Of a DNA stretch of 64,000 bases, positions 1 to 64,000 are shown piece after piece; positions within the stretch are counted from its first letter, which is position 1, and each line of letters begins with the position of its first letter. The notes below the pieces were generated by a model that was not told the origin of the DNA, did not search any database, and was given only the letters and a program-made list of their open reading frames with translations. Made by a program: the position numbers and the translations under genes. The stretch comes from an uncultured bacterium (GTDB lineage: Bacteria > Patescibacteriota > Minisyncoccia > UBA6257 > 2-01-FULL-56-20), in NCBI GenBank assembly GCA_963718515.1, contig OY970354.1, positions 174,363 through 238,362 of the forward strand, given 5' to 3'.

Positions 1-1
1 C

Positions 2-223
2 TATGTTCTGATAGCGAAAGCATTTTTCTCGGTTCTTATATTGCTCCTGCTCATCGCCGTTTGGCGCGGAGATGGAGTAAGGGCCAGCCGGCTCATCCTG
101 CTCCTCGCGGTGGGATGGTTCCTCGTCTACCACGACATTATCCTCGCTGAACCCTACCTTAAGAACGTCATCCACCATCTTCCATGGCTCCGAGCGCATT
201 TGCTCGGAGCCATTTCTTTTTGA
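2..223 (+). CDS. C-terminal part of a hydrophobic protein (5' end outside window)
   Basis: The frame is open from base 2 to the stop at 221-223. The translation is hydrophobic (LILLLLIAVW...). No family recognised. Confidence 0.25.
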   Translation, partial: YVLIAKAFFSVLILLLLIAVWRGDGVRASRLILLLAVGWFLVYHDIILAEPYLKNVIHHLPWLRAHLLGAISF

Positions 224-251
224 CTAGGGCTTATGGCAGTATAATGGAATA

Positions 252-845
252 ATGATATACAGCATTTCCGGCGTGCTTGCGCTTAAAGAAAATAACTTTG
301 CCGTCGTGGAAACGGGCGGTTTGGGTCTCAAGCTTTTTGCGAGCAAGCAAACGATCGAGGCATTGCCGGCCACGGGCGTCGCCGTCAAGTTCTTTTGCCA
401 CCTCCACGTGCGCGAGGACGCGCTCGATCTCTTTGGATTTACGTCGGCCGGACGAGCTCAGTTTTTTGAGATGTTGATCTCCGTTTCTGGCGTCGGGCCA
501 AAGTCGGCGCTCGCCATTTTGGATACGGCACCGCTCGACGAACTTTCGGCGGCAATAAAAGAGGGCCGTCCGGATCTGCTCACTCGCGCGGCGGGCATCG
601 GCCGCAAAACGGCGGAGCGCGTGATCATTGAACTGCGCACAAAAGTGCAGTCATCAAAATCCGGCGCGGTGGTGGAAAAAATGCAGACCGACTCCGATCT
701 CGTGGAAGCGCTTACGAGCCTCGGCTATCATCGGGACCAGGCGCGCGTCGTACTCGCGAAGGTTGATGAAAAAGTTGTGGGGACGGAAGACCGCCTTCGT
801 GCCGCGCTCGCCCTGCTTTCAAATAAAGTCACCGATAAAAAATAA
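252..845 (+). CDS. ruvA: Holliday junction DNA helicase subunit RuvA
   Basis: 197 aa. The N-terminal OB fold (MIYSISGVL...VVETGGLGLKL) and HhH motifs (ISVSGVGPKSALAIL, AAGIGRKTAERVIIEL) are typical of RuvA. TATAAT at 240-245 lies 6 nt before the ATG. Confidence 0.9.
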   Translation: MIYSISGVLALKENNFAVVETGGLGLKLFASKQTIEALPATGVAVKFFCHLHVREDALDLFGFTSAGRAQFFEMLISVSGVGPKSALAILDTAPLDELSAAIKEGRPDLLTRAAGIGRKTAERVIIELRTKVQSSKSGAVVEKMQTDSDLVEALTSLGYHRDQARVVLAKVDEKVVGTEDRLRAALALLSNKVTDKK

Positions 846-872
846 GGGCAATAATACCGCCGCGCATTTTTT

Positions 873-2229
873 ATGAGCAATTCATCACATTCCGACTCGC
901 CCTCATTTCCGCCGCCGTCACCCCCGGCGGGCGACCCTTTTAGCATCAGAAAATTCTTTCACGACTTCAACGGCCCGCGCTCCGTGTACCATTTTTTATG
1001 GGCATGGACCGGCGCACGGCTTCATGGCCATCCGAGCAAAAAAACGTTCGTGATCGGCGTGACGGGAACAAAAGGTAAGACGACAACGATCGAATTGATA
1101 AATGCGATCTTGGAAAATGCTGGCAAACGCACCGCGATCATTTCCTCGTTGCGGATGAAAATCGCCGACCGAGAGCCAGAAAAATGACCTTGGCAACTCC
1201 ATGCCCGGCCGCGGCTATCTCCAAAAATTTTTGCGCCACGCCACGCGCGACAATTGCAACTACGTGCTTATCGAGATGACATCGCAGGCGGTTGTCCAGC
1301 ACCGGCACCGCTTCATCCATTGGAACATGGGTGTGCTGACCAACCTTGCGCCGGAGCACATCGAGGCGCACGGTTCGTTCGAGAATTATCGCGAGGCGAA
1401 GTTGGATTTCTTGAAGTACGTCATAAAAAGGGGTGGCAAAGTATTTTTAAACCGCGATGATAAGAACTTCGATTTTTTTATTGAAGCGCTCGGGGGCAGT
1501 GAGCCCGTCGTCTATTCAAAAGATGACGAGTTTTTGCATGACGCTTTGCCGCACATCCGTTCGACGCGGATGCGCCGCGAGAACGAAGTGCCGCATTTTC
1601 TTTTAAGCAAATTTAACGAGGAAAACATCGCTGTCGCCGTGGCGGTCGCAAAGGAGCTTGGCATTTCAAACACGCTCATCGAGAATGCGATATTGGAATT
1701 CAAGGGCGTGCCGGGTCGGCTCGAGTTCATTCGCAAGGACAATTACACCGCGGTCGTGGATTATGCACACACCCCGGAATCGCTCGAAGCCGTCTATGGA
1801 GCGGTCAAGCCGAAGCCGTCGTCATACTTTCCGCAACCTCGCCTGATCTGCGTGCTCGGCGCCGCGGGCGGCGGCCGCGATACGTGGAAGCGCCCGGCGA
1901 TGGGCGCGATTGCCGCAGATTACTGCGATGATATTATTTTGACCAGTGAGGATCCATACAACGAGGATCCCCGGGAGATCATGGGCGAGATCGAAAGCGG
2001 GATACCCCACCCTTTGCGCGATGATCAAAAAGTCTATCAGATCGTTGACCGGGCGGAGGCGATCAAGAAAGCGGTTTCGCTTGCAGGAGAAGGTGACGTC
2101 GTGATCGGCACCGGAAAAGGCAGCGAGGATTGGATCCATACCGCCCGTGGCAGAAAGATTCCATGGAACGAGCGTGCGGCGTTTGAAGCAGCGCTCACGG
2201 ACAAGATAAAGAACAGCCCCGGTGCGTAG
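873..2229 (+). pseudogene. murE: Mur ligase (MurE-like UDP-N-acetylmuramoyl-tripeptide synthetase), one frame break
   Basis: The 873-1187 ORF has the P-loop GVTGTKGKTTT. The 1201-2229 ORF continues with Mur ligase middle and C-terminal motifs (NLAPEHIEAHGSFENY, VDYAHTPESL, ILTSEDPYNEDP). The frames differ by +1 at the A-run 1180-1184. Confidence 0.75.
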
Positions 2230-2262
2230 CGCGCCGGGGCTGTGAAAGGGGGAAAATAGACA

Positions 2263-2529
2263 TCAGGCGAAGCTGAACACGCGGCCGCTCCGGGAAATCG
2301 TGTGGGAGTTCGGCCGGGCTTCGGCGCGCTGTTGCTTGCGCATCAGGGCTTCATGTCTTCGCTTGTGGGCAAGCCGCCTCCGCTCCCTGCGCTTGGCGCG
2401 TTTGGAAAGAGGGGGCGCTTCCTTCGAGATCGCCCCATGCACGGAGGGTTGGCTGTAAGAAGGTTGGATCGCTGCTGCGGCGCGCGCCAGCGTCTGCTGG
2501 GTGGGAGGGTTCCTTTTCACCGATGCCAT
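2263..2529 (-). CDS. small basic hypothetical protein
   Basis: 88-aa ORF, Arg/Lys rich, with GGAGA about 10 nt upstream of the ATG. No family recognised. Confidence 0.3.
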   Translation of the reverse strand: MASVKRNPPTQQTLARAAAAIQPSYSQPSVHGAISKEAPPLSKRAKRRERRRLAHKRRHEALMRKQQRAEARPNSHTISRSGRVFSFA

Positions 2530-2592
2530 GTTGTACGATTCTCCAAGGTTGGTCTAGTAACTACCGACCATTCTAATCTATAATTACCCTAT

Positions 2593-3940
2593 ATGCAACT
2601 TACTTTCTATGGAGGTACGGGTGAAGCGACGGGCGCGAACTATATTTTGGAATCGAACGGCACAAAGATCATGGTGGACTGCGGACTTCACCAGGGGAGC
2701 CACTATGCGGAGCGCGAGAATTTTGAACCGTTCGCATATGATGCGTCGGCGATCACCGCGGTCTTTATCACCCACTCTCACTTGGATCACATCGGTCGCC
2801 TGCCAAGCCTGGTGAAGGCCGGCTTTAAGGGAGTTATTTATTCCACGAGCGCCACGCGCGATTTTGCGGAGTTGATGTTGATCGATTCGGAGCACTTGCT
2901 TTCGAACGAAGCCGAACGCGAAGGGCGTGCCGCGCTTTATAACGAGCAGGACATCGAGCGCGTGATGGAATTATGGAAGGGGCTTAATTATCATCAACCG
3001 GTCGAGGTCGGCGGATTCAAAGTTGAGCTTTATGACGCCGGACATATTCTGGGATCGGCGATCATCCACGTGGAGGCGGAAGGGAAGACCATCGTGTTCT
3101 CGGGAGACCTTGGCAACACTCCTGCGCCCATCATTAAGCCCACGGAAAAAGTTGCGTCCGCGGATTATTGTCTGATCGAATCCACATACGGCGACCGCAT
3201 CCACGAAAATATCGCGGGGCGAAAGCAGATGCTCGAGACTGCGGTCGTCGAGACGGTCAAAGCAGGCGGCGTGTTGATGATCCCGACATTCGCGATGGAG
3301 CGCACGCAGGAATTGCTTTATCACCTGCACCAGCTATTTCAGGAAGGAAAACTGCCGCCGGTGCCGGTATTCATCGACAGCCCGCTCGCGATAAAATTGA
3401 CCGCGGTCTATAAAAAGCACGAGGATTATTTTAATAAAGCGACGGAGGACATTGTAAAGTCCGGCGATGATATTTTGAACTTCCCCGGCCTGCGACTGAC
3501 GCTCACAACCGAGCAGTCGAAGGAGATCAATAACGTTCCGCCGCCGAAGATCATCATCGCGGGTTCCGGCATGTCGAATGGCGGTCGCATTCTGCACCAC
3601 GAACTGCGGTATCTTCCCGACCCCAAGAGCGAGATCATTTTCGTGGGCTATCAGGCGGACGGGATCGATGGGGCGGCAGTTGCTTGAAGGAGCCACGGAA
3701 GTGAAGATCTTTGGCGAGACGGTGCCCGTGCGGTGCAGGAAGCTCAACATTCCCGGCTATTCTGCGCATGCGGACCAGCCGCACCTGCTTGACTGGCTGA
3801 GCTCTATGAAAGCCTCGCTAAAAAAGGTGTTTGTCGTGCAGGGCGAGCAGGCCTCGAGCGAGATACTGGCGCATAAGATCATCGACGGATTCGGTGTGCC
3901 GGCGGAAGTGCCGCATCTCGGGGAAAGTGTTACACTATAA
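2593..3940 (+). pseudogene. MBL-fold beta-CASP RNA-metabolising hydrolase, one frame break
   Basis: HSHLDHIGRLP (HxHxDH motif) and a beta-CASP region. The C-terminal part (GRQLLEGATEVKIFGETVPV...GYSAHADQPHLLDWL) continues in the +1 frame. Removing one A near 3663 restores GYQADGSMGRQLLEG. Confidence 0.8.
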
Positions 3941-3942
3941 CA

Positions 3943-4527
3943 ATGAAAAAAATAGACACGAGCTATCACTTAAAATATAAAGTATGCGTTTCGGGATCGG
4001 CGGAGACCGAGCACTGCCCGCCGGGCACGATCGAGAAGGCGACGTTGATCGGCAAGCTCATTGCCGAGGCGGGGATGGTACTCGTGACGGGCGCGACGAC
4101 CGGCATGCCGTACTATGCGGCAAAAGGGGCAAAGGAAGCGGGGGGGATCGTGATCGGCCTCTCGCCAGCGGAATCAAAAGCGGCGCACGAAAAAGTGTAT
4201 CACTTGCCGCTCGACTATCACGACCTCATTATCTACACGGGTTTTGGATACTCGGGCCGCAATCTTTTGCTCACTCGCTCCGCGGACGCGATCATCACGG
4301 TCTATGGCCGCATCGGCACGCTAAACGAGTTCACGATCGCGTTCGAGGATAAGAAACCGCAGGGCGTCTTGACCGAGACCGGGGGCACGAGCGACGAGCT
4401 CCAGCACATTTTGAAGATCGCGCATCGTGGCCATGGCAAAGTGGTGTTTGACCCGGATCCGAAATCGCTTGTAGAAAAAGTTATCGAAAAAATCCATGCA
4501 GAAGAGGACAAGCGCGAAATCGAATAA
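3943..4527 (+). CDS. LOG/TIGR00725-like Rossmann-fold protein
   Basis: 194 aa. VLVTGATTGMPYYAAKGAKEAGG..IGL and ADAIITVYGRIGTLNEF resemble the SLOG/lysine-decarboxylase-like family. Confidence 0.55.
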   Translation: MKKIDTSYHLKYKVCVSGSAETEHCPPGTIEKATLIGKLIAEAGMVLVTGATTGMPYYAAKGAKEAGGIVIGLSPAESKAAHEKVYHLPLDYHDLIIYTGFGYSGRNLLLTRSADAIITVYGRIGTLNEFTIAFEDKKPQGVLTETGGTSDELQHILKIAHRGHGKVVFDPDPKSLVEKVIEKIHAEEDKREIE

Positions 4528-4783
4528 GCGGCCGGCGAAAGTAAAGCCCGTCGGCAAGGTGACGCATTACTATGCGCACATTAAGGTGGCGATCGTTAAG
4601 TTCAATACGAATATAAAGACCGGCACGGAATTATATTTCAAAGGTGCGACGACGGATTTTAAAGAAGGGGCGAAGTCGATGCAATTCGACCATACGCCCG
4701 TGGCGACAGCGAAAAAAGGAAAGCAGATCGGCATCAAGTTGAAGAAGCGCGTTCGTGAAGGAGACCTGGTATATAAAGGATAA
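4496..4783 (+). CDS. small EF-Tu domain-2-like beta-barrel protein
   Basis: 95-aa ORF. The core VGKVTHYYAHIKVAIVKF..GTELYFKG...GKQIGIKL..VREGDLVY resembles translation-factor domain II. The true start may be the GTG at 4559. Confidence 0.45.
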   Translation: MQKRTSAKSNKRPAKVKPVGKVTHYYAHIKVAIVKFNTNIKTGTELYFKGATTDFKEGAKSMQFDHTPVATAKKGKQIGIKLKKRVREGDLVYKG

Positions 4784-4797
4784 AAGCTCGGCGCCGT

Positions 4798-5919
4798 ATG
4801 TCAAAAAAATCTATTACCATCGTGGCGATCGTTGCCGCGGCAACGATCGGGGAAGGCGTGTTCGCACTGCCATATGTCATCCAGGTATCGGGATGGCTTT
4901 TGAGCCTCGGTTATTTTATTGCGCTCACGATCGTCGTTTCCACCGCGCATATCGTTTATTTGCGGACGCTCGCCACGGTGCATGAAAAAGAGCGCCTGCT
5001 TGGCCTCACGCGGAAATATTTTGGCGCCACCGGTTTTTGGATCGGATTCCTGGCCATTGTCATCGGGCTTATGCTCGGATTTGTGGCGTATCTTGTGCTC
5101 GGCGTACAGTTCGTGGGTATTTTGGTGCCTGGAATTTCACCGACCGTCGCACTCGCGCTCTTTTGGTTTTTGCTCGCATGCCTCATTTGGGGGAGCGAGG
5201 GAAAGATCGCGTGGCTTGAAGTGATGGGCATCATTCTCATCTCGTGCGCGATATTTTTTATTTTTATATCAGGCCATCCTATCGCCGCACTTGCCACCAT
5301 CCCACCCGCGGTCGCCGGGAACTTTTTCCTTCCCTTCGGTGCTGCGCTTTTTGCGCTCGCCGGATGGACGAGCGTAGAGCCGGTGTATGAGCTTGCGCGT
5401 TCTAAAACGGTGGACTCCAGCCGATTCAATGCAAATCTTTTGTGGACATTCGTTGCGGGTACCGCGCTCGCCGGGTTGTTGTACTGGCTCTTTGCGCTCG
5501 GAGTGATCGGCGCGGGCGGCAGCGTCGCGATGGACACGATATCGGGCATCGCGGGTTGGCCGTTCTGGAGGAAGGATATTTTGGCGATGATCGGGATCCT
5601 CGCGGTCGCCGTCGTTTCTCTCCCGCTCGCGCGCGAGATCCGCGGTGCGCTTGAAAAGGATCTTGGGTGGAATCCGCTGGCTTCGCGCCTCGTAATTATT
5701 TTTCTCCCGCTCCTGTCGGTGCTCCTGGGGTTCAACAACTTTCTCCTCATCGTAAGCATCGCCGGAGGCGTCTTCCTTAGCGCGCAATATCTTTTGATCA
5801 TTTCCGTGGGACGGCGGACGCTTGCGCTCTCGCTGCGCGAAAAAATATTTCTGGATATCATCGCGGGAATCTTTGTCTGCGCCACGATTTACTCTATATA
5901 TGTGTTTGTAGTAAGATAG
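4798..5919 (+). CDS. polytopic membrane transporter, amino-acid permease-like
   Basis: 373 aa with about 11 hydrophobic segments. The N-terminus IGEGVFALPYV resembles aromatic amino acid/AAAP-type permeases. Confidence 0.5.
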   Translation: MSKKSITIVAIVAAATIGEGVFALPYVIQVSGWLLSLGYFIALTIVVSTAHIVYLRTLATVHEKERLLGLTRKYFGATGFWIGFLAIVIGLMLGFVAYLVLGVQFVGILVPGISPTVALALFWFLLACLIWGSEGKIAWLEVMGIILISCAIFFIFISGHPIAALATIPPAVAGNFFLPFGAALFALAGWTSVEPVYELARSKTVDSSRFNANLLWTFVAGTALAGLLYWLFALGVIGAGGSVAMDTISGIAGWPFWRKDILAMIGILAVAVVSLPLAREIRGALEKDLGWNPLASRLVIIFLPLLSVLLGFNNFLLIVSIAGGVFLSAQYLLIISVGRRTLALSLREKIFLDIIAGIFVCATIYSIYVFVVR

Positions 5920-5929
5920 GGCTGTATTC

Positions 5930-6001
5930 GCTCTCGTAGTTTAATGGATAGAATATCTCCCTCCGAAGGAGGTGGTACAGGTTCGATTCCTGTCGGGAGC
6001 A
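5930..6001 (+). tRNA. tRNA-Arg (anticodon CCG)
   Basis: Hand-folded cloverleaf. Acceptor is GCTCTCG/CGGGAGC, the anticodon stem is TCTCC/GGAGG with loop CTCCGAA, and the T arm is ACAGG-TTCGATT-CCTGT. The discriminator is A and no CCA is encoded. Confidence 0.85.
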
Positions 6002-6011
6002 CAAAAGAAAA

Positions 6012-6043
6012 AGGGCCGCAATGCAAAAGCGCATTGCGGCCCT
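6012..6043. terminator. bidirectional hairpin terminator
   Basis: agggccgcaatgc / gcattgcggccct is a perfect 13-bp stem between the convergent tRNA-Arg and the 6053-6691 gene. Confidence 0.6.
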
Positions 6044-6052
6044 AGTGTGTCA

Positions 6053-6691
6053 TCAAAGAGCATCGAGCGGTACGCACGACGCGAGGCCGACATTATCGAA
6101 GGCCGCGTCCATATCGTCCGCAACGGTCAGGTTGAAGAGGCCTCCCCCGCCAATGGTGACGAGCCCGTCATCCGGATTCGGACCAATGCATCGGGTGAGG
6201 ACGTCCGAAAAGAGCTGTTCGCCCGTCGCGAGAAGATAGAGCATGATCGTGTAGGCGAGCTCGCGTGCCTGTGGCACCGCTTCGTTCGCGGGCAGCAATA
6301 TTTTCTGCTCGACGAAACGCTTCGATCTGGAGCCGGCTATGATCTCCTTGCGGATCAGGCACCACCGCGGATCCAATCGCTGTCCCGGGGCATGCGTTTG
6401 ATCCTTCTGCCATGGAAGATAAGTGTGCGAGTAGGCAGTGCGGAATTCGTTGGGAGCCTTGCGAAGTATTTCGGGTATGGTCATCGAGGTCCACGCAACG
6501 AGGAGATAAGCATCTCTTCGCGCATCGAGCGTCGCGTCCGCGAACGGTATCGTGGCGAGTGCGTCAAGTTGTTGTGGGTTAAGGGTTGTCTTAAAATGTT
6601 TGACCACTTCCTCGATGCCGAGGAAGTTCTTGCCCATGATCTCGCGGGCGCATTGCTGTCCGTGGATCATCGTTTGGAACGTCCCCATCAT
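6053..6691 (-). CDS. hypothetical protein
   Basis: The ORF runs to 6751. AAGGAGG lies 5 nt before the MMGTFQ start at 6691. TTGACA and GATACT-like boxes lie upstream. No family recognised. Confidence 0.5.
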   Translation of the reverse strand: MMGTFQTMIHGQQCAREIMGKNFLGIEEVVKHFKTTLNPQQLDALATIPFADATLDARRDAYLLVAWTSMTIPEILRKAPNEFRTAYSHTYLPWQKDQTHAPGQRLDPRWCLIRKEIIAGSRSKRFVEQKILLPANEAVPQARELAYTIMLYLLATGEQLFSDVLTRCIGPNPDDGLVTIGGGGLFNLTVADDMDAAFDNVGLASCVPLDAL

Positions 6692-6783
6692 CCCCTCCTT
6701 ATTAAGGAACGCTAGTATCCTGGCAAATTTTGCATTCTCTGTCAATCGCAATAGGGATTTTTTAATTGCGCTATACTATGCGT

Positions 6784-7425
6784 ATGGATAAGCTGGTGGA
6801 GCTCAGGAAGATCGAGGCGGAACTTGCGGCAAACGTATCCTTGCCGCTCCGCGAATCGAACCTTGTGTTCGGCGAAGGCAACATCGACTGCGAAGTGATG
6901 TTCATCGGCGAGGCGCCGGGCGTGAATGAAGACCGCTTGCGCCGCCCGTTCGTCGGGCGCGGCGGCCAACTGCTCGATGACATGATCCGCGGGCTTGGTT
7001 GGAAGCGCGAAGGCGTCTATATCACAAACATCGTCAAGCGTCGGCCGCCGGAGAATCGTGATCCGTTGCCGCAAGAGATAGAAGCATACAAGCCCTACCT
7101 CACTCGGCAGATCGGGATCATCCAGCCCAAATTGATCGTCACCCTCGGGCGCTTTTCCATGAATTATTTTTTGCCGGAAGCGAAGATCACGCGCGACCAT
7201 GGCCGGCCGCTTACGATCGATGGCCGGACGATATTCCCGGTCTACCACCCCGCGGCGGCGCTCCGCTCAACGCAAATGATGGAGGTATTGCGCGGCGATT
7301 TTAAAAAGATCCCGAGCGTGCTGTCGGGCGAGTTTCGGATAGAGATGCCGCCCGCGTTCGCGGCACTCGCCGCCAAGCCCGCGAAGCAGGCGCCGGAAAA
7401 GCCCAAGCAAGCAGGGCTCTTCTAG
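6784..7425 (+). CDS. uracil-DNA glycosylase, family 4
   Basis: The GEAPGVNEDRLRRPFVGRGGQLLD motif and the C-terminal HPAA are typical of family-4 UDG. TATACT at 6772-6777 lies 6 nt before the ATG at 6784. Confidence 0.85.
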   Translation: MDKLVELRKIEAELAANVSLPLRESNLVFGEGNIDCEVMFIGEAPGVNEDRLRRPFVGRGGQLLDDMIRGLGWKREGVYITNIVKRRPPENRDPLPQEIEAYKPYLTRQIGIIQPKLIVTLGRFSMNYFLPEAKITRDHGRPLTIDGRTIFPVYHPAAALRSTQMMEVLRGDFKKIPSVLSGEFRIEMPPAFAALAAKPAKQAPEKPKQAGLF

Positions 7426-7440
7426 TGGTATTATTAAGTC

Positions 7441-7788
7441 ATGGATTTTTCCATCGTTTATGTGGCGCGGCGCTTTTTCTACCGTGTTTTAGATTTTTTT
7501 CATCATTGGTATATTGACGGGTCCCGCCTGATCGGGCGGCAGTTTATGGCGGCGATGACGGCGGCGGATCAATCGCTCGCGGTCGCGATCACCCTCCGGC
7601 ATTTTTTTGAACCGCTCTATAAGGACTACAGTGTGATCGGGCGCATCCTCGGCATCGTGTTTCGCACGTTCCGCATTTTGATCGGCGGCATTTTTTATCT
7701 TTTCCTCGTGCTCCTTTTCGCGTTCGCCTACGTCGTCTGGCTTGCGATTCCCGTCATCATACTTTCTTATGTCATCAAAAACCTCTAA
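7441..7788 (+). CDS. small membrane protein
   Basis: 115 aa with two C-terminal hydrophobic helices. It lies immediately upstream of, and overlaps, the clpB-like gene. Confidence 0.4.
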   Translation: MDFSIVYVARRFFYRVLDFFHHWYIDGSRLIGRQFMAAMTAADQSLAVAITLRHFFEPLYKDYSVIGRILGIVFRTFRILIGGIFYLFLVLLFAFAYVVWLAIPVIILSYVIKNL

Positions 7789-10312
7789 GTACCAATTTTA
7801 TTTCGATGACCCGCGTCTGCGCATGACGATTGCGGGAAGGATTTTGGTGCGGGTTATCAGTTATGTGGCGTACCTCGTGCTCGTCGTTGCCACATTCACG
7901 CTGTTGTTATCGTACGACATCCGCGCACTCTTTTATTTCGGGCTGTTTCTTTTGCTCGTCGTGATCGATCTCTTGATCCATCGCGGCGAGGGCGATACAC
8001 CGATCTCGGAACTGCCAAAAGATGTGCCAAGCGGCGCGGGTGCTTCCGGAGGCATACGAATAAATCTTGCCGAGACGATGGATCGCAGGGCATTTTCCAC
8101 TATTGAACGCGCGCTCGATCGGAGCATTATCACGAAGAAAAGTTTTTTGCTTGAGCTTGCGGCGCGTTTGATCGAGATCCCGCAGATCGAGAACGGCTTG
8201 CGCCGCCTTGATGTAAAGCCGGAAGAATTCAGGGCGAAACTCGAGGCGCTCATTGCTGAGTCATCAGCATCGGCGTCGGGTGATCCCGTGGCCATCGTGG
8301 AACCGCTCGCCGCATCTGCGTTCGCCGTTGCGGTGGGTTCCGGCCACGACTTCATAAAAGCGAGCGATCTTTTCGCCGCGCTCCCCGCAATGGAAGATGA
8401 ATCGCTCCAGCGACTCTTTACGTTGTTCTCCATAGAAGAGGGAGATCTTGAGCGGGCGCTCATCTTTAGCGGGCTCGCGGGCGGCGGCGGCTTATTCTCC
8501 CGCCTCCCGGATGTGGTGGGGGGATTTGCAAGGGAGACTCATCGGGTGATACCCCACCGCATCATGAATCGCGCGTGGACATCGCGGCCCACGCCGACGC
8601 TCGATCGCTACGGCATCGACTTCACCGATCTCGCGCGGGATGCGCAGGCGGGATTTCTTATCGGCCATGAAACGGAATACGAACAGCTTGTGGAAGCGCT
8701 CGGCCGCCCCATCGATCCCAATGTGATCTTGATCGGGGAGCAAGGAAGCGGCAAGGAAGCGGTCATACGGCATCTGGCGTATTGCCTCACCAAGGACGAT
8801 GTGCCCCAGGGACTTTTTGACCGGCGGCTGGTCGGGCTCCAATTGCAGAATCTTATTGCTGGCGCCGCGCCCGAGGAGCTGAACGCGCGGCTCAAAGCCG
8901 TCGTGGACGAGATTCTCACTGCGGGGAATATCATCCTTTATATCCCCGACATCCATAATCTCGTGCGCACGTCCGGAGCGGCATATCTTTCTGCGGCCGA
9001 CGCATTGATGTCCATCATTTCTTCCAATCAATTCCCGATCATCGGGACTTCCTATCCAAAGGAGTTCAAGGAATTTATTGAGCCGCGTAGTGACTTTGCC
9101 GCCATGTTCGAGACCATCACGATCAACGATATCTCGGAAGCGGACGCCGAAAAGATATTGACATACGAGAGCTTCCTGCTTGAACAACAATCTAAGATCA
9201 CGATAAGTTTTGGCGCGATAAAGCGTGCGGTCACACTCGCAAAGAAGTATCCGATGGGAAAACATCTTCCTTCGAGTGCCGAAGAGCTTTTGAAGAGTGC
9301 CACCGTGAATGCGGAACGGCGCGGGGAAAAAACGGTTACCCCCGAACGGGTGACCGCGGTTGCGGAGGAGCGGGTGAATGTTCCGATGCACGAAGCGGAA
9401 GGTGAAGAGGCGGGCAAGCTCCTTAATATGGAGGCGGTGATCCATGAGCGCCTGGTTGGACAGGACGAAGCGGTCAAAGCGGTCTCGCAGGCCCTGCGTG
9501 AATATCGGAGCGGCCTTACGCGCAAAGGCGGCCCGATCGCGAGCTTTTTATTCGTCGGTCCCACCGGTGTGGGCAAAACTGAGCTTGCAAAGACGCTCGC
9601 CGAGATCCAGTTCGGTTCGCAAAAATTGATGATACGGTTCGATATGACGGAATATCAGGATAAAACGAGCTTCTATCGCTTTATCGGATCGCCCGACGGA
9701 AGCGTGCGCGGCGCGCTGACCGATGCGGTGCTCGAAAAGCCTTACAGCCTCATCCTTCTTGATGAATTTGAAAAAGCATTTCCGGATATTTTGAATTTGT
9801 TCCTGCAAGTGCTGGATGACGGCCGCCTCACCGACAACTTCGGGCGCGTCGTGGATTTTACGAACACAGTCATCATCGCCACATCGAACGCGCACTCGGA
9901 CATCATCAACGATGCGCTCGCGAAGGGCGAGTCGATGGCGGACATCGCGGAATATCTCAAGGCGCGATTGGTGGATGTGCTCAAACCGGAACTCCTCAAC
10001 CGTTTTTCAAAGATCATCGTGTTTAAGAACCTTGAGATGAGCCAACTTCCGCAGATCGTCCAGCTCAATCTTGGCGAGCTCGTTGCCGCGGTGAAAGCTC
10101 AAGGGATCACGCTCGAGTTCAGCCCGGAAGCGGTCGTGCAGATCGCCAAACGCGGCTATGATCCTGCGTTCGGGGCGCGGCCGCTCCGGCGTGTCATTGA
10201 CGAATACATCCGCGCGCCGCTTTCCGAAGCCCTGCTCGCGAAGAAGATCACAAAGGGCGCGCAGATCGTGTGCGTCGTGAAAGGCGATGCGTTCGATTTT
10301 CAAAATAAATAA
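7742..10312 (+). CDS. ClpA/ClpB-family AAA+ ATPase with N-terminal transmembrane region
   Basis: 856 aa. The N-terminus has 2 hydrophobic helices. D1 has altered Walker A (GEQGSGKEA) and Walker B (ILYIPDIH). D2 is canonical (GPTGVGKTELAKTLA, LILLDEFEKA, GARPLRRVI). Confidence 0.8.
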   Translation: MRFPSSYFLMSSKTSKYQFYFDDPRLRMTIAGRILVRVISYVAYLVLVVATFTLLLSYDIRALFYFGLFLLLVVIDLLIHRGEGDTPISELPKDVPSGAGASGGIRINLAETMDRRAFSTIERALDRSIITKKSFLLELAARLIEIPQIENGLRRLDVKPEEFRAKLEALIAESSASASGDPVAIVEPLAASAFAVAVGSGHDFIKASDLFAALPAMEDESLQRLFTLFSIEEGDLERALIFSGLAGGGGLFSRLPDVVGGFARETHRVIPHRIMNRAWTSRPTPTLDRYGIDFTDLARDAQAGFLIGHETEYEQLVEALGRPIDPNVILIGEQGSGKEAVIRHLAYCLTKDDVPQGLFDRRLVGLQLQNLIAGAAPEELNARLKAVVDEILTAGNIILYIPDIHNLVRTSGAAYLSAADALMSIISSNQFPIIGTSYPKEFKEFIEPRSDFAAMFETITINDISEADAEKILTYESFLLEQQSKITISFGAIKRAVTLAKKYPMGKHLPSSAEELLKSATVNAERRGEKTVTPERVTAVAEERVNVPMHEAEGEEAGKLLNMEAVIHERLVGQDEAVKAVSQALREYRSGLTRKGGPIASFLFVGPTGVGKTELAKTLAEIQFGSQKLMIRFDMTEYQDKTSFYRFIGSPDGSVRGALTDAVLEKPYSLILLDEFEKAFPDILNLFLQVLDDGRLTDNFGRVVDFTNTVIIATSNAHSDIINDALAKGESMADIAEYLKARLVDVLKPELLNRFSKIIVFKNLEMSQLPQIVQLNLGELVAAVKAQGITLEFSPEAVVQIAKRGYDPAFGARPLRRVIDEYIRAPLSEALLAKKITKGAQIVCVVKGDAFDFQNK

Positions 10313-12114
10313 TGTCATCGGAACCAAAAGCCACAAATCAATCCATTGCGGAGGTATTGAGTCAGATGGGGGAATATCTGGCGATGCAACAGGTTCAGTT
10401 CAAGCCGCGCGCATTCGAGAAAGCCGCGGAGACGATCGCGGGATTGGAAGAAGAGGTGTCGGAAATATATATGCGTGATGGCGTGAAGGGCCTCAAAGAA
10501 ATTCCGGGTGTCGGCCAATCGATAGCGGCTATTATAGAAGAGTTGATAAAGACAGGGCGGAGCAAAGACTACGAGGAGTTGAAAAAGGCGACGCCGGTGC
10601 GGCTCGATGAACTTGCGCGCGTGGAGGGGCTCGGTCCGAAATCGATTCAGAAGTTATATAAAGAGCTCGGTGTGCGCAATTTGAAAGACCTTGAGGGTGC
10701 CGCGAAAGCGGGGAAGATCGGCGCGCTCGAAGGCTTCGGCAAAAAGAGCGAGGAGAAAATACTGAAGGGGATCGCGTTCGCAAAGAGCTCCGGCCTGCGA
10801 TTTATCGCGGGCCATATGTTGCCGCAGATCCGCGCGATCGAGGCGCGGCTTGCGCGTGTGCCCGGCGTCACGCGCGTGATCGTGGCGGGGTCGGCGCGGC
10901 GGCGCAAGGAAACGATCGGCGACCTCGACATCCTCGCGGTCTCGTCCAAGCCGAAGGTCATTATGGACCACTTCGTCAAAGAAACGCCGGGCATCATGAC
11001 GGTCATCGCGAACGGCCCGACGAAGTCGTCGATAAAAATAAAACCGGGGTTGAACATTGACTTACGGGTTGTGCCCAAGGAATCGTATGGCGCGGCACTC
11101 AATTATTTCACCGGCTCAAAGGAGCACAATGTGGTGATCCGCGCGCGCGCCATTAAAAAAGGATTAACACTCAATGAATATGGACTTTTTAAAGGACTGG
11201 CCGCAAGCAAGAATGAGGGGAAGAGAGGCAAGATGGTCGCCGGCAAAAGCGAGGAAGAAATTTATAAGGCGCTTGGCCTTGCATATATAGAGCCGGAGAT
11301 CCGTGAGAACACCGGCGAGATCGAAGCCGCCGCGCGTGAGTTTGAGAAGAAGATTTCCGCCAGCGCGCCTGGCCTGCCAAAACTCATCGGCTATGGAGAC
11401 CTTCAAGGCGACCTTCAGACCCAGACCAACTGGACCGACGGTGCCGATTCGATTGAGGCGATGGCCAAGGCTGCCGCCGCCCGTGGGCTCAAATATATCC
11501 TGATCACGGACCACACGAAGCGTCTTGCGATGGCGCATGGCCTGGACGAAAAGCGCATTCGCGAGCAATGGAAAGAGATCGATGCGGCCAATAAAAAGCT
11601 GGGCGGTGCGATAAAGATATTGAAAGGCACCGAGTGCGATATATTAAAAGACGGCACGCTCGACCTCGACGACGAGACGCTTTCCAAGCTCGACATCGTC
11701 GGTGTTTCCGTTCACTCATACTTTAATTTGCCGCGAGCGGAGCAGACGGCGCGCGTCGCGCGCGCGATGGCGAACCCGAACGTCGACATCTTCTTTCATC
11801 CCACAGGTCGGCTCATCAACAAGCGCGCGCCGTATGACATCGATATCGATGAGGTGATCGCCGCAGCAAAGAAGACCGGCACCATTTTAGAGATCGACGC
11901 CTTCCCCGACAGGAGCGACCTCAAGGACGAATATATCCGCAGATGTGTCGACGCCGGGGTAAAGATGTCCATCGACTCCGATGCGCACGCGGCGGCGCAC
12001 TTCGCATTTCTCGAGTGCGGCATCGCGCAGGCCCGCCGCGGCTGGGCGGAAAAGAAAGATATCGTGAATGCATGGCCGCTCGAGAAGATGCTTGGGTTTT
12101 TAAAGAAGAAATAA
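10312..12114 (+). CDS. polX: DNA polymerase X family protein with C-terminal PHP domain
   Basis: 600 aa. HhH motifs (IPGVGQSIAAII, VEGLGPKSIQKL), the nucleotidyltransferase motif GSARRRKETIGDLDIL, and PHP histidines (ITDHT, HSYFN, DSDAH). Confidence 0.85.
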   Translation: MSSEPKATNQSIAEVLSQMGEYLAMQQVQFKPRAFEKAAETIAGLEEEVSEIYMRDGVKGLKEIPGVGQSIAAIIEELIKTGRSKDYEELKKATPVRLDELARVEGLGPKSIQKLYKELGVRNLKDLEGAAKAGKIGALEGFGKKSEEKILKGIAFAKSSGLRFIAGHMLPQIRAIEARLARVPGVTRVIVAGSARRRKETIGDLDILAVSSKPKVIMDHFVKETPGIMTVIANGPTKSSIKIKPGLNIDLRVVPKESYGAALNYFTGSKEHNVVIRARAIKKGLTLNEYGLFKGLAASKNEGKRGKMVAGKSEEEIYKALGLAYIEPEIRENTGEIEAAAREFEKKISASAPGLPKLIGYGDLQGDLQTQTNWTDGADSIEAMAKAAAARGLKYILITDHTKRLAMAHGLDEKRIREQWKEIDAANKKLGGAIKILKGTECDILKDGTLDLDDETLSKLDIVGVSVHSYFNLPRAEQTARVARAMANPNVDIFFHPTGRLINKRAPYDIDIDEVIAAAKKTGTILEIDAFPDRSDLKDEYIRRCVDAGVKMSIDSDAHAAAHFAFLECGIAQARRGWAEKKDIVNAWPLEKMLGFLKKK

Positions 12115-12150
12115 AAAGGTCCGACTATGCCGTCGGCAAAACATTAAATT

Positions 12151-12179
12151 TTGATAAAACCCCGTCAAAATGCTACAAT
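12151..12179 (+). promoter_or_regulatory. sigma70-type promoter driving a leaderless NUDIX mRNA
   Basis: TTGATA (12151-12156), a 17-nt spacer, then TGcTACAAT (-10 at 12174-12179). The ATG at 12187 lies 7 nt downstream. Confidence 0.55.
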
Positions 12180-12186
12180 CTCTTCA

Positions 12187-12720
12187 ATGCCGTCAGCAAA
12201 AGAAATCGATGAATCAAAGCGCATTCCGACCAAAAAACAGGTGGTTGCGGGATTTGTGGTATATCGCAAGACGACGGACGGAATAAAGTTTTTGCTCTTA
12301 TATAGACGCGGCAATTACTGGAACTTTCCGAAGGGTCACTTTAAGCCCGGCGAGCGGAGCATTGACGCCGCACTGCGCGAGCTCGAGGAAGAGACGGGCA
12401 TAAAAAAGAGCGAGCTCCGGATGCTCCCGAACTTCCGCGCCTACGAGCGTTTTTATTTCAAGATCGGCAACCAGGGCATCTACGACACCGTCATTTTATT
12501 CCTTGCCGAGACACACAAGGCGGAGATCAAAATTGAGCCGCGTGAACACAGCGGCTATGGCTGGTTTCTTTACCACGACGCGGTCAACGTGATCGGCAAA
12601 AAATATGGCGATACGCGAAAAGTGCTCAAGCAGGCGAGCGATTATCTAAAGCCGCATCGCCGCCCTGCGGCAAAACCCGCCGCCGGCACGTCTGCACATT
12701 CGCCACAGTTGGTAAAATAA
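12187..12720 (+). CDS. NUDIX hydrolase
   Basis: Nudix box GHFKPGERSIDAALRELEEETGI. The start is chosen at MPSAKEID behind the promoter. Confidence 0.8.
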   Translation: MPSAKEIDESKRIPTKKQVVAGFVVYRKTTDGIKFLLLYRRGNYWNFPKGHFKPGERSIDAALRELEEETGIKKSELRMLPNFRAYERFYFKIGNQGIYDTVILFLAETHKAEIKIEPREHSGYGWFLYHDAVNVIGKKYGDTRKVLKQASDYLKPHRRPAAKPAAGTSAHSPQLVK

Positions 12721-12769
12721 AAAACACCCAACGCCGAACTATCATCTTCGGGGAGGCGCTGGGTGTTTT

Positions 12770-13117
12770 TTATTTCTTCGCGGTTGCGACGACTTTCTTA
12801 AACACTTCCGGCTCATGCTCCGCAAGGTCTGCCAAGATCTTCCTGTCAAGTTTTATTCCTGATTTCTTGAGTGCGGCGATGAATCTGCTGTAGCTCATCC
12901 CTTCGTTGCGGATCGCGGCGTTGATCTTGACGGTCCACAGTTGGCGGAAGGTACGTTTCTTTTCCTTGCGGCCGCGGAATGCGTGCACCCAGGCGTGGAG
13001 CAAAGCCTCCTTTGCGGCGCGCTCTTTTGTACTGCGGCCCCACTTAAAGCCCTTGGTGTACTTAAGGGTCTTTTCGCGGTGCTTATGGGCAATGGTTCCT
13101 CGTTTTACGCGTGGCAT
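12770..13117 (-). CDS. rplT: 50S ribosomal protein L20
   Basis: MPRVKRGTIAHKHREKTLKYTKGFKWGRS... is a canonical L20 sequence. Confidence 0.95.
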   Translation of the reverse strand: MPRVKRGTIAHKHREKTLKYTKGFKWGRSTKERAAKEALLHAWVHAFRGRKEKKRTFRQLWTVKINAAIRNEGMSYSRFIAALKKSGIKLDRKILADLAEHEPEVFKKVVATAKK

Positions 13118-13140
13118 GTGAGTAGTGTGTCAACTATTAT

Positions 13141-13311
13141 TTAATAGGCTTTTAATGTCTTGAGCGACATGTCGAGGCCGCGCGTCTTGCCGGCATCGCG
13201 GTTCATCTTGCTCGACTTACGGGTGCGAAAATGGCCCACCCCCATCCGGCGGCGAACGATCTTTCCATTCTTTGTGATTTTTATCCTCTTGGAGAAGCTT
13301 TTGGAAGGCAT
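13141..13311 (-). CDS. rpmI: 50S ribosomal protein L35
   Basis: MPSKSFSKRIKITKNGKIVRRRMGVGHFRTRKS... is L35-like. It sits upstream of rplT. Confidence 0.85.
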   Translation of the reverse strand: MPSKSFSKRIKITKNGKIVRRRMGVGHFRTRKSSKMNRDAGKTRGLDMSLKTLKAY

Positions 13312-13389
13312 AATATAGGTGTGAACCGGTCGGCTCAATGACAGTAAGCTTACTATACCCCCGCGATATTGGCAATACCCTCCGACGTC

Positions 13390-14010
13390 TTAGTATTCTT
13401 TCAGCCGGTCATGCAACTGCGCGCTCGACATCTTTTTATTTTCTTTATAGTACGGATGCCAATTATTGATAAAATCCTGGACGGCCGGAGTGTCGCCATC
13501 TTTTATCGGGCCGAGCCATTCTTTTGCGAGCGCCAATTTTTTCTCCTCTTGTATGCGTAGCCGCTCATCTTCGGAGGGAGAGAACATATCATCCGCCGGG
13601 ATAAATTCGACGGCATAGTCGGGGCCCAATATTTTCTTAAAAACGTATTCCGCGCGCGGCAGATGATGGACGGAACTGATGACGATGATGTTTTTCCAGT
13701 GGGAAGGTTCGAGGTATAAGATCTTGGAAAAATAGGCGTTTCCTATAATATCCTTCGATCGTTCCTCCAGTAAGATGCTTCCCGCCGGAATCCCTAATCC
13801 AACGCCGTATTCCTTCATGCCTTGAGCCTCCGTTTTTGTTGCGGGGGCGCCTGATCGTGGACCTTTTTCGCCTCCGGACATGATCACTTTATCCGCGCGG
13901 TTCAGTTTATATATCTGCGCCGCCTTCGACACCCTTTGCATGGATATTTCCGTCAGGGTGTTATCCTCTTTGATGCCCGAATCGATCACGATGATAGCAT
14001 CCTTGTCCAT
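13390..14010 (-). CDS. DUF218/YdcF (ElyC)-like protein
   Basis: 206 aa. IIVIDSG....VIMSGG...TEAQGMKEYGVGLGIPAGSILLEERSKDIIGNAYF...ISSVHHLPRAEYVFKK matches the DUF218 pattern. Confidence 0.65.
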   Translation of the reverse strand: MDKDAIIVIDSGIKEDNTLTEISMQRVSKAAQIYKLNRADKVIMSGGEKGPRSGAPATKTEAQGMKEYGVGLGIPAGSILLEERSKDIIGNAYFSKILYLEPSHWKNIIVISSVHHLPRAEYVFKKILGPDYAVEFIPADDMFSPSEDERLRIQEEKKLALAKEWLGPIKDGDTPAVQDFINNWHPYYKENKKMSSAQLHDRLKEY

Positions 14011-14019
14011 GGGCGTAGG

Positions 14020-14526
14020 TTATTTCTTTGCGATCTGCACCGCAGGGCCGTTGCCCAAAAATTTTGGCTCGTTGAGCTTCTTATACTCCACCGGCAGGAG
14101 CGTCAAAAATTCCTTAAGCTTTTCCATCGCCCAGTCTTTGTTGCGCTTCTCGCGGCCGCGAAGGCGCATGACAACCTCCACGGGGTGGCCTTGCGCGAAG
14201 AATTTTTCCACCTGGCGGACCTTTACCATCAGGTCGTTGTGCGCGGCTTTGGCCGTGATCTGGACTGCCTTCATTGCCGCGGTCTTCTGCGCGGCCCGCT
14301 CTTTTTTGATCCGCTTTTCTTCTTCGTAGCGGAACTTGTCGTAGCTCATCAGCCGCACGACCGGTGGTTTCGCCGCCGCGGAGATCTCTATGAGGTCGAT
14401 GCCATCGTCCGGGCGGGCGAGCGCAAGCGCGTCGGCGCGCGGCATGACGCCAAGATTCTCTCCTTTTTCGCCAATGACGCGGAGTTCCAGTGCGGTTATT
14501 TGGTTATTAATGCGGGGCTTGATTAT
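14020..14526 (-). CDS. infC: translation initiation factor IF-3, non-AUG start
   Basis: The ORF track starts at M 14445, but the frame stays open upstream to a TGA. It encodes I-I-K-P-R-I-N-N-Q-I-T-A-L-E-L-R-V-I-G-E-K-G-E-N-L-G-V, the conserved IF-3 N-terminus. The only start candidates are ATA (14526) or ATC (14523), directly after GGAGG. Confidence 0.85.
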   Translation of the reverse strand: MIKPRINNQITALELRVIGEKGENLGVMPRADALALARPDDGIDLIEISAAAKPPVVRLMSYDKFRYEEEKRIKKERAAQKTAAMKAVQITAKAAHNDLMVKVRQVEKFFAQGHPVEVVMRLRGREKRNKDWAMEKLKEFLTLLPVEYKKLNEPKFLGNGPAVQIAKK

Positions 14527-14596
14527 GCCTCCATTATATCAGCTGTGGTAGAATAATCAAAACTGCGGGCGAGAACCGCCACGGCGCACTACCATA

Positions 14597-15184
14597 ATGG
14601 ACGAAACTCCTATCACCCATCCCGGCGTTCCGGAAGAGGTCTATCACATGATGGGCAAAAAGACGTTCTGGATATTTTTTCTGGAGCGCGTGCACGCCGC
14701 ATTTATTTTACTCCTACTTACGATCGGGCTTTTGATCTTGAGCGGGCAATCGTTCCTTGCGACGACGCAGTGGGGCGATCTCACGCGCTGGGCCGTGGCC
14801 GCGTGGGAAATCTGCGGCTTGCTCTTTGTGGCGGTCCTCGCGATTACATTTTTCGTGACGTGGCTTATCTACTCGCGCTATAAATTCTGTCTCGGCGATG
14901 ATTCGTTAAAAATAAAGCGCGGAGTGTTGGATAAAGAGGAGGTCGCGATCCCGTACCGGCAGATCCAGGACGTGGACATCAAGCGTGATCTCTCCTTTCA
15001 GATGCTGGGCTTGAGCCGCATCGTCATCCTGACCGCCGGCCACGAAGAAGACGAGAAGCCGGGCGATGACGAGTCGGAGGGCATTTTGCCCGCGCTCGAT
15101 AAAGATCTTGCCGAATGGTTGCAAGCGGAACTCCTCAAGCGCGCGAACGTGCAAAAAGTAACTGAAACAATTCCCTCCGCATAA
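14597..15184 (+). CDS. membrane protein with bacterial PH (bPH_2/YdbS-YdbT-like) domain
   Basis: Two TM helices are followed by YKFCLGDDSLKIKRGVLDKEEVAIPYRQIQDVDIKRDLSFQMLGLSRIVILTAG. Confidence 0.6.
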   Translation: MDETPITHPGVPEEVYHMMGKKTFWIFFLERVHAAFILLLLTIGLLILSGQSFLATTQWGDLTRWAVAAWEICGLLFVAVLAITFFVTWLIYSRYKFCLGDDSLKIKRGVLDKEEVAIPYRQIQDVDIKRDLSFQMLGLSRIVILTAGHEEDEKPGDDESEGILPALDKDLAEWLQAELLKRANVQKVTETIPSA

Positions 15185-15197
15185 CATAAAAATAAAA

Positions 15198-15259
15198 AGA
15201 ACCCATCATTGTCGAGCGAGTGGACGTTCCTACGTCGGAGCGAGACAATGATGGGTTCT
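15198..15259. terminator. long bidirectional hairpin
   Basis: agaacccatcattgtc / gacaatgatgggttct (16 bp), extended by A/T tracts, with a 30-nt interior. It lies between convergent genes. Confidence 0.55.
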
Positions 15260-15265
15260 TTTTAT

Positions 15266-15475
15266 TTACTTTGCGCAGCAAGAGCAACCACCGAGCTTTG
15301 TCGCGCCGCCGATGATCAAAAGGATCGGCCATGTGATGTCTACGAAGCTCCATGCGAGCGTGCCTGTCGCTCCGAGGAGGAAGTCTAAACCGATAAGCAT
15401 GATGAGGATTGGCACCACTTTGTGATGCGGGCATTTGCAAACCTTGCCCGAGCCGACTATGTGCGATTCTTCCAT
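15266..15475 (-). CDS. small Cys-rich membrane protein
   Basis: 69 aa with CKCPHH and a GGCSCCAK C-terminus and two hydrophobic helices. No family recognised. Confidence 0.35.
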   Translation of the reverse strand: MEESHIVGSGKVCKCPHHKVVPILIMLIGLDFLLGATGTLAWSFVDITWPILLIIGGATKLGGCSCCAK

Positions 15476-15557
15476 AATAAATAATTAAAAAATCATTGAT
15501 TTCGCTGATCCGACCTTTGCACCCGTTTTTAACTGCCTTCCAATTATAGCATTTGCG

Positions 15558-15566
15558 TGGTATAAT
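15558..15566 (+). promoter_or_regulatory. extended -10 (TGgTATAAT) upstream of tmRNA
   Basis: TGGTATAAT at 15558-15566, about 30 nt before the mature tmRNA 5' end. Confidence 0.4.
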
Positions 15567-15596
15567 GGCCCCAGCCTTATCGAAGGCGTAGATATT

Positions 15597-15907
15597 GGGA
15601 GCGCACTGGCTTCGATAAAGATAATCCATGGGTTTGCGAGTCGTTGGCAACGTCGTTATCGTTGCACAACCTATAACTGCCAACCGAAAAGTTGCAGCTC
15701 CTGCTTTCGCTTACGCCTAAGCAGGGATCGGCCAGCCCGGGTCTCTTGGGCTGATACCGGTCTTATATAAGGAGACTAGCGTCAGGTTGACGATCATACG
15801 CCCGGCGCGAAAATATGATCACTTCGCTTAGCATCGCTAAACTACGCTCGTAGACGGCCCATCGGCATTATCTTTACACGGCGGTTCGATTCCGCCCGCT
15901 TCCACCA
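15597..15907 (+). ncRNA. ssrA: tmRNA (SsrA)
   Basis: The 5' GGGAGCG pairs with the 3' CGCTTCC, including the G3:U alanine identity pair. The 3' tRNA-like end is GGCGGTTCGATTCCGCCCGCTTCCACCA. An internal tag frame ends ...AAPAFAYA-TAA (15642-15716 region). Confidence 0.85.
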
Positions 15908-15970
15908 ATAGTTGACAGTATTTTTGAATTGATATATAATATGTAGCGAACCAACAAGGAGGGTTGAGCA

Positions 15971-16204
15971 ATGAAATGGACAGCAGTTCTTTTAGGAGTG
16001 GTTTTTCTGACGGGATGTTTGGGCGGAGATGCCCCTGATCCTGGGACGGCAAAAAAGGCGGCCCAGAACGTCGCCTATTCAAAGGACGAAAGGACCGGTC
16101 TTTGCTATGCCAGTGTCAGCAGTGTTTCATACTCTGGCTTCAACGTGATCAGTATCACTAACGTCCCGTGCTCTCCCGCCGTCGAGAAACTAGTGGGCCA
16201 GTAA
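15971..16204 (+). CDS. small lipoprotein
   Basis: Signal peptide with lipobox (VVFLTGC). AAGGAGGG lies 8 nt upstream of the ATG. Confidence 0.5.
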   Translation: MKWTAVLLGVVFLTGCLGGDAPDPGTAKKAAQNVAYSKDERTGLCYASVSSVSYSGFNVISITNVPCSPAVEKLVGQ

Positions 16205-16351
16205 TAACGGGTTCAAACTGCGTCATGTGCATCAAATGGCGAGGATCGTCTAACGATTCCTCGCCATTTTTCTATCTTGTATCGCCCCACCCCAATCCAA
16301 AATCCACGATTCCAGCTGGCTCCAATTATTCTCGACCAAGTCCACAAATCA

Positions 16352-16380
16352 TTGACAATTCTTGTTATAATTAATATAAT
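16352..16380 (+). promoter_or_regulatory. sigma70-type promoter
   Basis: TTGACA (16352-16357), a 17-nt spacer, then TATAAT (16375-16380), upstream of the 16425 gene. Confidence 0.5.
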
Positions 16381-16424
16381 GTTTTCGCAGTAAGTTCTTT
16401 GAGGTTATAGAAGGGAGTAGCACT

Positions 16425-16937
16425 GTGGACGAACAAAGATTGACTCCAAAGTTTCTCACTCGTCGAATCGCCGAGCACGCAATTACTGCTGTCGCGCACC
16501 TTGTCTTTAGCGATGCGCCCCTCAAACGGAAGGCGTTCCACATCGTCGTTCTCGTTCCATCCATGAAGGATGAGCGGGCTGACGATTACCCGAGTTATCC
16601 TAACCTGCCGATTGAACCGCAAGTTCTTTACGAGCAGAGCTTCAGTAAGGAAACGTGGCCTGTGAAGTTCGACGACATCGCCAAGTGCAAGGCGCTTCAG
16701 CTCTGGCATGGTCGCAATGACGATCGCACCGATGTTATGCCACACCTTCTGTTTTCCGGCGACGCTCCGTTCTGGGGTGGCGTCAAGCGGGAAGGCATCG
16801 TCGTTGCCTGCTCGGGCGTGCAACCTTGCTTCGATAAAATGATTTCGGGTATGGTGGCCGATATGATCATCGCGCTTGCCTACAACGAGTGGAAAGAGAG
16901 CGACGATCGCAAGAATGATGTCGATTTTCTCACATAG
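16425..16937 (+). CDS. hypothetical protein, possibly GlcG/DUF336-like
   Basis: 170 aa with a GTG start after GAAGGGAG. FWGGVKREGIVVACSGVQPCFDKMIS weakly recalls the GlcG/HbpS family. Confidence 0.4.
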   Translation: MDEQRLTPKFLTRRIAEHAITAVAHLVFSDAPLKRKAFHIVVLVPSMKDERADDYPSYPNLPIEPQVLYEQSFSKETWPVKFDDIAKCKALQLWHGRNDDRTDVMPHLLFSGDAPFWGGVKREGIVVACSGVQPCFDKMISGMVADMIIALAYNEWKESDDRKNDVDFLT

Positions 16938-17049
16938 TTGAGTACTTCTCGAAACCTTAGATGGCGGTTCGCACAACAGCGGCCGCCATTTTTTATGAAT
17001 TTATATAACAGCCTTCAATCTCCACAAAGTTTGTTATATAAATTACTCG

Positions 17050-17331
17050 GTGTCAGAACATGATATCCTTATCAATATGATCTACGTCGAAATAATGGGA
17101 TATGTGGCTGGGGCACTCAATACTTTTTGTTTTTTGCCTCAGGTCATAAAAATATGGAGGACCAAGCAGACACGCGATCTTTCGTTGCCGATGTATATTG
17201 CGAATACAACCGGAACCATTTTATGGTTTCTTTACGGAATTTTACTGGCTCAACCACCAATTTGGGTTGCTAATGGGATAGCGCTTTTCCTCGTCGGATC
17301 GATTTTGATTCTGAAAATAAAGCACGGCTAG
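17050..17331 (+). CDS. SemiSWEET / PQ-loop sugar transporter
   Basis: 93 aa with three TM helices. The PQ motif (FLPQVIKIWRTKQTRDLS) is typical of bacterial SemiSWEETs. Confidence 0.7.
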   Translation: MSEHDILINMIYVEIMGYVAGALNTFCFLPQVIKIWRTKQTRDLSLPMYIANTTGTILWFLYGILLAQPPIWVANGIALFLVGSILILKIKHG

Positions 17332-17466
17332 GGTTGTTTGATGGTTTTTATATAACAGTCTTCGATCTCCACTTGAATGAAAATCGATCTCCAAAAGAGG
17401 TCGATTTTCTTTATGTATTCTGTGCTATTTTGAGTTTGCCGAATTTCAAAAAAGTGGGGGAGTTGA

Positions 17467-18105
17467 GTGGATGGAAAACTCTTAATTTGGTATCATAAAG
17501 ACATGCCTGATTTGACTGACGGACAACGATCGAGTGGATTTTCGAAATCGGAAGTTATCCTGTTTTTTCTTAGTTTTCTATACTTCATTGGAACGACAGC
17601 CTATATACATTCGTGGGCCGTTTACGCCTCGGGGGCAAAATTTGTATTCCCTTTGTCTAATAGCATAAATTCGCAGCTCTTCTTTTTTGGAGAGATTCAA
17701 TTTATCGCGGTCAGTCTCTTTCTTTTAGTCCGTGCGCTTCGCGGCTCTAATAATACTGATCCGGTGGTCAATCCAGGGAAGGAAACAAATCCACTATGGT
17801 TTGTCATTCTTCCGGTCTTGTATATTGTGATGTCTATCTCGTTGAACTTTTTGATTCAGATGACGCCTTCATTATTGATGATGCTCGGACAAGATTCTGA
17901 GGGGGCATCAGTTTCTTTCTTGAGCCTCATTATCTTCGAGATTATTGCTTTTATACCATTCCTCTATATTATCATTCGGACGATGGCCACCTCTCCGCGA
18001 GGGAAGTGGTGGATTATCCTAAGTGTATATATTATCCCCGCATCACTCCTTCTTTGTAATGTGATAGTTGGAACAGCCTACAGCACATTCGTTGGAATTG
18101 GATAA
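17467..18105 (+). CDS. polytopic membrane protein
   Basis: 212 aa, AT-rich codons, about 6 hydrophobic segments. No family recognised. Confidence 0.4.
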   Translation: MDGKLLIWYHKDMPDLTDGQRSSGFSKSEVILFFLSFLYFIGTTAYIHSWAVYASGAKFVFPLSNSINSQLFFFGEIQFIAVSLFLLVRALRGSNNTDPVVNPGKETNPLWFVILPVLYIVMSISLNFLIQMTPSLLMMLGQDSEGASVSFLSLIIFEIIAFIPFLYIIIRTMATSPRGKWWIILSVYIIPASLLLCNVIVGTAYSTFVGIG

Positions 18106-18160
18106 TGCTTTTGCCATCAGGACATTACCGCCATTAATTTTAACTCAATATATAAATCGT

Positions 18161-18753
18161 TTACCAGAGTTTGCCACCTGTCCGGTTCGTCTCCACACCC
18201 CGTGATTCAGAGATAGCAAAATGCTCAAAAACCCTTAAAGGAAGGGATAAAGGAGCGGTTCTAAATCCCGTTCCGATGTCATACAAAAGCACATCCTCAA
18301 AAACGAGGTTCATAACCAATTTTTTGTCGCTCAAATCGCCATTTTCCCATTTGTCATATGGGTTTGCGAGATAATCGAACACCATTCGCAAAGCGGTTCT
18401 AAAATCAATTTTCCGCTTCTTTTCGGGAGAGGTTTCTTCGTTTAGTTTTTCTTCCTGCTTTGCTAGCTCATCAATCTGTTTTTCATATTCCAATCTTGCG
18501 CGGTCGCTACTGGCGCGTTTTGCCATTCCTGCAAGGTTTCTGATCTCGCCCTGTATAGGGCATGGCGCAGAACACCATCAAGAACTTTTGTGCAATCGTG
18601 GTGACAAAATCTACTACAGCGAAAAAGAGAATATCGCGCCAGCGCTTCGTCTTTTTTATGTTTTCGTGTTGATTTCATATAATTAACGCATGGGAAATCC
18701 CTCGGAATAATCTTCAATTCTTTGAGTTTTCCGGGCGACGGCCTCGTATTCAT
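18161..18753 (-). pseudogene. remnant of a large serine recombinase (C-terminal zinc-ribbon/coiled-coil part only, frameshifted)
   Basis: Two overlapping ORFs in different frames. 18463-18753 carries Cys/His-rich ...YSLFRCSRFCHHDCTKVLDGVL. 18161-18526 carries a coiled coil plus LANPYDKWENGDLSDKKLVMNLVFEDVLLYDIGTGFRT, a pattern I associate with recombinase C-termini. No N-terminal resolvase catalytic domain is present. Confidence 0.5.
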
Positions 18754-18839
18754 ATCCTCTCAATGTTTAGCGTATAAGCCTCCCGCCATCCCCCTAATCG
18801 TTTTGCTATCCACAAAGAACAACATCCATACATAACATA

Positions 18840-19334
18840 ATGGAAGATCGATCAACAAAGCCGGCTTCAAAGTTGTTTTTGTTTTTCGAATTAATTTTCA
18901 TAGTTTTCGGTATTGTCGTAGCTTTTCACGGAACCAATTTTACCCAAAAGACATGGGCCTCGACCTCCACCTCGACCGCGCAGACGATCAGCATCACGGT
19001 AAATCAGGTCATCACGCTCACGCTCGGCACTCCGACATTGAATTTGTCAGCGCTGACGCCGGGAACCGCAATCGTTGCGACCACGACGGCCACGGTAATG
19101 ACAAACGCGGCGGCGGGTTGGGAACTTGAGGTCAATCGTAATAGTACGACGACAGCCACGAGCTTTGCCTGTTCTTCTTCTAGCCCGACCTTAGGTTCTA
19201 AATCCAATTCCTCGATCATAGAAAAGCACACCCTCAAAAACGAGGTTCACCAGAAATGGCTTGAATCCAAAGCAAAGGGGGACGAGGATGAGGCGGAGTC
19301 GACGACTGGCGAGATCGCGCCTGCCACATCCTAA
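18840..19334 (+). CDS. secreted/anchored Thr-rich protein, 3' end probably chimeric
   Basis: N-terminal TM/signal segment, then a Thr/Ser-rich beta-like region (ISITVNQVITLTLGTPTLNL...AAGWELEVNRNS). The last ~35 codons are antisense to a second recombinase fragment. Confidence 0.3.
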   Translation: MEDRSTKPASKLFLFFELIFIVFGIVVAFHGTNFTQKTWASTSTSTAQTISITVNQVITLTLGTPTLNLSALTPGTAIVATTTATVMTNAAAGWELEVNRNSTTTATSFACSSSSPTLGSKSNSSIIEKHTLKNEVHQKWLESKAKGDEDEAESTTGEIAPATS

Positions 19335-19501
19335 TTCCGGAATTTCAGCTCATCACGGCGGCCGCTTATATAGCGTGCCGCCATTTCTTTTTATGTAATG
19401 CCTTAAACCAAATCTGACCCTGTGTATCCGCCATGGAGGCTTAAAAAAAGAAGCCCTGCATGGTAGTACTGCAGGGCTTCGGTTTTTTTATAGATCTGTC
19501 A

Positions 19502-19942
19502 CTACCCGATCATGAAAAGGTTTTCCGCGAGCCGGTCGCCAAGGATGTTAAATGCGTGCAAGAGGGAATCTTGGTTGGAGATCATTCCTGTCCCGAGCCA
19601 ATAGTTGAGCCCATCCACGAGCAGGTGGACCGCGGAATAGTTCCTGTGGAACGGGTTTGTCGTGGGAACCTCGTTGATCAGCTTGTCGACCTCGGTTTTA
19701 TCGGTGAGGATGTTTATGATCGACCATACCGACATCCAGTTGTCGAGTTCGCGGGAGTCGATGATCGTCTGGATGAATTTTAGATCCACGGTGAGCCTGG
19801 CATTTTCCTCGCTCATCGACTCAAAAGATTTTACGCTGATCTCCGCGATCATTTCTTCCGCGATCTGCTCATTGGTGAGTTCGTGAACGGAGTGCTCCTT
19901 GCCCGCTTTTTTACCCTGTTGGTCCATGGATTCCTCCTTCAA
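19502..19942 (-). CDS. hypothetical protein
   Basis: 146-aa ORF with GGAGGA upstream of the internal M6. No family recognised. Confidence 0.4.
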   Translation of the reverse strand: MKEESMDQQGKKAGKEHSVHELTNEQIAEEMIAEISVKSFESMSEENARLTVDLKFIQTIIDSRELDNWMSVWSIINILTDKTEVDKLINEVPTTNPFHRNYSAVHLLVDGLNYWLGTGMISNQDSLLHAFNILGDRLAENLFMIG

Positions 19943-20019
19943 CCCTCTAAACTTATCTTACCACAAACAAAACACCCCATCCTGAAAGGGCGAGGTGTTT
20001 TGTTTGTCGGCGCTGTCGG

Positions 20020-20508
20020 TTAGAAAAGATGTACCAACCAGTTCCAAACCGCCATGAGGGGATTTGAAAGCTGGGCGCCGGCGTTTGCCGTCAAACTGCC
20101 GTTGTTGCCCACTGCCACTTGCGTAGGGACGGTGGCGCTATACGTCGTTGCGTCGGCATTCGAAGAAACGGTATGCTGGGGGTCGATGACTACACTTACG
20201 GTGTACGTCGTGCCGGCCTGCATGCCGAGTTGGGAATAGCTAACATAGGCATATTGGCAGTTTCCGGCCGTGATCGGCGCGGGCGCCGAAACGGTTGCGC
20301 TCTCGCTACCGACGGTTACGGCGACCGGCACTGCGGCCGAAAGCGTCTGGCCGCTGTTATTGCACACTGCTACACCGAACTGCTGGGGATTGCTCACTGC
20401 CTGCCCCAGCCCGCCGTTCATAAGGATGAATGTCGCCGCGAACGACGGCATCGCCGAAACAGCAAAAAGGGCCGAGAAGGATGCGAGGGAAATTAATATC
20501 TTTTTCAT
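20020..20508 (-). CDS. secreted hypothetical protein
   Basis: The start is chosen at MKKILISLASFSALFAVSAMPSFA (signal peptide). The mature part is Ala/Val/Ser-rich and beta-like. Confidence 0.45.
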   Translation of the reverse strand: MKKILISLASFSALFAVSAMPSFAATFILMNGGLGQAVSNPQQFGVAVCNNSGQTLSAAVPVAVTVGSESATVSAPAPITAGNCQYAYVSYSQLGMQAGTTYTVSVVIDPQHTVSSNADATTYSATVPTQVAVGNNGSLTANAGAQLSNPLMAVWNWLVHLF

Positions 20509-20636
20509 GAATAAATAATTGTTCACGACCTTTATCTGAGCGATAAGAGGATGGTACCACGTAACCACTTAATAGTCAATAGCACGGAAAACTGGGGGCA
20601 AATACCTCTTTTATGATACCACTATGATACCACGTC

Positions 20637-21914
20637 CTACAGTGCCGCGAACATCGCGATGGTTGCGGCCGCCATCAAAACGAACGTCGTCCACACGAAA
20701 ATGTTAGAAAGCGCGCCGCTTTTATATTCGCCCATGATCTTTTTACTGGCCGCCATCCGCGCGATGATAAAAATGAGTGGCACGGCGGCGATGCCGTTGA
20801 ACACTGCCGTGAACACGAGCGCTTTTATGGGATTGATACCCACAAAGTTGATCATGAGGCCGACGATCGTGGCGATCGTGATCACGCCGTAGAATCCGTG
20901 CGCGCGCTTGAGCTTTAAGTTAAGGCCCTCCTTCCAGTTGAGCGTTTCCGAGAGCGCATAGGATGCGGATGCGGAAAGCACGGGCACCGCGAGCAGGCCG
21001 AGGCCGATGATGCCGATTGCGAAAAGGCACTTTGCGATGAATCCGGCGTCGGGGAAGCTTTGCACGAGCGGCTCGAGCGCCTTTGCGCCGTCGGCCGCGC
21101 TCGCGATGTTCGTCACGCCGTGCGCGTTCAGCGCCGTCGCCGCGACGACGATGATGCACCACGTTGCGATCTCGGAGGAAAGCATGCCGATAAAATTATC
21201 CCACCGCAGGCGGCGCATGAAAGATTTTGTCGGCTTCGCCACGCCATCTTTTATGAGGCGTTGCTGTTTTTCTTCCTCCACTTCCTCCGACGCTTCCCAA
21301 AAGAACATGTAGGGCGAGATGGTTGTGCCGAGCACGCCCGTGATTATAAAGAGAAAAGCGAAGCTGAGTTGGATGTGCGGAAAAAATGTGGCGCGCAGTA
21401 TCGTTCCCCACGGCTCGCGGATAAGCAATACGGTGAGGGGATAAGAAAGGAGCACGAGCGCAAGCCACTTCAATATCTTTGCGTACGTTTTATATGACGC
21501 GAATATCTCAAGCGTCAAAATGAGTGCGGTAAAGAAGAGCGTGAGCACCACGAAGTTGACGGGGATGATGAGCTGTGCGGCCGCGCCCATCGCGCCGAGG
21601 TCCGCGCCGATGTTGATCGTGTTCGCGATGAGAATGAGCCCGAGCAGGCCGTACAATATCGTGCGGTTGTAATTCTCTTTGACGACGGCCGCGATGCCTT
21701 TGCCCGTTACCGCGCCGATCCGCGCACATGCTTCCTGGATCGCCACCATAAAGGGGAGCAAGTAGAGCGCCGTCCACAACTGCCCGTATCCGAACTGCGC
21801 GCCGGTCTGCGTGTACGTCGCGATCCCCGACGGATCATCATCCGCCGCGCCCGTGATAAGCCCCGGGCCTGCGAGCTTGAGAAGCTGTTTAGTCTTGCGA
21901 CCGAACTTTGCCAT
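20637..21914 (-). CDS. mntH: NRAMP-family divalent metal transporter
   Basis: 425 aa. The N-terminal GLITGAADDDPSGIATYTQTGAQFGYGQLW and 11 TM segments are typical of the Nramp/MntH family. Confidence 0.8.
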   Translation of the reverse strand: MAKFGRKTKQLLKLAGPGLITGAADDDPSGIATYTQTGAQFGYGQLWTALYLLPFMVAIQEACARIGAVTGKGIAAVVKENYNRTILYGLLGLILIANTINIGADLGAMGAAAQLIIPVNFVVLTLFFTALILTLEIFASYKTYAKILKWLALVLLSYPLTVLLIREPWGTILRATFFPHIQLSFAFLFIITGVLGTTISPYMFFWEASEEVEEEKQQRLIKDGVAKPTKSFMRRLRWDNFIGMLSSEIATWCIIVVAATALNAHGVTNIASAADGAKALEPLVQSFPDAGFIAKCLFAIGIIGLGLLAVPVLSASASYALSETLNWKEGLNLKLKRAHGFYGVITIATIVGLMINFVGINPIKALVFTAVFNGIAAVPLIFIIARMAASKKIMGEYKSGALSNIFVWTTFVLMAAATIAMFAAL

Positions 21915-21972
21915 AGGTCTATCTTACCATTGAAAAATTGTCCCACACTGCCTGCGGTGCTAAAATCATCGT

Positions 21973-22398
21973 ATGGAACCAGAACATAATCGTCCGAAAG
22001 TCGGCATTGGCGTCATGGTGTTCGAGAACGGGAAAGTCCTTCTGGGAAAGAGAAAGGGGTCTCATGGGCAAGGCGAATATGCATGGCCAGGAGGACATTT
22101 GGAATATATGGAATCTTTTGAGGATTGTGTTAAGCGTGAGGTTATGGAAGAGGCCGGAATCGAGATCACGGACATAAAATTTCTCCGGTTGCTGAATTTG
22201 AAAACATATGCGCCAAAGCACTATGTTGATATCGGGCTTATGGCCCAATGGAAGGCTGGCGAACCAAAGGTCATGGAGCCAGAAAAATGCGAGGGATGGG
22301 GATGGTACGACATGGACAGTCTCCCAAAGCCGCTCTTTGGGACTATAGAAAGCTATATTGAATCATACAAAACAGGCAGGAATTACTGGGACGCATAG
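21973..22398 (+). CDS. NUDIX hydrolase
   Basis: Nudix box GGHLEYMESFEDCVKREVMEEAGIEI. Confidence 0.8.
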   Translation: MEPEHNRPKVGIGVMVFENGKVLLGKRKGSHGQGEYAWPGGHLEYMESFEDCVKREVMEEAGIEITDIKFLRLLNLKTYAPKHYVDIGLMAQWKAGEPKVMEPEKCEGWGWYDMDSLPKPLFGTIESYIESYKTGRNYWDA

Positions 22399-22414
22399 GC
22401 GTTTTGCAGGGTAC

Positions 22415-22443
22415 TTGACAAATTTCCCAAGGTGGAGTACTAT
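22415..22443 (+). promoter_or_regulatory. sigma70-type promoter of the cold-shock gene (about 65-nt 5' UTR)
   Basis: TTGACA (22415-22420), a 17-nt spacer, then TACTAT (22438-22443). Confidence 0.5.
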
Positions 22444-22513
22444 TGTGGAGCATAAAGAAACGTCGTCGAACTTCTGAAGAAGCAACAATACTAATTAGCA
22501 TAGCATTACAATC

Positions 22514-22711
22514 ATGCAAGGAACTATCAAAACCCTTACGGATCGTGGATTTGGTTTTATCGCTCGCGATGGCGAAGCGAAAGACCTCTTTTTCCACTCC
22601 AAGGAGTTGAATGGTGTCGCATTTGATGATCTTAAAGTTGGCGATGTCGTCACTTTCGAGGTTACCGAAGGCGAAAAAGGCCCGGCCGCGACGAACGTCA
22701 GCCGCGCATAG
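22514..22711 (+). CDS. csp: cold-shock domain protein (CspA family)
   Basis: MQGTIKTLTDRGFGFIARDGEAKDLFFHSKEL... carries the RNP1/RNP2 motifs. Confidence 0.9.
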   Translation: MQGTIKTLTDRGFGFIARDGEAKDLFFHSKELNGVAFDDLKVGDVVTFEVTEGEKGPAATNVSRA

Positions 22712-22716
22712 TCACC

Positions 22717-22797
22717 AAAACAAAAACATCCTCTCACTTTTGACGGAAATGCCACCTAGGAAGGTGACCGCCAAAAGTGAGAGGGTGTTTTTGTTTT
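22717..22797. terminator. long hairpin after csp
   Basis: aaaacaaaaacatcctctcactttt / aaaagtgagagggtgtttttgtttt pair at 24 of 25 positions, with a 31-nt interior. Confidence 0.55.
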
Positions 22798-22865
22798 GCA
22801 TAGTGACAAAAGAAAAATCGCCCTAGCCGAGATGAGCGGCCGGGGCGATGGTTGGGAGTGAACTA

Positions 22866-23198
22866 TCACTCGATGTTGGTGCTGGGCTGGGTTTTCATGG
22901 AGAGAATGCCGAAGCAGATGTTGATCGTCCATGCCGGCCCGTCTTGCCGGTCAACGCCGACTTCATGCCAGGTTCCTTTTGGAACCCAGAGGAAAGGCCA
23001 CCACGTGTGGTAGGTCTTTATCCCATGACGGATCTCATAGATCCTACCCCACAACTTTATCGTGAGTTCCGATACGTTGTGATCATGAAGTGGGCTGCGG
23101 GCCGGGAGCATGAGATCGATTTTCCATCGGATTTTGCTGATTTCGATCATCCAGCGCAACCAGATGCTCTTTCTATAGTTTCCTGTCGTGATCGGCAT
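22866..23198 (-). CDS. cupin-like hypothetical protein
   Basis: 110 aa. HDHNVSE and WVPKGTWHEVGV resemble cupin motifs 1 and 2. The antisense ORF 22848-23216 is judged less likely. Confidence 0.35.
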   Translation of the reverse strand: MPITTGNYRKSIWLRWMIEISKIRWKIDLMLPARSPLHDHNVSELTIKLWGRIYEIRHGIKTYHTWWPFLWVPKGTWHEVGVDRQDGPAWTINICFGILSMKTQPSTNIE

Positions 23199-23287
23199 AG
23201 GCCGCTCCCTTCGTAGGATCGTCTTGCAGCCTTCACCATAAGACGTGCTTACCCAAAATGCAACCCGTGGCGTGATATGATAATGCT

Positions 23288-24310
23288 ATGGACACCCAAC
23301 GCTCGGAATCATATTTTCTTATCGGGATCATTTTGCTCACGGCGGCGCTCGTGGCGCTGATATTCCTGCCCGAGCTGAATGTGATCGTGCTCGGCATCAG
23401 CCTGGCGGTGCTATTCGAGCCGTGGTACGAAAAGGTGAAGTCGTGGCTTGGCGACAAGGGCGGCATCGCCGCGGCGGTAATAGTGCTGGTGGCGGTCGCC
23501 ATTATTCTTATCCCGCTCATCTTTTTTGGATTGCAGATATTTTTGGAGGCTCAGGGATTGTACGGCAGGATCGCTTCCGGTGGCAGTGTGCCGGTGATCG
23601 ATTGGCTTCGCTCCACGCTCCAGCACTTTTTCCCGTCGTTTAACCTTAACCTCAGCCTATACACCGAACAGATTCTCGGCATATTCATCAATAACATCGG
23701 GCCGATATTTTCCGGTTTGTTTGGCGTACTTGGCGCGGTCTTCCTTTCATTCTTCGGCCTTTATTATTTTTTGAAGGACGGCGATGCCCTGCACGCGGCG
23801 GTCGTAGCGCGCAGTCCGCTTTCTCGCGAGCACACGGACGAGATCCTCAGCACCTTGCGCTCGATGACGAGTTCGGTCGTGCGCGGATCGCTACTCGTGT
23901 CCGTGTTCTACGGCGTACTTACCGGGCTTGGTTTTTTTGTCTTTGGATTGCCGAGCGCGATATTGTGGGGCGGCGTGACGGTCGTTGCATCATTCATTCC
24001 TGTGTTCGGCGTTTTGCTCATCGTGGTGCCGGGGATCGTTTCGCTCGCGGCCGGCGGCCATATCGTCGCGGCGGTGGGCCTGACCGCGTGGCTAGCGGTG
24101 ATGTCGGGGGTGACGGAAAATTATCTGCGGCCGCACCTGATCGGGCGTAAGGCAAAGATCCATCCACTGCTTATGTTGTTCGCCGTGCTCGGCGGGCTGT
24201 CGTTCTTTGGCCCCATTGGGCTTCTGCTCGGCCCGCTCGCCCTCAGCTTATTGCTGACCCTGCTCGAGATCTATCCTTTATTCGTATTTGAGAACTTGGC
24301 AAGAAAGTAG
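23288..24310 (+). CDS. AI-2E family transporter (PerM/YhhT-like)
   Basis: 340 aa with 8 TM segments. YYFLKDGDAL and the C-terminal LLGPLALSLL pattern are typical. Confidence 0.75.
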   Translation: MDTQRSESYFLIGIILLTAALVALIFLPELNVIVLGISLAVLFEPWYEKVKSWLGDKGGIAAAVIVLVAVAIILIPLIFFGLQIFLEAQGLYGRIASGGSVPVIDWLRSTLQHFFPSFNLNLSLYTEQILGIFINNIGPIFSGLFGVLGAVFLSFFGLYYFLKDGDALHAAVVARSPLSREHTDEILSTLRSMTSSVVRGSLLVSVFYGVLTGLGFFVFGLPSAILWGGVTVVASFIPVFGVLLIVVPGIVSLAAGGHIVAAVGLTAWLAVMSGVTENYLRPHLIGRKAKIHPLLMLFAVLGGLSFFGPIGLLLGPLALSLLLTLLEIYPLFVFENLARK

Positions 24311-24789
24311 GAGAGCCCGCCGATCACGACGAGGATAAGGATGATGATGTCGGGATTCGAAATGAATGACGAGAGTCCGAGCACCGTTCCCCAGAGGAAG
24401 AGATACCAAATAAAATTCCCGGCGAGGGTAAGGACGAAGGTCATCCCGAGCGGCAATCCGATCCAGGCGCCGAGAAACGCGTTGAGGTAGGGAAAGTCGA
24501 TTATGCCGAGGAGTGCGAGCGACAGTTTTTCGCCATGAAGACCGAGTAACGTTTTCATTTTATCCGCCAGCTTTTCTATCCAATGGAAAAAACGCGTACC
24601 CCCGAGTTTCCTCTTTATATAACTGCCCAGCGTATAGCCCACATACATATCGAAGCAGGTCATACATATCCAAAGGACATTGATCTCCCAGATGGGAAAA
24701 TTGCGCTCGAGCGCGATCACAAAAACGATCGCGGTCGAAGCGAATTCCTGTGGTATCAATACCCCCGCGACGAGTATCCAGAGTGGCAT
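24271..24789 (-). CDS. membrane protein (COG2426 small export protein-like)
   Basis: 172 aa with 4-5 TM segments. The family assignment is weak. Confidence 0.4.
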   Translation of the reverse strand: MPLWILVAGVLIPQEFASTAIVFVIALERNFPIWEINVLWICMTCFDMYVGYTLGSYIKRKLGGTRFFHWIEKLADKMKTLLGLHGEKLSLALLGIIDFPYLNAFLGAWIGLPLGMTFVLTLAGNFIWYLFLWGTVLGLSSFISNPDIIILILVVIGGLSYFLAKFSNTNKG

Positions 24790-24847
24790 ACTATTATTGT
24801 AACAATGTTTTTGCGCATCTGTGGCGCGGTGATATAATGATGCTCAT

Positions 24848-25570
24848 ATGGCAAAGTTCAAGAACACGGCGGACAGTGTGCCAGGCATCCAGCCGGGTGA
24901 GACGATCACCGTAAGGGGCATTACGTACGAGCGGTACCCGATCAAAGTGCCGCGACTGATCAAATTTGGGGAAACACTGGAGGGCGCCATCAATGAATTT
25001 GTAAAACCGCACTATCGGGACGGCGACTGGGTGGCGATTTCGGAGAAGATCGTTTCCATCTCTCAGAATCTTGTGCGGCATATCTCTACGGTTAAGGTGG
25101 GATGGCTCGCCCGCTTCATCACGCTCGGCGTGAAGAAGCACAAGAACATGACCGCGTGGTCGCGCCCGGAAAAAATGCAGGTCGCGATCGAGATCGTCGG
25201 TGCGCCGCGGATGATCCTCGCCGCAGGGGTGGGCGCCGTGGGGAAGCTCGTCGGCAAGCGCGGCTGGTTCTGGATCGTCGCCGGACACCGCGTTTCCGAG
25301 ATCGACGGCTTCATCCCCGAGGATATGTATCCGTACACGGAGTGGGGTGTTTTGCCTCCGCCCGATCCGCAGGGTGATTGTGAAATGGTGGAGCGCACGA
25401 CCGGTATTCCCGCGGCGACGGCCGACGCGAACTATATTGATGTGCAGGTACTCGGCGTGAGCCGCGGCGTCGGCCTCGACCGCAAAACGGTGCGCGAGAT
25501 CTTGCTCGACAATCCGCTTGGGCAGGGGAACAAAATGACGCCGTTCGTGATCGTGCGAAAAATCTCATGA
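24848..25570 (+). CDS. F420-0:gamma-glutamyl ligase (CofE)-like domain protein
   Basis: 240 aa. DGDWVAISEKIVSISQN recalls the CofE motif. The stop overlaps the next start (ATGA). Confidence 0.45.
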   Translation: MAKFKNTADSVPGIQPGETITVRGITYERYPIKVPRLIKFGETLEGAINEFVKPHYRDGDWVAISEKIVSISQNLVRHISTVKVGWLARFITLGVKKHKNMTAWSRPEKMQVAIEIVGAPRMILAAGVGAVGKLVGKRGWFWIVAGHRVSEIDGFIPEDMYPYTEWGVLPPPDPQGDCEMVERTTGIPAATADANYIDVQVLGVSRGVGLDRKTVREILLDNPLGQGNKMTPFVIVRKIS

Positions 25571-26352
25571 GCCTCCGAAGCACGATAAAAAAGTATGTGG
25601 GCGTGCCATGGCCCGTACTCTATATATATCGCAAGCTGTACTATGCGCCCAAAGATATTCCGGCGGCGTTTGGATTTATTTTTCATTCTACAAAGTCGCC
25701 GACCAGCTTTTGGTCGCGCGGGCTATTGGTAAAAAAATTCTATCGTATTTCGTATTTTGTAGATTGCCCACACACGGAGCATGAGATGATTGCGATTGCG
25801 CGCCAGATCCTGGATCTCGGCGCGGATGTGCCGGGGGTGATTGTGGAAGCCGGGGCCTTCCATGGCGGGAGTACGGCCAAGCTAAGTTTGGTCGCCGCGC
25901 TATGCAATCGTCCCTTTGAAATATTCGATTCGTTCGCGGGGATGCCGGAAAACCGTGAGGAACATGGCAAGAGTATCTATGGCCGTGAGCACCACTTCCC
26001 AAAAGGAAGTCATGCGGTGGCGTTCGAAGAAGTGAGGGGTAATGTCGCGCGCTATGGCGACGCGGGCCGCACGCATTTTCACAAAGGATTTTTTAGCGAC
26101 ACGATGCCGCACTTCAAAGAGCCGGTCGCCGCGGCGTGCGTCAACGTCGACCTCGTGAAATCTACGCGCGACTGCTTCCACTATTTATATCCGTTGCTCT
26201 CGCGTGGCGGTATCATTGTCTCGCAGGATGCGCACTTTCCATGGATCATCGAGTTGTTCAACGATCCTGCATTTTGGGAAAAGGAGATCGGCATAAAAAA
26301 ACCGGTGATCGACGGGCTCGGCGTGTTGAAGTTTGTGACGGTCAAAAAATAG
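25567..26352 (+). CDS. TylF/MycF-like SAM-dependent O-methyltransferase
   Basis: VIVEAGAFHGGSTAKLSLVA...FDSFAGMPE...VDLVKSTRDCFHYLYPLLSRGGIIVSQD matches the macrocin-O-methyltransferase family pattern. Confidence 0.65.
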   Translation: MSLRSTIKKYVGVPWPVLYIYRKLYYAPKDIPAAFGFIFHSTKSPTSFWSRGLLVKKFYRISYFVDCPHTEHEMIAIARQILDLGADVPGVIVEAGAFHGGSTAKLSLVAALCNRPFEIFDSFAGMPENREEHGKSIYGREHHFPKGSHAVAFEEVRGNVARYGDAGRTHFHKGFFSDTMPHFKEPVAAACVNVDLVKSTRDCFHYLYPLLSRGGIIVSQDAHFPWIIELFNDPAFWEKEIGIKKPVIDGLGVLKFVTVKK

Positions 26353-26449
26353 GGGAACGGCGCGGGATGCGCGCCGTTATTTATTGACATACCCAACTCT
26401 TTTGGTTAATAGTATGGGTAGCACGGAATAACTTCCGGGAAGGAGCGGT

Positions 26450-27469
26450 ATGAATAAAACTGAATATGATCGCATGATGCAACGGCGGAGGGCGCTTCTT
26501 GAGCTTATGGAAGGCGACTTCGCTCCGCTCGAGACAGTGCCCGTGCCAGAATACGTCCAGTGCACGGAGTGGTTTCGGGATTTCAGCTTGGGCGAGATTC
26601 TTCTCACGATGGGACTTTGCTGTTTTCGGTTCAAGGGCCTTAGCGGCAAGGTCGTGGCGGCATTCAAGATCCTCCTCGAGGAAGAGGCGAATGGCTCTCT
26701 TGCCGATCGACCGATCCTCGTTGCGGCAACCTCAGGCAATTTTGGGTTTGCGATGGCAATCCTCCTCGTCTCCCTTTCTAAGGTGTTCGATGTGCGGGGA
26801 TTCATCGCCGTCGTCGAGTCAACTACCTCGAAGGGGAAGCTGGCGCATCTCCATCGGTCGGGCGCTCAGGTGCTTATCGCACCGGAGGGCATGACCGCCA
26901 TTGAGTACGCCGATATTGTCGGAAAACAGCCGGGACATCGCGCCATTAACCAGTATACTCACCCCGGCAATCTGCACGGACAGGAATGGGTCGCAAGGAA
27001 GATCTACCGCGAACTTGGGAACGAAGTTTCCATTTTTGCGGCGGCAGTAGGTTCGACCGCGTCGGTCGTGGGCGCACATACGTATCTTCGCCCGCTCGTA
27101 CCCCACCTCAAAGTGATCGGGATGGGGTCGATGTCCGAGGCGGAGAAAGTTCCGGGAAGTCGGACGGAAGAAGGGCTGAGAGTGACCGGGTTTGATTACC
27201 GGTCAGCGCTCGACTATCCGCTCATCACAAACGTTTCGAAGTGCGAAGCGTTTGCCGATAGCGATGGACTGATCAGCTCATCCATTTCCGGCGGAGCCAC
27301 TTCGGGTCTCGTGCGCGCTGGTTTCTATAAATTCCTCCGACAGGAATGTGAAGCCAATCGCCTCGATGTCTTAAGGAATCCGAATGGAGATATCGTTGCG
27401 GTGTTTCTCTTTATGGATATGTTCCTTCCGTACTCGATGGAATATGATCAGGTTCTGGGGACTGCCTAA
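26450..27469 (+). CDS. PLP-dependent enzyme, fold type II (cysteine synthase/threonine dehydratase-like)
   Basis: 339 aa. ATSGNFGFAMAIL, AAAVGSTASVVG (Gly-rich PLP phosphate loop) and the candidate Lys in GLSGKVVAAFK. Confidence 0.65.
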   Translation: MNKTEYDRMMQRRRALLELMEGDFAPLETVPVPEYVQCTEWFRDFSLGEILLTMGLCCFRFKGLSGKVVAAFKILLEEEANGSLADRPILVAATSGNFGFAMAILLVSLSKVFDVRGFIAVVESTTSKGKLAHLHRSGAQVLIAPEGMTAIEYADIVGKQPGHRAINQYTHPGNLHGQEWVARKIYRELGNEVSIFAAAVGSTASVVGAHTYLRPLVPHLKVIGMGSMSEAEKVPGSRTEEGLRVTGFDYRSALDYPLITNVSKCEAFADSDGLISSSISGGATSGLVRAGFYKFLRQECEANRLDVLRNPNGDIVAVFLFMDMFLPYSMEYDQVLGTA

Positions 27470-27561
27470 AAAGTGTTGTTCCTCCAGGACTTAGGCCGTT
27501 GCGCGTCCCTACGCGCACCGGCCTTTTTCTTTTTTTTGAATCGTTATATTATAGAGGAACT

Positions 27562-28362
27562 ATGAAAAACAACAGCGGCCAGGCAAATAAGGCGACGGTG
27601 TGGTTCATCGCGGGGTTTCTCGTGCTCGTCACGGCGGGAGTGATCATTGCGGGTGCGTACGGCAGTAGTTCGGAATCCGGCAATGCGAGCAGTACGTTCG
27701 TTTCGACGACCGCGCCCGCGATCGTCCCTACGGATTGGGCGGAGGGCAACCCGGCGGCAAAGGTGACGCTCATCGAGTATGGCGATTTCGAGTGCCCGGC
27801 GTGCGGAGAATATTTCCCATTGGTCCAGCAGTTGATCGCAAACTATAGCAGTACGGTGCTTTTTGTGTTCCGTAACTTCCCGCTGTATACGATCCACCCG
27901 TTCGCGGGGATCAGTGCGCAAGCGGCGGAGGCCGCGGGGTTGGAGGGCGGTGCTTCAAAATATTGGGCGATGCATGATATTTTGTATACCGATCAGACTG
28001 CATGGTCTACGAACTCGGCGCTTACCCCCGCGCAGGTGGTCAGCCAATACTTCAACGGATATGCGCAGTCGATAGGACTTAATGTGGCGCAGTTTGATAA
28101 TGATATCAACGCCACCTCGGTGATGGATAAAATACAGAATGACGTGGCCGGTGGCAATACTGCGCAGATCGATCACACGCCGACGTTCTTTGTGAACCTC
28201 CAGCAGATTCCGAATCCCACGAGCCTCTCGGATTTTGAAAATGTGCTGAACGATGCGATCGCATCGGCAACGCCGCCGGGGGCGCCGGGCGCAACTGCGG
28301 CACCGATGATCGTGGCCTCGACGAGCGCCCCCGTCATCATCACAACGTCCACGCCGAAATAA
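27562..28362 (+). CDS. DsbA-family thiol:disulfide oxidoreductase, membrane-anchored
   Basis: N-terminal TM helix and the thioredoxin motif LIEYGDFECPACGEYFP. Confidence 0.75.
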   Translation: MKNNSGQANKATVWFIAGFLVLVTAGVIIAGAYGSSSESGNASSTFVSTTAPAIVPTDWAEGNPAAKVTLIEYGDFECPACGEYFPLVQQLIANYSSTVLFVFRNFPLYTIHPFAGISAQAAEAAGLEGGASKYWAMHDILYTDQTAWSTNSALTPAQVVSQYFNGYAQSIGLNVAQFDNDINATSVMDKIQNDVAGGNTAQIDHTPTFFVNLQQIPNPTSLSDFENVLNDAIASATPPGAPGATAAPMIVASTSAPVIITTSTPK

Positions 28363-28390
28363 ATTGCCGCTGCGTTATTCTTCCCCGCTA

Positions 28391-28840
28391 TTATTCGCCG
28401 CCCCGCATCTCGCGGTGATGTGCGCGCTTTCTGATCGCCTCGCGCTTGTCGGATTTTTTCCGTGAGCGCCCAAGGCCGAGCTCGAGCTTTATCAACCCGC
28501 GCTTGAGGTACGCGCGCAGGGGAACGAGATGCCGGGATTTATCCACGAGCGCGCCCTGGAATTCTTTTATCTCCGCCTTGCTCAATAACAATCTCCGCGC
28601 GCGATCCTCTTCGTAATCGGCAGGCGTGTTGCCGGATTGATATGGCGGGATGTGCGAGTTCACGAGCCACGCCTCGCCGCCGCGGATGAGCACGTGCGCT
28701 CCCGCGATCTGAAGCCGGCCGCCTTTCGCGCTCTTCACTTCGTGCCCTTGCAGTTCGATGCCCGCCTCATACGATTCCGCGATCTCGTAATCAAAGCGCG
28801 CCCTGCGATTTTCGGCTATGATCTTTACTTCTGCGTCCAT
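28391..28840 (-). CDS. smpB: SsrA-binding protein SmpB
   Basis: IAENRRARFDYEIAESYEAGIELQGHEVKS...WLVNSHIPPYQ is canonical SmpB. Confidence 0.9.
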   Translation of the reverse strand: MDAEVKIIAENRRARFDYEIAESYEAGIELQGHEVKSAKGGRLQIAGAHVLIRGGEAWLVNSHIPPYQSGNTPADYEEDRARRLLLSKAEIKEFQGALVDKSRHLVPLRAYLKRGLIKLELGLGRSRKKSDKREAIRKRAHHREMRGGE

Positions 28841-28896
28841 TGTTTCATTTTACCTTAGTTGTCGGAAACTTATTTGTGTTATCGGAAAAAGAAAAA

Positions 28897-29150
28897 GGCT
28901 CCCGCTAATATTAAAGAATAATAAAGGGGAGCCGGATGATGAAAGGCCGCAACGGAGGTTGCGATTCCCGGGCCATTCGGTTGTACCTGCTGGGTAATCC
29001 GCATGGCGGTGGGGTTTTCGCGCTCACGCCCGTGAGTTGGGCAGGTGGTCCGGTTCACGGACGGAACCTCCGTTGCTAGTCAGCATTATACTATGTGGTA
29101 ATAAATTTGTCCAATAAAAGAATAACCCGGGCACGAAGCGGGGTTATTTA
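28897..29150 (+). ncRNA. candidate structured RNA of unknown class
   Basis: Perfect 12-bp helix gcaacggaggtt (28949-28960) / aacctccgttgc (29065-29076) enclosing nested hairpins (acctgc/gcaggt, ctcac-gccc-gtgag). A 5' hairpin ggctccc/ggggagcc is present. A terminator-like hairpin aataaccc/gggttatt (29121-29148) is followed by a T-rich run. No class-defining motif found. Confidence 0.3.
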
Positions 29151-29326
29151 TTGTTTAATGCCTATTTTTGCGTTACCGTAAAAGAACGAGAGCAGTGGGG
29201 TGCGGGAGATCCCAGCCCAACGATCGATTGAAGTTTCTGATCGCGCTTCCGAAGACTGGGAAAGCGATCCCACCGAGGAACCCACCGCTCGCTTGGAACC
29301 ATAAAATAGATCCTCAATTTTGTCCA

Positions 29327-31081
29327 ATGAAAGAAACGCTCGCTCATCTATTGCAAAAAATTCTCGGCACCGATGGTCCGGTGGATATTTCGGTTCCCGA
29401 CGAGGAGCTCTTTGGGCACTATGCCACAAACGTCGCCTTGCGTGCGGCGTCGACGACGAAGAAGACGAAGACGAAAGGCGTTCCGCCGCTTGAGTTGGCA
29501 AAGGAGTATGCGGCGCGCATCGCGGCCGCGGCGCCCGCAGGATTTTTCCAAAAAGTGGAGGCCGCGGCGCCGGGCTTTATCAATTTGTGGCTGAGCAATG
29601 AAACGGTGCAAAAAGAATTTGAGAAGATCGCACACGACAAAAAATTCGGCGAGGGAAATGTGGGGCGGGGAAAGACGCTCATCGTGGAATATTCCGATCC
29701 GAACATCGCGAAAAAGATGCACGTGGGCCACATGCGCACGACGATCATAGGTGCCGCGCTCGCGAATATCCTCGAGTGTTCCGGCTATCATGTGGTGCGG
29801 TGGAATTATCTTGGCGACTGGGGCACGCAGTTCGGCAAGCTCATTGCCGCCTACAAGCTGTGGGGTGATAAGAAACGCGTCGAGAGCGATCCCATCGAGA
29901 GAACTTCAGCGACTTTATGTGCGCTTTCACGAAGAAATCAAATTCGACTCTGCGCTCGAAAAGCGCGGGCAGGAGGAGTTTAAAAAATTGGAAGAGGGCG
30001 ACCCCGAGAACCGAAAGCTGTGGGAGTGGTTCAAGAAGGAATCGCTTGGGCGAATTCAATAAGCTTTATAAATTATTGGACGTCGACTTCGATACGTGGA
30101 TCGGCGAAAGTTTTTTTGAAGGCGAGATGAAGGCAACGGTCAAGGGATTGCTTGATAACGGCATTGCAGAGCGCAGCGAAGGCGCGGTCGTTATCAAGCT
30201 TGATGCGGAAGGATTGCCGCCAGCGCTCATTCAAAAGTCCGACGGCGCGAGTCTCTATCTTACGCGCGACATTGCGAACCTTCGCTACCGGTTGAAGAAA
30301 TATAATCCCGCGAAAATTTTATATCGTGGTGGGAAATGAGCAGTCGCTCGCATTCGATCAGCTGTTTGCGGTGGCAAAGCGGCTTGGGTTGGATAGTGCT
30401 GAGCTCAAGCATATAAAATATGGTCTGGTGCTGGGCGAAGGCGGCAAGAAATTTTCCACGCGCGCGGGCACGGCGGAGCTTTTGGAGGATTTGATCGACC
30501 ATGCAGTCGAAAAAGCGCGCGAGGTCATCGACGCAAAAAATCCCGATCTCGGGGCGAAGGAAAAAGCGGAGATCGCGTTCGCGGTTGCGATGGGCGCGCT
30601 GAAATACAATGACCTTAAGGAAAATCGCACGACGGATATTATTTTTGATTGGAAGAAGATGTTGGATTTCGGGGGCGACAGCGCGCCGTATTTGCAGTAC
30701 ACCTACGCGCGCCTGCGGAGCATTTTGCGCAAGGCTGGTGCCGGAGGCGCTGCCGCGGGTGCAATAAAAGCCATAGCCGGTCTTGGCAGCGCCGCCGATA
30801 TCGCGGCGCTCGACCGCTCGACCGAGCTTGCGCTCATGCGGAAGTTATTCGAATTTCCGGATATCGTGGAACGTGCGGGCGAGTTGTACTCAACAAGCAC
30901 GCTCGCGACATATCTCTACAAGCTCGCCGTCGCGGCGAACAAGTTTTATGAAACGACGCCGATTTTGAAGGACGAGGATGCGGGGCGGCGCAGGGCGCGA
31001 CTTACGCTCGCCGGCACCGCCGCCGACGTTCTGCAAAAGGGCTTGGCTCTGCTTGGGATCAAGACGCTTGAAAAGATCTAG
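29327..31081 (+). pseudogene. argS: arginyl-tRNA synthetase, three +1 frame breaks
   Basis: The class I signature is spread over four frame segments: SDPNIAKKMHVGHMRTT (HIGH-like), LQRLYVRFHEE..., GEFNKLYKLLDVDFD...KSDGASLYLTRDIANL, VVGNEQSLAFDQLF...MGALKYNDL. Breaks lie near 29900, 30047 and 30318. Confidence 0.85.
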
Positions 31082-31160
31082 ACCCTGGCCACCAAGCTCT
31101 CCTTTCAAAGAGGGCGCTTTTTCCTTTGAAAATCCCGCAAAACCTGCTATTTTAATAGGA

Positions 31161-34100
31161 ATGGGCAAGAAAACTCCAAAAAAAATAGCGTCAGCACCCG
31201 CATTCCTTCATGACGAAGAGTTCAAACTTCCTGAGCTAGAGGAAAAAGTCCTGAAGTTTTGGGATGAACAGCATATTTTTGAGCGCTCGCTCGTAAAAAA
31301 ACAGGGAGCAAAGACATTCGTTTTTTATGAAGGTCCGCCATACGCAAATGGCAAGCCGGCTATCCATCACGTGATCAGCCGTATCGTAAAAGATGTCATC
31401 TTGCGATACAAAACGATGCAGGGATATAACGTTCCGCGCCGCGCGGGATGGGACACTCACGGCTTGCCGGTGGAGATCGCCACGGAAAAAGCGCTTGGAT
31501 TGAAATCAAAAAAAGAGATCGAGCAGTTTGGCGTAAAGCAGTTCAACGAGAAAGCCACGTGAGCAGGTGTGGATCTATAAAGATGAGTGGGAGCGCATGA
31601 CGCGGCGCATCGGATATTGGCTTGATCTTAAGAATGCGTACGTCACGTACGAGCCGGAATATATCGAGACGCTCTGGTGGACGCTTGCGCAGATCTCAAA
31701 GCGCAAATTGCTCTATAAAGGATTCAAAGTGGTGCCGTGGTGCACGCGCGACGGTACATCGCTTTCATCGCACGAGCTTGCGCAGGGATATAAAGAGGTG
31801 ACCGACACGTCGGTATATGTTAAATTTAAATTGAAATCCGGGCAGACAATTTGGAAATTATGCCACAAACGGACGACGCGTATATTTTGTCGTGGACGAC
31901 GACGCCGTGGACATTGCCGGGGAACGTGGCACTCGCGGTGGGCGAAAAGATTTCCTACAGCGCGATCCGCGTGAAGGGCGAAAAGGGCTTGTATCTATTG
32001 GCCACCGATCTTGTAGGGAAGGTTTTCAAAGATCAGCCCGTCGAAATAGTGCATGATGACATCAAGGGGAAAGACCTGGTGGGTCTCGAGTACGAGCCGT
32101 TTTTTGATATTCCATCCTTGCAGATCACCGCAGTCCTACAAGATCTATCCCGCCGATTTTGTGACGACGACCGACGGCACGGGTGTCGTGCACACTGCGG
32201 TGATGTACGGCGAGGATGATTATGCGCTCGGCAAAAAAGTTCGGCTTGCCGGAATATCACACAGTCAATGAAGAGGGGAAGTTTACCAGAGAGGTGCGCG
32301 GGTTGGCGGGCGAGTACGTAAAGTCAAAAGATGACGGAAGAGCATATTTTCAAACACCTCGAAGGAGAATGGCAATTTGTTGCGGACCGAGCCCTATGTG
32401 CACGAATATCCATTCTGCTGGCGGTGCGGCACGGCCATCTTGTATTACGCCCGCTCGTCGTGGTTCATCGCAATGTCCAAGCTCCGCGCGGAGTTATTAA
32501 AAAATAATAAAACCGTCAATTGGATGCCCGCGCACGTAAAGAACGGCCGCTTTGGCGAGTGGCTGCGCGAGGTGAAGGACTGGAATTTGTCGCGCGATCG
32601 CTATTGGGGCACGCCGCTTGCCGATCTGGGAATGCAAAAAGTGCGATCACACTGAAGTCGTCGGCAGTATGGATGAGCTTGATCAGCCTGGCGGGGGGTC
32701 CAAAGAATAAGTATTGGGCGATGCGGCATGGGGAATCGGAGAATAATATTCTTCACGATCATCGATTCCGGGCAACAGCAATATCCACTTACGGCCGAAG
32801 GGGAAAAAACAGGTGGCGGCAACGCTGAAACAATTAAAGCAGGCGCTTAAGAAGAAGGGCAAAAAGATAGATCTCATTTTTAGCTCCGATCTTTTGCGCA
32901 CACAAGAGACCGCGGAGATCATCGCGAAAGATCTTTGGGCATACAAGGTCCAGCTCGATAAGCGATTGCGCGAGATCTATCATTGGGGCGCTGAATTTGG
33001 AAGGCCGCCCTATCGCAGAATATTTGAATAGGATACCGACGTATGAACGACGTTTCGAAGAGGAGATCCAGGGGCATAGAATCGTTCCGCGATGTCCGGG
33101 CACGCGCATGGGATTTTCTCAAAGAATGTGAAAAGAACTATTCCGGGAAGAATATTTTGATCGTGAGCCATGAGCGATACGATATGGATGATGCTTCACG
33201 TCGGCGAACGGTTCGTTCGGAGCAAAAAGAGCATTGATCAAAAAAGAAACGACGATGATATTTTATCCGAACACCGCGCAGATAAAAGAATTCGAGGTAA
33301 AGATACTCCCGCGCGACGATAGCGGGGGCGTGGATCTTCACCGTCCGTTCGCCGATACGATATTCCCGCCGTGCCCGAAGTGCGGCGCGCTGATGAAGCG
33401 TGTGCCGGAGGTTGCGGACGTGTGGTATGACTCGGGAGCGATGCCGTATGCGCAGGCCCACTATCCTTTTTCTGTCTCGACGAAGACGAATATAAAAACA
33501 TTGTCGGGCCTCGACTTCCCCGCCGATTATATTTCCGAGGGAATGGACCAGACGCGCGGATGGTTCTACACGCTTATGGCCATTGCGACGGCGCTCGGCT
33601 ACGAGAGCGCCGTATAAAAATGTGATCGCGCTTGGCTTGATCAACGACAAATTCGGCCAGAAGATGTCCAAGTCGAAGGGGAATGTCGTCGAGCCGTTTG
33701 CGGTCATCGAAAAATATGGTGTCGATGCCTTGCGCTGGTACTTCTTTACGGGATCACCGCTTGGCGAGCCGAAGAATTTTGACGAGCTCGAGATTGCGAA
33801 AGCGTTCCGGAAGACGCACCTTATTGTTTATAACTCATTCGTGTTCTGGAAGACGTATGCCGCGGCCAAGGCAAAGATGCCTTCGCCAGGGAGCGCTGTC
33901 GCAAAAAATGTTTTGGACCAGTGGATCCTCGCGCGGCTGGATGGAACGAACGATGCGGTCACGAAAAAACTGAATGCGTACGAGATCCGCGAGGCGGCGC
34001 TCGAGATCGAGACGCTCGTCGATGACCTTTCGCGCTGGTATATCCGCCGCTCGCGACGCCGGTTGCAGCGCCCGGAGAGCGCCGCGGACTACGCCGCCGC

Positions 34101-34766
34101 ATCGGCGACGCTTGGCTATGTCTTGCTTTCGCTCGTAAAAATGATGGCGCCGTTCACGCCGTTCTTCTCGGAGATATTCTACGGTCCGCTCGGTGGTGCA
34201 AAGAATTCGGTGCATTTGGACGAGTGGCCGCGTCTGGGCGTCGGTGGAAAAAAACGATCCGCCGTTGCCAATAAGAAATTGTTTGGCCAGATGGCCGCCG
34301 CGCGGGAATTCGCCGCCGCGGGGCTCGCCGCAGCGTGCGGAAAGTGGGCATCAAGGTTCGCCAGCCGCTCGCGTCGATGAAGGTCGGCATAAAGTTGGGA
34401 GAAGAATTTGAGAAGATCGTTGCCGAGGAAGTGAACGTCAAAAAAATAATTTTTACAGCAAAACAGAAAGGCGTTGAGCTCGACACAACGATCACCCCCG
34501 CGCTTCGCGAGGAGGGTTTGGTGCGCGAGGTGGCCCGGATGTTTCAGGAACTCCGGCAAAAGGCGGGGCTTCAGCCGAAGGATAAGATCGTGGCGCTCCT
34601 CGACCTGCCCCCGGATGCAAAGCGTGCAGTTGCGAACAACGAGGCGGCGTTCAAGGCCGACATCGGCGCGAAATCGGTTGAGTATGGGCGGTCAGAAAAA
34701 TTCCTTGCGGAAGAAGTTACAAAGCTTGAAGGCCAGGAAGCGTGGGTGGCGATACGGAAGGCCTGA
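31161..34766 (+). pseudogene. ileS: isoleucyl-tRNA synthetase, at least 15 frame breaks, with inserted phosphatase domain
   Basis: IleRS motifs are spread across about 16 frame segments: PPYANGKPAIHHV (HIGH), [106 protein letters not shown]. Confidence 0.85.
32694..33325 (+). other. histidine phosphatase (phosphoglycerate-mutase-like, RHG) domain embedded in ileS
   Basis: Conceptual translation across frame breaks gives KNKYWAMRHGESENNIL, IIDSGQQQYPLTAEGEK, KIDLIFSSDLLRTQETAEIIA, ESFRDVRARAWDFL and GKNILIVSHE. These are the RHG, SSxLxRxxQTA and VSH signatures. The domain is bounded by the IleRS segments ...[18 protein letters not shown] and DLHRPFAD. Confidence 0.65.
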
Positions 34767-34778
34767 TATTATAACGGG

Positions 34779-35081
34779 CTAATCGAGCGGGAAGAGCGGT
34801 AGCGAACCGCGATTGTTTTCAAGAAAGATGATCCGCATGTTCAAATTGTCGATGACTTTATGAATTCCTCTGATTTCTTCGTCAAGCACCAGAAAGTCTT
34901 TTTGTAGTTGATAGAGCCCGTACTCTATACGATCCAGCCGATCTTTGATCTGTCCGAATGTTTTTTCTGCATAAGAAATACCGCCTCGAACCATTGTGCT
35001 GAGCTCGCTAAGATCCACAGAGATTTTTTGGAGCGTGATCCGTTCCTCCATTCTCCCAATTGTAGCGATGGCGGCAGGCAT
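34779..35081 (-). CDS. hypothetical coiled-coil protein
   Basis: 100-aa ORF with a heptad-like sequence. No family recognised. Confidence 0.3.
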   Translation of the reverse strand: MPAAIATIGRMEERITLQKISVDLSELSTMVRGGISYAEKTFGQIKDRLDRIEYGLYQLQKDFLVLDEEIRGIHKVIDNLNMRIIFLENNRGSLPLFPLD

Positions 35082-35127
35082 GTCAAAAACTTTTTAATCA
35101 AAATTTAATTATCGTGAAACACGGGTG

Positions 35128-36108
35128 CTAATAGCCTACCTTTTCCTTTACGTCCGCCATCTTCTTCGCGGCGATCGCGCCTGCCTTCTTTGAGCCGTCC
35201 GCCAAAACTTTTGTGATCGCTCGTGGGTTGGCGAGCAGCTTCTTTTTCTTCTCGCGAAATGCGGCAAAATGGCCCGCGATGAGATCGGCGAGCGCGCCTT
35301 TCAACTCGGAATATTTCTTGCCCTCGAATGCGATCGCCACCGCGTGCGGATCTTTGTCCGTGAACGCGCCGTAGATTTCGAGCAAGTTCGAAAGGCCCGG
35401 CTTCTTTTTGACGTCATACGATATTTCGGAGCCGGAGTCCGTCACCGCGCGGGCGAGCTTTTTTCGGATCTCTTCCGGCGAGTCATCGAGGAAGAGACAG
35501 CCGTCCGGCTCGGACTTGGACATTTTCTTCAGAGGGTCTTTAAGGCTCATCACGCGCGGCGTTTGCGTGAGCAACCCCTTTGGCTCCACGAACGTTTCGC
35601 CAAACCGCGCGTTGAACTTTCGCGCGAGGGTGCGGGCGAGCTCAAGGTGTTGGAGCTGGTCATCGCCGACAGGAATGAACTTCGCATCGTAGAGGATAAC
35701 GTCGGCGGTCATGAGTACGGGGTAATCGAAGAGCCCCATGTTTATGTTCGCCTCCTGTTTGGCTGATTTATCTTTGAACTGCGTCATGCGTTGCAACTCC
35801 CCGATCGGGGCGATCGTATTCAAAACCCATGCGAGTTCGGAATGCGCCGGTATCTGTGATTGCTGGTAGATGACGGATTTTTTTGGATCAATGCCTGCGG
35901 CTAAAAAATTCGCGGTGATGTCGAGAATATTCGTGGCCAGTTCCTTCGGTTCCTTCGGTTCCGTGATCGCATGAAGGTCGGCGATAAAAAAGTAGCATTG
36001 ATACTTGCCGGAGTTTTGGAGCTCGGCATAGTTCTTGAGCGCTCCCAGATAGTTGCCGATGTGTAACTGCCCGCTCGGTTTTATGCCGGAGACCACGATA
36101 TGTTTCAT
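35128..36108 (-). CDS. trpS: tryptophanyl-tRNA synthetase
   Basis: GIKPSGQLHIGNYLGA (HIGH) and KMSKS are present and the gene is intact. The start is chosen at MKHIVVSG. Confidence 0.9.
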   Translation of the reverse strand: MKHIVVSGIKPSGQLHIGNYLGALKNYAELQNSGKYQCYFFIADLHAITEPKEPKELATNILDITANFLAAGIDPKKSVIYQQSQIPAHSELAWVLNTIAPIGELQRMTQFKDKSAKQEANINMGLFDYPVLMTADVILYDAKFIPVGDDQLQHLELARTLARKFNARFGETFVEPKGLLTQTPRVMSLKDPLKKMSKSEPDGCLFLDDSPEEIRKKLARAVTDSGSEISYDVKKKPGLSNLLEIYGAFTDKDPHAVAIAFEGKKYSELKGALADLIAGHFAAFREKKKKLLANPRAITKVLADGSKKAGAIAAKKMADVKEKVGY

Positions 36109-36145
36109 AGGTTTTATCATACCATTCTGGGCGGAGGATAGAAAA

Positions 36146-36411
36146 ATGACCTATAATGGATGCATGGAAGAGCATTTTCTCGGTAAGGTTGCGACGAAGG
36201 CCATCCTTGTTCAGGACGGCAAGGTTTTGGTAGCGAGGGATCTTCGCACCTTTTTATTTATTGTGAGGCGACTCTCGTCGACTCAGGGCGACCTCTTAAA
36301 ATTCCATCAGAAGAGTTGGCCGAGGCAAGATGGATCGACCAAACCATGATCAACGAAATAAAAATGTACGGCGATTGCATGGATGCAATTAAAGCGTATT
36401 GGAAATTATAG
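36146..36411 (+). pseudogene. NUDIX hydrolase remnant lacking the Nudix box
   Basis: The N-terminal KVATKAILVQDGKVLVARD and, in another frame, the C-terminal LKIPSEELAEARWIDQTMINEIKMYGDCMDAIKAYW are present. There is no GX5EX7REUXEEXGU box between them. Confidence 0.5.
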
Positions 36412-36435
36412 CGTTACCCTATGGTCGAAGCTTTG

Positions 36436-36478
36436 AAAGACAAAAAACACCGCTCCCGAAGCGGTGTTTTTTGTCTTT
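36436..36478. terminator. bidirectional hairpin terminator
   Basis: aaagacaaaaaacaccgc / gcggtgttttttgtcttt flank the loop tcccgaa. Confidence 0.6.
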
Positions 36479-36480
36479 GG

Positions 36481-38448
36481 CTATATCTCTATCACGACCG
36501 GCAAGATCATCGGCCGGCGCTTGGTCTTGGTATAGAGGTACTGGCCGACCTGGTCGCGCAGGAGCGTCTTCACGTAATCTGGCTCCACTTCCTTGAAGTT
36601 CGGGATGCGCGTCATGAGGCCGCGGATGCGCTTGCGGATCTCGTCCAGAATTTCCTGGTTGTCTTTAAGGTAGATGAAGCCGCGCGAAATGATGTCGGGA
36701 TTTTTAAGCAGTTTGCCTTTGTCGCGATCGACGGTGAGGATGATCACAAGCATGCCTTCCTGCGGCGAGCGCGCGGCGGTCGCGCAAAACGACTTCTTCC
36801 ACGTCACCGACGCCGAGTCCGTCCACCATCACGTAGAATGCGGGAACTGTTTCTTTCGTGACCTTAAATCCGTCCGGGCGTAAGCTCGGCGACCTCGCCG
36901 TTATCCATCAAAATCACGTTTTCTTTTGTGATGCCGGCTTCGCGCGCGGTGATGCCGTTCGCGGCGCGCATAAAGTAGTAGCCGTGCACGGGCACGAGGT
37001 ATGTCGGATTGATGAGCTTCATCACGAGCTTGAGGTCGTCCTTCGGCGCGTGGCCGGAGGAGTGGATGTCGACGAGGCTCGAGTGATACACGATCGCTCC
37101 CTGCCGCGCGAGGTTGTCCTTAACGGACTGCACGCTGCGTTCGTTACCCGGAATCACCGATGACGAAAGCACCATCGTGTCGCCCGGCTTGATCTTGATG
37201 TGGCGGTGTTCGCCGTTGATCATCTTCATGAGGCCTGCGTTCGATTCGCCTTGTGCGCCGGTCGAGAGAATAAGTATTTTATCGTCTTTGAACTTGTTCA
37301 CTTCTTCGACGGCGATGATCGTGCCTTCCTTGGCTTTTACGAAGCCGAGGTTTTGCGCGATGGCGATGTTCGTCTTCATGGAGTAGCCGTTCAGCGCGAC
37401 CTTGCGGCCGAGCTTCTCGGCGATCAAGATGATCTCCGCGATGCGGGTGAGGAGCGAGGCGAACGTGGCGACGATGATGCGGCCTTCCGCTTTTTTGAAG
37501 ATCTCTTCAAGGTTGCGCTCGACGGTCTTTTCGGAAACCGAGTGGCCCGGCTTTTCGGCGTTCGTGCTGTCCACCATGAATGTGTGGACGCCCATCTTGC
37601 CGATCCGCTCGAATTCTTCGAGACCCTGCGGCTCGCCTTCGTCGTTGTAATCCACGCGGAAGTCCGCAAAGTGGACGATGTTGCCTGCGGGCGTTTTCAT
37701 CATCACGCCGGTCGTTTCCGGAATGGTGTGCGGCACGCCGAAGAATAGCGCTGAGAAGTTGTTCGAGATCTTTATATCGCTCGCCGTTCTTGACGATCTG
37801 CACGTTCATCTTCGGCGCGTTCGGAAAATCATCCTGGCGCTTTTCGATGATCGCTTTCGTGATCGACGTCGCGTAGATCGGGGGATTGCCGAGTTTGGCG
37901 AGTAGATGCGGCAATGCGCCGATGTGGTCGTAGTGTCCGTGCGTCAAAATGATGCCGGCGATGTTCTGCTTTTTCTTTTCGAGATATTCGATGTTCGGGA
38001 TGATGTAATCGATGCCCGGCGTTTCGTCTTCGGGGAACTGCAATCCGACGTCGATGATGACGATCTCGTTCTTGTATTCCAAGAACATGCAGTTGCGGCC
38101 GACTTCTTCCAAGCCGCCGAGCGGCACAAAGCGCACCGCGTCGGGATTCGACTTATCGTTCGGGTCGCGCGCGACCACGGGCTTTGGCCCCATCTTTGAA
38201 TTTTGCGGATGGATACTGCCGGGCCGAGGTGTGCCGTTCATGCGATCATTGCCGCGTCGCGGGCCGTGCGGGGTACGAGGACGATCACCGCGATCGCGCT
38301 GGGGCGCGCCGGTTTTTTGCGGGCGCGCGGGCGCGGCCGGCGGGGCGGTTGCTCCTGTAGGCGCCACCCACGGCCGTATCTCAGGCGGTTTTATACGCGG
38401 GCGTTCCTTTGCGGGCGCCTCATTATTATTTTCGTTTTTCTTAATCAT
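36481..38448 (-). pseudogene. rnj: ribonuclease J, about three frame breaks
   Basis: A basic low-complexity N-terminal extension is followed by GGLEEVGRNCMFLEY, ILTHGHYDHIGALP (MBL), the beta-CASP region HSSGHA, and the C-terminal domain in 36481-36807. Segments lie in three frames, each step behaving as +1. Confidence 0.85.
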
Positions 38449-38465
38449 TTATTTCTATTTCTGCG

Positions 38466-38867
38466 TTAATTTGTTTTTAATTTCTGCGTTATTTTTTCTG
38501 CGTTTTCTTTTAGTTCATCGTCCGGCACTAAGGTTGCACTATTCGGATCGAGCTGATTCCCGTGATCGATCGGGACAAGATGGAGATGGGTATGCGGCAC
38601 CCCAAATCCTTCTATAAACATCCCCACCTTCTTTGAACCCATGGCCTCCTGCAATGGCGCCGACAACGCCTTCGCTGTGTTAAAAATTCCTTCATAAAGA
38701 TTTTTGGGAAGATCAAAAATGCTTTCGATATGTTCTTTCGGGATTATTAAAAGGTGGCCGGGGGCGATGGGGCGCACATCCAAAAATACCAAGAATCGTT
38801 CGTCCTCCCACACAATATATGCGGGGATCTCTTTTTTGATTATCTTGCAAAAAATGCAATCGTCCAT
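38466..38867 (-). CDS. HIT family (Hint-like) protein
   Basis: CIFCKII...APGHLLIIPKEH...HTHLHLVP histidine triad. Confidence 0.85.
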   Translation of the reverse strand: MDDCIFCKIIKKEIPAYIVWEDERFLVFLDVRPIAPGHLLIIPKEHIESIFDLPKNLYEGIFNTAKALSAPLQEAMGSKKVGMFIEGFGVPHTHLHLVPIDHGNQLDPNSATLVPDDELKENAEKITQKLKTN

Positions 38868-38902
38868 GAATGATGTTTTGTTGCGATGCTAAGAAATATG
38901 TG

Positions 38903-38986
38903 TGCTGGAGAGGGGAGTTGAACCCCTATGATCTTGCGATCGCTGGCACCTGAAGCCAGTGCGTCTGCCAGTTCCGCCACCCCAGC
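38903..38986 (-). tRNA. tRNA-Leu (anticodon CAG)
   Basis: Hand-folded. Acceptor is GCTGGGG/CTCCAGC, the anticodon stem is CTGGC/GCCAG with loop TTCAGGT. It has a long variable arm and the T arm AGGGG-TTCAACT-CCCCT. Confidence 0.85.
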
Positions 38987-39017
38987 CAAATCAAGGAGAA
39001 TCCGTCTTAGTGATTAA

Positions 39018-39046
39018 AGCATAGCATAGGCATATTTGGAAGTCAA
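39018..39046 (-). promoter_or_regulatory. sigma70-type promoter of tRNA-Leu
   Basis: On the minus strand: TTGACT (39046-39041), a 17-nt spacer, then TATGCT (39023-39018). Confidence 0.45.
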
Positions 39047-39050
39047 TTGT

Positions 39051-39177
39051 TCCCATCCCACACGCCCTATGTCTTTTCTCGGGTACGCGTTCCGCGCTAC
39101 TGCGCGGCCGCTCCATCTCGCCGCCCTTCGGCGGCTCCGATAGCCCCTCGAAAAGACATAGGGCGTGTGGGATGGGA
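39051..39177 (+). repeat. hairpin-core element, copy A
   Basis: The 28-bp perfect arms are tcccatcccacacgccctatgtcttttc / gaaaagacatagggcgtgtgggatggga. They flank a 71-nt core homologous to copies B and C. Confidence 0.8.
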
Positions 39178-39216
39178 CGACGTGGCGTATACAAATTTTC
39201 CTGCTATACTTTTTCC

Positions 39217-39660
39217 ATGAATTCGGATTGTGTTTATTGCAGTTCGCCTGATATTCAGGCGCGAGCTATTACAAAAAATGATCTTGCGTGGGCGTTTCCT
39301 ACTAATATTCCTATCACGCCAGGACATGTGCTTATTTGTCCTGTTCGTCATGTTGAAAAATTTGAAGAGCTTACCGATCAAGAGAAGGCGGCCATTTTTG
39401 AATTGGCTTCGAAGATTAAAGAGGCATTAAAAAAATTATTTGGCGCGGAAGGATTTCACCATGCGTGGAATGAAGGGAAGATCGCTGGTCAGTCCGTGCC
39501 ACACTTTCATTTACATATCGTTCCGCGCAAACAGGGCGATGAGGGTATCGCTGAATACGAACCGAGAAAATTTCTCTATCGTCCTGGGTCGAGGGAAGCC
39601 ACGCCGGAGGCGGAACTGAGGAGTGTTGCAGAACAGATAAAAGAGATTATTAAGAAATAA
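39217..39660 (+). CDS. HIT family protein
   Basis: CVYC...TPGHVLICPVRH...VPHFHLHIVPR histidine triad. The start is chosen at MNSDCVYC, downstream of element A. Confidence 0.8.
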   Translation: MNSDCVYCSSPDIQARAITKNDLAWAFPTNIPITPGHVLICPVRHVEKFEELTDQEKAAIFELASKIKEALKKLFGAEGFHHAWNEGKIAGQSVPHFHLHIVPRKQGDEGIAEYEPRKFLYRPGSREATPEAELRSVAEQIKEIIKK

Positions 39661-39706
39661 GAGAAAGGGTCGCGAAGATTTTTCGCGACCCTTGCGGATG
39701 TTGTGC

Positions 39707-40312
39707 CTAGGATGAAAGTTCTCTCTTGATCGCCTCTGTAATGCTTGGCCAGTCGCGTTCCCAAAATGCATATCCATTTTGAACCCAGTGCATGACTTGC
39801 TGTTCGCCATCATCACCGAAATACCTCTGTTTGGCTTTGCCGGTTTCGACGTCGAACAAGTTTCCCAAGAATTGGGCGACCCGTATTGTCCTGAGGGATG
39901 GTTTCGCTTCTCCCTCAAGTTGCACCGACTTGAGTGCTCGCCAAAGCTCACAGTCAAAATCATGACCGTACAACATTGCTCCATGCGACTTGCGCGCACG
40001 TGCATGCGTGGGACTGGATCGGTTCTGGTTGTTCAGATAGAAAACTTCTACCTCCATCGTCCGGAGCTGATCGGCTATCTGGAGGAGCGTGAATGTGAGA
40101 GGAACCAATTTGGCGGGTACCCAATGGTTGTCGAAAATGACCGCACCAATTCCTCTTTCTTGGACAAAGAGTTTTAGGCTCTCGACCTCTTTAAATTCCA
40201 TACTGTCTGGAATTTCAGCTTGGGATCGGATGCTTGTCAGTCCCGAAATATGCTGAACCAATTCTACCGAAGCTCCCCAGCTCGGATAGGTGTTTACGAC
40301 AAGAATTTTCAT
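39707..40312 (-). CDS. hypothetical protein
   Basis: 201-aa ORF preceded by GGAGGAG. No family recognised. Confidence 0.45.
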   Translation of the reverse strand: MKILVVNTYPSWGASVELVQHISGLTSIRSQAEIPDSMEFKEVESLKLFVQERGIGAVIFDNHWVPAKLVPLTFTLLQIADQLRTMEVEVFYLNNQNRSSPTHARARKSHGAMLYGHDFDCELWRALKSVQLEGEAKPSLRTIRVAQFLGNLFDVETGKAKQRYFGDDGEQQVMHWVQNGYAFWERDWPSITEAIKRELSS

Positions 40313-40443
40313 GCTCTCCTCCTTGGAGTTCTGCCCATAACCTACACGTTTTTGGCGAGATTGTCAAAATAAACAAGCGCGAAGGCATATCTTTTTGAAA
40401 CCATCGTGTCTGCACGTCTGGTTTCAAAAAGATATGCCGAGCG

Positions 40444-42090
40444 CTATTTTAACACGCGTGCCGTATTTAGGTACCAGCTGGCGATTTCTCGGAATCGGTC
40501 GGAGGGATCAGTGAGAAAGTCCGTCGAAATACCCTGCACGTTCTTGTTGTTCACGTACACGTAGTCGGGGGAATAAAGGAAGATGGCCGGATAATTGGCG
40601 GCGATGTCCGCCTGCGCGGTTGCGAGTTCTGTTGCGGTTGATGTGCTGACCGGGTTCTGCCGCGCGCGTTCGATGAGCGAATCCACCGTGGGATTGCTAT
40701 AGATCGAAAGGTTAAGCCCGGGCGAAAAGTCTTGCGACGAATCCCAGAACGAGTATAGGTCTGAACTTGGCCCGAGCACATTACCAAAAAGCAGGGATTC
40801 GTAACTGCGATTCACGATGTCGTTGTTCACAATATTATTCGATGAGTCAGGCAGGATGTTCACTTGCACGCCGATCGCCTGCCACGCGGTCTGCAAATAC
40901 GATGCCGTGTTTGCGAGGAAGTCTATCTGCGGGACGGTCAGATTTACGACGAGCGGGATCGTTATGCCGCCGATTACCTTTGAGCGGAACGTGCTTGAAC
41001 CGGTGAGGGTCCAGCCGTCGTCACTAAGAAGCGTCTCGGCGAATGCGGGGGAAGACGTGGCGGCGGGAACGGCGCTGTAGTATTGCGCGCCCTGCGGAAC
41101 CGGGCCGAATTCTGGCGTGCCATTGCCGCCGAGTGTGGTGTTCACGAGCGCGTTTCGATCAACGGCGACGGAAAGCGCTTCGCGCACCGCCGGATCCTGC
41201 AGGCCGAGGTTCGTGCTCTGGTTGAAGAACACCGCATAGTACGCGGAGGTTGGCCAGGTGAAGACGTTGTATGGCCGCGCGATCTCCGTGATGTCCTCCG
41301 GTGACGCGTTACCGAACCCGTCGATCGTCCCGTTATTGAAACTTTGCACGAGCGTGTTCTCGTCGTTGAAAAAATCCAGCGTGAAATTATTTATAAGAGG
41401 ATGCGGGCCGCTCGTGCCCTGCCACGCGGTCAGTTGATATGAAGAAATGAATCCCTCGCTATTCTTGTTGTATGAAGAAAATTCATACGAGCCACTGCCC
41501 ACCGGCTTCAGATTATAATCCGAGAGATGCCAGTTGCCCGGCGGCGCGTCGGCAAAAAGGTGCTTCGGCAAAATATATAAATTTGCGAGCGTGTCGCCGA
41601 AGAATGCGTACGGACTCGAGAGCGTGAATTCCACTTCAAGCTCGCTCACACGGCTGACCGTCACGCCCTGCCAATTTTGGAAGAGCGGGGAATGTGCGTC
41701 GGGATCCTGTATGGATTGCACCGTGAAGACCACATCATCGCTCGTAAGCTGTTGCCCGTCCTGCCACGAAAGATTGTCTTTGAGCCGCACATCCCACGTC
41801 TTGAGGTCCGGCGAGGCGGTGATGCTTTGCGCGAGGTCGGGGAGATTGCTGTAGACCATCTTTACGAGGTCAAGGTCCGTTTGCGATGACGCGATCACCG
41901 GATTCACGTACTCCGGCTGGCCAAGGATGCCTTCAGCATATTGACCGCCCGCGGCGGGCACGGCCTCGGTGGCTTGTGAAATCACCATCCCGATGACGAC
42001 CACAAAGCTCACGATCGTTCCCGCGAGGGCAAGGACGAACACGATGCGTTCTTTTTTGGTGAGCGCGGCAAAGATCTTTTTAAGCCACAT
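40444..42090 (-). CDS. ABC-transporter substrate-binding protein, family 5 (peptide/nickel type), TM-anchored
   Basis: 548 aa with an N-terminal TM helix and an SBP_bac_5-like sequence (GILGQPEYVNP..., LKDNLSWQDGQQLTSDDVVFT). No adjacent permease or ATPase genes. Confidence 0.75.
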   Translation of the reverse strand: MWLKKIFAALTKKERIVFVLALAGTIVSFVVVIGMVISQATEAVPAAGGQYAEGILGQPEYVNPVIASSQTDLDLVKMVYSNLPDLAQSITASPDLKTWDVRLKDNLSWQDGQQLTSDDVVFTVQSIQDPDAHSPLFQNWQGVTVSRVSELEVEFTLSSPYAFFGDTLANLYILPKHLFADAPPGNWHLSDYNLKPVGSGSYEFSSYNKNSEGFISSYQLTAWQGTSGPHPLINNFTLDFFNDENTLVQSFNNGTIDGFGNASPEDITEIARPYNVFTWPTSAYYAVFFNQSTNLGLQDPAVREALSVAVDRNALVNTTLGGNGTPEFGPVPQGAQYYSAVPAATSSPAFAETLLSDDGWTLTGSSTFRSKVIGGITIPLVVNLTVPQIDFLANTASYLQTAWQAIGVQVNILPDSSNNIVNNDIVNRSYESLLFGNVLGPSSDLYSFWDSSQDFSPGLNLSIYSNPTVDSLIERARQNPVSTSTATELATAQADIAANYPAIFLYSPDYVYVNNKNVQGISTDFLTDPSDRFREIASWYLNTARVLK

Positions 42091-42109
42091 TGATAAAATT
42101 TAATGCTAT

Positions 42110-42331
42110 CTAGTGCGTCTGCGCGTAGAGCTGGTAAATGGCCAGCGCTACGAATGCCACGGAGAGCACGATCGTGGCGTAGAACACCAGCTTTTCCATT
42201 CCCCGCCGCGCCTGGTAGTATCCGCCGCCGTCTCCGCCCAAAAGCCCGGACATGCCGGAAGACCGCTCCTGCAAAAGGATGAGCGTGATGATGAGCGCGG
42301 AGAGAATAATTTGTATGATGGCGATGATCAT
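42110..42331 (-). CDS. secG: preprotein translocase subunit SecG
   Basis: 73 aa with two TM helices and the central LLQERSSGMSGLLGG motif. Confidence 0.8.
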   Translation of the reverse strand: MIIAIIQIILSALIITLILLQERSSGMSGLLGGDGGGYYQARRGMEKLVFYATIVLSVAFVALAIYQLYAQTH

Positions 42332-42696
42332 AATGCGAGGTGAATGATGAAGTTGATGATGCTGATGATAAGGGTGGCCAGGAACAAGGCCGGAATGTTT
42401 TGTATAATAATACTTCCGTGGAGGAAGTCAATGTGATCGGCGATCAAGGGGAGTATCCAAAGGATGATCGCGTTCACGATGAGCACGCCGATGCCGAGGG
42501 TCAGGATAATGATAGGGCCGAGGACGAGCGTGAGGATCGGCTTCAAAAGGAAGTTGAGCACCGAGAGCACGAGTGCGATCGCGATGAGCGTCAGCCAATT
42601 GCCGCCGAGCACGAACCCGGGCACGAACGTATTCGCCGCCCAGAGCGCGAGCGCATTGCCGCCCACTATTATTACGAGCCGTGCGAACCAATGCAT
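42328..42696 (-). CDS. phage-holin-family (DUF360/YvlD-like) membrane protein
   Basis: Four TM helices. LKPILTLVLGPIIILTLG is typical of the family. TATAAT lies 7 nt before the ATG at 42696, so the mRNA appears leaderless. Confidence 0.65.
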   Translation of the reverse strand: MHWFARLVIIVGGNALALWAANTFVPGFVLGGNWLTLIAIALVLSVLNFLLKPILTLVLGPIIILTLGIGVLIVNAIILWILPLIADHIDFLHGSIIIQNIPALFLATLIISIINFIIHLAL

Positions 42697-42727
42697 TGTT
42701 CTATTATAACATCCCTTCGCCCAAACT

Positions 42728-42837
42728 CTCATGCCTTAGTGTTTTTTCGGGCACGGTGTTCCGTTCCGCTGAACGGCCACCTCTTGCCTCGCCGCCTTCG
42801 CGGCTCCGGCTGTCCCTCAAAAACACTAAGGCATGAG
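42728..42837 (+). repeat. hairpin-core element, copy B
   Basis: The 19-bp perfect arms are ctcatgccttagtgttttt / aaaaacactaaggcatgag. They flank a 72-nt core that is 71/72 identical to copy C. Confidence 0.8.
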
Positions 42838-42876
42838 GGGCTGGGGTCGGTAGTGGTTATAAAAAGAGTGTTTTAA

Positions 42877-42901
42877 TTCGGATCCTGCCCGGCGCACCGC
42901 A
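42877..42901 (+). repeat. tRNA 3'-end-like fragment B'
   Basis: TTCGGATCCTGCCCGGCGCACCGCA reads as T loop, T-stem 3' strand, acceptor 3' strand and ACC. No 5' half is present. Confidence 0.6.
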
Positions 42902-42904
42902 AAC

Positions 42905-42932
42905 AAAAAAGCCCGCATCTCTGCGGGCTCGT
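42905..42932. terminator. hairpin terminator of the gpmI operon
   Basis: gcccgca-tctc-tgcgggc flanked by A and T tracts. Confidence 0.65.
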
Positions 42933-42935
42933 TTC

Positions 42936-43175
42936 TTACTCGTGTTCCTTCACTTCAATTGGTTGTGCTATCTTGTCGGGACGCAATCCTTCGTTGGTCA
43001 ACTCAAGAAACAGATTGTCGATTTTCTGACTCACTGCGATGAGTTGTGCCTGGTCGTATTTTTTTGAGGTGACGTTTCCTTTTACAACTCCAAGCTCTTG
43101 GATCGCTCCATCCAGGCTTTGTGCCAATTGTGCTTCGAGATATTCGTTATTCTCGGGCGGCTTCTCCATTCTCAT
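42936..43175 (-). CDS. hypothetical protein
   Basis: 79-aa acidic ORF downstream of gpmI on the same strand. Confidence 0.35.
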   Translation of the reverse strand: MRMEKPPENNEYLEAQLAQSLDGAIQELGVVKGNVTSKKYDQAQLIAVSQKIDNLFLELTNEGLRPDKIAQPIEVKEHE

Positions 43176-43206
43176 TGGTTTTTCTTTGGGTAACGACCTT
43201 TTCCAT

Positions 43207-44742
43207 TTATATCAATCCTTCGATTAGGCTCCGGCCGGTCATTTCGTCGGGCTTTTGGATGCCCATCACTTCGAGGATGGTGGGCGCGACGTCGGCGAGG
43301 GAGCCGAGCGTTTCGAGGTCGAGACGGTCGCTGTTCACGAATTTTTTTCCCTTGTATTGCTGGACGACGAGATAGAACGGCACGGGGCTTGCGTCGTGGC
43401 CGCTTTCCGGCTCGCCGGTCTTTTCGTCGATCATCTTTTCTATATTCCCGTGGTCGGAGGTGATGAAGAGGTTCGCGTCGGTGCTTTCCGCGGCCTTGAT
43501 CACGCGCGCAATTTGGTGGTCGATCACTTTGATCGCCTCAAGCGCGGCGGCGTAGTTGGCGGTGTGCGCGATCGTGTCGGGGTTTGCGTAGTTCACGAGA
43601 ATAAAATCAAAGCCGTGGTCGGTCATCGCTTCCACGAGGCGGTCGGTGATCGCTTCGGCCATCATCTGCGGATGCTCTTCGGGATGCGGGCTCGAATATG
43701 ACGGAATGAGCGTGCGATATTCGCCGGGGAACGGCGGCTCGCGCAGTCCGTTGAAGAAATACGTGACGTGTGCGTACTTGTATGTTTCGGCAAGGCGCAA
43801 TTGCGTGAGGCCGCCGTCACTCAACACTTTTCCGATGGGCTCCTGCACGTTGTCCGCGGGGAACGCGACGGGCACATCGAACTCGTCATCGTAGTGCGTC
43901 ATCGTCGCAACGTAGAGATCATTGAAGTGCACCGTCATGAATTCTTTGAAATCTTTTTTGATGAACGCCGAGGCGATCTGGCGGATGCTGTCCTCGCGGT
44001 AATTAAAGAAGACGAGCGAGTCGCCGTCCTGGATCTTTTTGTCTTCGCTGAAGCGGATCGCGGGAAGATATTCTTCGGTGGTGCCCTGCTTGTACGTGGC
44101 CTCGATGATCTCGGTGGGATCGGTCACGAGCGGGCCTGTCTGGCCGGTCATCGCTTGATACGCGGTCTCCGTCAGCCGCCAGTTGCCATTGCGTTCCATG
44201 CCGTAGTACCGGCCGATGAGGCTCGCCATATACTGCGCGGGGATCTCTTTCAAAAATTCTTGGACGGTGTGCGGTTCGGTGTCTTTTGCGTCGGCGAACA
44301 GATGGAGATTTATTTTGGTGACGCCTTCATCCTCCGCCATTTTGATCAGCGCCTTCAGGTGGTCGATCGAGGCGTGCACGTTTCCTTTGGTGAGCAATCC
44401 GGCAAAGTTGATGGCGGAATTATTTTTTTTTGCATGCTCGCATGCGGCCTTCAGCACGGCGTTATCAAAGAACGTGCCGTCCTGGATGGCCATCATGATC
44501 TTTGGGAAATATTGATAGAGCACTTTTCCGGCGCCGAGCGTCAAGTGGCCCACCTCGCTGTTGCCGATCTCGCCCCACGGGAGTCCGACCGCGATGCCGG
44601 ACGCTTGCAGGCTCGTCGTTGGATAGTTCGCCTGGAGCCAATCGAACGTCGGTGGCTGGGCGATGAAGAGAGGATTTGTCTCGTCCTTTCTGCCGATGCC
44701 CCATCCGTCAAGCACGACCAATACGGTTACTTTCTTTGCCAT
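43207..44742 (-). CDS. gpmI: 2,3-bisphosphoglycerate-independent phosphoglycerate mutase
   Basis: 511 aa. VLDGWGIG, GNSEVGHLTLGAG and ITSDHGN are canonical iPGM motifs. Confidence 0.9.
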   Translation of the reverse strand: MAKKVTVLVVLDGWGIGRKDETNPLFIAQPPTFDWLQANYPTTSLQASGIAVGLPWGEIGNSEVGHLTLGAGKVLYQYFPKIMMAIQDGTFFDNAVLKAACEHAKKNNSAINFAGLLTKGNVHASIDHLKALIKMAEDEGVTKINLHLFADAKDTEPHTVQEFLKEIPAQYMASLIGRYYGMERNGNWRLTETAYQAMTGQTGPLVTDPTEIIEATYKQGTTEEYLPAIRFSEDKKIQDGDSLVFFNYREDSIRQIASAFIKKDFKEFMTVHFNDLYVATMTHYDDEFDVPVAFPADNVQEPIGKVLSDGGLTQLRLAETYKYAHVTYFFNGLREPPFPGEYRTLIPSYSSPHPEEHPQMMAEAITDRLVEAMTDHGFDFILVNYANPDTIAHTANYAAALEAIKVIDHQIARVIKAAESTDANLFITSDHGNIEKMIDEKTGEPESGHDASPVPFYLVVQQYKGKKFVNSDRLDLETLGSLADVAPTILEVMGIQKPDEMTGRSLIEGLI

Positions 44743-44764
44743 GGCTTTATTTTAAATGAAATTT

Positions 44765-44900
44765 GGGGATTCTCATAGCGCAGGCTTTGCATTCTCTCGG
44801 GCACGGTGTTCCGTTCTGCTGAACGGCCACCTCTTGCCTCGCCGCCTTCGCGGCTCCGGCTGTCCCTCGAGAATGCAAAGCCTGCGCTATGAGAATCCCC
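44765..44900 (+). repeat. hairpin-core element, copy C
   Basis: The 32-bp perfect arms are ggggattctcatagcgcaggctttgcattctc / gagaatgcaaagcctgcgctatgagaatcccc. They flank the 72-nt core. Confidence 0.8.
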
Positions 44901-44946
44901 CAGGGGTGTATGAAAAATAATGGGATTACAGAAGAAGTTATTTATA

Positions 44947-44973
44947 GGTTCGAATCCTGCCTGGCGCACCGCA
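44947..44973 (+). repeat. tRNA 3'-end-like fragment C'
   Basis: GGTTCGAATCCTGCCTGGCGCACCGCA. It is followed by the perfect hairpin 44974-45008 (gacaaaaaaagacatc-gaa-gatgtctttttttgtc). Confidence 0.6.
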
Positions 44974-45021
44974 GACAAAAAAAGACATCGAAGATGTCTT
45001 TTTTTGTCTGTCTCTGTTGTT

Positions 45022-45153
45022 GGGCAGGATAAGAACCCTTTAGGGTTCGGGAATTGGCAGCGAGGCGAAAATGAAAACTGCGCAAACGGCAAAGTTTGTT
45101 TTCATTTTCGACGAGCGAACCAATTCCGCGCGTTCTTACGCGCCATCCTGCCT
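45022..45153 (+). other. multi-hairpin intergenic structure D
   Basis: Closing helix ggcaggat (45023-45030) / atcctgcc (45145-45152). Nested inside are gaaccct-tt-agggttc, gggaattgg/ccaattcc, the perfect 13-bp pair cgaaaatgaaaac/gttttcattttcg, and gcgcg-ttctta-cgcgc. Confidence 0.4.
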
Positions 45154-45160
45154 GGCGCAC
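45145..45160 (+). repeat. tRNA 3'-end-like fragment D' (short)
   Basis: ATCCTGCCTGGCGCAC is identical to the core of C'. Confidence 0.5.
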
Positions 45161-45181
45161 ACGTGATATAATAAGTTAAAT

Positions 45182-45853
45182 ATGAGAATAAGAAATCAAG
45201 GCATTGTCCAACTTGGGGATTTGGCGCTAGATTCTTTTCATAATTTTTATTATGACAATTCCGGGAGGACGTGGGCAAATACTTTCTATTTCGGGATCAA
45301 AACCCTAAAGTTTCCACTCGACCTGTGGATATATCAGGAACTCATTTTTAGAATCAAACCTGATGTGATTGTGGAAACAGGAACGTATAAAGGTGGCTCG
45401 GCACTCTACCTTGCCCATCTTTGTGATGCGATAGGGAACGGACGCGTTATTACAATCGACAAATTGGCTTCTTCAAAGACCATCGCCCGACGCGCACTAT
45501 CGCATCCGAGAATTAAATTTATCCGTGGTTCCTCCGTTTCACCGAATATTATCAAACGTGTTAAAAAACTAATTCAGCCGAAAGATACGGTAATGGTCAT
45601 CCTCGATTCGGACCATAGTAAAAAACACGTTTTGGCCGAACTTCAGGCATATGGGAAATTGGTTACCAAGGGGAGTTATATGATCCTGGAAGATACAAAT
45701 ATCAATGGGCATCCTGTGTTTCCGGATTTTGGTCCCGGACCGATGGAGGCACTGGAAATATTCAAAAGGCGGAATAATAAATTTATCAGCGATGCGGCGG
45801 CTGAAAAATTCTTTATCACCTTTAATCCCCGCGGATATCTTCGGCGAAAATAG
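45182..45853 (+). CDS. CmcI/cephalosporin-hydroxylase-family methyltransferase-like protein
   Basis: FPLDLWIYQELIFRIKPDVIVETGTYKGGSALYLA...ILDSDHS matches the CmcI family. TATAAT at 45167-45172 lies 9 nt before the ATG. Confidence 0.7.
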   Translation: MRIRNQGIVQLGDLALDSFHNFYYDNSGRTWANTFYFGIKTLKFPLDLWIYQELIFRIKPDVIVETGTYKGGSALYLAHLCDAIGNGRVITIDKLASSKTIARRALSHPRIKFIRGSSVSPNIIKRVKKLIQPKDTVMVILDSDHSKKHVLAELQAYGKLVTKGSYMILEDTNINGHPVFPDFGPGPMEALEIFKRRNNKFISDAAAEKFFITFNPRGYLRRK

Positions 45854-45866
45854 AATTTAGGGTAAA

Positions 45867-45895
45867 ATAGGTTCGAACCTGGTCCGATACCCCGC
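45867..45895 (+). repeat. diverged tRNA 3'-end-like fragment E'
   Basis: ATAGGTTCGAACCTGGTCCGATACCCCGCA shares ATAGGTTCGAA-CCTG and CCGCA with C'. It is followed by the hairpin terminator 45909-45943. Confidence 0.4.
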
Positions 45896-46073
45896 ACGAG
45901 TTCGCGAGAAAACAAAAGACCCGTTGCCGGGTCTCTTTTGTTTGGGCGTAGCGGGCTGTAAACCCCCTTACCTCCACCAGCCCCTGATGGAAATATATCA
46001 AGGACTCTTTTATCGTATTCTAAAATAATAACGCGTCAAATTTTATTTAATGAATTTTTAATAACCCGCACGG

Positions 46074-46150
46074 GCGGTGGAGGCAGGGGGAGTCGAACCC
46101 CGCCAGAGTCGGATAGGAGCCGACTCTGATAACCGTATTGTCCCCACCGC
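46074..46150 (-). ncRNA. tRNA-like element, not a canonical tRNA
   Basis: On the minus strand, GCGGTGG...CCACCGC forms a closing helix. Inside are a 9-bp stem CAGAGTCGG/CCGACTCTG with the 7-nt loop CTCCTAT, and a T-arm-like GGGG-TTCGACT-CCCC. There is no D arm. Confidence 0.25.
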
Positions 46151-46306
46151 GATGCGATCATTACATAAACCCGATTAAAACTATCTAAAGCCATTGATGC
46201 CGTTTAGCGGCCACGGCATACCTTGACCCCACGCCCTGTTTCGCGGTACGATAAGAGCAATTAAAGAGTCATTAAATCATGAAATTTTCGGGAAATACTA
46301 ACTATT

Positions 46307-47805
46307 ATGTCAATAATCACTATAGCCCTGACGGGACTGGTATTTTTGGTGGTGGGAGCTGCAGCGGGGTATTTTATACGCAAGGCATCGGGGGCCAATA
46401 AGCTCGCCGAGGCGGAGACGAAAGCAAAAGAAATAATTTTGGAGGCAAAAGAGAAATCCGCCTCGATTTTGCTTGAACTGAAGAACGAAGAAAAGGATCG
46501 CCGCAAAGAAATCGATGCGCTTGAGGCGCGCGTTTTGCATCGTGAGGAGACACTCGACAAAAAACTGACCGACCTTTCTGCGGAAGAAGGGAAGCTTCGC
46601 GCGCGCGAAGATAAGGCCAAGGAAAAAGAAGAAGTGGTTGCAAAGAAAGAGATGGAGATAGACACGCGCCTCGAGAAGATCGGCGCGCTTTCCGTTGCGG
46701 AGGCAAAAGAAGAGATCATGCGCCGCGCTAAGGAAGACCGTTCACAGGATCTTGCGCATGCAATCCAGAAGATCGATCGTGAGAACCGCGAGGAAGTGGA
46801 GAAGCGTGCGGCAGATATCATCACGGTTGCGCTCCAGCGCTATGCACGCTCGCACGTGGCGGAAATGACGACGACGATTTTCCACTTGGATGACGAGGAA
46901 CTGAAGGGCAAGATCATCGGCCGCGAAGGGCGCAACATTCGCGCGCTCGAACGTGCCACGGGCGTGGAGTTCATCATCGACGAAGCGCCGGACGCGATCA
47001 TCATCTCATCGTTCGATCCGTTCCGCCGCGAGGTGGCGCGGCTTCGCGCTTGAAAAGCTGGTAAAAGACGGCCGCATCCAGCCGGCAAAGATCGAAGAGA
47101 GCGTGGAGGCGGCAAAGACCGAGCTCGCGAAGCGCACTCAGGAGATCGGCGAGAACGCCGCGCAGGATCTCGGCGTGTTCGATCTTCCAAAAGAGCTTTT
47201 GCAGTTGATCGGCCGGCTTCACTTCCGCACGAGCTACGGCCAGAACGTGCTCGTACACTCCGTCGAGATGGCATACATCGCGGAAATGATGGCGCGCGAG
47301 CTTGGTTTGAATGCCGAGGTGGCCAAGAAGGGGGCACTGCTCCACGACATCGGCAAAGCGATCGACCACGAAGTTGAAGGAACGCACGTGGAGCTTGGCA
47401 TGAAGCTGCTCCGCAAATACAACATCGACGAGCGCGTTGTGGAGGCGATGCAATCGCATCATGACGATTATCCGTACGCACGGCCGGAGGCGTATGTAGT
47501 GACGGCGGCGGACGTGCTTGTCTGCGGCACGCCCCGGCGCGCGCCGCGGCACGCTTGAGAATTATGTAAAGCGCCTTGCCGACCTTGAAAAGATCGCGGG
47601 CGAGTTCGCCGGCGTAAAGAGCGCGTACGCGATCGCCGCAGGCCGCGAACTGCGCGTCTTCGTCATCCCGGAAAAGGTGGATGACTTCCGCGCCCTCGAG
47701 CTTGCGCGGGAGATTGCAAATAAGATACAATCGGAGCTAAAGTATCCTGGTGAGATCAAAGTGAACGTGATCCGGGAGATGCGGGCCGTGGAATACGCCC
47801 GCTAG
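46307..47805 (+). pseudogene. rny: ribonuclease Y, two +1 frame breaks
   Basis: N-terminal TM helix and coiled coil, a KH domain ([15 protein letters not shown]), an HD domain (LLHDIGKAIDHE) and the C-terminal RELRVFV...[11 protein letters not shown] lie in three successive frames. Confidence 0.85.
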
Positions 47806-47828
47806 CGAATATGATATAATTATTCAAC

Positions 47829-49322
47829 ATGATAACCGACACGATTTTTAATCACCCGGTGACCGCCGCCGTTATCGCGGGACTGCTGCTCTTGGGGATC
47901 ATCGGCAAACTGATGAGGTTCTCGTTCGAACGGATCGCAAAGTGGTATCTCTATGTGGCCGTTTTCTCCGTGGTGATCGTGATGAACTCGATATTCTTCC
48001 CGTTCATCGGAGGAAAAGATTTTTTCTTTAGATTCGTCGTCGAGCTTGCGCTTGCGTGCATGGTACTCTGGTGGGCGTTCGAGGCAAAGTCCGGTGATGC
48101 AAAAAAGCGCATCGCGGTGCTCTTTAAGAAGCCCCTTGTCATTACCGTCACCGCATTCGCCGCCATCTTCGAACTTGCGTGCCTCTTTGCCTACGATATG
48201 CATGCGGCATTCTGGTCAAACTACGAGCGCGGCGAAGGCGGTTTTCAGATGTTGCACTATTACTTGTTCTTCCTGCTCTTGGTGTTGATCTTTACCGACG
48301 AAAAGGAGTGGAAAAACCTTTTCAAATTCTCTCTTATTGCCGGCGGCCTCATGATCTTGTACGGCATTGCCGGGAACTATTCCATTTCAGGCTTTATCGG
48401 CGCTTACGCGGGCACTACTCCGCCCGCCGGATGGTGGCATGTGCTCGTCGATAACCGGTTCGAAGGCTCTCTTGGTAACTCCGCCTATGTGGATGCGTAC
48501 CTTCTGTTCTCAATGTTCTATATCGGCTATCTGTGGACGTCTGCGAGGATCGCCGGCACACTCAAACGATCGGGAGTGTGGCTGTATTCGATCCTGCTCG
48601 CAGTTGCACTCTTTTTCTTTGTGATAGGGCAGACCCGTGGCGCATTTCTTGGGTTAGTGGCGGGGATCTTGGCGGCGGTCGTGTATATGGTTTTTGCGAG
48701 CAGGGGCACGGCGCGCAAATGGGGCCTCGCGGCGCTTTGTTTACTCCTCATCCTCGGCGCCGGTGTCTATGCCGTGAGGAATACGAAGTTTGTGCAGAGC
48801 TTCCCCGAAGGAAGGTTGTTGCAACTCAGCCTTTCGGATGCTACCGCCCAATCGCGTCTTTGGGTCTGGGGTGAAGCATGGCAGGGATTCCTCGAGCGGC
48901 CGGTGCTGGGCTGGGGGCCAGAGAACTTCACCGCGGTCTTTGATAAGTTTTTCAATCCTAAGTTCTATACTCCCGGACAAAATAATGAGACCTGGTTCGA
49001 CCGTGCTCATAGCATCTACTTTGATTATCTCTCGGAAACCGGCATCCTTGGGCTGATTGCTTACCTCGCGATCTTCGTGGCGCTCTTCTGGGGGCTCGCA
49101 AAAAGAATTCGCAAAGATAAAGCTGAAGGAGGCCATCGGATGGCGCTCAAGCTCCAGCATAGTTTGTTCATAGCCATTCCCATCGCGTATCTTGTGCAAG
49201 GCGTTGCTATTTTCGACGTGTTCCCGATGTACATATGTACGTTCACGATGTTCGCATTCGTTGCGTATTATGTTTCCGCGAAAGGTCTCACGTATACCCC
49301 ACACCACGAACATGGAGGATAG
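47829..49322 (+). CDS. O-antigen ligase/polymerase-like (Wzy_C) membrane protein
   Basis: 497 aa with at least 10 TM segments. The central loop has GQTRGAFLGLVAG. TATAAT lies 8 nt before the ATG. Confidence 0.6.
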   Translation: MITDTIFNHPVTAAVIAGLLLLGIIGKLMRFSFERIAKWYLYVAVFSVVIVMNSIFFPFIGGKDFFFRFVVELALACMVLWWAFEAKSGDAKKRIAVLFKKPLVITVTAFAAIFELACLFAYDMHAAFWSNYERGEGGFQMLHYYLFFLLLVLIFTDEKEWKNLFKFSLIAGGLMILYGIAGNYSISGFIGAYAGTTPPAGWWHVLVDNRFEGSLGNSAYVDAYLLFSMFYIGYLWTSARIAGTLKRSGVWLYSILLAVALFFFVIGQTRGAFLGLVAGILAAVVYMVFASRGTARKWGLAALCLLLILGAGVYAVRNTKFVQSFPEGRLLQLSLSDATAQSRLWVWGEAWQGFLERPVLGWGPENFTAVFDKFFNPKFYTPGQNNETWFDRAHSIYFDYLSETGILGLIAYLAIFVALFWGLAKRIRKDKAEGGHRMALKLQHSLFIAIPIAYLVQGVAIFDVFPMYICTFTMFAFVAYYVSAKGLTYTPHHEHGG

Positions 49323-49968
49323 GACATACCAAAAAGTCATAGCGATCATCATCGTGGCGGCCATCTTCGGCGTTGCGATATATGGTTCGTACATGCCGAT
49401 GCGCAAGGCGCAGATGTTCATCGCGACGCTTCAGGGACTTCAGACGCAGGCGGGTGCGGCGACGTCGCTACAAGATCTGGAGAACAAGCTTTCGGTTCCT
49501 CTCAACTATCCGTCGCCGATCGGCCAGGAGGAGCTGGTGCGCAACATGGCGAACAGCGTTCTCTCGTTCATACAGCAGGGAGGTAATGCGAGTTCGACCG
49601 CGGCACTCATCACGTACCTGAACGGCTATTACGATCCGATCCTTGCCCGGAACAAGGGTATGAGCTTCGGACAGGATCTTTATCTCGAAGGCGCCATCAA
49701 TGAGATCGCGTATGCGGGAACCGGCGATGAGACCTATCTCGCCGCCGCGCAACATTGGTATGCCGAAGCGGTGCAACTCGGACCGAACCGCCCGCAGGGA
49801 TTGTACGGCCTCTTTGATGTCTACCGCGCCGCAGGCGACGCGACGGATACGATCGCCGTCGGCACCAAGATCCTCACGAACTGGCCGACCGATACGCAGA
49901 TCCAGCAGGCGATGTTGCAATTCTTGGGAGCGGCATCTTCGACGGCGCGAACCACCGCAGGGCACTAG
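49312..49968 (+). CDS. membrane-anchored hypothetical protein
   Basis: The start is chosen at MEDRTYQKVIAIIIVAAIFGVAIYG (TM anchor). The rest is helical and repeat-like. Confidence 0.4.
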   Translation: MEDRTYQKVIAIIIVAAIFGVAIYGSYMPMRKAQMFIATLQGLQTQAGAATSLQDLENKLSVPLNYPSPIGQEELVRNMANSVLSFIQQGGNASSTAALITYLNGYYDPILARNKGMSFGQDLYLEGAINEIAYAGTGDETYLAAAQHWYAEAVQLGPNRPQGLYGLFDVYRAAGDATDTIAVGTKILTNWPTDTQIQQAMLQFLGAASSTARTTAGH

Positions 49969-50001
49969 AATTTTCCGCACCGTCGGCTTATACTATCTCG
50001 C

Positions 50002-51003
50002 ATGAAAATATTAGTGACTGGCGGCGCCGGTTTCATAGGCCTCGCCCTCGCGCGACGCATACTCGAAAGCGATCCAACGGCGGAGATCGTCCTTGTTGAT
50101 AATTTTGCCCGGGGCAAAGATGACAATGATCTTAAACAATTGACCGCCGATCCGCGAGTTACTGTTCTTACGCTCGACCTTACCGATCCCGCGAGCTATC
50201 AGAAATTGGGCAATGGATACGATCATGTGCACCATCTCGCCGCAGTCAATGGGACGGATCTTTTTTATAAGATACCCCACGAAGTGATGCGCGTTAATAT
50301 GCTCACCCTTATATACATGCTTGAGTGGTTCAGAAAATATAACGCCGGGGGAAAGTTTTTATTTACCTCATCGAATGAGGCGTATGCGGGTGCGCTCGAA
50401 GCGTTCGGCACCCTGCCCATCCCTACCCCCGAAGACGTTCCCCTCGTCATTGCCGATCCGTACAATCCGCGGTGGACCTATGCGACGACAAAACTTGCCG
50501 GTGAGTTGTTCGTCATTTGGTATGCGGAGATGTATAAATTCCGTGCAGTGATCGTGCGTCCGCATAATTTTTACGGGCCGCGTGCGGGATACAACCACGT
50601 TATCCCGCAGTTCTCGCTCCGCATCCGTGGCAAGACAGACCCATTCTCGATCTTCGGCGCCGATGAAACGCGCTCATTTTGTTATATCGATGATGCCGTG
50701 GAAGCGATGCAGATGCTTATGCATTCTGAGAAGACGGATCGGTGGCCGATCGAAACGGTGCATATCGGTAGCGGAGAAGAGATCGCCATGCGCGATCTCG
50801 CGGACATCATGTTCTCTATTTCCGAGTGGCGTCCGGAAAAGATCGAAATGAAAGACGGTGCGGAGGGAAGCGTCAAACAACGCAGGCCTCACATAGGGAA
50901 GATCGAAAAGCTTATCGGTTGGAGGCCCAAGACATCCCTTAAGGACGGATTGCGGAAGACGATGGAATGGTATGGAAGGAATCCATCCCCCGACGCTTCA
51001 TAG
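50002..51003 (+). CDS. NAD-dependent sugar epimerase/dehydratase (SDR)
   Basis: VTGGAGFIG and the YATTK catalytic motif. Confidence 0.85.
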   Translation: MKILVTGGAGFIGLALARRILESDPTAEIVLVDNFARGKDDNDLKQLTADPRVTVLTLDLTDPASYQKLGNGYDHVHHLAAVNGTDLFYKIPHEVMRVNMLTLIYMLEWFRKYNAGGKFLFTSSNEAYAGALEAFGTLPIPTPEDVPLVIADPYNPRWTYATTKLAGELFVIWYAEMYKFRAVIVRPHNFYGPRAGYNHVIPQFSLRIRGKTDPFSIFGADETRSFCYIDDAVEAMQMLMHSEKTDRWPIETVHIGSGEEIAMRDLADIMFSISEWRPEKIEMKDGAEGSVKQRRPHIGKIEKLIGWRPKTSLKDGLRKTMEWYGRNPSPDAS

Positions 51004-51975
51004 CTTGAACGCCTCGGCGATCTCGATGGCTCGAACGCCATCAAGGGCGGTCGCATTCATGTTTTTAGAAGATGGATCATAGTAGGCATCGAACACGGCG
51101 GTATAGAGATTGACCACGGGAAATTTCTTTTTCACTATTTTTTTTGAGGATAGATAGGTCATCACATTTTCTTTTTCAAATATATCAAGCGAGATATTCC
51201 CGTTCTGGCCATAGATAACAATGCGATTCTGCGCCGCGGGGATCTGCTTGCTGGTCGCGATGACCGCGGGTGCGCCGCTCGCGAGCGTGAGGATCCCGAT
51301 CGCCGTTCTGTCCACGGTGCGTCGCGTCGCGTCGGTGTAGGCACGCACCCCGGCCACTTCTTCGCCGGTCAAAAAGCGGAGCAGGTCGAAAAGGTGCACG
51401 CCGCGTGCCACGAGCGCCCCGCCTCCCGCCTGTTTTATATTTTCGCGCCATCGCATATGGGGCGGCAGGGGTGATAATTTTTCTTCCCCAAAAGATCCGA
51501 TTGACCAGGCCATTTCTATGTAGCGGATCTTCCCCAACGCGTTGCGGGCGATGAGCGCACGCGCGTATTGTACTGCCGGATTCTGGCGCAACTGAAAGTC
51601 GACGAGGCATTTTTTCCGACGTCGCTTCGATTCCCGCAGGATCGACATACCGTCGCGGAGCGTGAGGGCAAGCGGTTTTTCACAAAGCACATCTTTGCCT
51701 GCGCGGAGGGCGCGAATGGCGTCCGCCGCATGCATATCGTTTTGCGTTGCGATGCAGACCGCATCGATCCCCGGATCGGCGAGGGCCTCGGCAAGCGAGC
51801 TATAGTAGTGGGGCACGCCAAATTCCTCCGCAAATTTTTTTGCGCGTTCGTCATTTTTTCCCACGACTGCGATGAGCGATGCGTGCTTGGATGCTTTGAT
51901 GGCTTGGGCAAGCCGCCGTCCATGGGTTCCGAGCCCCACGAGCGCCCACGATGTTTTGCGGCGGGACTTTATCAT
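50998..51975 (-). CDS. Gfo/Idh/MocA-family oxidoreductase
   Basis: N-terminal Rossmann fold WALVGLGTHGRR and the EKPLA motif (CEKPLALT). Confidence 0.8.
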   Translation of the reverse strand: MIKSRRKTSWALVGLGTHGRRLAQAIKASKHASLIAVVGKNDERAKKFAEEFGVPHYYSSLAEALADPGIDAVCIATQNDMHAADAIRALRAGKDVLCEKPLALTLRDGMSILRESKRRRKKCLVDFQLRQNPAVQYARALIARNALGKIRYIEMAWSIGSFGEEKLSPLPPHMRWRENIKQAGGGALVARGVHLFDLLRFLTGEEVAGVRAYTDATRRTVDRTAIGILTLASGAPAVIATSKQIPAAQNRIVIYGQNGNISLDIFEKENVMTYLSSKKIVKKKFPVVNLYTAVFDAYYDPSSKNMNATALDGVRAIEIAEAFKL

Positions 51976-51979
51976 ACTG

Positions 51980-53224
51980 TTAAGAAACGATCCTCGGCTT
52001 TGGGAGCGGAAGGATGAACTTCCCCTTATATCCGGAACCCTTCGTTATTTTTATAAGCTCCTTGCCGATGTGCCATGAGAGCACCAGCACATATTCCGGT
52101 TGATCTTTGAGGAGTGTTAATTCATCGACGACCGGAACGTGCGTGCCCGGCGTATAAAGGCCGATTTTCGGCGATCCTTTTTTTTCGCAATTATAAGAGA
52201 GAATCGTACTATCGATATGCGAGAAGCTGAGGAGCGTGTTCGAGCGGGCAGAACTCGTGAGTCCTGCGATGCGCGCGCCTTTCTTTTTGCATTGCAGAAG
52301 AAGGCTCAGCAATTCGTTCTTTGCGGCATACACTTTTTGCGCAAACTTGAGGAGCGTCTTTTTGTTATAGATCCCAGCCTTCTCTTCTGCCGCAAGGAGT
52401 TTTTTTGCTCTCGCGCTCATGGGATGTTTTCCTTTTTTTGCAAAAACGCGGATGGAGCCCCCGGCGGCCTGTATGCGCTCCGCGTCGACGAGCGAAAGCC
52501 CGTGCATCCGGAACATATAGGCGAGGGGCTTCAATGCATAGAAGCGCAGATGCTCGTGATAGATGGTATCGAACTCCAACTTCTCGACGATGTCCATGAG
52601 GTATTGGGATTCGGAAATAAATACGCCGCCCTTGTCGAGGAGCCGCGCGATGTTCTTTGCAAGCGCTGGCGCGTCGTTGATATGCGCGAAGACGTTCGTG
52701 GCCGTCACGATCTTTGCGTGCCCATATTTTTTAATGATGGCATCGACGGTCTTTGCACCAAAAAATTCCTGGAGCGTCTTTATGCCATTCTTATTCGCGA
52801 CCTTCGCCGCATCCGTCGGTTCTACGCCAAGCACCGCCATACCTTTTTCTTTGAATCCTTTAAGGAGCGTGCCATCGTTCGATCCAATATCGACGATGAG
52901 GTCGCCTTTCTTCCAGGGATGAGAGACGCGCAATTCATCCGCGAGCGCGCGGAAGTTACGGATGAGCATATTGGTGAGGCCGGTCCGGTAAGGATAACTT
53001 TTTGGGAACACCTTCTGTGGCTCCACGATATAGTTCAGCTGGGAGAGTCCGCAGTTCTTGCAATAGGTGAGCGCGAGGGGATAGGTCGCCTCCGGCTCGC
53101 GGAGCGCTGTGGGCGAAAGATATTCCTGTACGATCGGTTGATTCCCGAGCGAAAGAATTTCCTCGAGGGCGGCGTGTCCGCAGATCTGGCAAGACTCCAC
53201 AAAACCGACCGAGTTCTTTGTCAT
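51980..53224 (-). CDS. NDP-hexose C-methyltransferase-like SAM enzyme (TylCIII-type)
   Basis: N-terminal zinc ribbons C-x2-C (CQICGH, CKNCG), a SAM-binding segment VDIGSNDGTLL, and a C-terminal C-methyltransferase-like domain. Confidence 0.7.
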   Translation of the reverse strand: MTKNSVGFVESCQICGHAALEEILSLGNQPIVQEYLSPTALREPEATYPLALTYCKNCGLSQLNYIVEPQKVFPKSYPYRTGLTNMLIRNFRALADELRVSHPWKKGDLIVDIGSNDGTLLKGFKEKGMAVLGVEPTDAAKVANKNGIKTLQEFFGAKTVDAIIKKYGHAKIVTATNVFAHINDAPALAKNIARLLDKGGVFISESQYLMDIVEKLEFDTIYHEHLRFYALKPLAYMFRMHGLSLVDAERIQAAGGSIRVFAKKGKHPMSARAKKLLAAEEKAGIYNKKTLLKFAQKVYAAKNELLSLLLQCKKKGARIAGLTSSARSNTLLSFSHIDSTILSYNCEKKGSPKIGLYTPGTHVPVVDELTLLKDQPEYVLVLSWHIGKELIKITKGSGYKGKFILPLPKPRIVS

Positions 53225-53320
53225 AAGGGAAAGTATAGCACTTTTTAACCTTCGCTCAATAAGTAAAAAAAAGACGCGGTGAGGGGTACTCACCGCGCTT
53301 GGTTTGATGTCCTGCGCTGT

Positions 53321-54064
53321 CTAGGCCGTCGACAATGTCTCTGCCGGTTCTGCGATCATCTCGTAGTACGAGCCGAGCGCCTTGCGCAGATCGTCTTCGA
53401 CATCGTTCTCGCGGCCGAGGTGGTGAACGATGTCTGCGGCGAACTGCCGGATGAACATCACGTAGAATCGCATCGAGTCGATCGATACCAGGCCGCGCGC
53501 CTCCTCCGAGGGTAGCATGCCGTACCATTCGAGCTGGCGGAAGAAGTCGGTGTAGATAGACTTCAGTTTGTCTTCCGCCGTCGAACCGTAGTTGAAAGGG
53601 TTGCCGCGGTCGTACATCACGAGCCGGCTCCCTTGGAATGCTGCGGCGACGAGAACACCGAGCGTAGGAGTCGCGATGCGGTCGACCTTGTCCGCGATCC
53701 GAAGCGCCGTGAGCAGATGGCTGTCGCCCGGTTCATCGGCGAACTTCGGGTGAAGCTTGACGACTTCTTCGATGTCCTTTTTGGCCGCTTCGTCGAACGG
53801 GCTCTCTTCCAGAAGCGCAAAAAGCTTGTTGTATGCTTCCGTCTTCGTCCTGAACGCCCGGTCGATATTGTGCAGCCAGCACGCCGCGGTGTACTGGTCC
53901 ATGTCGAATTGCAGAGGCCCTTGTTCCGGGAGCCCCTGAATGCCGAGGATCTTCGGTCCCCACTTTGCCATGCGGTCGCAGTGGTCCACATCGTGTCCCG
54001 CCGTAACGTTGGGGGGTGTATACAGCTGTTTGAGCTCTCCAGAGAGCCACGTGAGATACATCAT
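53321..54064 (-). CDS. HD-domain-like hypothetical protein
   Basis: GHDVDHCDRM and WLHNIDR are metal-binding-like His/Asp pairs. The ORF extends to 54163 and the start is uncertain. Confidence 0.4.
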   Translation of the reverse strand: MMYLTWLSGELKQLYTPPNVTAGHDVDHCDRMAKWGPKILGIQGLPEQGPLQFDMDQYTAACWLHNIDRAFRTKTEAYNKLFALLEESPFDEAAKKDIEEVVKLHPKFADEPGDSHLLTALRIADKVDRIATPTLGVLVAAAFQGSRLVMYDRGNPFNYGSTAEDKLKSIYTDFFRQLEWYGMLPSEEARGLVSIDSMRFYVMFIRQFAADIVHHLGRENDVEDDLRKALGSYYEMIAEPAETLSTA

Positions 54065-54214
54065 CAATGAAATCTCCCATTCCGCGTTCGAGCAGATTGT
54101 TATCCCGACGCTGTGATATACAATAGCATATAAAATATGATGTGTCAATTTTGCCTCATGCAACGGGAAATGCAGATTGACTCTGCGCCGTAGAGAAGAT
54201 TACACTTACCCTAT

Positions 54215-55036
54215 ATGAAAGTAGGGATCATCGGTGTCGGCGTCGTGGGGGGAGCCGTTCGCCATGGCATGAAAAAGATCGGCAACGAGGTGAGCGTTTA
54301 CGATATAAAAATTCCCGGCACATCGATACAGAACGTCCTGGATTCGGAAGTCTGTTTTATCTGCGTTCCGACAAAAACGGACGACAACGGCGAGAACGAC
54401 ACTTCGGTCGTGGATGAAACGATCGCCGCGCTTTCGAAAAGCGGTTATCGCGGCGTCGCGACGATCAAGTCGACCGTCGTCCCGGGAACGACGGACCGAT
54501 TGGCGGAGCAATATAAAACGATAAGGCTTGCGTTCTCTCCGGAATTTTTGCGCGAGCGATATGCGGAGGTTGATTTCGTAGAGAATATGGATGTGTGTCC
54601 GATCGGTGCCTATAGTGATGAGGATTTTGAGCTCATCAAAAAGGCCCATGGCAATATCCCTCAGCGGACGGTCAAGCTGGCCCCAAAAGAGGCCGAGTTC
54701 GTCAAATATTTTTCAAATGTTTTTAACGCGCTCCGCATCGTGTTCGCCAATGAATTTTTTGACGTCTGCATGGCGGCGGGGGTGCGATACCAGAACGTGA
54801 AAGATTGCGCGGTGCTCCGGAAGAATATTCCCGATGCATATCTGGAATGCAATGATATGTTGCGCGGATTTGGCGGTGTGTGTCTGCCGAAGGACACTCA
54901 GGCGTTCGCGACGTATGCTAAGAAGCTCGGGCTCGATCTGAAATTATTCGATCTCGTCGTCGCTGAAAATAAGAAATATCCCAAGACCGTCTTTGATGGA
55001 ATGCGCGGAGAAAATCCCGGCGGTGATGCACATTAG
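54215..55036 (+). CDS. UDP-glucose/GDP-mannose dehydrogenase-family protein (short form)
   Basis: MKVGIIGVGVVGGAV NAD-binding N-terminus and the central SPEFLRE motif. At 273 aa it is shorter than canonical UGDH. Confidence 0.6.
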   Translation: MKVGIIGVGVVGGAVRHGMKKIGNEVSVYDIKIPGTSIQNVLDSEVCFICVPTKTDDNGENDTSVVDETIAALSKSGYRGVATIKSTVVPGTTDRLAEQYKTIRLAFSPEFLRERYAEVDFVENMDVCPIGAYSDEDFELIKKAHGNIPQRTVKLAPKEAEFVKYFSNVFNALRIVFANEFFDVCMAAGVRYQNVKDCAVLRKNIPDAYLECNDMLRGFGGVCLPKDTQAFATYAKKLGLDLKLFDLVVAENKKYPKTVFDGMRGENPGGDAH

Positions 55037-56194
55037 ATGCCACAGAAAATAGGAATTTTTGATCCTGGTTTCAGCACGACAGGCCATTTCATTCCCTTCG
55101 ACCGTTATATCGCCCAGCTGATCGGAGATGAATACGAGCTGGTCTTTTTGGATTTTGGCGATCGCATGCGGTCCGCGTATGAGAATAAGATCAGCCTCAA
55201 GTACGAGCCGAGTTTTGTGACCATCGCCGACGTTCCCGTGTATCCCGGCAGGCTTACGCTCAGGTCATTCTTTTTGATTTCATGGTGGCGCAAGCGGTGG
55301 AATGACTTCCGGTGGTGTGCCAGGGCGTTCCATAATATAGAGAAGCTCGATCTGGATCTCGTCATCATCACTTCGCAAAGCACGCCATTCATCTTCCTCC
55401 AAAGACCCCGGTTTCCGTATTGCATCGTCATCCAACACCCGATGTTGATCAAGAGCAGGGAGCGGCTGAAGGGAGTAAGCCTGATCTTTGCCCCGATCTA
55501 CGATTTCTTCATACGCCATTATTTTTCATTCCTCGGGCGCGCAAAAGTTGTCTTCACGACGAATGATCCCACGATGCCGTCGCCATTCCCCGGCGCCGTG
55601 TGGCTCCCCACCAACCTGGACCTGCGCGAGTTCACCCCTATCAAGACTGTTTCAAAAAGGAAATTCATGACGATCGGGGTCGTCTCCGACGCCAAGAATC
55701 ACACCTTTGCGCTGGACGCTTTTGAAAAGTTTCGGTTGCCGTTCTCATATCTGATCGCCGGGATGCCGACCGACGCGGTCGGAGAAAAAGTAAAGGAAAG
55801 GGTTCTGCACTTCCCGAACGCGAACGTGACGGGAATGTTCAAGAATATTCCTGCGGATGAATACGAATCGCTGATCCGTGAGAGCGATTATCTGATCCTT
55901 CCCTACGACTTCAAGATGGAAGCGCGCGGTGCTTCTCAGGTGCTCTATGACGCGTTCCGGAATCATACGCCCATCGTCGCACCGGACTTCGAGCCGTTCA
56001 GAAATTATGTCGAGCGGTATGGGATCGGAGTCCTCTATAAAGAAGGGGATGCGGATTCGTTCAAACATGTTTTGGAAAAAGCAGCGAACGTTTCAAAAGA
56101 TCATTTTTCCGATAACTTCCGGCATCTCTATGCGGATTTTTCATTCGACAAGATCAAAGAAGATTTTTCGGCGCGCATCCGTTCCTGCTTGTGA
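55037..56194 (+). CDS. glycosyltransferase (GT-B, GT4-like C-terminal half)
   Basis: 385 aa. The C-terminal ESDYLILPY...ASQVLYDAFRNHTPIVAP pattern is GT-B-like. Confidence 0.5.
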   Translation: MPQKIGIFDPGFSTTGHFIPFDRYIAQLIGDEYELVFLDFGDRMRSAYENKISLKYEPSFVTIADVPVYPGRLTLRSFFLISWWRKRWNDFRWCARAFHNIEKLDLDLVIITSQSTPFIFLQRPRFPYCIVIQHPMLIKSRERLKGVSLIFAPIYDFFIRHYFSFLGRAKVVFTTNDPTMPSPFPGAVWLPTNLDLREFTPIKTVSKRKFMTIGVVSDAKNHTFALDAFEKFRLPFSYLIAGMPTDAVGEKVKERVLHFPNANVTGMFKNIPADEYESLIRESDYLILPYDFKMEARGASQVLYDAFRNHTPIVAPDFEPFRNYVERYGIGVLYKEGDADSFKHVLEKAANVSKDHFSDNFRHLYADFSFDKIKEDFSARIRSCL

Positions 56195-56223
56195 AAACCC
56201 CAGATTGTTGGTTTAATGGGTGA

Positions 56224-56925
56224 ATGGTACCGGAACTTGGAACGACGTCGCACACCGCTCCGCACGTGAACGATATGATCATCGCGGGCGTGGACCGCGA
56301 ACTGGGCGCAATGCCATCGGGAAAGGAAGTGAAAATCCTCGACCTCGGCGCCGGAGAAGGATATATCACCTATCAACTGCTCCGCGCGCTCGACCGGCGC
56401 GGCATGAAGGGTGAGATCGTCGCCATCGATATTGATTACGAAAAATTTGAGCCGAAACTGCCGGGGGTCACGTTCAAAACGCAAAACCTCGACGGCGATT
56501 TCCATTTTGGGACGTTCGACTTCGTGATCGCCGCCGACGTCATTGAGCATTTGCGGAGTCCGTATGGTTTTTTAAAGCATTGTTTCGAGAACCTTGCTCC
56601 CCACGGGGTCATATACGTATCGACGCCCAACGTCACGAGCATTTCTTCGCTCATGAAGACGTTAATCACCGGCATTCCGTCTTACTTTGATATGAACATA
56701 AAAAATGAACACATCAGCCCGTCGCCGAAATGGATGATAGAGCTTTTAACGAACAAGATCTGCCTGGAGTTGGGAAGGGAAGCGCACATCAAGACGGTCT
56801 ATAACAGAAATATACTTACCACGGGCTTGTGGTATCACGGGCGCCGGCTGGTCCTCGAGATCCCCGTCAAACCGAACCGGTTCTTTGGCGAGACGGGCAT
56901 CTATAAAATAACGTCTACGCAGTAA
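56224..56925 (+). CDS. class I SAM-dependent methyltransferase
   Basis: The ILDLGAGEGY motif I and FDFVIAADVIEHL. Confidence 0.7.
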   Translation: MVPELGTTSHTAPHVNDMIIAGVDRELGAMPSGKEVKILDLGAGEGYITYQLLRALDRRGMKGEIVAIDIDYEKFEPKLPGVTFKTQNLDGDFHFGTFDFVIAADVIEHLRSPYGFLKHCFENLAPHGVIYVSTPNVTSISSLMKTLITGIPSYFDMNIKNEHISPSPKWMIELLTNKICLELGREAHIKTVYNRNILTTGLWYHGRRLVLEIPVKPNRFFGETGIYKITSTQ

Positions 56926-56945
56926 CGTCTGCGGCGCACATTTTT

Positions 56946-58061
56946 ATGAAGATACTCTCCTTCATGAATCCGGTCAGCTTTGGCGGCGGGGAGCGGCTGA
57001 TGCTCGATTTTGGTGATTATTTTACATCTCAGCATATCGATTTTTTGGTGGTCAATCTTAACCGATCGGCTCCGTTCGAGGAAAAACTTGCCGCGCACGG
57101 GCTCCGGTCCGTGAATATCGGGAATGTTCAGTTCAGACAGACGCCGCGAAAATCGGAATACGTGATGTTGTTTTTTAAGCTGATAGGACGAATTCCCGCG
57201 ATCCGAAGGACGATTGCGCGCGAGGCACCGGACCATGTTCTTGCAAACGGCTTTCCGACGATCGTTCTCGTCGCCACCGCACTCGCATTCTTTGGGAAGA
57301 AACCCAAAATGATATATGTGCATCACTTTATGAAGGCAAAAGAGAATCCGCTGGTCGCCGCCGTCTACGCATTTTTTCTCAACCGCTACGATACGATCGT
57401 TGCCGTATCGTCACGCACACGGGACACGCTCGTTGAACAGTTTCCCGGACTTCGATCGAAGATAACATTCGTTTCGAACGGCATAGAGTGCCGGAGGTTC
57501 GCGGTCGCGGAGGATAAGGCAACGCTCAGAAAAAAACTTGGCTTGCCGGATGGCATTATCGCCATGTGCGTCGGGCGCCTGACGGCGTTTAAAAATCAGA
57601 GACTCCTCATTGATATTGCAAAGTCCGTGGGACGAAAGGATTTTTATACGGTCATCGTGGGAGATGGCGATGAACATGAGAGTCTGTCGCGCGAGATCAA
57701 AGAGCGCGGCCTCGGCGATCGCGTCCGGCTTTTGGGAAGTATCGACTCGGAAACATTGCCGCTCTATCTGCACGCCGCCGATCTCTTTCCGTATCCATCG
57801 CTCAAAGAAGGATTCGGTATCGTCATCGCCGAAGCGATGGCCGCGGGACTGCCCACCGTTATTTTGGAAAACATTTATATCCCAGAGTTCGGCGATGCCG
57901 TGATGGTCGCAAAGGACGAGGCGGAGTTTGGCCGGATGACGAAACAGCTCGTGGACGACGATCGTTTGCGCCAATCGCTCGGCAAAAAAGCGCGCGCATA
58001 TGCCGCGGAACATCTGGATATATCAGTGACGGGAAAAAAGTTTTTAGAGACCATACGATAG
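56946..58061 (+). CDS. glycosyltransferase family 4 (GT1 superfamily)
   Basis: GGGERL at the N-terminus, then PSLKEGFGIVIAEAMAAGLPTV (EX7E region). Confidence 0.8.
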   Translation: MKILSFMNPVSFGGGERLMLDFGDYFTSQHIDFLVVNLNRSAPFEEKLAAHGLRSVNIGNVQFRQTPRKSEYVMLFFKLIGRIPAIRRTIAREAPDHVLANGFPTIVLVATALAFFGKKPKMIYVHHFMKAKENPLVAAVYAFFLNRYDTIVAVSSRTRDTLVEQFPGLRSKITFVSNGIECRRFAVAEDKATLRKKLGLPDGIIAMCVGRLTAFKNQRLLIDIAKSVGRKDFYTVIVGDGDEHESLSREIKERGLGDRVRLLGSIDSETLPLYLHAADLFPYPSLKEGFGIVIAEAMAAGLPTVILENIYIPEFGDAVMVAKDEAEFGRMTKQLVDDDRLRQSLGKKARAYAAEHLDISVTGKKFLETIR

Positions 58062-58065
58062 GCCG

Positions 58066-59292
58066 ATGAAAGACACGCTCAAATTTCTTGCCAAAAATAT
58101 CGTCCCGCTGGCCGGCGGTGTTCTGCTTTTCTTCTTTGGCACGCGGACCAAGCCGCCGGGCCGCGAGAAAAGAATCCTCATCATGTTCGGCGGTGGAATA
58201 GGGGACGTCGTAAAGCGCAGTCTTATCTGCGAATACGTAAAGGATTATCTGGCTGGATACGAAGTGACGTACCTTATGCCCTACGACCTTACACTCCCGC
58301 ACGCCACGAGCACAATCCATTTCCATTATAAAAAAGTGAAGGTGAGCCCGTGGGCATATTTTTCGCTTGCGAACCGTCTCCGGAAGATCGGATTCTCGCG
58401 CGTCGTCGTGCTTCTTCCCGCATGGGAAGGATTTTACGCCTCGCTCGGCGCCGCCGTGGCGCCCGACGTGCTCTATAGATACGCGGAGGTTGAGCCGAGG
58501 GAGACGGTGGGCGCCGTGTCGTCATTCATCAAACGTTTCCGCGCCCGTCGCCTGAATGTCCACGATGTCGACCTCATCTCGTTCTACGATCCGCGGTGGA
58601 AGGAAAAATATTATCCGAGCGATTCTTATCGGATGGCATATTTTTTCTCAGAGGTGGTCTGCGATATGGAGCCGGCACGCCGTCGCGATCGTGATGAAAA
58701 GGGATTGCTCCGCGCGCCAGATCTGCGTACAGAGATCGTCCTATCGGCATCAACCGCGCGGTTTGGGGATCTTGGCGCTTACGCGGCGGTGGGTTTGGGG
58801 AGTAGCTATGCGGGGAAAAATTGGCCGCCGGAAAAGTTTGGCGCGGTCGCCGCGTTTTTGGCGAGTAAGAATCTAAACATAGTCCTGGTTGGCGCCGAGG
58901 AAAGCATACCGCTTATCCCGGCGTTTAAAAAAACCTACACCGGTCCGTTTATTGACTTGGTCAATAATAGGACGAATCTCCAAGAGCTGTGCGCTGTTCT
59001 GAACGGCGCCGCAATCGTTGTTGGCAATGATACTTCGGTTATTCACATCGGTGTCGCCTGCCGCCGACCTACGGTATGCGTGTGCTACGGCAAGCAGATC
59101 GGCGCCGATTCGTGCTACGGATATGAAGGCATGAATGATTGGATATTCGGAGACGACTTTAAGGGTATTGATCCGCGCACGGTCATCGAGAAAATTGAAA
59201 AAGTATTTTCATTTACCCACAGCCCAGAAAAAATGCGCCATATAAAGTTTGCGCCGTCGTTCTTTGACAATGATTATCCGTCCCTGCTTTGA
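58066..59292 (+). CDS. glycosyltransferase family 9 (heptosyltransferase-like), paralog 1
   Basis: ILIMFGGGIGDVV, YAGKNWPPEKF and the NDTSVIHIGVA motifs. Confidence 0.7.
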   Translation: MKDTLKFLAKNIVPLAGGVLLFFFGTRTKPPGREKRILIMFGGGIGDVVKRSLICEYVKDYLAGYEVTYLMPYDLTLPHATSTIHFHYKKVKVSPWAYFSLANRLRKIGFSRVVVLLPAWEGFYASLGAAVAPDVLYRYAEVEPRETVGAVSSFIKRFRARRLNVHDVDLISFYDPRWKEKYYPSDSYRMAYFFSEVVCDMEPARRRDRDEKGLLRAPDLRTEIVLSASTARFGDLGAYAAVGLGSSYAGKNWPPEKFGAVAAFLASKNLNIVLVGAEESIPLIPAFKKTYTGPFIDLVNNRTNLQELCAVLNGAAIVVGNDTSVIHIGVACRRPTVCVCYGKQIGADSCYGYEGMNDWIFGDDFKGIDPRTVIEKIEKVFSFTHSPEKMRHIKFAPSFFDNDYPSLL

Positions 59293-59842
59293 AAAAGTTA
59301 TCCCCAACGCCATATTTGATGAAATTGCTAGAATGAAAGCAATCTAATAAGGCAACGATTTCTATTTGATCGCACAGCCCCATACCTGCTTATTTTTTCC
59401 GTCGCTGAGAACGTATCTTCCACGCAGAGTATTGTTTCTACGCCCCCAGACAATATTTCTCTGGTGCCTACTTTACCTGCAAAGTCACAATCAGTTTTTG
59501 CTTTTCCAATCGTTTCTTCTCCAACCATTAGTACGCCCACTCTCGATTTAATTACGCGAAGCGATACTTCAACTCCTACTCTATCCTCAACGTCAACATT
59601 ATTCCCTAACGGAAGAGGAGACTTTTCAGCGGGCATCGGAGACGTTAAGGGGGAGCTAAGGCATGGGTGTCATATTGCACTACGACTTCCAGTACATCAG
59701 CTCATATGCCGGTTCGACGCAGATGGAGATGGAGGCGAGTTCTAGTGATCGGGCTACGTGCGATGGGTAACTCCGCCGGAGATATGGGGAATTATATTCT
59801 TAGCACCATAGATAGTTATTGGAATGAGAGCAGTGCAGTCTT

Positions 59843-60214
59843 TTACCCCTTATACGACTTCACCTCCACGATGTCCGAACCCGATGCCAGATTAATTTGG
59901 CGCTTAAGCTCCGCGCGCCGGTCGTTTTCGCGATAGACGCTCCGCGCCAGGCGGATGAATTCCTCGCCGAAGTTTTGGTGCGATTCTTCCACGCGGATCG
60001 CATCCTCGATCTCCCAGAGCTGGAGATTCACCTTTTTCAACGAATCATAGAGCGCGGCGTCGATAGGGAACTGTTTGGCGGTCTTTTTGAGCAACGAAAG
60101 TTCTGTGCACACGTGGGCGAGCTTGGCCTCATCCGTGATCCGCTCGGATTTTATTTCAAGGATGGATAGCTTGTCGTACAGTTCGCCGAGGCCGGCGGGA
60201 ATGGAGATCTGCAT
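59843..60214 (-). CDS. DUF4254/DUF6165-like small protein
   Basis: LYDKLSILEIKSERI...NLQLWEIEDAIR...VYRENDRRAELKRQIN. I associate this pattern with a small protein family found next to GT9 genes. Assigned from memory. Confidence 0.45.
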   Translation of the reverse strand: MQISIPAGLGELYDKLSILEIKSERITDEAKLAHVCTELSLLKKTAKQFPIDAALYDSLKKVNLQLWEIEDAIRVEESHQNFGEEFIRLARSVYRENDRRAELKRQINLASGSDIVEVKSYKG

Positions 60215-60276
60215 GATGGTGGTGTTGTGCCACGGATGGCGGAATATGCTAAAATATACCATATTGCGAAGGTACT

Positions 60277-61023
60277 ATGGAAACAACGAATCAGGTGACG
60301 AAGCGCCGCTGGCGTGACACGCCCACTGGAGAGGCTATAAAGAACGCGCCTCCGGTGCGTGCGATTACCACCGCAGTGCGGATGACATTCTATTATTCCG
60401 CAAAATTATTTCGGCGGCCGTTCATGCCGCGATTCGAATCTGGTGGAAAGACGTACGAATATTTTTATTCGCCGCTTAACTTTACCTACCGCAACGAGCG
60501 GATCATAGAGGTTGCCATCGCGGGGGAGGCGTTCAAGCGATACCCTCCGGACCAGGTGCTTGAGATCGGCGATGTGCTCGCGCAGTACTATCATGTGCCG
60601 CACGATGTGGTGGATAAATATGATGTCCATCCGCCCATCATGAACGATGACGTGGAGACCTTCGATACGTCGAAGCGATATGCGCTCATCGTGAGCGTAT
60701 CCACGCTCGAGCATGCGGGCTGGGATGCGCCGGAGGTTCGCGACGCGGAGAAGATCCCGCGATCGATCGAAAATCTCAAGCGCCTTCTTTCGCCCGGTGG
60801 CGAACTGCTTGTGACCATGCCGCTCGGCGTCAATGCCTTCCTCGACGAATATTTCGAGAAGCATACACTGCCGCTCGATGGGTTATTTATGAAGCGTATC
60901 TCGTACACCAACCGATGGAAAGAAGTTTCATATGACGAAGCGCGCGGCGGGCACTATGACAGCCCGTTTCCCGCGGCGAACGTGGTCTTTGTTGGAAAGT
61001 ATATCAAGCCGGCCGGTCGATAG
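60277..61023 (+). CDS. methyltransferase-fold hypothetical protein
   Basis: VLEIGDVLAQY, IVSVSTLEH and LKRLLSPGGELLVTMP are class I MTase-like. Confidence 0.45.
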   Translation: METTNQVTKRRWRDTPTGEAIKNAPPVRAITTAVRMTFYYSAKLFRRPFMPRFESGGKTYEYFYSPLNFTYRNERIIEVAIAGEAFKRYPPDQVLEIGDVLAQYYHVPHDVVDKYDVHPPIMNDDVETFDTSKRYALIVSVSTLEHAGWDAPEVRDAEKIPRSIENLKRLLSPGGELLVTMPLGVNAFLDEYFEKHTLPLDGLFMKRISYTNRWKEVSYDEARGGHYDSPFPAANVVFVGKYIKPAGR

Positions 61024-61825
61024 CGTTTCTATTGAGCGCGTATATGAAGGGTTCGCGATAGGTGACGAAAAAGTTATGCTTTTTTAGGAACTCCACCAGT
61101 TCGCCGTGGCGATGCTCGTTCACATCATCATGCGTCTCCATGGATATCTTTTTTATTTTTGCAATGATGGCATCCGGCAGGCTGAAAAGTATTTCGTACT
61201 CCGCTCCTTCGCAATCCAGTTTAAGAAAGTCGATGTGGTCGATGTTCTTTGACCGGCAATATTCCTCCATCTTCATGGATGTTATGTGTACCGGCGTATC
61301 GTCGGGACTGCGCCGGAATAAGCTGTGGCATCCATTGTGTGCCGATGAAAGGAAAAGATCCCGTTCGCCGTCGACGCTCGCGAGCGCGAGCTCTTCTACG
61401 ACGACATTCTCGCAACGGTTCACGGCCACATTGTTGCGGGTCGCGGCGGCAAGCTGTGGGGCAGGTTCAAAAGAATAGACCATTCCTTTCGCGGCGGCTT
61501 GTGCGGCGAAAACGGAAAAATAGCCGTTGTTGGCGCCGATATCAAAGACCACATCGCTCTCTCCGATATCGAAGAACGGGGGAGTGTAGACGTGGTCGTG
61601 CCAGATCTCTGCCAGCATGCACAGGTCGCCTCCTTCCGCGCGTCCGTTCAAGGGGATAAAGCGCGTCCCGTTGCGCAGGATTATCGCCGACATATATCCG
61701 CCAAAAGTTTTGTGCCACGTGATCGAAAACCAATTCTCGCACCGGAAATAGATCGCATAAAAAACCCGAACATATCCCATGCCGGTCGCTACGATGCTTT
61801 GTTTGGGAACGATGAGTTTTAACAT
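61004..61825 (-). CDS. FkbM-family methyltransferase
   Basis: VVFDIGANNGYFS...FEPAP...IDFLKLDCEGAEYEIL. Confidence 0.75.
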   Translation of the reverse strand: MLKLIVPKQSIVATGMGYVRVFYAIYFRCENWFSITWHKTFGGYMSAIILRNGTRFIPLNGRAEGGDLCMLAEIWHDHVYTPPFFDIGESDVVFDIGANNGYFSVFAAQAAAKGMVYSFEPAPQLAAATRNNVAVNRCENVVVEELALASVDGERDLFLSSAHNGCHSLFRRSPDDTPVHITSMKMEEYCRSKNIDHIDFLKLDCEGAEYEILFSLPDAIIAKIKKISMETHDDVNEHRHGELVEFLKKHNFFVTYREPFIYALNRNAIDRPA

Positions 61826-63120
61826 GATGGGTAATCGCTCCCGAAGTGGAGCTGGAATTTCTCTTTTTGATACTCGGCGCCCGCGCGGGCATCGATCAAT
61901 GCTTCGCATGCGCTGATCACTGCCGGCGCGAAAACGAACGTGAGCAAGCCTTTATCTTTTTCGGTGGGGTTGACCCAAATATTCACGCGTTCATATCCGT
62001 ACAAGCTGTATGCGCCCATTCCCGCATTCGTCACAACGCAGACGCTCGGCGTTTTGAGCGCGATGGCGAGATGGATGAATGATGTGTCGTTGGCCACCAC
62101 CATGGCGCCGTGTTTGATGAGCACGAAAAGACGCGGCAGGTCGGCGTCGGCGCCGAGATCAAAAAAATCGGTTCCGTATGCGGCGGCGAACTCGGCTACC
62201 AGCCCCGCGTCTTTCGCCTGGTCGATGATCGCGATCTTTAATCCGCGCGCCCGGATGGCCTTCGCCACCGCGGCAAATCTTTCTACGGGCCAATTCTTAT
62301 AAGGATCACTGCTTCCAAGGCCGATCAGGCAACACTCTTCGGGCCGCACATGATGTTTGCCGGCCAACTGTTTTAAAAACTCCGCTTCTATTCTACCATC
62401 GATGACAATTTCGGTCCGCGGATCCTCCAGGGGGAGCAAGCCATTCTTATCCACGGCGATAGCATCTTTTCGAATGGTCTTTATCGCTTGGGAGATAACA
62501 TGGGCTTGTTTGCTGACGATGCTTGGGAACGTCCGGAGAGGCCAGCGCGGATCCTGATGGGCTTCGGCCCATCCTTCGCCCCATCCGGAGACGACCGGTA
62601 TGAACACCGCGCGCTTCCGCAATGAAAAATAGTGGAGCGCACGGTTTACGCGGCTCGTCATGCGATGGAAAGCATTCATTTCATTCTCTTTATAAAAGAA
62701 CACTCTTTTCGATCCAATATCGCCTGCGAGCGATGCCAGAAATCCTTCCCAGAAAGGAAATAAAAGGATGACCTCCGAAAATCCTATATCCCTTAATTGG
62801 TTGACCAATTGGAAATAATAGAGCGGGCTTTCTTTTGCCCTTCGGTAATTGAAACGTATATTTTCCGTGGCATATGGCAGTTCGAACGCGTATGGCATCA
62901 AATAACGGACATCATATCCATCCAAGTATTTTTTTATGTAACCGCACGCGACGCTCCCGATCACTACGTCTCCTACGCCACCGCCGAAGATGACGAGAAC
63001 TCTTTTCTCGTATTTTTTCTTGTTCACCGGCACGCCGGCGATTAGCAAAAAGAGGGCGCCCGCAAGAGCGGTCAGATGCTTGCCGAGAAATGCGGCATTC
63101 TTTTTTATCTGCGACATCAT
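61819..63120 (-). CDS. glycosyltransferase family 9 (heptosyltransferase-like), paralog 2
   Basis: It aligns along its length with the 58066 gene (VLVIFGGGVGDVV, YLMPYAFELPYAT, NDTSFIHLAIA). The start is chosen at MMSQIKK. Confidence 0.7.
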   Translation of the reverse strand: MMSQIKKNAAFLGKHLTALAGALFLLIAGVPVNKKKYEKRVLVIFGGGVGDVVIGSVACGYIKKYLDGYDVRYLMPYAFELPYATENIRFNYRRAKESPLYYFQLVNQLRDIGFSEVILLFPFWEGFLASLAGDIGSKRVFFYKENEMNAFHRMTSRVNRALHYFSLRKRAVFIPVVSGWGEGWAEAHQDPRWPLRTFPSIVSKQAHVISQAIKTIRKDAIAVDKNGLLPLEDPRTEIVIDGRIEAEFLKQLAGKHHVRPEECCLIGLGSSDPYKNWPVERFAAVAKAIRARGLKIAIIDQAKDAGLVAEFAAAYGTDFFDLGADADLPRLFVLIKHGAMVVANDTSFIHLAIALKTPSVCVVTNAGMGAYSLYGYERVNIWVNPTEKDKGLLTFVFAPAVISACEALIDARAGAEYQKEKFQLHFGSDYPSC

Positions 63121-63217
63121 CGTTTTGCTAATAGTATACCAATTCGCTCCAAAATGCCGCCCTTCACAGAAAATGCCAACTGGTATAGTATGACTTTCAT
63201 AAGAGAACAATCCATCT

Positions 63218-64000
63218 ATGAAAGCCGCTGTTTTGGAAGAAATCAATGGCCCGCTTACGGTCGCGGATGTGGAACTTGGCGATGTGTCCTTCGGTCAGGT
63301 GCTCGTAAAAATACTGGTGAGCGGTATTTGTGGTTCCCAACTACAAGAAATTGCGGGCAATAAGGGCAATGCAAAATTTGTTCCGCATCTTCTTGGTCAC
63401 GAGGGATGTGGCATCGTGGAAGCGGTTGGCATCGGCGTCACGCGCGTTAAAAAAGGAGACAAGGTGGTGATGCACTGGCGCAAGGGCGACGGGATCGAGT
63501 CCGACTTCCCCCAATATAAGTTTAAGGGGAAGACCATGCCGAGCGGGAAGATCACGACGTTCAGCCAATATTCCATCGTTTCGGAGAATCGGCTGACGCC
63601 TGTGCCGTATGACACCCCGAACGAGCTCTGCGCGCTTTTGGGATGCAGCCTTTCCACTGCTCTCGGCACCGTCAACGTCGAAGCGGATCTTAAGCTCGGC
63701 GAGAGCATGATGATCATCGGCGCCGGCGGTCTTGGCATCAACTTGATAAAAGCCGGCCGGCTCGTGAGTGCCCACCCCATCATTTCCGTTGACATCTACG
63801 AGAGCAAGCGCGCGGTGGCCGAAGAGCTCGGCGCAAGCCTTTTTATTGATTCCAGCAAAGAGAACATTGCGGAGGCGATCGAAAAGAAATTCGGCATGAA
63901 GGATGTCGACGTCATCATTGACACCTCCGGCCATCCGGGCGTCCTTAAGGACACCATCCCGCTTTTGAGCGGAACAGGAAGATACATTATGATCGGCCAA
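63218..64000 (+). CDS. zinc-dependent alcohol dehydrogenase (MDR family), 3' end outside window
   Basis: MKAAVLEE...ICGSQLQE...GHEGCGIVEAVG...GAGGLGIN. It is open to the window edge, so it is absent from the ORF track. Confidence 0.8.
   Translation, partial: MKAAVLEEINGPLTVADVELGDVSFGQVLVKILVSGICGSQLQEIAGNKGNAKFVPHLLGHEGCGIVEAVGIGVTRVKKGDKVVMHWRKGDGIESDFPQYKFKGKTMPSGKITTFSQYSIVSENRLTPVPYDTPNELCALLGCSLSTALGTVNVEADLKLGESMMIIGAGGLGINLIKAGRLVSAHPIISVDIYESKRAVAEELGASLFIDSSKENIAEAIEKKFGMKDVDVIIDTSGHPGVLKDTIPLLSGTGRYIMIGQ

What the first reader, a model, noticed from the sequence alone, without database searches (positions are those of the whole stretch)
32620..33350. Complete histidine-phosphatase (RHG) domain inserted inside isoleucyl-tRNA synthetase
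The insertion lies between two IleRS segments: [29 protein letters not shown] and [35 protein letters not shown]. Canonical bacterial IleRS has only a short linker there. This gene carries about 630 nt whose conceptual translation, stitched across frame breaks, has the full signature set of the phosphoglycerate-mutase-like histidine phosphatase superfamily. Those signatures are YWAMRHGESENN, IDLIFSSDLLRTQETAEI and KNILIVSHE. No stop/start or ribosome-binding signal separates it from the flanking IleRS sequence, so it reads as an in-line domain insertion between the two Zn-knuckle CxxC motifs. I do not know of a described IleRS with this insertion. A phosphatase fused to an aminoacyl-tRNA synthetase suggests processing of a phosphorylated nucleotide by-product or regulator, which is speculative. 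This ~630-nt stretch also holds about 7 of the gene's ~16 frame breaks. That could reflect strain heterogeneity at this locus.
Basis: partly seen in the sequence, partly recalled or inferred. Interest (0 to 1): 0.6.

Follow-up and report, generated by a model that had tools for sequence, protein, structure and literature searches.

The report
Phosphatase domain built into IleRS
The isoleucyl-tRNA synthetase gene in this window really does carry a complete, apparently active histidine-phosphatase domain spliced into its catalytic body; hundreds of ultra-small "CPR" bacteria share this arrangement, and I found no paper describing it.

Summary
Confirmed. Window 31161-34766 (+) is a type-2 isoleucyl-tRNA synthetase gene (ileS). 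About 212 codons (nt 32687-33329) replace the 8-residue linker between two Zn knuckles with a full His_Phos_1 domain (Pfam E=4e-35).

The gene's 18 frame breaks all act as +1 shifts. Correcting them leaves no in-frame stop and keeps the conserved residues, so they are consensus errors, not decay.

The same in-line insertion sits in one unbroken ORF in at least 120 Patescibacteria species genomes and in all 120 closest database homologues (55-76% identity). All 256 domain copies examined keep the R-H...R...E/D...H catalytic set. AlphaFold gives a confident PhoE/CobC-like fold.

New findings:
- In a sister lineage the same phosphatase is a separate gene wedged between argS and ileS, and that ileS lacks the insert. 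Trees suggest this is a fission of an ancestral insertion.
- Peribacteria carry two or three copies inside IleRS.

The substrate is unknown and no phosphatase equivalog threshold is met. My best guess is an autonomous small-molecule phosphomonoesterase kept in 1:1 linkage with IleRS. Direct coupling to tRNA-Ile charging is not excluded. No paper found describes the arrangement.

The parts
31161..34766 (+). ileS, type-2 isoleucyl-tRNA synthetase with an embedded His_Phos domain. It is about 1195 codons after removing 18 frame-breaking bases.
   Evidence: ATG at 31161 and stop at 34764-34766. The corrected protein is 77% identical to the intact P0121 with 0 in-frame stops. Pfam finds tRNA-synt_1, His_Phos_1, Anticodon_1 and DUF5915. 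Best solved relatives are IleRS2 8c8w and 1ile.
31161..32686 (+). IleRS N-terminal part: first half of the catalytic fold, the CP1/editing domain, and the connective-peptide region up to the first Zn knuckle.
   Evidence: Aligns to P. megaterium IleRS2 residues 12-476.
31359..31370 (+). Class I signature motif in its non-canonical form, A-I-H-H (G/AXHH).
   Evidence: PAIHHV lies at 31356-31373. The G/AXHH motif is linked to mupirocin hyper-resistance in IleRS2 (PMC10485003).
32633..32644 (+). First Zn knuckle, C-K-K-C.
   Evidence: WECKKCDH lies at 32627-32650.
32687..33329 (+). Inserted histidine-phosphatase (His_Phos_1, branch 1) domain with its short linkers, about 212 codons.
   Evidence: Pfam PF00300 E=3.8e-35. 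The segment replaces an 8-aa linker of 8c8w. In homologue models this domain has pLDDT 93-98, and Foldseek matches it to PhoE, CobC, GpgP and PspA with TM 0.70-0.77.
32724..32732 (+). R-H-G motif: the phosphate-binding Arg and the nucleophilic His.
   Evidence: MRHG lies at 32721-32732. R and H are conserved in 256/256 domain copies.
32897..32899 (+). Second catalytic Arg, in the SSDLLRT motif.
   Evidence: Position. Conserved in 256/256 copies.
32972..32974 (+). Glu of the RLRE motif, the expected proton donor.
   Evidence: Position. E in 245 and D in 11 of 256 copies.
33169..33171 (+). Second catalytic His, in the IVSHE motif.
   Evidence: Position. Conserved in 253/256 copies; the other 3 are gaps in the alignment. 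This residue was not part of the DNA search pattern.
33372..33383 (+). Second Zn knuckle, C-P-K-C.
   Evidence: Position.
33330..34766 (+). IleRS C-terminal part: second half of the catalytic fold (KMSKS at 33661-33675), the anticodon-binding domain, and the type-2 C-terminal domains.
   Evidence: Aligns to 8c8w residues 485-846. KMSKS position. Anticodon_1 and DUF5915 hits.
29327..31081 (+). argS, the conserved upstream neighbour, with 2 frame breaks. In sister lineages the free-standing phosphatase gene sits between argS and ileS.
   Evidence: Three overlapping ORFs. The argS-hp-ileS arrangement is seen in loci L124-L137.

Best explanation
SHOWN. This is a genuine, lineage-wide domain insertion. 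A complete histidine phosphatase with an intact catalytic site, of the PhoE/CobC-like branch-1 type, sits at the tip of the two-knuckle Zn hairpin. That hairpin lies in the connective-peptide region of an otherwise ordinary type-2 IleRS. The window's copy belongs to a Paceibacterota (Parcubacteria) organism, judged from the NCBI names given to its closest homologues. Its 18 frame breaks are consensus errors.

INFERRED from trees and synteny. The insertion is old within Patescibacteria. In one sublineage it was popped out again as a separate gene that stayed immediately upstream of ileS (argS-hp-ileS). In Peribacteria it was duplicated to two or three copies inside IleRS.

INFERRED mechanism, about 45% likely. 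IleRS charges tRNA-Ile as usual. The phosphatase folds as an independent globule on a peripheral hairpin. Using the His of RHG as a phospho-acceptor, it hydrolyses a soluble phosphomonoester, either a small metabolite or a nucleotide. What the fusion or adjacency provides is obligatory 1:1 co-production and co-localisation with IleRS, not a new step in aminoacylation chemistry. The substrate is not identified.

The overall confidence of 0.55 blends about 0.95 for the structural and evolutionary reality of the insertion with about 0.45 for this mechanism.
For: Reality of the insertion:
- Pfam hits.
- An 8-residue linker is replaced, as seen against 8c8w.
Most carry single ORFs of 1110-1530 aa.
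- All 120 best full-length homologues carry PF00300. P0121 passes the TIGR00392 ileS equivalog, 843 against a cut-off of 621.

Catalytic competence:
- R/H/R/E(D)/H are kept in all 256 domain copies where the column is aligned (the second His is a gap in 3). This includes residues outside the search pattern and the second and third copies.
- The insert is 50% identical within the window's clade, against 65% for the IleRS body.
- The domain has pLDDT 93-98 and whole-target TM 0.70-0.77 to PhoE, CobC, GpgP and PspA.

Normal IleRS body:
- The full-length model has pLDDT 87 and pTM 0.81, with TM 0.77-0.87 to IleRS2 structures.
- The window protein was not among the twelve sequences with the most violations, so it breaks at most 2 of about 162 invariant columns.

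Genetic partnership with IleRS:
- 5 of 5 free-standing homologues (43-55% identical to each other) lie between argS and an insert-less ileS.
- None of the 120 insert-bearing loci has a separate hp gene in the DNA held.
- The IleRS-body tree and the phosphatase tree agree on which inserted forms are nearest the split forms.

Action in trans: the split form shows that covalent linkage is not required.

Frame breaks are errors: 17 are +1 and one is -2, there are 0 in-frame stops, and large neighbouring ORFs are intact.
Against: - No substrate is identified. The insert falls below every NCBIfam phosphatase equivalog cut-off.
- Persistent linkage in two genetic formats could instead mean real mechanistic coupling to IleRS. 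So could the retention of extra copies inside IleRS, including a second, non-tandem site in L016.
- The tools return no coordinates, so I could not measure where the phosphatase active site points relative to the synthetic site, the editing site or the tRNA.
- The trees are neighbour-joining without support values, and only two insert-less IleRS sequences were included.
- I could not check whether these genomes hold a second ileS or other His_Phos genes.
Confidence: 0.55

Rival explanations
1. Direct mechanistic coupling. The phosphatase acts on something in IleRS's own pathway. Candidates are a phosphate on the tRNA 3' end, inhibitory phosphorylation of IleRS itself (as Hip-type toxin kinases do to the KMSKS loop of other class I synthetases, from general knowledge), or a phosphorylated nucleotide product or inhibitor.
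For: - Rosetta-stone logic: the fused form and the conserved adjacent form alternate across lineages.
- Duplicated copies stay inside IleRS, one at a second site in L016.
- The linkers are modelled with high confidence, which suggests a fixed docking.
- Many of these enzymes also carry the G/AXHH motif linked to antibiotic pressure on IleRS.
Against: - The closest characterised relatives all act on small metabolites.
- To my knowledge no histidine-phosphatase family member is known to act on RNA ends.
- The free-standing form works without a tether.
- The insertion site is a peripheral, permissive hairpin that some members have even lost (L038 lacks the Cys knuckles).
Confidence: 0.25
2. Hidden glycolytic enzyme. 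The domain is the cell's cofactor-dependent phosphoglycerate mutase, overlooked because it is buried in a protein annotated as IleRS.
For: - The best NCBIfam hit is the short archaeal dPGM model (90.7 bits).
Against: - The score is far below the dPGM_arch cut-off (90.7 against 225) and below TIGR01258 (24 against 81.7). The CobC and RNase H/acid-phosphatase models score about the same.
- The domain is PhoE-sized (about 190 aa). By eye it lacks the FTGW motif and the longer dPGM segment carrying the distal Arg pair.
- Structural matches cover the short phosphatases better than the dPGMs (TMt 0.70-0.77 against 0.58-0.68).
Confidence: 0.12
3. Catalytically irrelevant appendage. The fold is kept only as a structural, tRNA-binding or protein-docking module.
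For: Synthetases often acquire non-catalytic add-on domains (general knowledge).
Against: Every catalytic residue is kept in all 256 copies where the column is aligned, across classes and across duplicated copies. That pattern is not expected for a purely structural role.
Confidence: 0.05
4. Artefact or decay. The insert is an assembly chimera or a separate gene splitting ileS, or the whole gene is a pseudogene, as its many frame breaks might suggest.
For: 18 frame breaks fall in 3.6 kb, against about 3 known in the rest of the 64 kb. The first homologue search returned mostly fragments.
Against: - The identical architecture is intact in more than 240 other sequences, including complete genomes.
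- Every break acts as a +1 shift (17 are +1, one is -2), there are no in-frame stops, and the invariant residues are kept. That is the signature of sequencing error, not of mutational decay.
- The fragment bias of the first search disappeared when the full-length query was used.
Confidence: 0.02

Closest known systems
Type-2 isoleucyl-tRNA synthetase (IleRS2): P. megaterium 8C8U/V/W, T. thermophilus 1ILE
   Same: The whole body matches: the catalytic fold with KMSKS, the CP1/editing domain, two Zn knuckles, the anticodon-binding domain and the type-2 C-terminal domains. phmmer gives E=1e-226. The model has TM 0.77-0.87. The TIGR00392 equivalog is passed.
   Different: About 211 extra residues forming a second enzyme domain sit where solved IleRS2 has an 8-residue linker. 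The window's signature motif is AIHH rather than HXGH.
Short branch-1 histidine phosphatases: PhoE (1H2E/1EBB), CobC alpha-ribazole phosphatase (6E4B, 6NRU), GpgP Rv2419c (4PZ9), PspA (4IJ5)
   Same: The same fold over the whole length (TM 0.70-0.77), the same size, and the same R-H / R / E / H catalytic set.
   Different: Sequence identity is only 20-25%. No equivalog cut-off is reached. The domain is embedded inside another enzyme, and its substrate is unknown.
Free-standing CPR His_Phos gene between argS and ileS (e.g. P0065, P0067, P0088, P0120, P0022)
   Same: It is the closest sequence relative of the insert (about 40-45% identical). It shares the catalytic set and the same gene neighbourhood, argS...ileS...recO.
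   Different: It is a separate 190-198 aa protein, and the adjacent ileS (923-982 aa) has only the short 68-70 aa knuckle segment. It appears to be derived from the inserted state.
Bifunctional RNase H / acid phosphatase (NCBIfam NF005567, the Rv2228c type)
   Same: A CobC-like histidine phosphatase fused to a housekeeping nucleic-acid enzyme. The insert scores 74-87 bits against its phosphatase half.
   Different: That is an end-to-end fusion rather than an internal insertion, with a different partner enzyme. The score is below the cut-off of 326.
IleRS with an N-acetyltransferase domain (NCBIfam NF040702, ileS_w_GNAT)
   Same: It is a precedent for an IleRS variant that carries an extra catalytic domain.
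   Different: The extra domain is of a different kind (GNAT). The score is 323 against a cut-off of 1999, so the window protein is not a member.

Membership tests
Histidine phosphatase superfamily, branch 1 (Pfam PF00300) | Score above the Pfam gathering threshold | tested here: met
   121.7 bits (stitched segment) and 104.5 bits (corrected full protein), against a cut-off of 21.7.
Histidine phosphatase superfamily, branch 1 (Pfam PF00300) | Catalytic core: RHG (Arg plus nucleophile His), a second Arg, a second His, and an acidic proton donor | tested here: met
   Window positions 32724-32732, 32897-32899, 32972-32974 and 33169-33171. The residues are kept in all 256 homologous copies where the column is aligned.
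Histidine phosphatase superfamily, branch 1 (Pfam PF00300) | Complete alpha/beta fold | tested here: met
   This was tested on homologue models, not on the window's own sequence. The domain has pLDDT 93-98, with TM 0.70-0.77 over whole PhoE, CobC and GpgP chains.
Histidine phosphatase superfamily, branch 1 (Pfam PF00300) | Phosphatase or mutase activity | not testable with these tools
   This needs an enzyme assay.
Isoleucyl-tRNA synthetase, type 2 | Passes the ileS equivalog model, with IleRS2 as the best solved relatives | tested here: met
   P0121 (the intact homologue, 77% identical by my alignment) scores 843 against the TIGR00392 cut-off of 621. The window protein gives E=1e-226 to 8c8w.
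Isoleucyl-tRNA synthetase, type 2 | Signature motifs (HXGH or G/AXHH, and KMSKS), an editing domain, and a type-2 C-terminus without a C-terminal Zn-binding domain | tested here: met
   AIHH at 31359-31370 and KMSKS at 33661-33675. DUF5915 (the type-2 C-terminal region) is hit. The model superposes on full-length 8c8v.
Isoleucyl-tRNA synthetase, type 2 | Charges tRNA-Ile | not testable with these tools
   This is inferred only from the conservation of invariant columns.
Cofactor-dependent phosphoglycerate mutase | Reaches a dPGM model threshold | tested here: not met
   NF038349 scores 90.7 against 225, TIGR01258 24.4 against 81.7, and GpmB 65.6 against 261.
Alpha-ribazole phosphatase CobC | Reaches the TIGR03162 or NF011580 threshold | tested here: not met
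   74-89 bits against 162.9, and 47-66 bits against 250.
Phosphohistidine phosphatase SixA | Reaches the TIGR00249 threshold | tested here: not met
   36.7 bits against 74.5, and only the N-terminal third matches.
IleRS with GNAT domain (NF040702) | Reaches the model threshold | tested here: not met
   323 bits against 1999.

The most novel reading that the evidence does not exclude
The embedded phosphatase is a built-in accessory of the charging machinery, not a passenger. It would act on the tRNA-Ile/IleRS system itself. Possible roles are removing a blocking phosphate from the tRNA 3' end, reversing inhibitory phosphorylation of the synthetase, or destroying a phosphorylated inhibitor or by-product at its source. 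That would be a previously unknown kind of synthetase-linked activity, alongside editing.
Probability: 0.2. Interest if true: 0.85.

Novelty: new variant of a known kind. Interest (0 to 1): 0.6.

Why it matters
Aminoacyl-tRNA synthetases are among the most conserved enzymes known. Extra catalytic domains inside their catalytic body are rare, and when understood (the editing domains) they have been fundamental.

Here a second, apparently active enzyme is carried inside an essential synthetase across a large part of the Patescibacteria/CPR radiation. It has been kept linked to ileS even after being split out, and it has been multiplied in one class.

That gives a concrete, clonable target for learning something new about the minimal physiology of these uncultured bacteria. 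It also gives a natural test case for domain insertion and fission in an essential gene. In addition, it warns annotators: NCBI names several of these proteins only 'class I tRNA ligase family protein', and a phosphatase-family enzyme hidden inside IleRS is easy to score as absent in metabolic reconstructions.

Tried and rejected
1. Split gene or pseudogene. The first homologue search returned only fragments, and their contigs (L001-L003) showed broken ileS. This suggested a split or decaying gene. I rejected it. A full-length query returned 120 intact proteins. The fragments were a bias of the word-based candidate step and of my choosing broken examples.

2. Alternative genetic code as the cause of the breaks. 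Rejected, because the breaks are true indels and not stop codons.

3. Phosphatase-domain tree alone to decide single or multiple origin. It was ambiguous with midpoint rooting. It became informative only when compared with the IleRS-body tree.

4. A second His_Phos or ileS copy in the window. None was found.

5. Compositional anomaly over argS-ileS as an explanation for the error hot spot. None was found.

6. Other suspected frameshift pairs in the window. Five same-strand ORF pairs gave no sign of being halves of one gene: three pairs gave no Pfam hit in one or both ORFs, and the rest hit different families. Only RNase J (36864-38448) is split.

7. Assignment to dPGM, CobC, PspA or SixA. All scores are below the cut-offs.

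8. Literature. Eight full-text searches and targeted reading of three IleRS papers and two CPR papers found no mention.

9. Placing the phosphatase pocket relative to the IleRS active sites. This was not possible, because the structure tools return no coordinates.
Full report
**What is in the window.** Region 29.3-36.1 kb holds argS (+), ileS (+) and trpS (-). ileS starts at ATG 31161 and stops at 34764-34766. In the raw sequence it is chopped into many short ORFs.

- YWAMRHGESENN, within 32691-32747
- IDLIFSSDLLRTQETAEI, at 32867-32920
- KNILIVSHE, at 33148-33174
- the flanks WECKKCDH (32627-32650) and ...[12 protein letters not shown]...CPKCGA (33306-33389)

A hand-stitched 282-aa translation hits Pfam His_Phos_1 at E=3.8e-35. 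The fully frame-corrected protein gives tRNA-synt_1, then His_Phos_1 (residues 516-680, E=7.6e-30), then tRNA-synt_1, Anticodon_1 and DUF5915.

**Where the insert sits.** The corrected protein is a type-2 IleRS. Its best solved relatives are P. megaterium IleRS2 (8c8w, E=1e-226) and T. thermophilus IleRS (1ile). Query residues 25-506 align to chain residues 12-476, and query 718-1089 to chain 485-846. About 211 residues (nt 32687-33329) therefore replace an 8-residue linker between the CxxC knuckles (CKKC at 32633-32644, CPKC at 33372-33383).

Brkic et al. give the P. megaterium IleRS2 catalytic core as residues 40-168 and 513-632 (PMC10485003). The site therefore lies in the connective-peptide region just before the second half of the catalytic fold, about 110 codons upstream of KMSKS (33661-33675). 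The C-terminal junction is a single raw ORF (33234-33617). The N-terminal junction has a +1 break at about 32687.

**The frame breaks are errors.** I ran a frameshift-aware protein-to-DNA alignment against three intact homologues that are 75-76% identical by BLASTP. It gives 18 breaks: 17 single-base insertions and one -2, which is the same frame effect. After correction:
- there are no in-frame stops
- the protein is 77% identical to P0121
- the window protein was not among the twelve sequences with the most violations, so it breaks at most 2 of about 162 columns invariant in the other sequences

Uniform +1 insertions, no nonsense codons and intact invariants are the signature of consensus error. 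They are the opposite of bacterial pseudogene decay.

Eight breaks lie at 32617-33203, a modest enrichment (P=0.008-0.03). The striking feature is the gene-level hot spot: 18 breaks in ileS, 2 in argS and 1 in RNase J. Meanwhile ORFs of 856, 600, 548 and 511 aa elsewhere in the window are intact. There is no compositional anomaly. I cannot explain the hot spot without reads. Unpolished or strain-mixed consensus is the likely cause.

**The architecture is real and common.** I searched one genome per GTDB species with a DNA pattern spanning the N-terminal junction (WGxPxPIW, a gap, RHG, a gap, R[TA]x[EQ]T). In every locus the pattern is in frame. Most loci carry one uninterrupted ORF of 1110-1530 aa.

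The hosts are Patescibacteria/CPR:
- Nomura-, Yanofsky-, Zambryski-, Kaiser-, Lipton-, Jorgensen- and Nealsonbacteria and other Paceibacteria
- Magasanik- and Kerfeldbacteria
- Peribacteria/Peregrinibacteria
- the complete-genome or chromosome records CP060229.1, OZ244939.1 and CP129476.1

Two loci labelled Gammaproteobacteria and Caldimicrobium are short contigs, probably mis-binned. Many 'uncultured Saccharibacteria' labels look like placeholders.

Querying the corrected protein returned 120 full-length proteins (55-76% identity, 1103-1261 aa). All of them have PF00300 precomputed. JGI names them isoleucyl-tRNA synthetase. NCBI often names them only 'class I tRNA ligase family protein [Candidatus Paceibacterota]'. 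P0121 passes the ileS equivalog TIGR00392, 843 against 621.

**The phosphatase looks active.** Across 256 domain copies from 243 proteins, the conservation is:
- the RHG Arg and His: 256/256
- the second Arg: 256/256
- the acidic residue: E 245, D 11
- the second His: 253/256, with 3 gaps in the alignment

This includes residues that were not in the search pattern, sequences found by homology rather than by pattern, and second and third copies. Within the window's clade the insert is 50% identical on average, against 65% for the IleRS body.

AlphaFold models give the domain pLDDT 93-98 in a fragment context and 90-97 in a full-length model (mean pLDDT 87.4, pTM 0.81, confident linkers). Foldseek matches the domain over whole chains of short phosphatases: GpgP Rv2419c, PhoE, CobC, PspA and a riboflavin-pathway HFP, with TM 0.70-0.77. 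The longer dPGMs match less well. The full model superposes on IleRS2 structures at TM 0.77-0.87.

By sequence the insert is nearest the archaeal short dPGM, CobC, RNase H/acid-phosphatase, GpmB and PspA models. It falls below every curated cut-off. The substrate cannot be assigned.

**A split version links the phosphatase to ileS.** The closest free-standing relatives of the insert are 190-198 aa CPR proteins. I looked up five of them (P0065, P0067, P0120, P0088, P0022), which are only 43-55% identical to each other. All five lie between argS and ileS, either abutting ileS or, in one case, separated from it by one small ORF. recO follows downstream. In those contigs ileS is 923-982 aa and has no PF00300. 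The two I could extract show the ordinary 68-70 aa two-knuckle segment.

Conversely, none of the 120 insert-bearing loci has a separate phosphatase ORF in the DNA held. argS is directly upstream in 33 of the 44 loci where it is visible. The window has the same order, argS then ileS::HP.

In a neighbour-joining tree of the IleRS body (phosphatase removed, 931 columns), the insert-less IleRS are nested nine nodes deep among insert-bearing ones. Their nearest sisters are L092, L016 and then L028/L079/L048/L035. In the phosphatase-domain tree, the free-standing clade groups with the inserted copies of L028, L035, L071, L092 and L079.

The two trees agree. The simplest history is an old insertion followed by fission in one Paceibacteria sublineage, for example by tandem duplication of ileS::HP and reciprocal loss. 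That would leave the phosphatase gene immediately upstream of ileS. This is an inference from unsupported NJ trees with few split-form sequences.

**Copy-number variants.** Eleven of 242 proteins carry more than one phosphatase domain:
- Peribacteria/Peregrinibacteria have two tandem copies (L005, L011, L056, L087, L088, L106, L118, L123) or three (L097, L107) between WGxPxPxW and WFDSG.
- L016 has a second copy at a different site, between HYPFEN and FPADYI.

Every copy keeps the catalytic residues.

**How it most likely works.**

Shown: two enzymes in one polypeptide. One is a normal-looking IleRS2. The other is a complete phosphatase with its catalytic residues intact, on a peripheral Zn hairpin. 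The two are genetically coupled, either fused or adjacent.

Inferred: because the split form exists, the phosphatase can act in trans. Because its nearest characterised relatives hydrolyse small phosphomonoesters, I take it to be an autonomous phosphomonoesterase. On this view its linkage to ileS secures co-production and co-localisation rather than adding a step to aminoacylation (about 45%).

The main rival is true coupling to the tRNA-Ile/IleRS system (about 25%). It is favoured by the Rosetta-stone pattern and by extra copies staying inside IleRS. It is disfavoured by the lack of any precedent, to my knowledge, for this family acting on RNA ends.

A hidden phosphoglycerate mutase (about 12%) is suggested by the best NCBIfam hit and by a report that PGM seems missing in some Parcubacteria (PMC7304191). 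But the dPGM thresholds and motifs are not met.

A purely structural role (about 5%) conflicts with the fully conserved catalytic set. Chimera, split gene or pseudogene (about 2%) is contradicted by the intact orthologues.

**Novelty.** I ran eight full-text searches. I also read the relevant parts of the IleRS2 structural paper, a 2026 survey of 96,219 IleRS sequences (bioRxiv 10.64898/2026.02.03.703510) and two CPR papers. None mentions a phosphatase in IleRS. NCBIfam has a model for IleRS with a GNAT domain but none for this arrangement.

The architecture is therefore visible in databases but, as far as I can search, undescribed and uncharacterised. I call it a new variant of a known kind: a synthetase with an accessory domain. 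I rate interest at 0.6. It is a widespread, conserved and unexplained second catalytic domain in an essential enzyme, and its fission and amplification history makes the question experimentally tractable.

Noticed in passing
window 31161-34766 (also 29327-31081 and 36864-38448): Frame-break hot spot. ileS has 18 breaks, all acting as +1 shifts and not in homopolymers. argS has 2 and RNase J has 1. ORFs of up to 856 aa elsewhere in the 64 kb are intact, and there is no GC anomaly. It looks like locally unpolished or strain-mixed consensus, but it is unexplained without reads.
   Followed up: partly
window 31359-31370: The class I signature motif is the non-canonical A-I-H-H (G/AXHH). Brkic et al. 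2023 (PMC10485003) link this form to mupirocin hyper-resistance in IleRS2. Among 243 insert-bearing IleRS, 118 have GxHH, 51 AxHH and 34 HxGH; the rest are N-terminally truncated.
   Followed up: partly
L005, L011, L056, L087, L088, L106, L118, L123 (two copies); L097, L107 (three copies): Peribacteria/Peregrinibacteria IleRS carry two or three tandem histidine-phosphatase domains in the same region. Every copy has intact catalytic residues.
   Followed up: partly
L016 (ORF residues 500-691 and 757-950): One IleRS has a second phosphatase copy at a different insertion site, between HYPFEN and FPADYI, downstream of the WFDSG motif.
   Followed up: no
L124-L137 (e.g. L124 3325-8436): In a sister CPR lineage the phosphatase is a separate 190-198 aa gene wedged between argS and an insert-less ileS, followed by recO. 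This held in 5 of 5 proteins looked up.
   Followed up: yes
L038 (CP060229.1, Nomurabacteria): This insert-bearing IleRS has lost the Cys knuckles on both sides of the insert (PIWKNTETKEN... and ...ELYEGETRLVRV). Zn binding at this hairpin is therefore dispensable once the domain is present.
   Followed up: no
window 31735-31758: PWCTRDGT has Asp where most homologues have the second Cys of the upstream Zn site (PWCxRCG). The same Asp occurs in 10 of 65 close homologues, so it is natural variation and not an error.
   Followed up: yes
window 36864-38448 (-): RNase J is split into two overlapping ORFs. One holds the Lactamase_B half and the other the beta-CASP/RMMBL half, which implies one frameshift.
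   Followed up: partly
window 15597-15907 (+); 5930-6002 (+); 38902-38986 (-): A tmRNA with tag peptide ANRKVAAPAFAYA, a tRNA-Arg(CCG) and a tRNA-Leu(CAG).
   Followed up: no
L010 (CAZKMF010000082.1), L099 (CAYTDX010000203.1); many CAY*/CAZ* loci: Two insert-bearing contigs are filed under Gammaproteobacteria and Caldimicrobium bins, probably through mis-binning. L010 groups with Patescibacteria IleRS. Many TPA records labelled 'uncultured Candidatus Saccharibacteria' group with Paceibacteria sequences, so those labels look unreliable.
   Followed up: partly
P0131, P0133, P0156, P0178, P0195, P0197, P0225, P0227, P0228: NCBI names these intact insert-bearing proteins only 'class I tRNA ligase family protein', although P0121 and P0133 pass the ileS equivalog model. 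The embedded phosphatase is not reflected in any name.
   Followed up: partly

What the first reader, a model, noticed from the sequence alone, without database searches (positions are those of the whole stretch)
39051..44900. Three hairpin-core elements: a near-invariant ~72-nt core clamped by copy-specific perfect 19-32 bp inverted repeats
The copies are A (39051-39177), B (42728-42837) and C (44765-44900), all in the same orientation. They share one architecture: left arm, UC, GGG, interior, CCC, UC, right arm. Within a copy the arms are perfect reverse complements (A 28 bp, B 19 bp, C 32 bp, no mismatch or wobble). Between copies the arms are unrelated in sequence. In contrast, the cores of B and C differ at a single base in 72 (ccgttcCgctgaacgg vs ccgttcTgctgaacgg). 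The core of A is diverged but keeps the fold through compensatory changes. Inner hairpin 1 is ccgtt-N6-aacgg in B/C and ccgcgc-tact-gcgcgg in A. Inner hairpin 2 is gccg-ccttcg-cggc in B/C and gccgcc-cttc-ggcggc in A. The strings gttcc, ctcgccgcc and ggctccg are retained. The elements are not terminators, since no U tract follows them. They do not look coding either: a stop interrupts one frame of the core, and the ORFs crossing them have no recognisable family. Each sits just upstream of a minus-strand gene. A is 4 nt from the -35 of tRNA-Leu, B is 31 nt from the holin-like ATG, and C is 22 nt from the gpmI ATG. One reading is a structured RNA whose closing stem is free to vary. The other is a miniature element that lands in hairpin loops or creates inverted flank duplications. 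Identical cores with unrelated perfect arms favour the second reading, or arm-to-arm gene conversion. I do not recognise it as a named RNA family or MITE.
Basis: seen in the sequence. Interest (0 to 1): 0.8.

Follow-up and report, generated by a model that had tools for sequence, protein, structure and literature searches.

The report
Y-shaped core palindromes mirroring native flanks
Three copies of an uncatalogued, conserved ~70-base Y-shaped fold in a tiny CPR (Paceibacteria-like) bacterium are each clamped by a perfect inverted copy of the native DNA next to it (promoter -35 boxes here; stop codons or a tRNA end elsewhere), which points to a DNA-level fold-back copying element rather than an ordinary RNA gene.

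Summary
A (39051-39177), B (42728-42837) and C (44765-44900) have perfect 28, 19 and 32 bp arms around a 71-72 nt core. The core folds as a three-way junction (closing GGG/CCC, hairpins P1 and P2).

No Rfam family matches, even at E<=10. I collected 21 copies from CPR genomes and metagenomes. In the fitted alignment 94% of cells are paired, 31 of 38 pairs show compensatory double changes, and only 5 of 773 cells are G-U.

The decisive result comes from syntenic relatives. Elements sit at the same sites upstream of gpmI, tRNA-Leu, the holin gene and an S1-domain gene. Empty sites carry one copy of the arm sequence and no palindrome. So one arm is native flank (promoter -35 box, last codons, tRNA ACCA) and the other is its inverted copy.

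Orthologous arms have diverged strongly between genomes, yet stay complementary within each genome. Cores are homogenised within genomes, differ between genomes, and are flipped at one site.

Best reading: a DNA-level palindromic element whose structured core seeds fold-back template switching, which creates and re-copies the arms. "Lands in hairpin loops" is refuted. A structured-RNA role is not excluded. The cellular function is untested.

The parts
39051..39078 (+). Element A, left arm (28 bp). It lies on the tRNA-Leu side. Its outer end is 4 nt from the TTGACT -35 box.
   Evidence: The orthologous arm in L164 has the same outer boundary.
39079..39149 (+). Element A, core: TC-GGG, J1 TAC, P1 (GCG-UU-CCGCGC-UACU-GCGCGG-C-CGC), P2 (AUC-UC-GCCGCC-CUUC-GGCGGC-UCC-GAU), AGC-CCC-TC
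   Evidence: CM score 98 bits
39150..39177 (+). Element A, right arm. It is the perfect reverse complement of 39051-39078.
38999..39229 (.). Extended degenerate palindrome around A (85-nt arms, 71% complementary). The tRNA-Leu and HIT promoter regions are imperfect mirror images, with TATGCT and TATACT at the same offset.
   Evidence: I1; 53% ungapped identity, p~0.013; L164 ortholog z=6.4
42728..42746 (+). Element B, left arm (19 bp). Its outer end overlaps the ATGAGA -35 box of the holin promoter.
42747..42818 (+). Element B, core (71 of 72 bases identical to the C core)
42819..42837 (+). Element B, right arm
44765..44796 (+). Element C, left arm (32 bp). It is native gpmI upstream DNA and contains the conserved box GCTATGAGAAT (-35 box ATGAGA at 44776-44771 on the minus strand).
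   Evidence: The box is single-copy in the empty sites of L159, L160 and L166.
44797..44868 (+). Element C, core
44869..44900 (+). Element C, right arm. It is an inverted copy of the native gpmI-proximal arm.
39018..39046 (-). Predicted tRNA-Leu promoter (TTGACT-17-TATGCT) abutting A
   Evidence: conserved in L164 and L166
42703..42732 (-). Predicted holin promoter (ATGAGA-18-TGnTATAAT). The -35 box overlaps the end of B's left arm.
   Evidence: TGCTATAAT directly precedes the holin ATG in relatives.
44749..44776 (-). Predicted gpmI promoter (ATGAGA-16-TAAAAT). The -35 box lies inside C's left arm.
42733..43206 (.). About 474 nt between the gpmI stop and the holin -10 box that are absent from L159, L164 and L166. 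Contents: B, a tRNA-3'-like motif, a bidirectional terminator and ORF79.

Best explanation
A, B and C belong to an undescribed family of intergenic palindromic DNA elements in CPR/Patescibacteria.

The heritable unit is a GC-rich, orientation-specific core of about 68 nt. Either strand of it folds into a three-way junction: closing GGG/CCC, hairpin P1 and hairpin P2. The long arms are not part of a mobile unit. One arm is native flanking DNA (a promoter -35 box, the last codons and stop of a gene, or a tRNA ACCA end). The other arm is an inverted copy of it.

Proposed mechanism (inferred, not shown). During replication the nascent strand that has just copied the native arm and the core folds back on the stable Y-shaped core. 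It then primes on itself, copies the native arm in reverse complement for about 20-40 nt, and returns to the template. This is Ripley-type intramolecular template switching. Repeating the event, or arm-to-arm recombination, keeps the arms identical while they drift between lineages. It also mirrors indels, and it occasionally flips or replaces the core. Cores within one genome exchange sequence by conversion.

The element therefore acts at the DNA level. Any cellular role is secondary and untested. Candidates are cruciform-dependent modulation or insulation of the abutting promoters, or a hairpin barrier at gene ends.
For: SHOWN:
1. The family is real and structured. There are 21 copies. In the fitted alignment 94% of cells are paired, and 31 of 38 pairs have double-sided changes. 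The covariation score is 0.654 against 0.164 in shuffles and at most 0.17 for slid partners. The hand-made alignment gives the same result.
2. Pairing is almost purely Watson-Crick. G-U makes up 5 of 773 cells, and both strands fold alike as RNA or DNA.
3. The arms are native sequence.
   - The gpmI box (G/C)CTATGCCAA..TTTCATCTAAAATA is present in all 7 relatives. It is single-copy with no palindrome in the empty sites (L159, L160, L166). It is mirrored on both sides of the core in the occupied sites (window, L158, L164, L173, L175).
   - Elsewhere the arms include the tRNA-Glu ACCA end (L024) and the last 2-4 codons plus stop of FtsH and three other ORFs.
4. The arms evolve in concert. Orthologous arms at the C, A and S1 sites differ by many substitutions and by indels, yet they are perfect or nearly so within each genome: C 32/32, 31/31, 25/25; A 28/28 vs 35/37; S1 30/30, 32/32, 26/26. 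Overall there are 15 mismatches in 594 arm bp, and 11 of 21 copies are perfect.
5. Where the core is degenerate (L164 C-site: G-U pairs, a loop deletion) the arms have decayed, with a 7-nt indel. L161 keeps only a truncated remnant.
6. Cores group by genome, not by site. Window B-C are 98% identical and L158a-b 94%. Orthologous sites are only 58-72% identical.
7. At the S1 site (flanking S1 proteins 89% identical) the core is inverted in L160 relative to L134 and L173.
8. There is polarity. All 12 transition mismatches put A/T in the 3' arm where G/C is expected (12:0). The native arm is the 5' arm in at least 10 of about 12 independent loci. This is what fold-back copying in one direction predicts.
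9. Mirror symmetry persists weakly beyond the perfect arms (Fisher combined p=1.7e-4; I1).
10. A lies between divergent promoters, and B lies behind a terminator. Both sit upstream of -35 boxes, so they are probably not in a transcript.

ESTABLISHED KNOWLEDGE: template switching corrects imperfect inverted repeats to perfect ones in bacteria (PMC5941160).
Against: - No direct evidence of mechanism: no intermediate forms and no population polymorphism were examined.
- The core has conserved unpaired nucleotides (J1 UAC, loops YGCU and CUUC, internal loop UC/UCC) and a strict strand-specific consensus: 97-98 bits on the plus strand against 27-32 bits on the minus strand. That pattern is typical of a functional RNA or of a protein-recognised single strand. 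Simple fold-back seeding does not require it.
- How a core reaches a new site is unknown. There is no target-site duplication and no linked transposase.
- A-, C- and S1-site elements persist across genomes whose gpmI proteins are only 74-77% identical to the window's, in very compact genomes. That suggests selection for a function I cannot name.
- In several loci the element directly follows a stop codon, so it must be transcribed there.
- The alignments used for pair counts were fitted to the model.
- The sample was seeded by sequence patterns, so it is biased toward conserved P2 variants.
- The mismatch asymmetry comes from few copies, some of them phylogenetically non-independent.
Confidence: 0.5

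Rival explanations
1. Structured non-coding RNA. The core is the functional RNA: a trans-acting small RNA, a protein-binding RNA or a ribozyme. The long perfect stem would be a processing clamp, for example an RNase III substrate. The closing stem is free to vary because only pairing matters.
For: - Covariation is strong in all internal helices, and loop and junction nucleotides are conserved.
- The consensus is orientation-specific.
- The core is conserved across CPR lineages. Source records are titled Parcubacteria, Saccharibacteria and Paceibacterota-like.
- Several copies lie directly after stop codons and must be transcribed.
- On the complementary strand the unpaired residues are purine-rich (GGA/GA internal loop, GAAG and AGCA loops). 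Nine of 15 arm mismatches would be U-G wobbles on that strand.
Against: - No Rfam match at E<=10.
- G-U pairs are almost absent (0.6% of cells). From general knowledge, natural RNA families usually carry several percent.
- There is no promoter or terminator inside or facing into the element. The flanking promoters face outward, and A sits between divergent promoters.
- Orientation relative to neighbouring genes is mixed, and it is flipped at an orthologous site.
- Selection on RNA stability cannot police every pair of a 30-42 bp stem, yet 11 of 21 copies are perfect, and indels are mirrored.
- Arm sequence is native promoter or coding DNA.
Confidence: 0.22
2. Folded single-strand or cruciform DNA site recognised by a protein. 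The core would be the binding or cleavage site of a structure-specific recombinase or nuclease (HUH/IS200-like, integron-integrase-like or a resolvase). Alternatively it nucleates supercoil-driven cruciform extrusion that sequesters the -35 box held in the arm, giving a supercoiling-sensitive promoter switch.
For: - Covariation is Watson-Crick only, as expected if both DNA strands must fold.
- Unpaired positions are conserved, which suggests sequence-specific recognition.
- -35 boxes lie inside or abut the proximal arm at the gpmI, holin, S1 and tRNA-Leu sites, and in L057 and L071.
- Position upstream of the same genes is conserved in relatives.
- Orientation independence, seen as the flip at the S1 site.
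- Core homogenisation within genomes would fit break-induced conversion.
Against: - No candidate protein is linked in any locus.
- Copies between convergent genes or after stop codons have no promoter to control (L161, L099, L154).
- Elements are lost or decayed in close relatives without any visible compensation (L166, L159, L164 C-site).
- Cruciform extrusion across a 70-nt spacer is kinetically demanding (general knowledge).
Confidence: 0.18
3. REP-like RNA hairpin: a bidirectional transcription barrier or a 3'-end stabiliser between transcription units. Pairing would be Watson-Crick only because both strands are transcribed.
For: - Strictly intergenic location.
- Many copies begin within 0-12 nt of a stop codon, or between convergent genes.
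- The hairpins are very stable on both strands.
- The genome otherwise uses long perfect bidirectional terminator hairpins.
Against: - No U tract follows any copy, and the terminator scan does not call them.
- A, B and C are shielded from incoming transcription (divergent promoters, an upstream terminator).
- This reading does not explain the conserved structured core.
- It does not explain why one arm is a copy of promoter DNA.
Confidence: 0.07
4. Miniature mobile element that inserts into the loops of pre-existing hairpins.
For: The genome has other long perfect hairpins, one of them (40384-40438) with similar inner-arm sequence.
Against: Empty orthologous sites have no palindrome (L159, L160 and L166 at the gpmI site; L166 at the tRNA-Leu site). 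Arms contain tRNA and coding termini, which cannot have been palindromic beforehand.
Confidence: 0.03

Closest known systems
Quasipalindrome correction / concerted evolution of inverted repeats by template switching (Ripley model; PMC5941160)
   Same: Arms are kept perfectly complementary while diverging between lineages. Indels are mirrored. Perfection decays with distance from the hairpin centre. The process is DNA-level and independent of transcription.
   Different: Described cases are short anonymous inverted repeats (arms of a few to about 20 bp, small spacers). Here a conserved, structured 70-nt core recurs at many loci and across CPR lineages and appears to seed the process. The arms are new inverted duplications of functional flank.
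REP/BIME elements and other bacterial intergenic palindromic repeats (ERIC, RUP, Correia/NEMIS MITEs)
   Same: Multi-copy, intergenic and hairpin-forming. Found near gene ends and promoters. No coding capacity.
   Different: In those families the stems or terminal inverted repeats are the conserved part, and MITEs carry target-site duplications. Here the conserved part is the interior, the stems are locus-specific native DNA, and there is no target-site duplication. No RAYT or transposase is linked.
Integron attC sites and IS200/IS605 ends (folded single-strand DNA recombination substrates)
   Same: Structure is conserved through covariation rather than sequence. Function could be on a folded single strand. 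Two small hairpins, as in LE/RE-derived PATE elements.
   Different: attC conserves the R/L boxes at the stem base and varies the centre, has extrahelical bases, and sits next to cassettes and an integrase. IS200/IS605 ends have a fixed target tetranucleotide and no flanking inverted duplication. None of these features is seen here.
Parvovirus/AAV inverted terminal repeat (T-shaped hairpin A-B-B'-C-C'-A', with flip and flop forms)
   Same: The geometry is the same: a long stem capped by two small hairpins at a three-way junction. Both orientations of the cap occur (flip at the S1 site).
   Different: Those are terminal structures of a linear ssDNA virus, with a conserved stem and a Rep nicking site. 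Here the elements are internal chromosomal sites with variable stems. There is no Rep gene, and nothing was found in the phage, plasmid or viral collections. The resemblance is recalled from memory only.
Structured RNA motifs with a variable closing stem (small self-cleaving ribozymes, Y RNA-like hairpins)
   Same: Three-way junction, covarying helices, conserved junction and loop nucleotides, multiple copies per genome.
   Different: No match to any Rfam model. Hammerhead (CUGANGA/GAAA) and twister signatures are absent. Pairs are Watson-Crick only. Stems are 19-42 bp, perfect, and made of promoter or coding DNA. No own promoter.
Bidirectional intrinsic terminators of the same genome (e.g. 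15190-15267, 36436-36478)
   Same: Long perfect hairpins in intergenic DNA.
   Different: Those terminators have A and T tracts outside the stem and small unstructured loops. The elements have T/A-rich tracts on the inner side of the stem, no external T tract, and a conserved 70-nt structured interior.

Membership tests
Any Rfam 15 RNA family | Score at or above the family's gathering threshold (or at least a low E-value) for a curated covariance model | tested here: not met
   No match overlaps A, B or C, even at E<=10. One search gives the same result for relatives.
MITE (e.g. Correia, RUP, ERIC) | Terminal inverted repeats conserved between copies | tested here: not met
   Arms of non-orthologous copies are unrelated. 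Only an inner ~6-8 bp YTTTT/AAAAR tract recurs.
MITE (e.g. Correia, RUP, ERIC) | Direct target-site duplication flanking the element | tested here: not met
   Flanks read directly: ttgt/cgac, aact/gggc, attt/cagg. No direct repeat.
REP/BIME with RAYT | Conserved imperfect palindrome stem with a 5' GTAG-type motif, and a RAYT (Y1 transposase) gene in the genome | tested here: inconclusive
   The stem is not conserved and has no GTAG motif. Only 64 kb plus the fetched loci were inspected for genes, and no Y1 transposase was seen among the annotated neighbours.
Integron attC | R''/R' core sites (RYYYAAC ... GTTRRRY) at the stem base, extrahelical bases, a variable centre, and an adjacent cassette array or integrase | tested here: not met
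   There is no RYYYAAC/GTTRRRY at the stem base. The centre is the conserved part. No integrase lies in the neighbourhood.
Intrinsic (Rho-independent) terminator | GC-rich hairpin followed immediately by a U tract | tested here: not met
   calls other terminators in the region but none at A, B or C. The outward flanks lack T tracts.
Hammerhead / twister / other small self-cleaving ribozymes | Family-specific conserved core nucleotides around a multi-helix junction, and self-cleavage | tested here: not met
   Sequence signatures: no Rfam ribozyme model hits, and no CUGANGA...GAAA on either strand. Cleavage activity cannot be tested with these tools.
Protein-coding insertion (e.g. Rickettsia palindromic element-like) | Open reading frame kept across copies, with indels in multiples of three | tested here: not met
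   A and B/C differ by 1- and 2-nt indels in P1a, J2 and P2b. The crossing ORFs have no Pfam hit. All copies are intergenic.
Inverted repeat homogenised by template switching (quasipalindrome correction) | Arms of orthologous repeats diverge between lineages but stay complementary within each | tested here: met
   C site in 5 genomes, A site in 2 and S1 site in 3.
Inverted repeat homogenised by template switching (quasipalindrome correction) | Direct demonstration of polymerase template switching (mutation spectra, reporter reversion) | not testable with these tools
   Needs a genetic assay or deep population sequencing.
Element inserted into pre-existing hairpins | Empty orthologous sites carry the palindrome without the core | tested here: not met
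   L159, L160 and L166 (gpmI site) and L166 (tRNA-Leu and holin sites) have a single copy or no arm sequence, and no palindrome.

The most novel reading that the evidence does not exclude
A new class of self-extending DNA element. A conserved Y-shaped hairpin core makes an inverted copy of whatever native DNA lies on its 5' side and keeps re-copying it. The copy can include promoters. The result is a set of perfect, locus-specific palindromes that could act as supercoil-responsive cruciform switches, or as generators of mirrored (divergent) promoters, in the streamlined genomes of CPR bacteria.
Probability: 0.3. Interest if true: 0.85.

Novelty: new variant of a known kind. Interest (0 to 1): 0.72.

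Why it matters
If the reading holds, this is a natural, recurrent case in which a specific DNA structure directs local sequence evolution. The structure creates and maintains 20-40 bp perfect palindromes out of functional flank, and these include -35 boxes and stop codons.

That would turn template switching from an anonymous mutational bias into the working principle of a defined genetic element. It would also give a testable link between DNA secondary structure and promoter architecture in CPR bacteria, whose gene regulation is almost unknown.

Even on the rival reading, the family is an uncatalogued structured motif with good covariation support, found in records from several CPR lineages, and worth adding to RNA/DNA motif libraries. 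In practice, such elements also complicate assembly, gene calling (ORFs run through them) and CRISPR/repeat finders in CPR metagenome-assembled genomes.

Tried and rejected
- Rfam at gathering thresholds and at E<=10: nothing.
- IMG/VR pattern scan: one chance coding hit family only.
- Phage and plasmid BLAST with the cores: nothing, or chance fragments inside genes.
- The genome and metagenome pattern scans were dominated by chance hits in GC-rich Actinobacteria and soil contigs. Only 3 of 32 and 6 of 120 were real.
- Exact look-up of the window's own gpmI product failed twice, so the source genome could not be scanned whole.
- MAFFT aligned the copies without gaps and out of structural register. 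I replaced it with an N-padded hand alignment.
- Tested whether the two HIT genes flanking A are an inverted gene duplication. Rejected: 29% identity. Only the promoter regions mirror each other.
- Tested strand of function from arm mismatches. Nine would be wobbles on the minus strand and three on the plus strand, which is not significant as a strand test. Read as an arm asymmetry (12:0) it is informative.
- Looked for further or degenerate copies in the window with filters off: only ordinary terminator hairpins.
- Considered an MDA or assembly artefact. Rejected, because the same sites are occupied in independent JGI, ENA, NCBI and Logan assemblies.
- Literature searches found no description of this element.

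Full report
OBSERVATION.

Direct reading of the window and an arm-finding script confirm three same-orientation elements.
- A: 39051-39177, arms 28 bp.
- B: 42728-42837, arms 19 bp.
- C: 44765-44900, arms 32 bp.

The arms have no mismatch. Each element reads arm-TC-GGG-interior-CCC-TC-arm. The B and C interiors differ at one base of 72. A differs by compensatory changes and small indels.

Either strand folds into the same shape, as RNA (z = -9.3 to -15.1) or as DNA. The shape is a long stem closed on a three-way junction with two hairpins:
- P1 = P1a + UU/C internal loop + P1b + YGCU loop.
- P2 = P2a + UC/UCC internal loop + P2b + CUUC loop.

The shared P2 string is expected 0 times by chance in the window. 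An exhaustive covariance-model scan finds only these three copies in 64 kb. The stated distances to the tRNA-Leu -35 box, the holin ATG and the gpmI ATG are right.

IS IT KNOWN?

No Rfam 15 family touches the elements, at gathering thresholds or at E<=10. The cores have no meaningful match in the phage or plasmid collections or in IMG/VR. ORFs crossing them have no Pfam family, and the indels between copies break any reading frame. Five literature searches found no description.

THE FAMILY.

- A pattern scan of GTDB genomes gave three true copies among 32 hits. The source records are titled Ca. Parcubacteria, Ca. Saccharibacteria, and an 881-kb uncultured chromosome.
- A metagenome scan gave six more among 120 hits.
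- Syntenic relatives reached through gpmI homologues gave the rest. The homologues are named Ca. Paceibacterota where named (loci).
- The total is 21 full copies plus one truncated remnant.

I made a hand-registered alignment, using N-padding to stop MAFFT collapsing the register. It gave 95.6% paired cells, 21 pairs with double-sided changes and no one-sided change.

Models R1 and R2 and the final 21-sequence alignment give:
- 94.0% paired cells.
- 31 of 38 pairs with compensatory double changes.
- Covariation score 0.654, against 0.164 in shuffles and at most 0.17 for slid partners.
- Internal helices 96.6-99.1% paired.

Even the 'invariant' P2b covaries in the wider set: GCCGC/GCGGC, GGCGC/GCGCC, GGCGAC/GTCGCC, GGCGGC/GCCGCC, AGCGC/GCGCT. 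Only 5 of 773 cells are G-U, and three of those lie in the two L164 copies, including the degenerate C-site copy. One caveat applies: the later alignments are fitted to the model.

CONTEXT IN THE WINDOW.

The neighbours are housekeeping genes: RNase J-like, two HIT genes, tRNA-Leu, an SBP_bac_5 protein, SecG, a holin-family protein, gpmI and a CmcI-type methyltransferase. No mobility gene is nearby.

The promoter scan places three of its six hits exactly at the left ends of the three elements:
- TTGACT-17-TATGCT for tRNA-Leu, 4 nt from A.
- ATGAGA-18-TGnTATAAT for the holin gene, with the -35 box overlapping the end of B's arm.
- ATGAGA-16-TAAAAT for gpmI, with the -35 box inside C's arm.

None of the elements is followed by a T tract, and none is called as a terminator. 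A lies between divergent promoters, and B lies behind the terminator of the upstream ORF. On this evidence the three copies are upstream of promoters rather than inside transcripts.

THE DECISIVE COMPARISON: ORTHOLOGOUS SITES.

The block gpmI-holin-SecG-SBP-HIT-tRNALeu-HIT-RNaseJ is syntenic in relatives whose gpmI is 74-77% identical to the window's.

1. gpmI site (C).
- Elements in the same place and orientation occur in L158, L164 (and its twins L163 and L165), L173 and L175.
- L161 keeps a truncated remnant.
- L159, L160 and L166 are empty.
- All seven aligned genomes share the promoter box (G/C)CTATGCCAA(A/T)-N-TTTCATCTAAAATA.
- In empty sites the box is single-copy and no palindrome exists. 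In occupied sites it forms the outer part of the gpmI-proximal arm and is mirrored in the distal arm.
- The proximal arms are homologous but heavily diverged, with indels: GAGAATGCAAAGCCTGCGCTATGAGAATCCCC / CAAAAGGATGTGCGTGTGCGCTATGCCAAAGC / TCAAAACGATGCATGGCTATGCCAAA / GAAGAGATGTGCCACACCTATGCCAAAGCC.
- Yet within each genome the distal arm matches: 32/32, 31/31 and 25/25, and 29/31 in L158.

2. tRNA-Leu site (A).
- L164 has an element with the same outer boundary next to TTGACT.
- Its arms are 37 bp with 2 mismatches, against 28 bp in the window. They are homologous at both ends but differ by about 10 bp of mirrored insertion.
- L166 is empty, with no palindrome.

3. S1-gene site.
- L134, L160 and L173 have homologous arms. 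The S1 proteins of L134 and L160 are 89% identical.
- The arms contain the -35 box TTGCAA, 16 nt before TATAAT.
- The arms are perfect in each genome (30, 26 and 32 bp).
- The core is of a different subtype in each. It is inverted in L160 relative to L134 and L173.

4. Holin site (B).
- L159, L164 and L166 have only 7-27 nt between gpmI and the holin -10 box.
- The window has a 474-nt insertion there: B, a tRNA-3'-like motif, a terminator and ORF79.
- L175 has a different insertion, but it also carries an element upstream of holin, with 35-bp arms and 1 mismatch.

Independent loci say the same thing about the arms.
- In L024 the arm starts with the ACCA end of tRNA-Glu.
- In L161, L154, L099 and L027 an arm contains the last 2-4 codons and the stop codon of a long ORF, FtsH in L161.

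So the arms are not brought by a mobile unit, and they are not pre-existing hairpins. One arm is native DNA and the other is its inverted copy.

DYNAMICS.

Across 21 copies there are 15 mismatches in 594 arm bp, and 11 copies are perfect.

Selection for hairpin stability cannot see a single mismatch in a 30-42 bp stem. Indels are also mirrored. Perfection therefore needs an active copying process.

Four further patterns bear on this.
- Where the core has degenerated (L164 C-site: G-U pairs, a loop deletion), the arms have decayed too, with a 7-nt indel.
- Beyond the perfect arms a weak mirror symmetry persists. The Fisher combined p over 15 copies is 1.7e-4. Around A the arms extend to 85 nt at 71% complementarity, so the tRNA-Leu and HIT promoters are imperfect mirror images. 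The HIT genes themselves are only 29% identical, so this is not a gene duplication.
- Cores cluster by genome rather than by site. Window B-C are 98% identical and L158a-b 94%. Orthologous sites are only 58-72% identical. That implies conversion or replacement among copies.
- All 12 transition mismatches place A/T in the 3' arm where G/C is expected (9 C·A and 3 G·T, with no A·C or T·G). The native arm is the 5' arm, in the model's orientation, at at least 10 of about 12 independent loci. L160, the flipped copy, is the clear exception. The simplest reading is that the 3' arm is the unconstrained copy, which collects GC-to-AT mutations between rounds of re-copying.

MECHANISM (INFERENCE).

These features fit intramolecular template switching as described for quasipalindromes. 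It is known to convert imperfect inverted repeats into perfect ones in bacteria (PMC5941160; Ripley's model as cited there).

The proposed sequence of events is:
1. A nascent strand copies the native arm and then the GC-rich core.
2. It snaps back on the Y-shaped fold.
3. It primes on itself and copies the native arm in reverse complement.
4. It returns to the template.

This explains six things:
- the locus-specific perfect arms;
- the polarity (native arm 5', copy 3');
- the variable arm length;
- the gradient of symmetry;
- the mirrored indels;
- the near absence of wobble pairs in the arms.

Recombination between the arms would add the flip seen at the S1 site.

Three things remain unexplained. 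I do not know how a core first reaches a site. I do not know why the core keeps strand-specific conserved unpaired nucleotides (97-98 bits on one strand against 27-32 on the other). I do not know why copies persist at the same promoters in very compact genomes.

These points keep two rivals alive.
- A structured RNA. Several copies directly follow stop codons and must be transcribed.
- A protein-recognised folded-DNA or cruciform site. One version of this is a supercoil-dependent switch that sequesters the -35 box carried in the arm. I recall an engineered precedent from the 1980s, which I did not check.

COMPARISON WITH KNOWN KINDS.

The element works like a quasipalindrome under template-switch homogenisation. 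It differs in having a conserved, dispersed, structured seed.

It fails the defining tests of several families:
- MITEs: no conserved terminal repeats and no target-site duplication.
- REP elements: no conserved stem.
- attC sites: no R boxes, and the centre rather than the base is conserved.
- Intrinsic terminators: no U tract.
- Rfam ribozymes or sRNAs: no model match.

Its geometry recalls the T-shaped AAV terminal repeat with flip and flop forms. There is no viral context.

VERDICT.

- The family is real, structured, uncatalogued, and found in records from several CPR lineages.
'Insertion into hairpin loops' is refuted.
- The mechanism and the cellular role are inferred, not shown.
- I rate it a new variant of a known kind (palindromic intergenic elements / quasipalindromes), with interest 0.72.
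- I give a 0.3 chance that it represents a distinct class of self-extending DNA element.

Noticed in passing
window 42882-42930, 44954-45011, 45145-45175; L158 ~5785-5810: A tRNA-3'-end-like motif (TTCGRATCCTGCCYGGCGCACCGCA) followed by an intrinsic terminator lies 45-55 nt to the right of B and C, and next to the orthologous L158 element. A third partial copy sits just before the -10 box of the CmcI-like gene. Promoter-like boxes (ATGAGG-N19-TATAAA right of B) could drive a ~70-nt RNA. Alternatively these are att-site remnants. In L158 a second element is followed by a fragment that matches the tRNA-Glu 3' end of L024 at 21 of 22 bases.
   Followed up: partly
window 42733-43206: About 474 nt (element B, the motif, a bidirectional terminator at 42909-42930, and an orphan 79-aa ORF at 42936-43175) separate gpmI from the holin gene. 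Relatives L159, L164 and L166 have only 7-27 nt there. L175 has a different two-ORF insertion at the same point. This looks like an insertion hot spot.
   Followed up: partly
L170 ~7270-7350; L158 ~4530-4605; L164 ~2810-2890 and ~3215-3290: Unrecognised tRNA-like modules sit in the RNase Y-gpmI spacer of relatives. Each has a 7-9 bp acceptor-like stem, a T-arm with a GGTTCGA-type loop and sometimes a terminal CCA. Each is followed by a stretch antisense to its middle hairpin, and then by a terminator. ARAGORN and Rfam do not call them.
   Followed up: no
window 40384-40438: Perfect 20-bp hairpin (GGCATATCTTTTTGAAACCA / 15-nt loop) downstream of the SBP gene. It has no external T tract. Its inner arm (ATCTTTTTGAAA) resembles the inner arms of the L062 and L134 elements. 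It could be a core-less relative or an ordinary hairpin. The CM scores about 21 bits on both strands.
   Followed up: no
window 38999-39229: The tRNA-Leu promoter and the promoter of the downstream HIT gene (39217-39660) are imperfect mirror images around element A. The same holds in L164. The HIT gene may owe its promoter to an inverted copy of the tRNA promoter.
   Followed up: partly
window 12715-12775, 15190-15267, 22716-22798, 36436-36478, 44972-45010: The genome's ordinary terminators are unusually long perfect hairpins (16-24 bp) with an A tract and a T tract on the two sides (bidirectional type). Perfect long inverted repeats may be generally favoured or homogenised in this organism.
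   Followed up: no
L160 17373-18704; L173 13864-15423: Large serine recombinase genes (Resolvase/Recombinase/Zn_ribbon_recom) lie 1-5 kb from the S1-site elements, in a region that has been rearranged between relatives.
   Followed up: no
L165 90-152: In one contig of the L164 species the gpmI-site element is cut off after ...GGCTCCGATA and continues into unrelated sequence. This is either a rearrangement inside the core or an assembly break at the palindrome.
   Followed up: no
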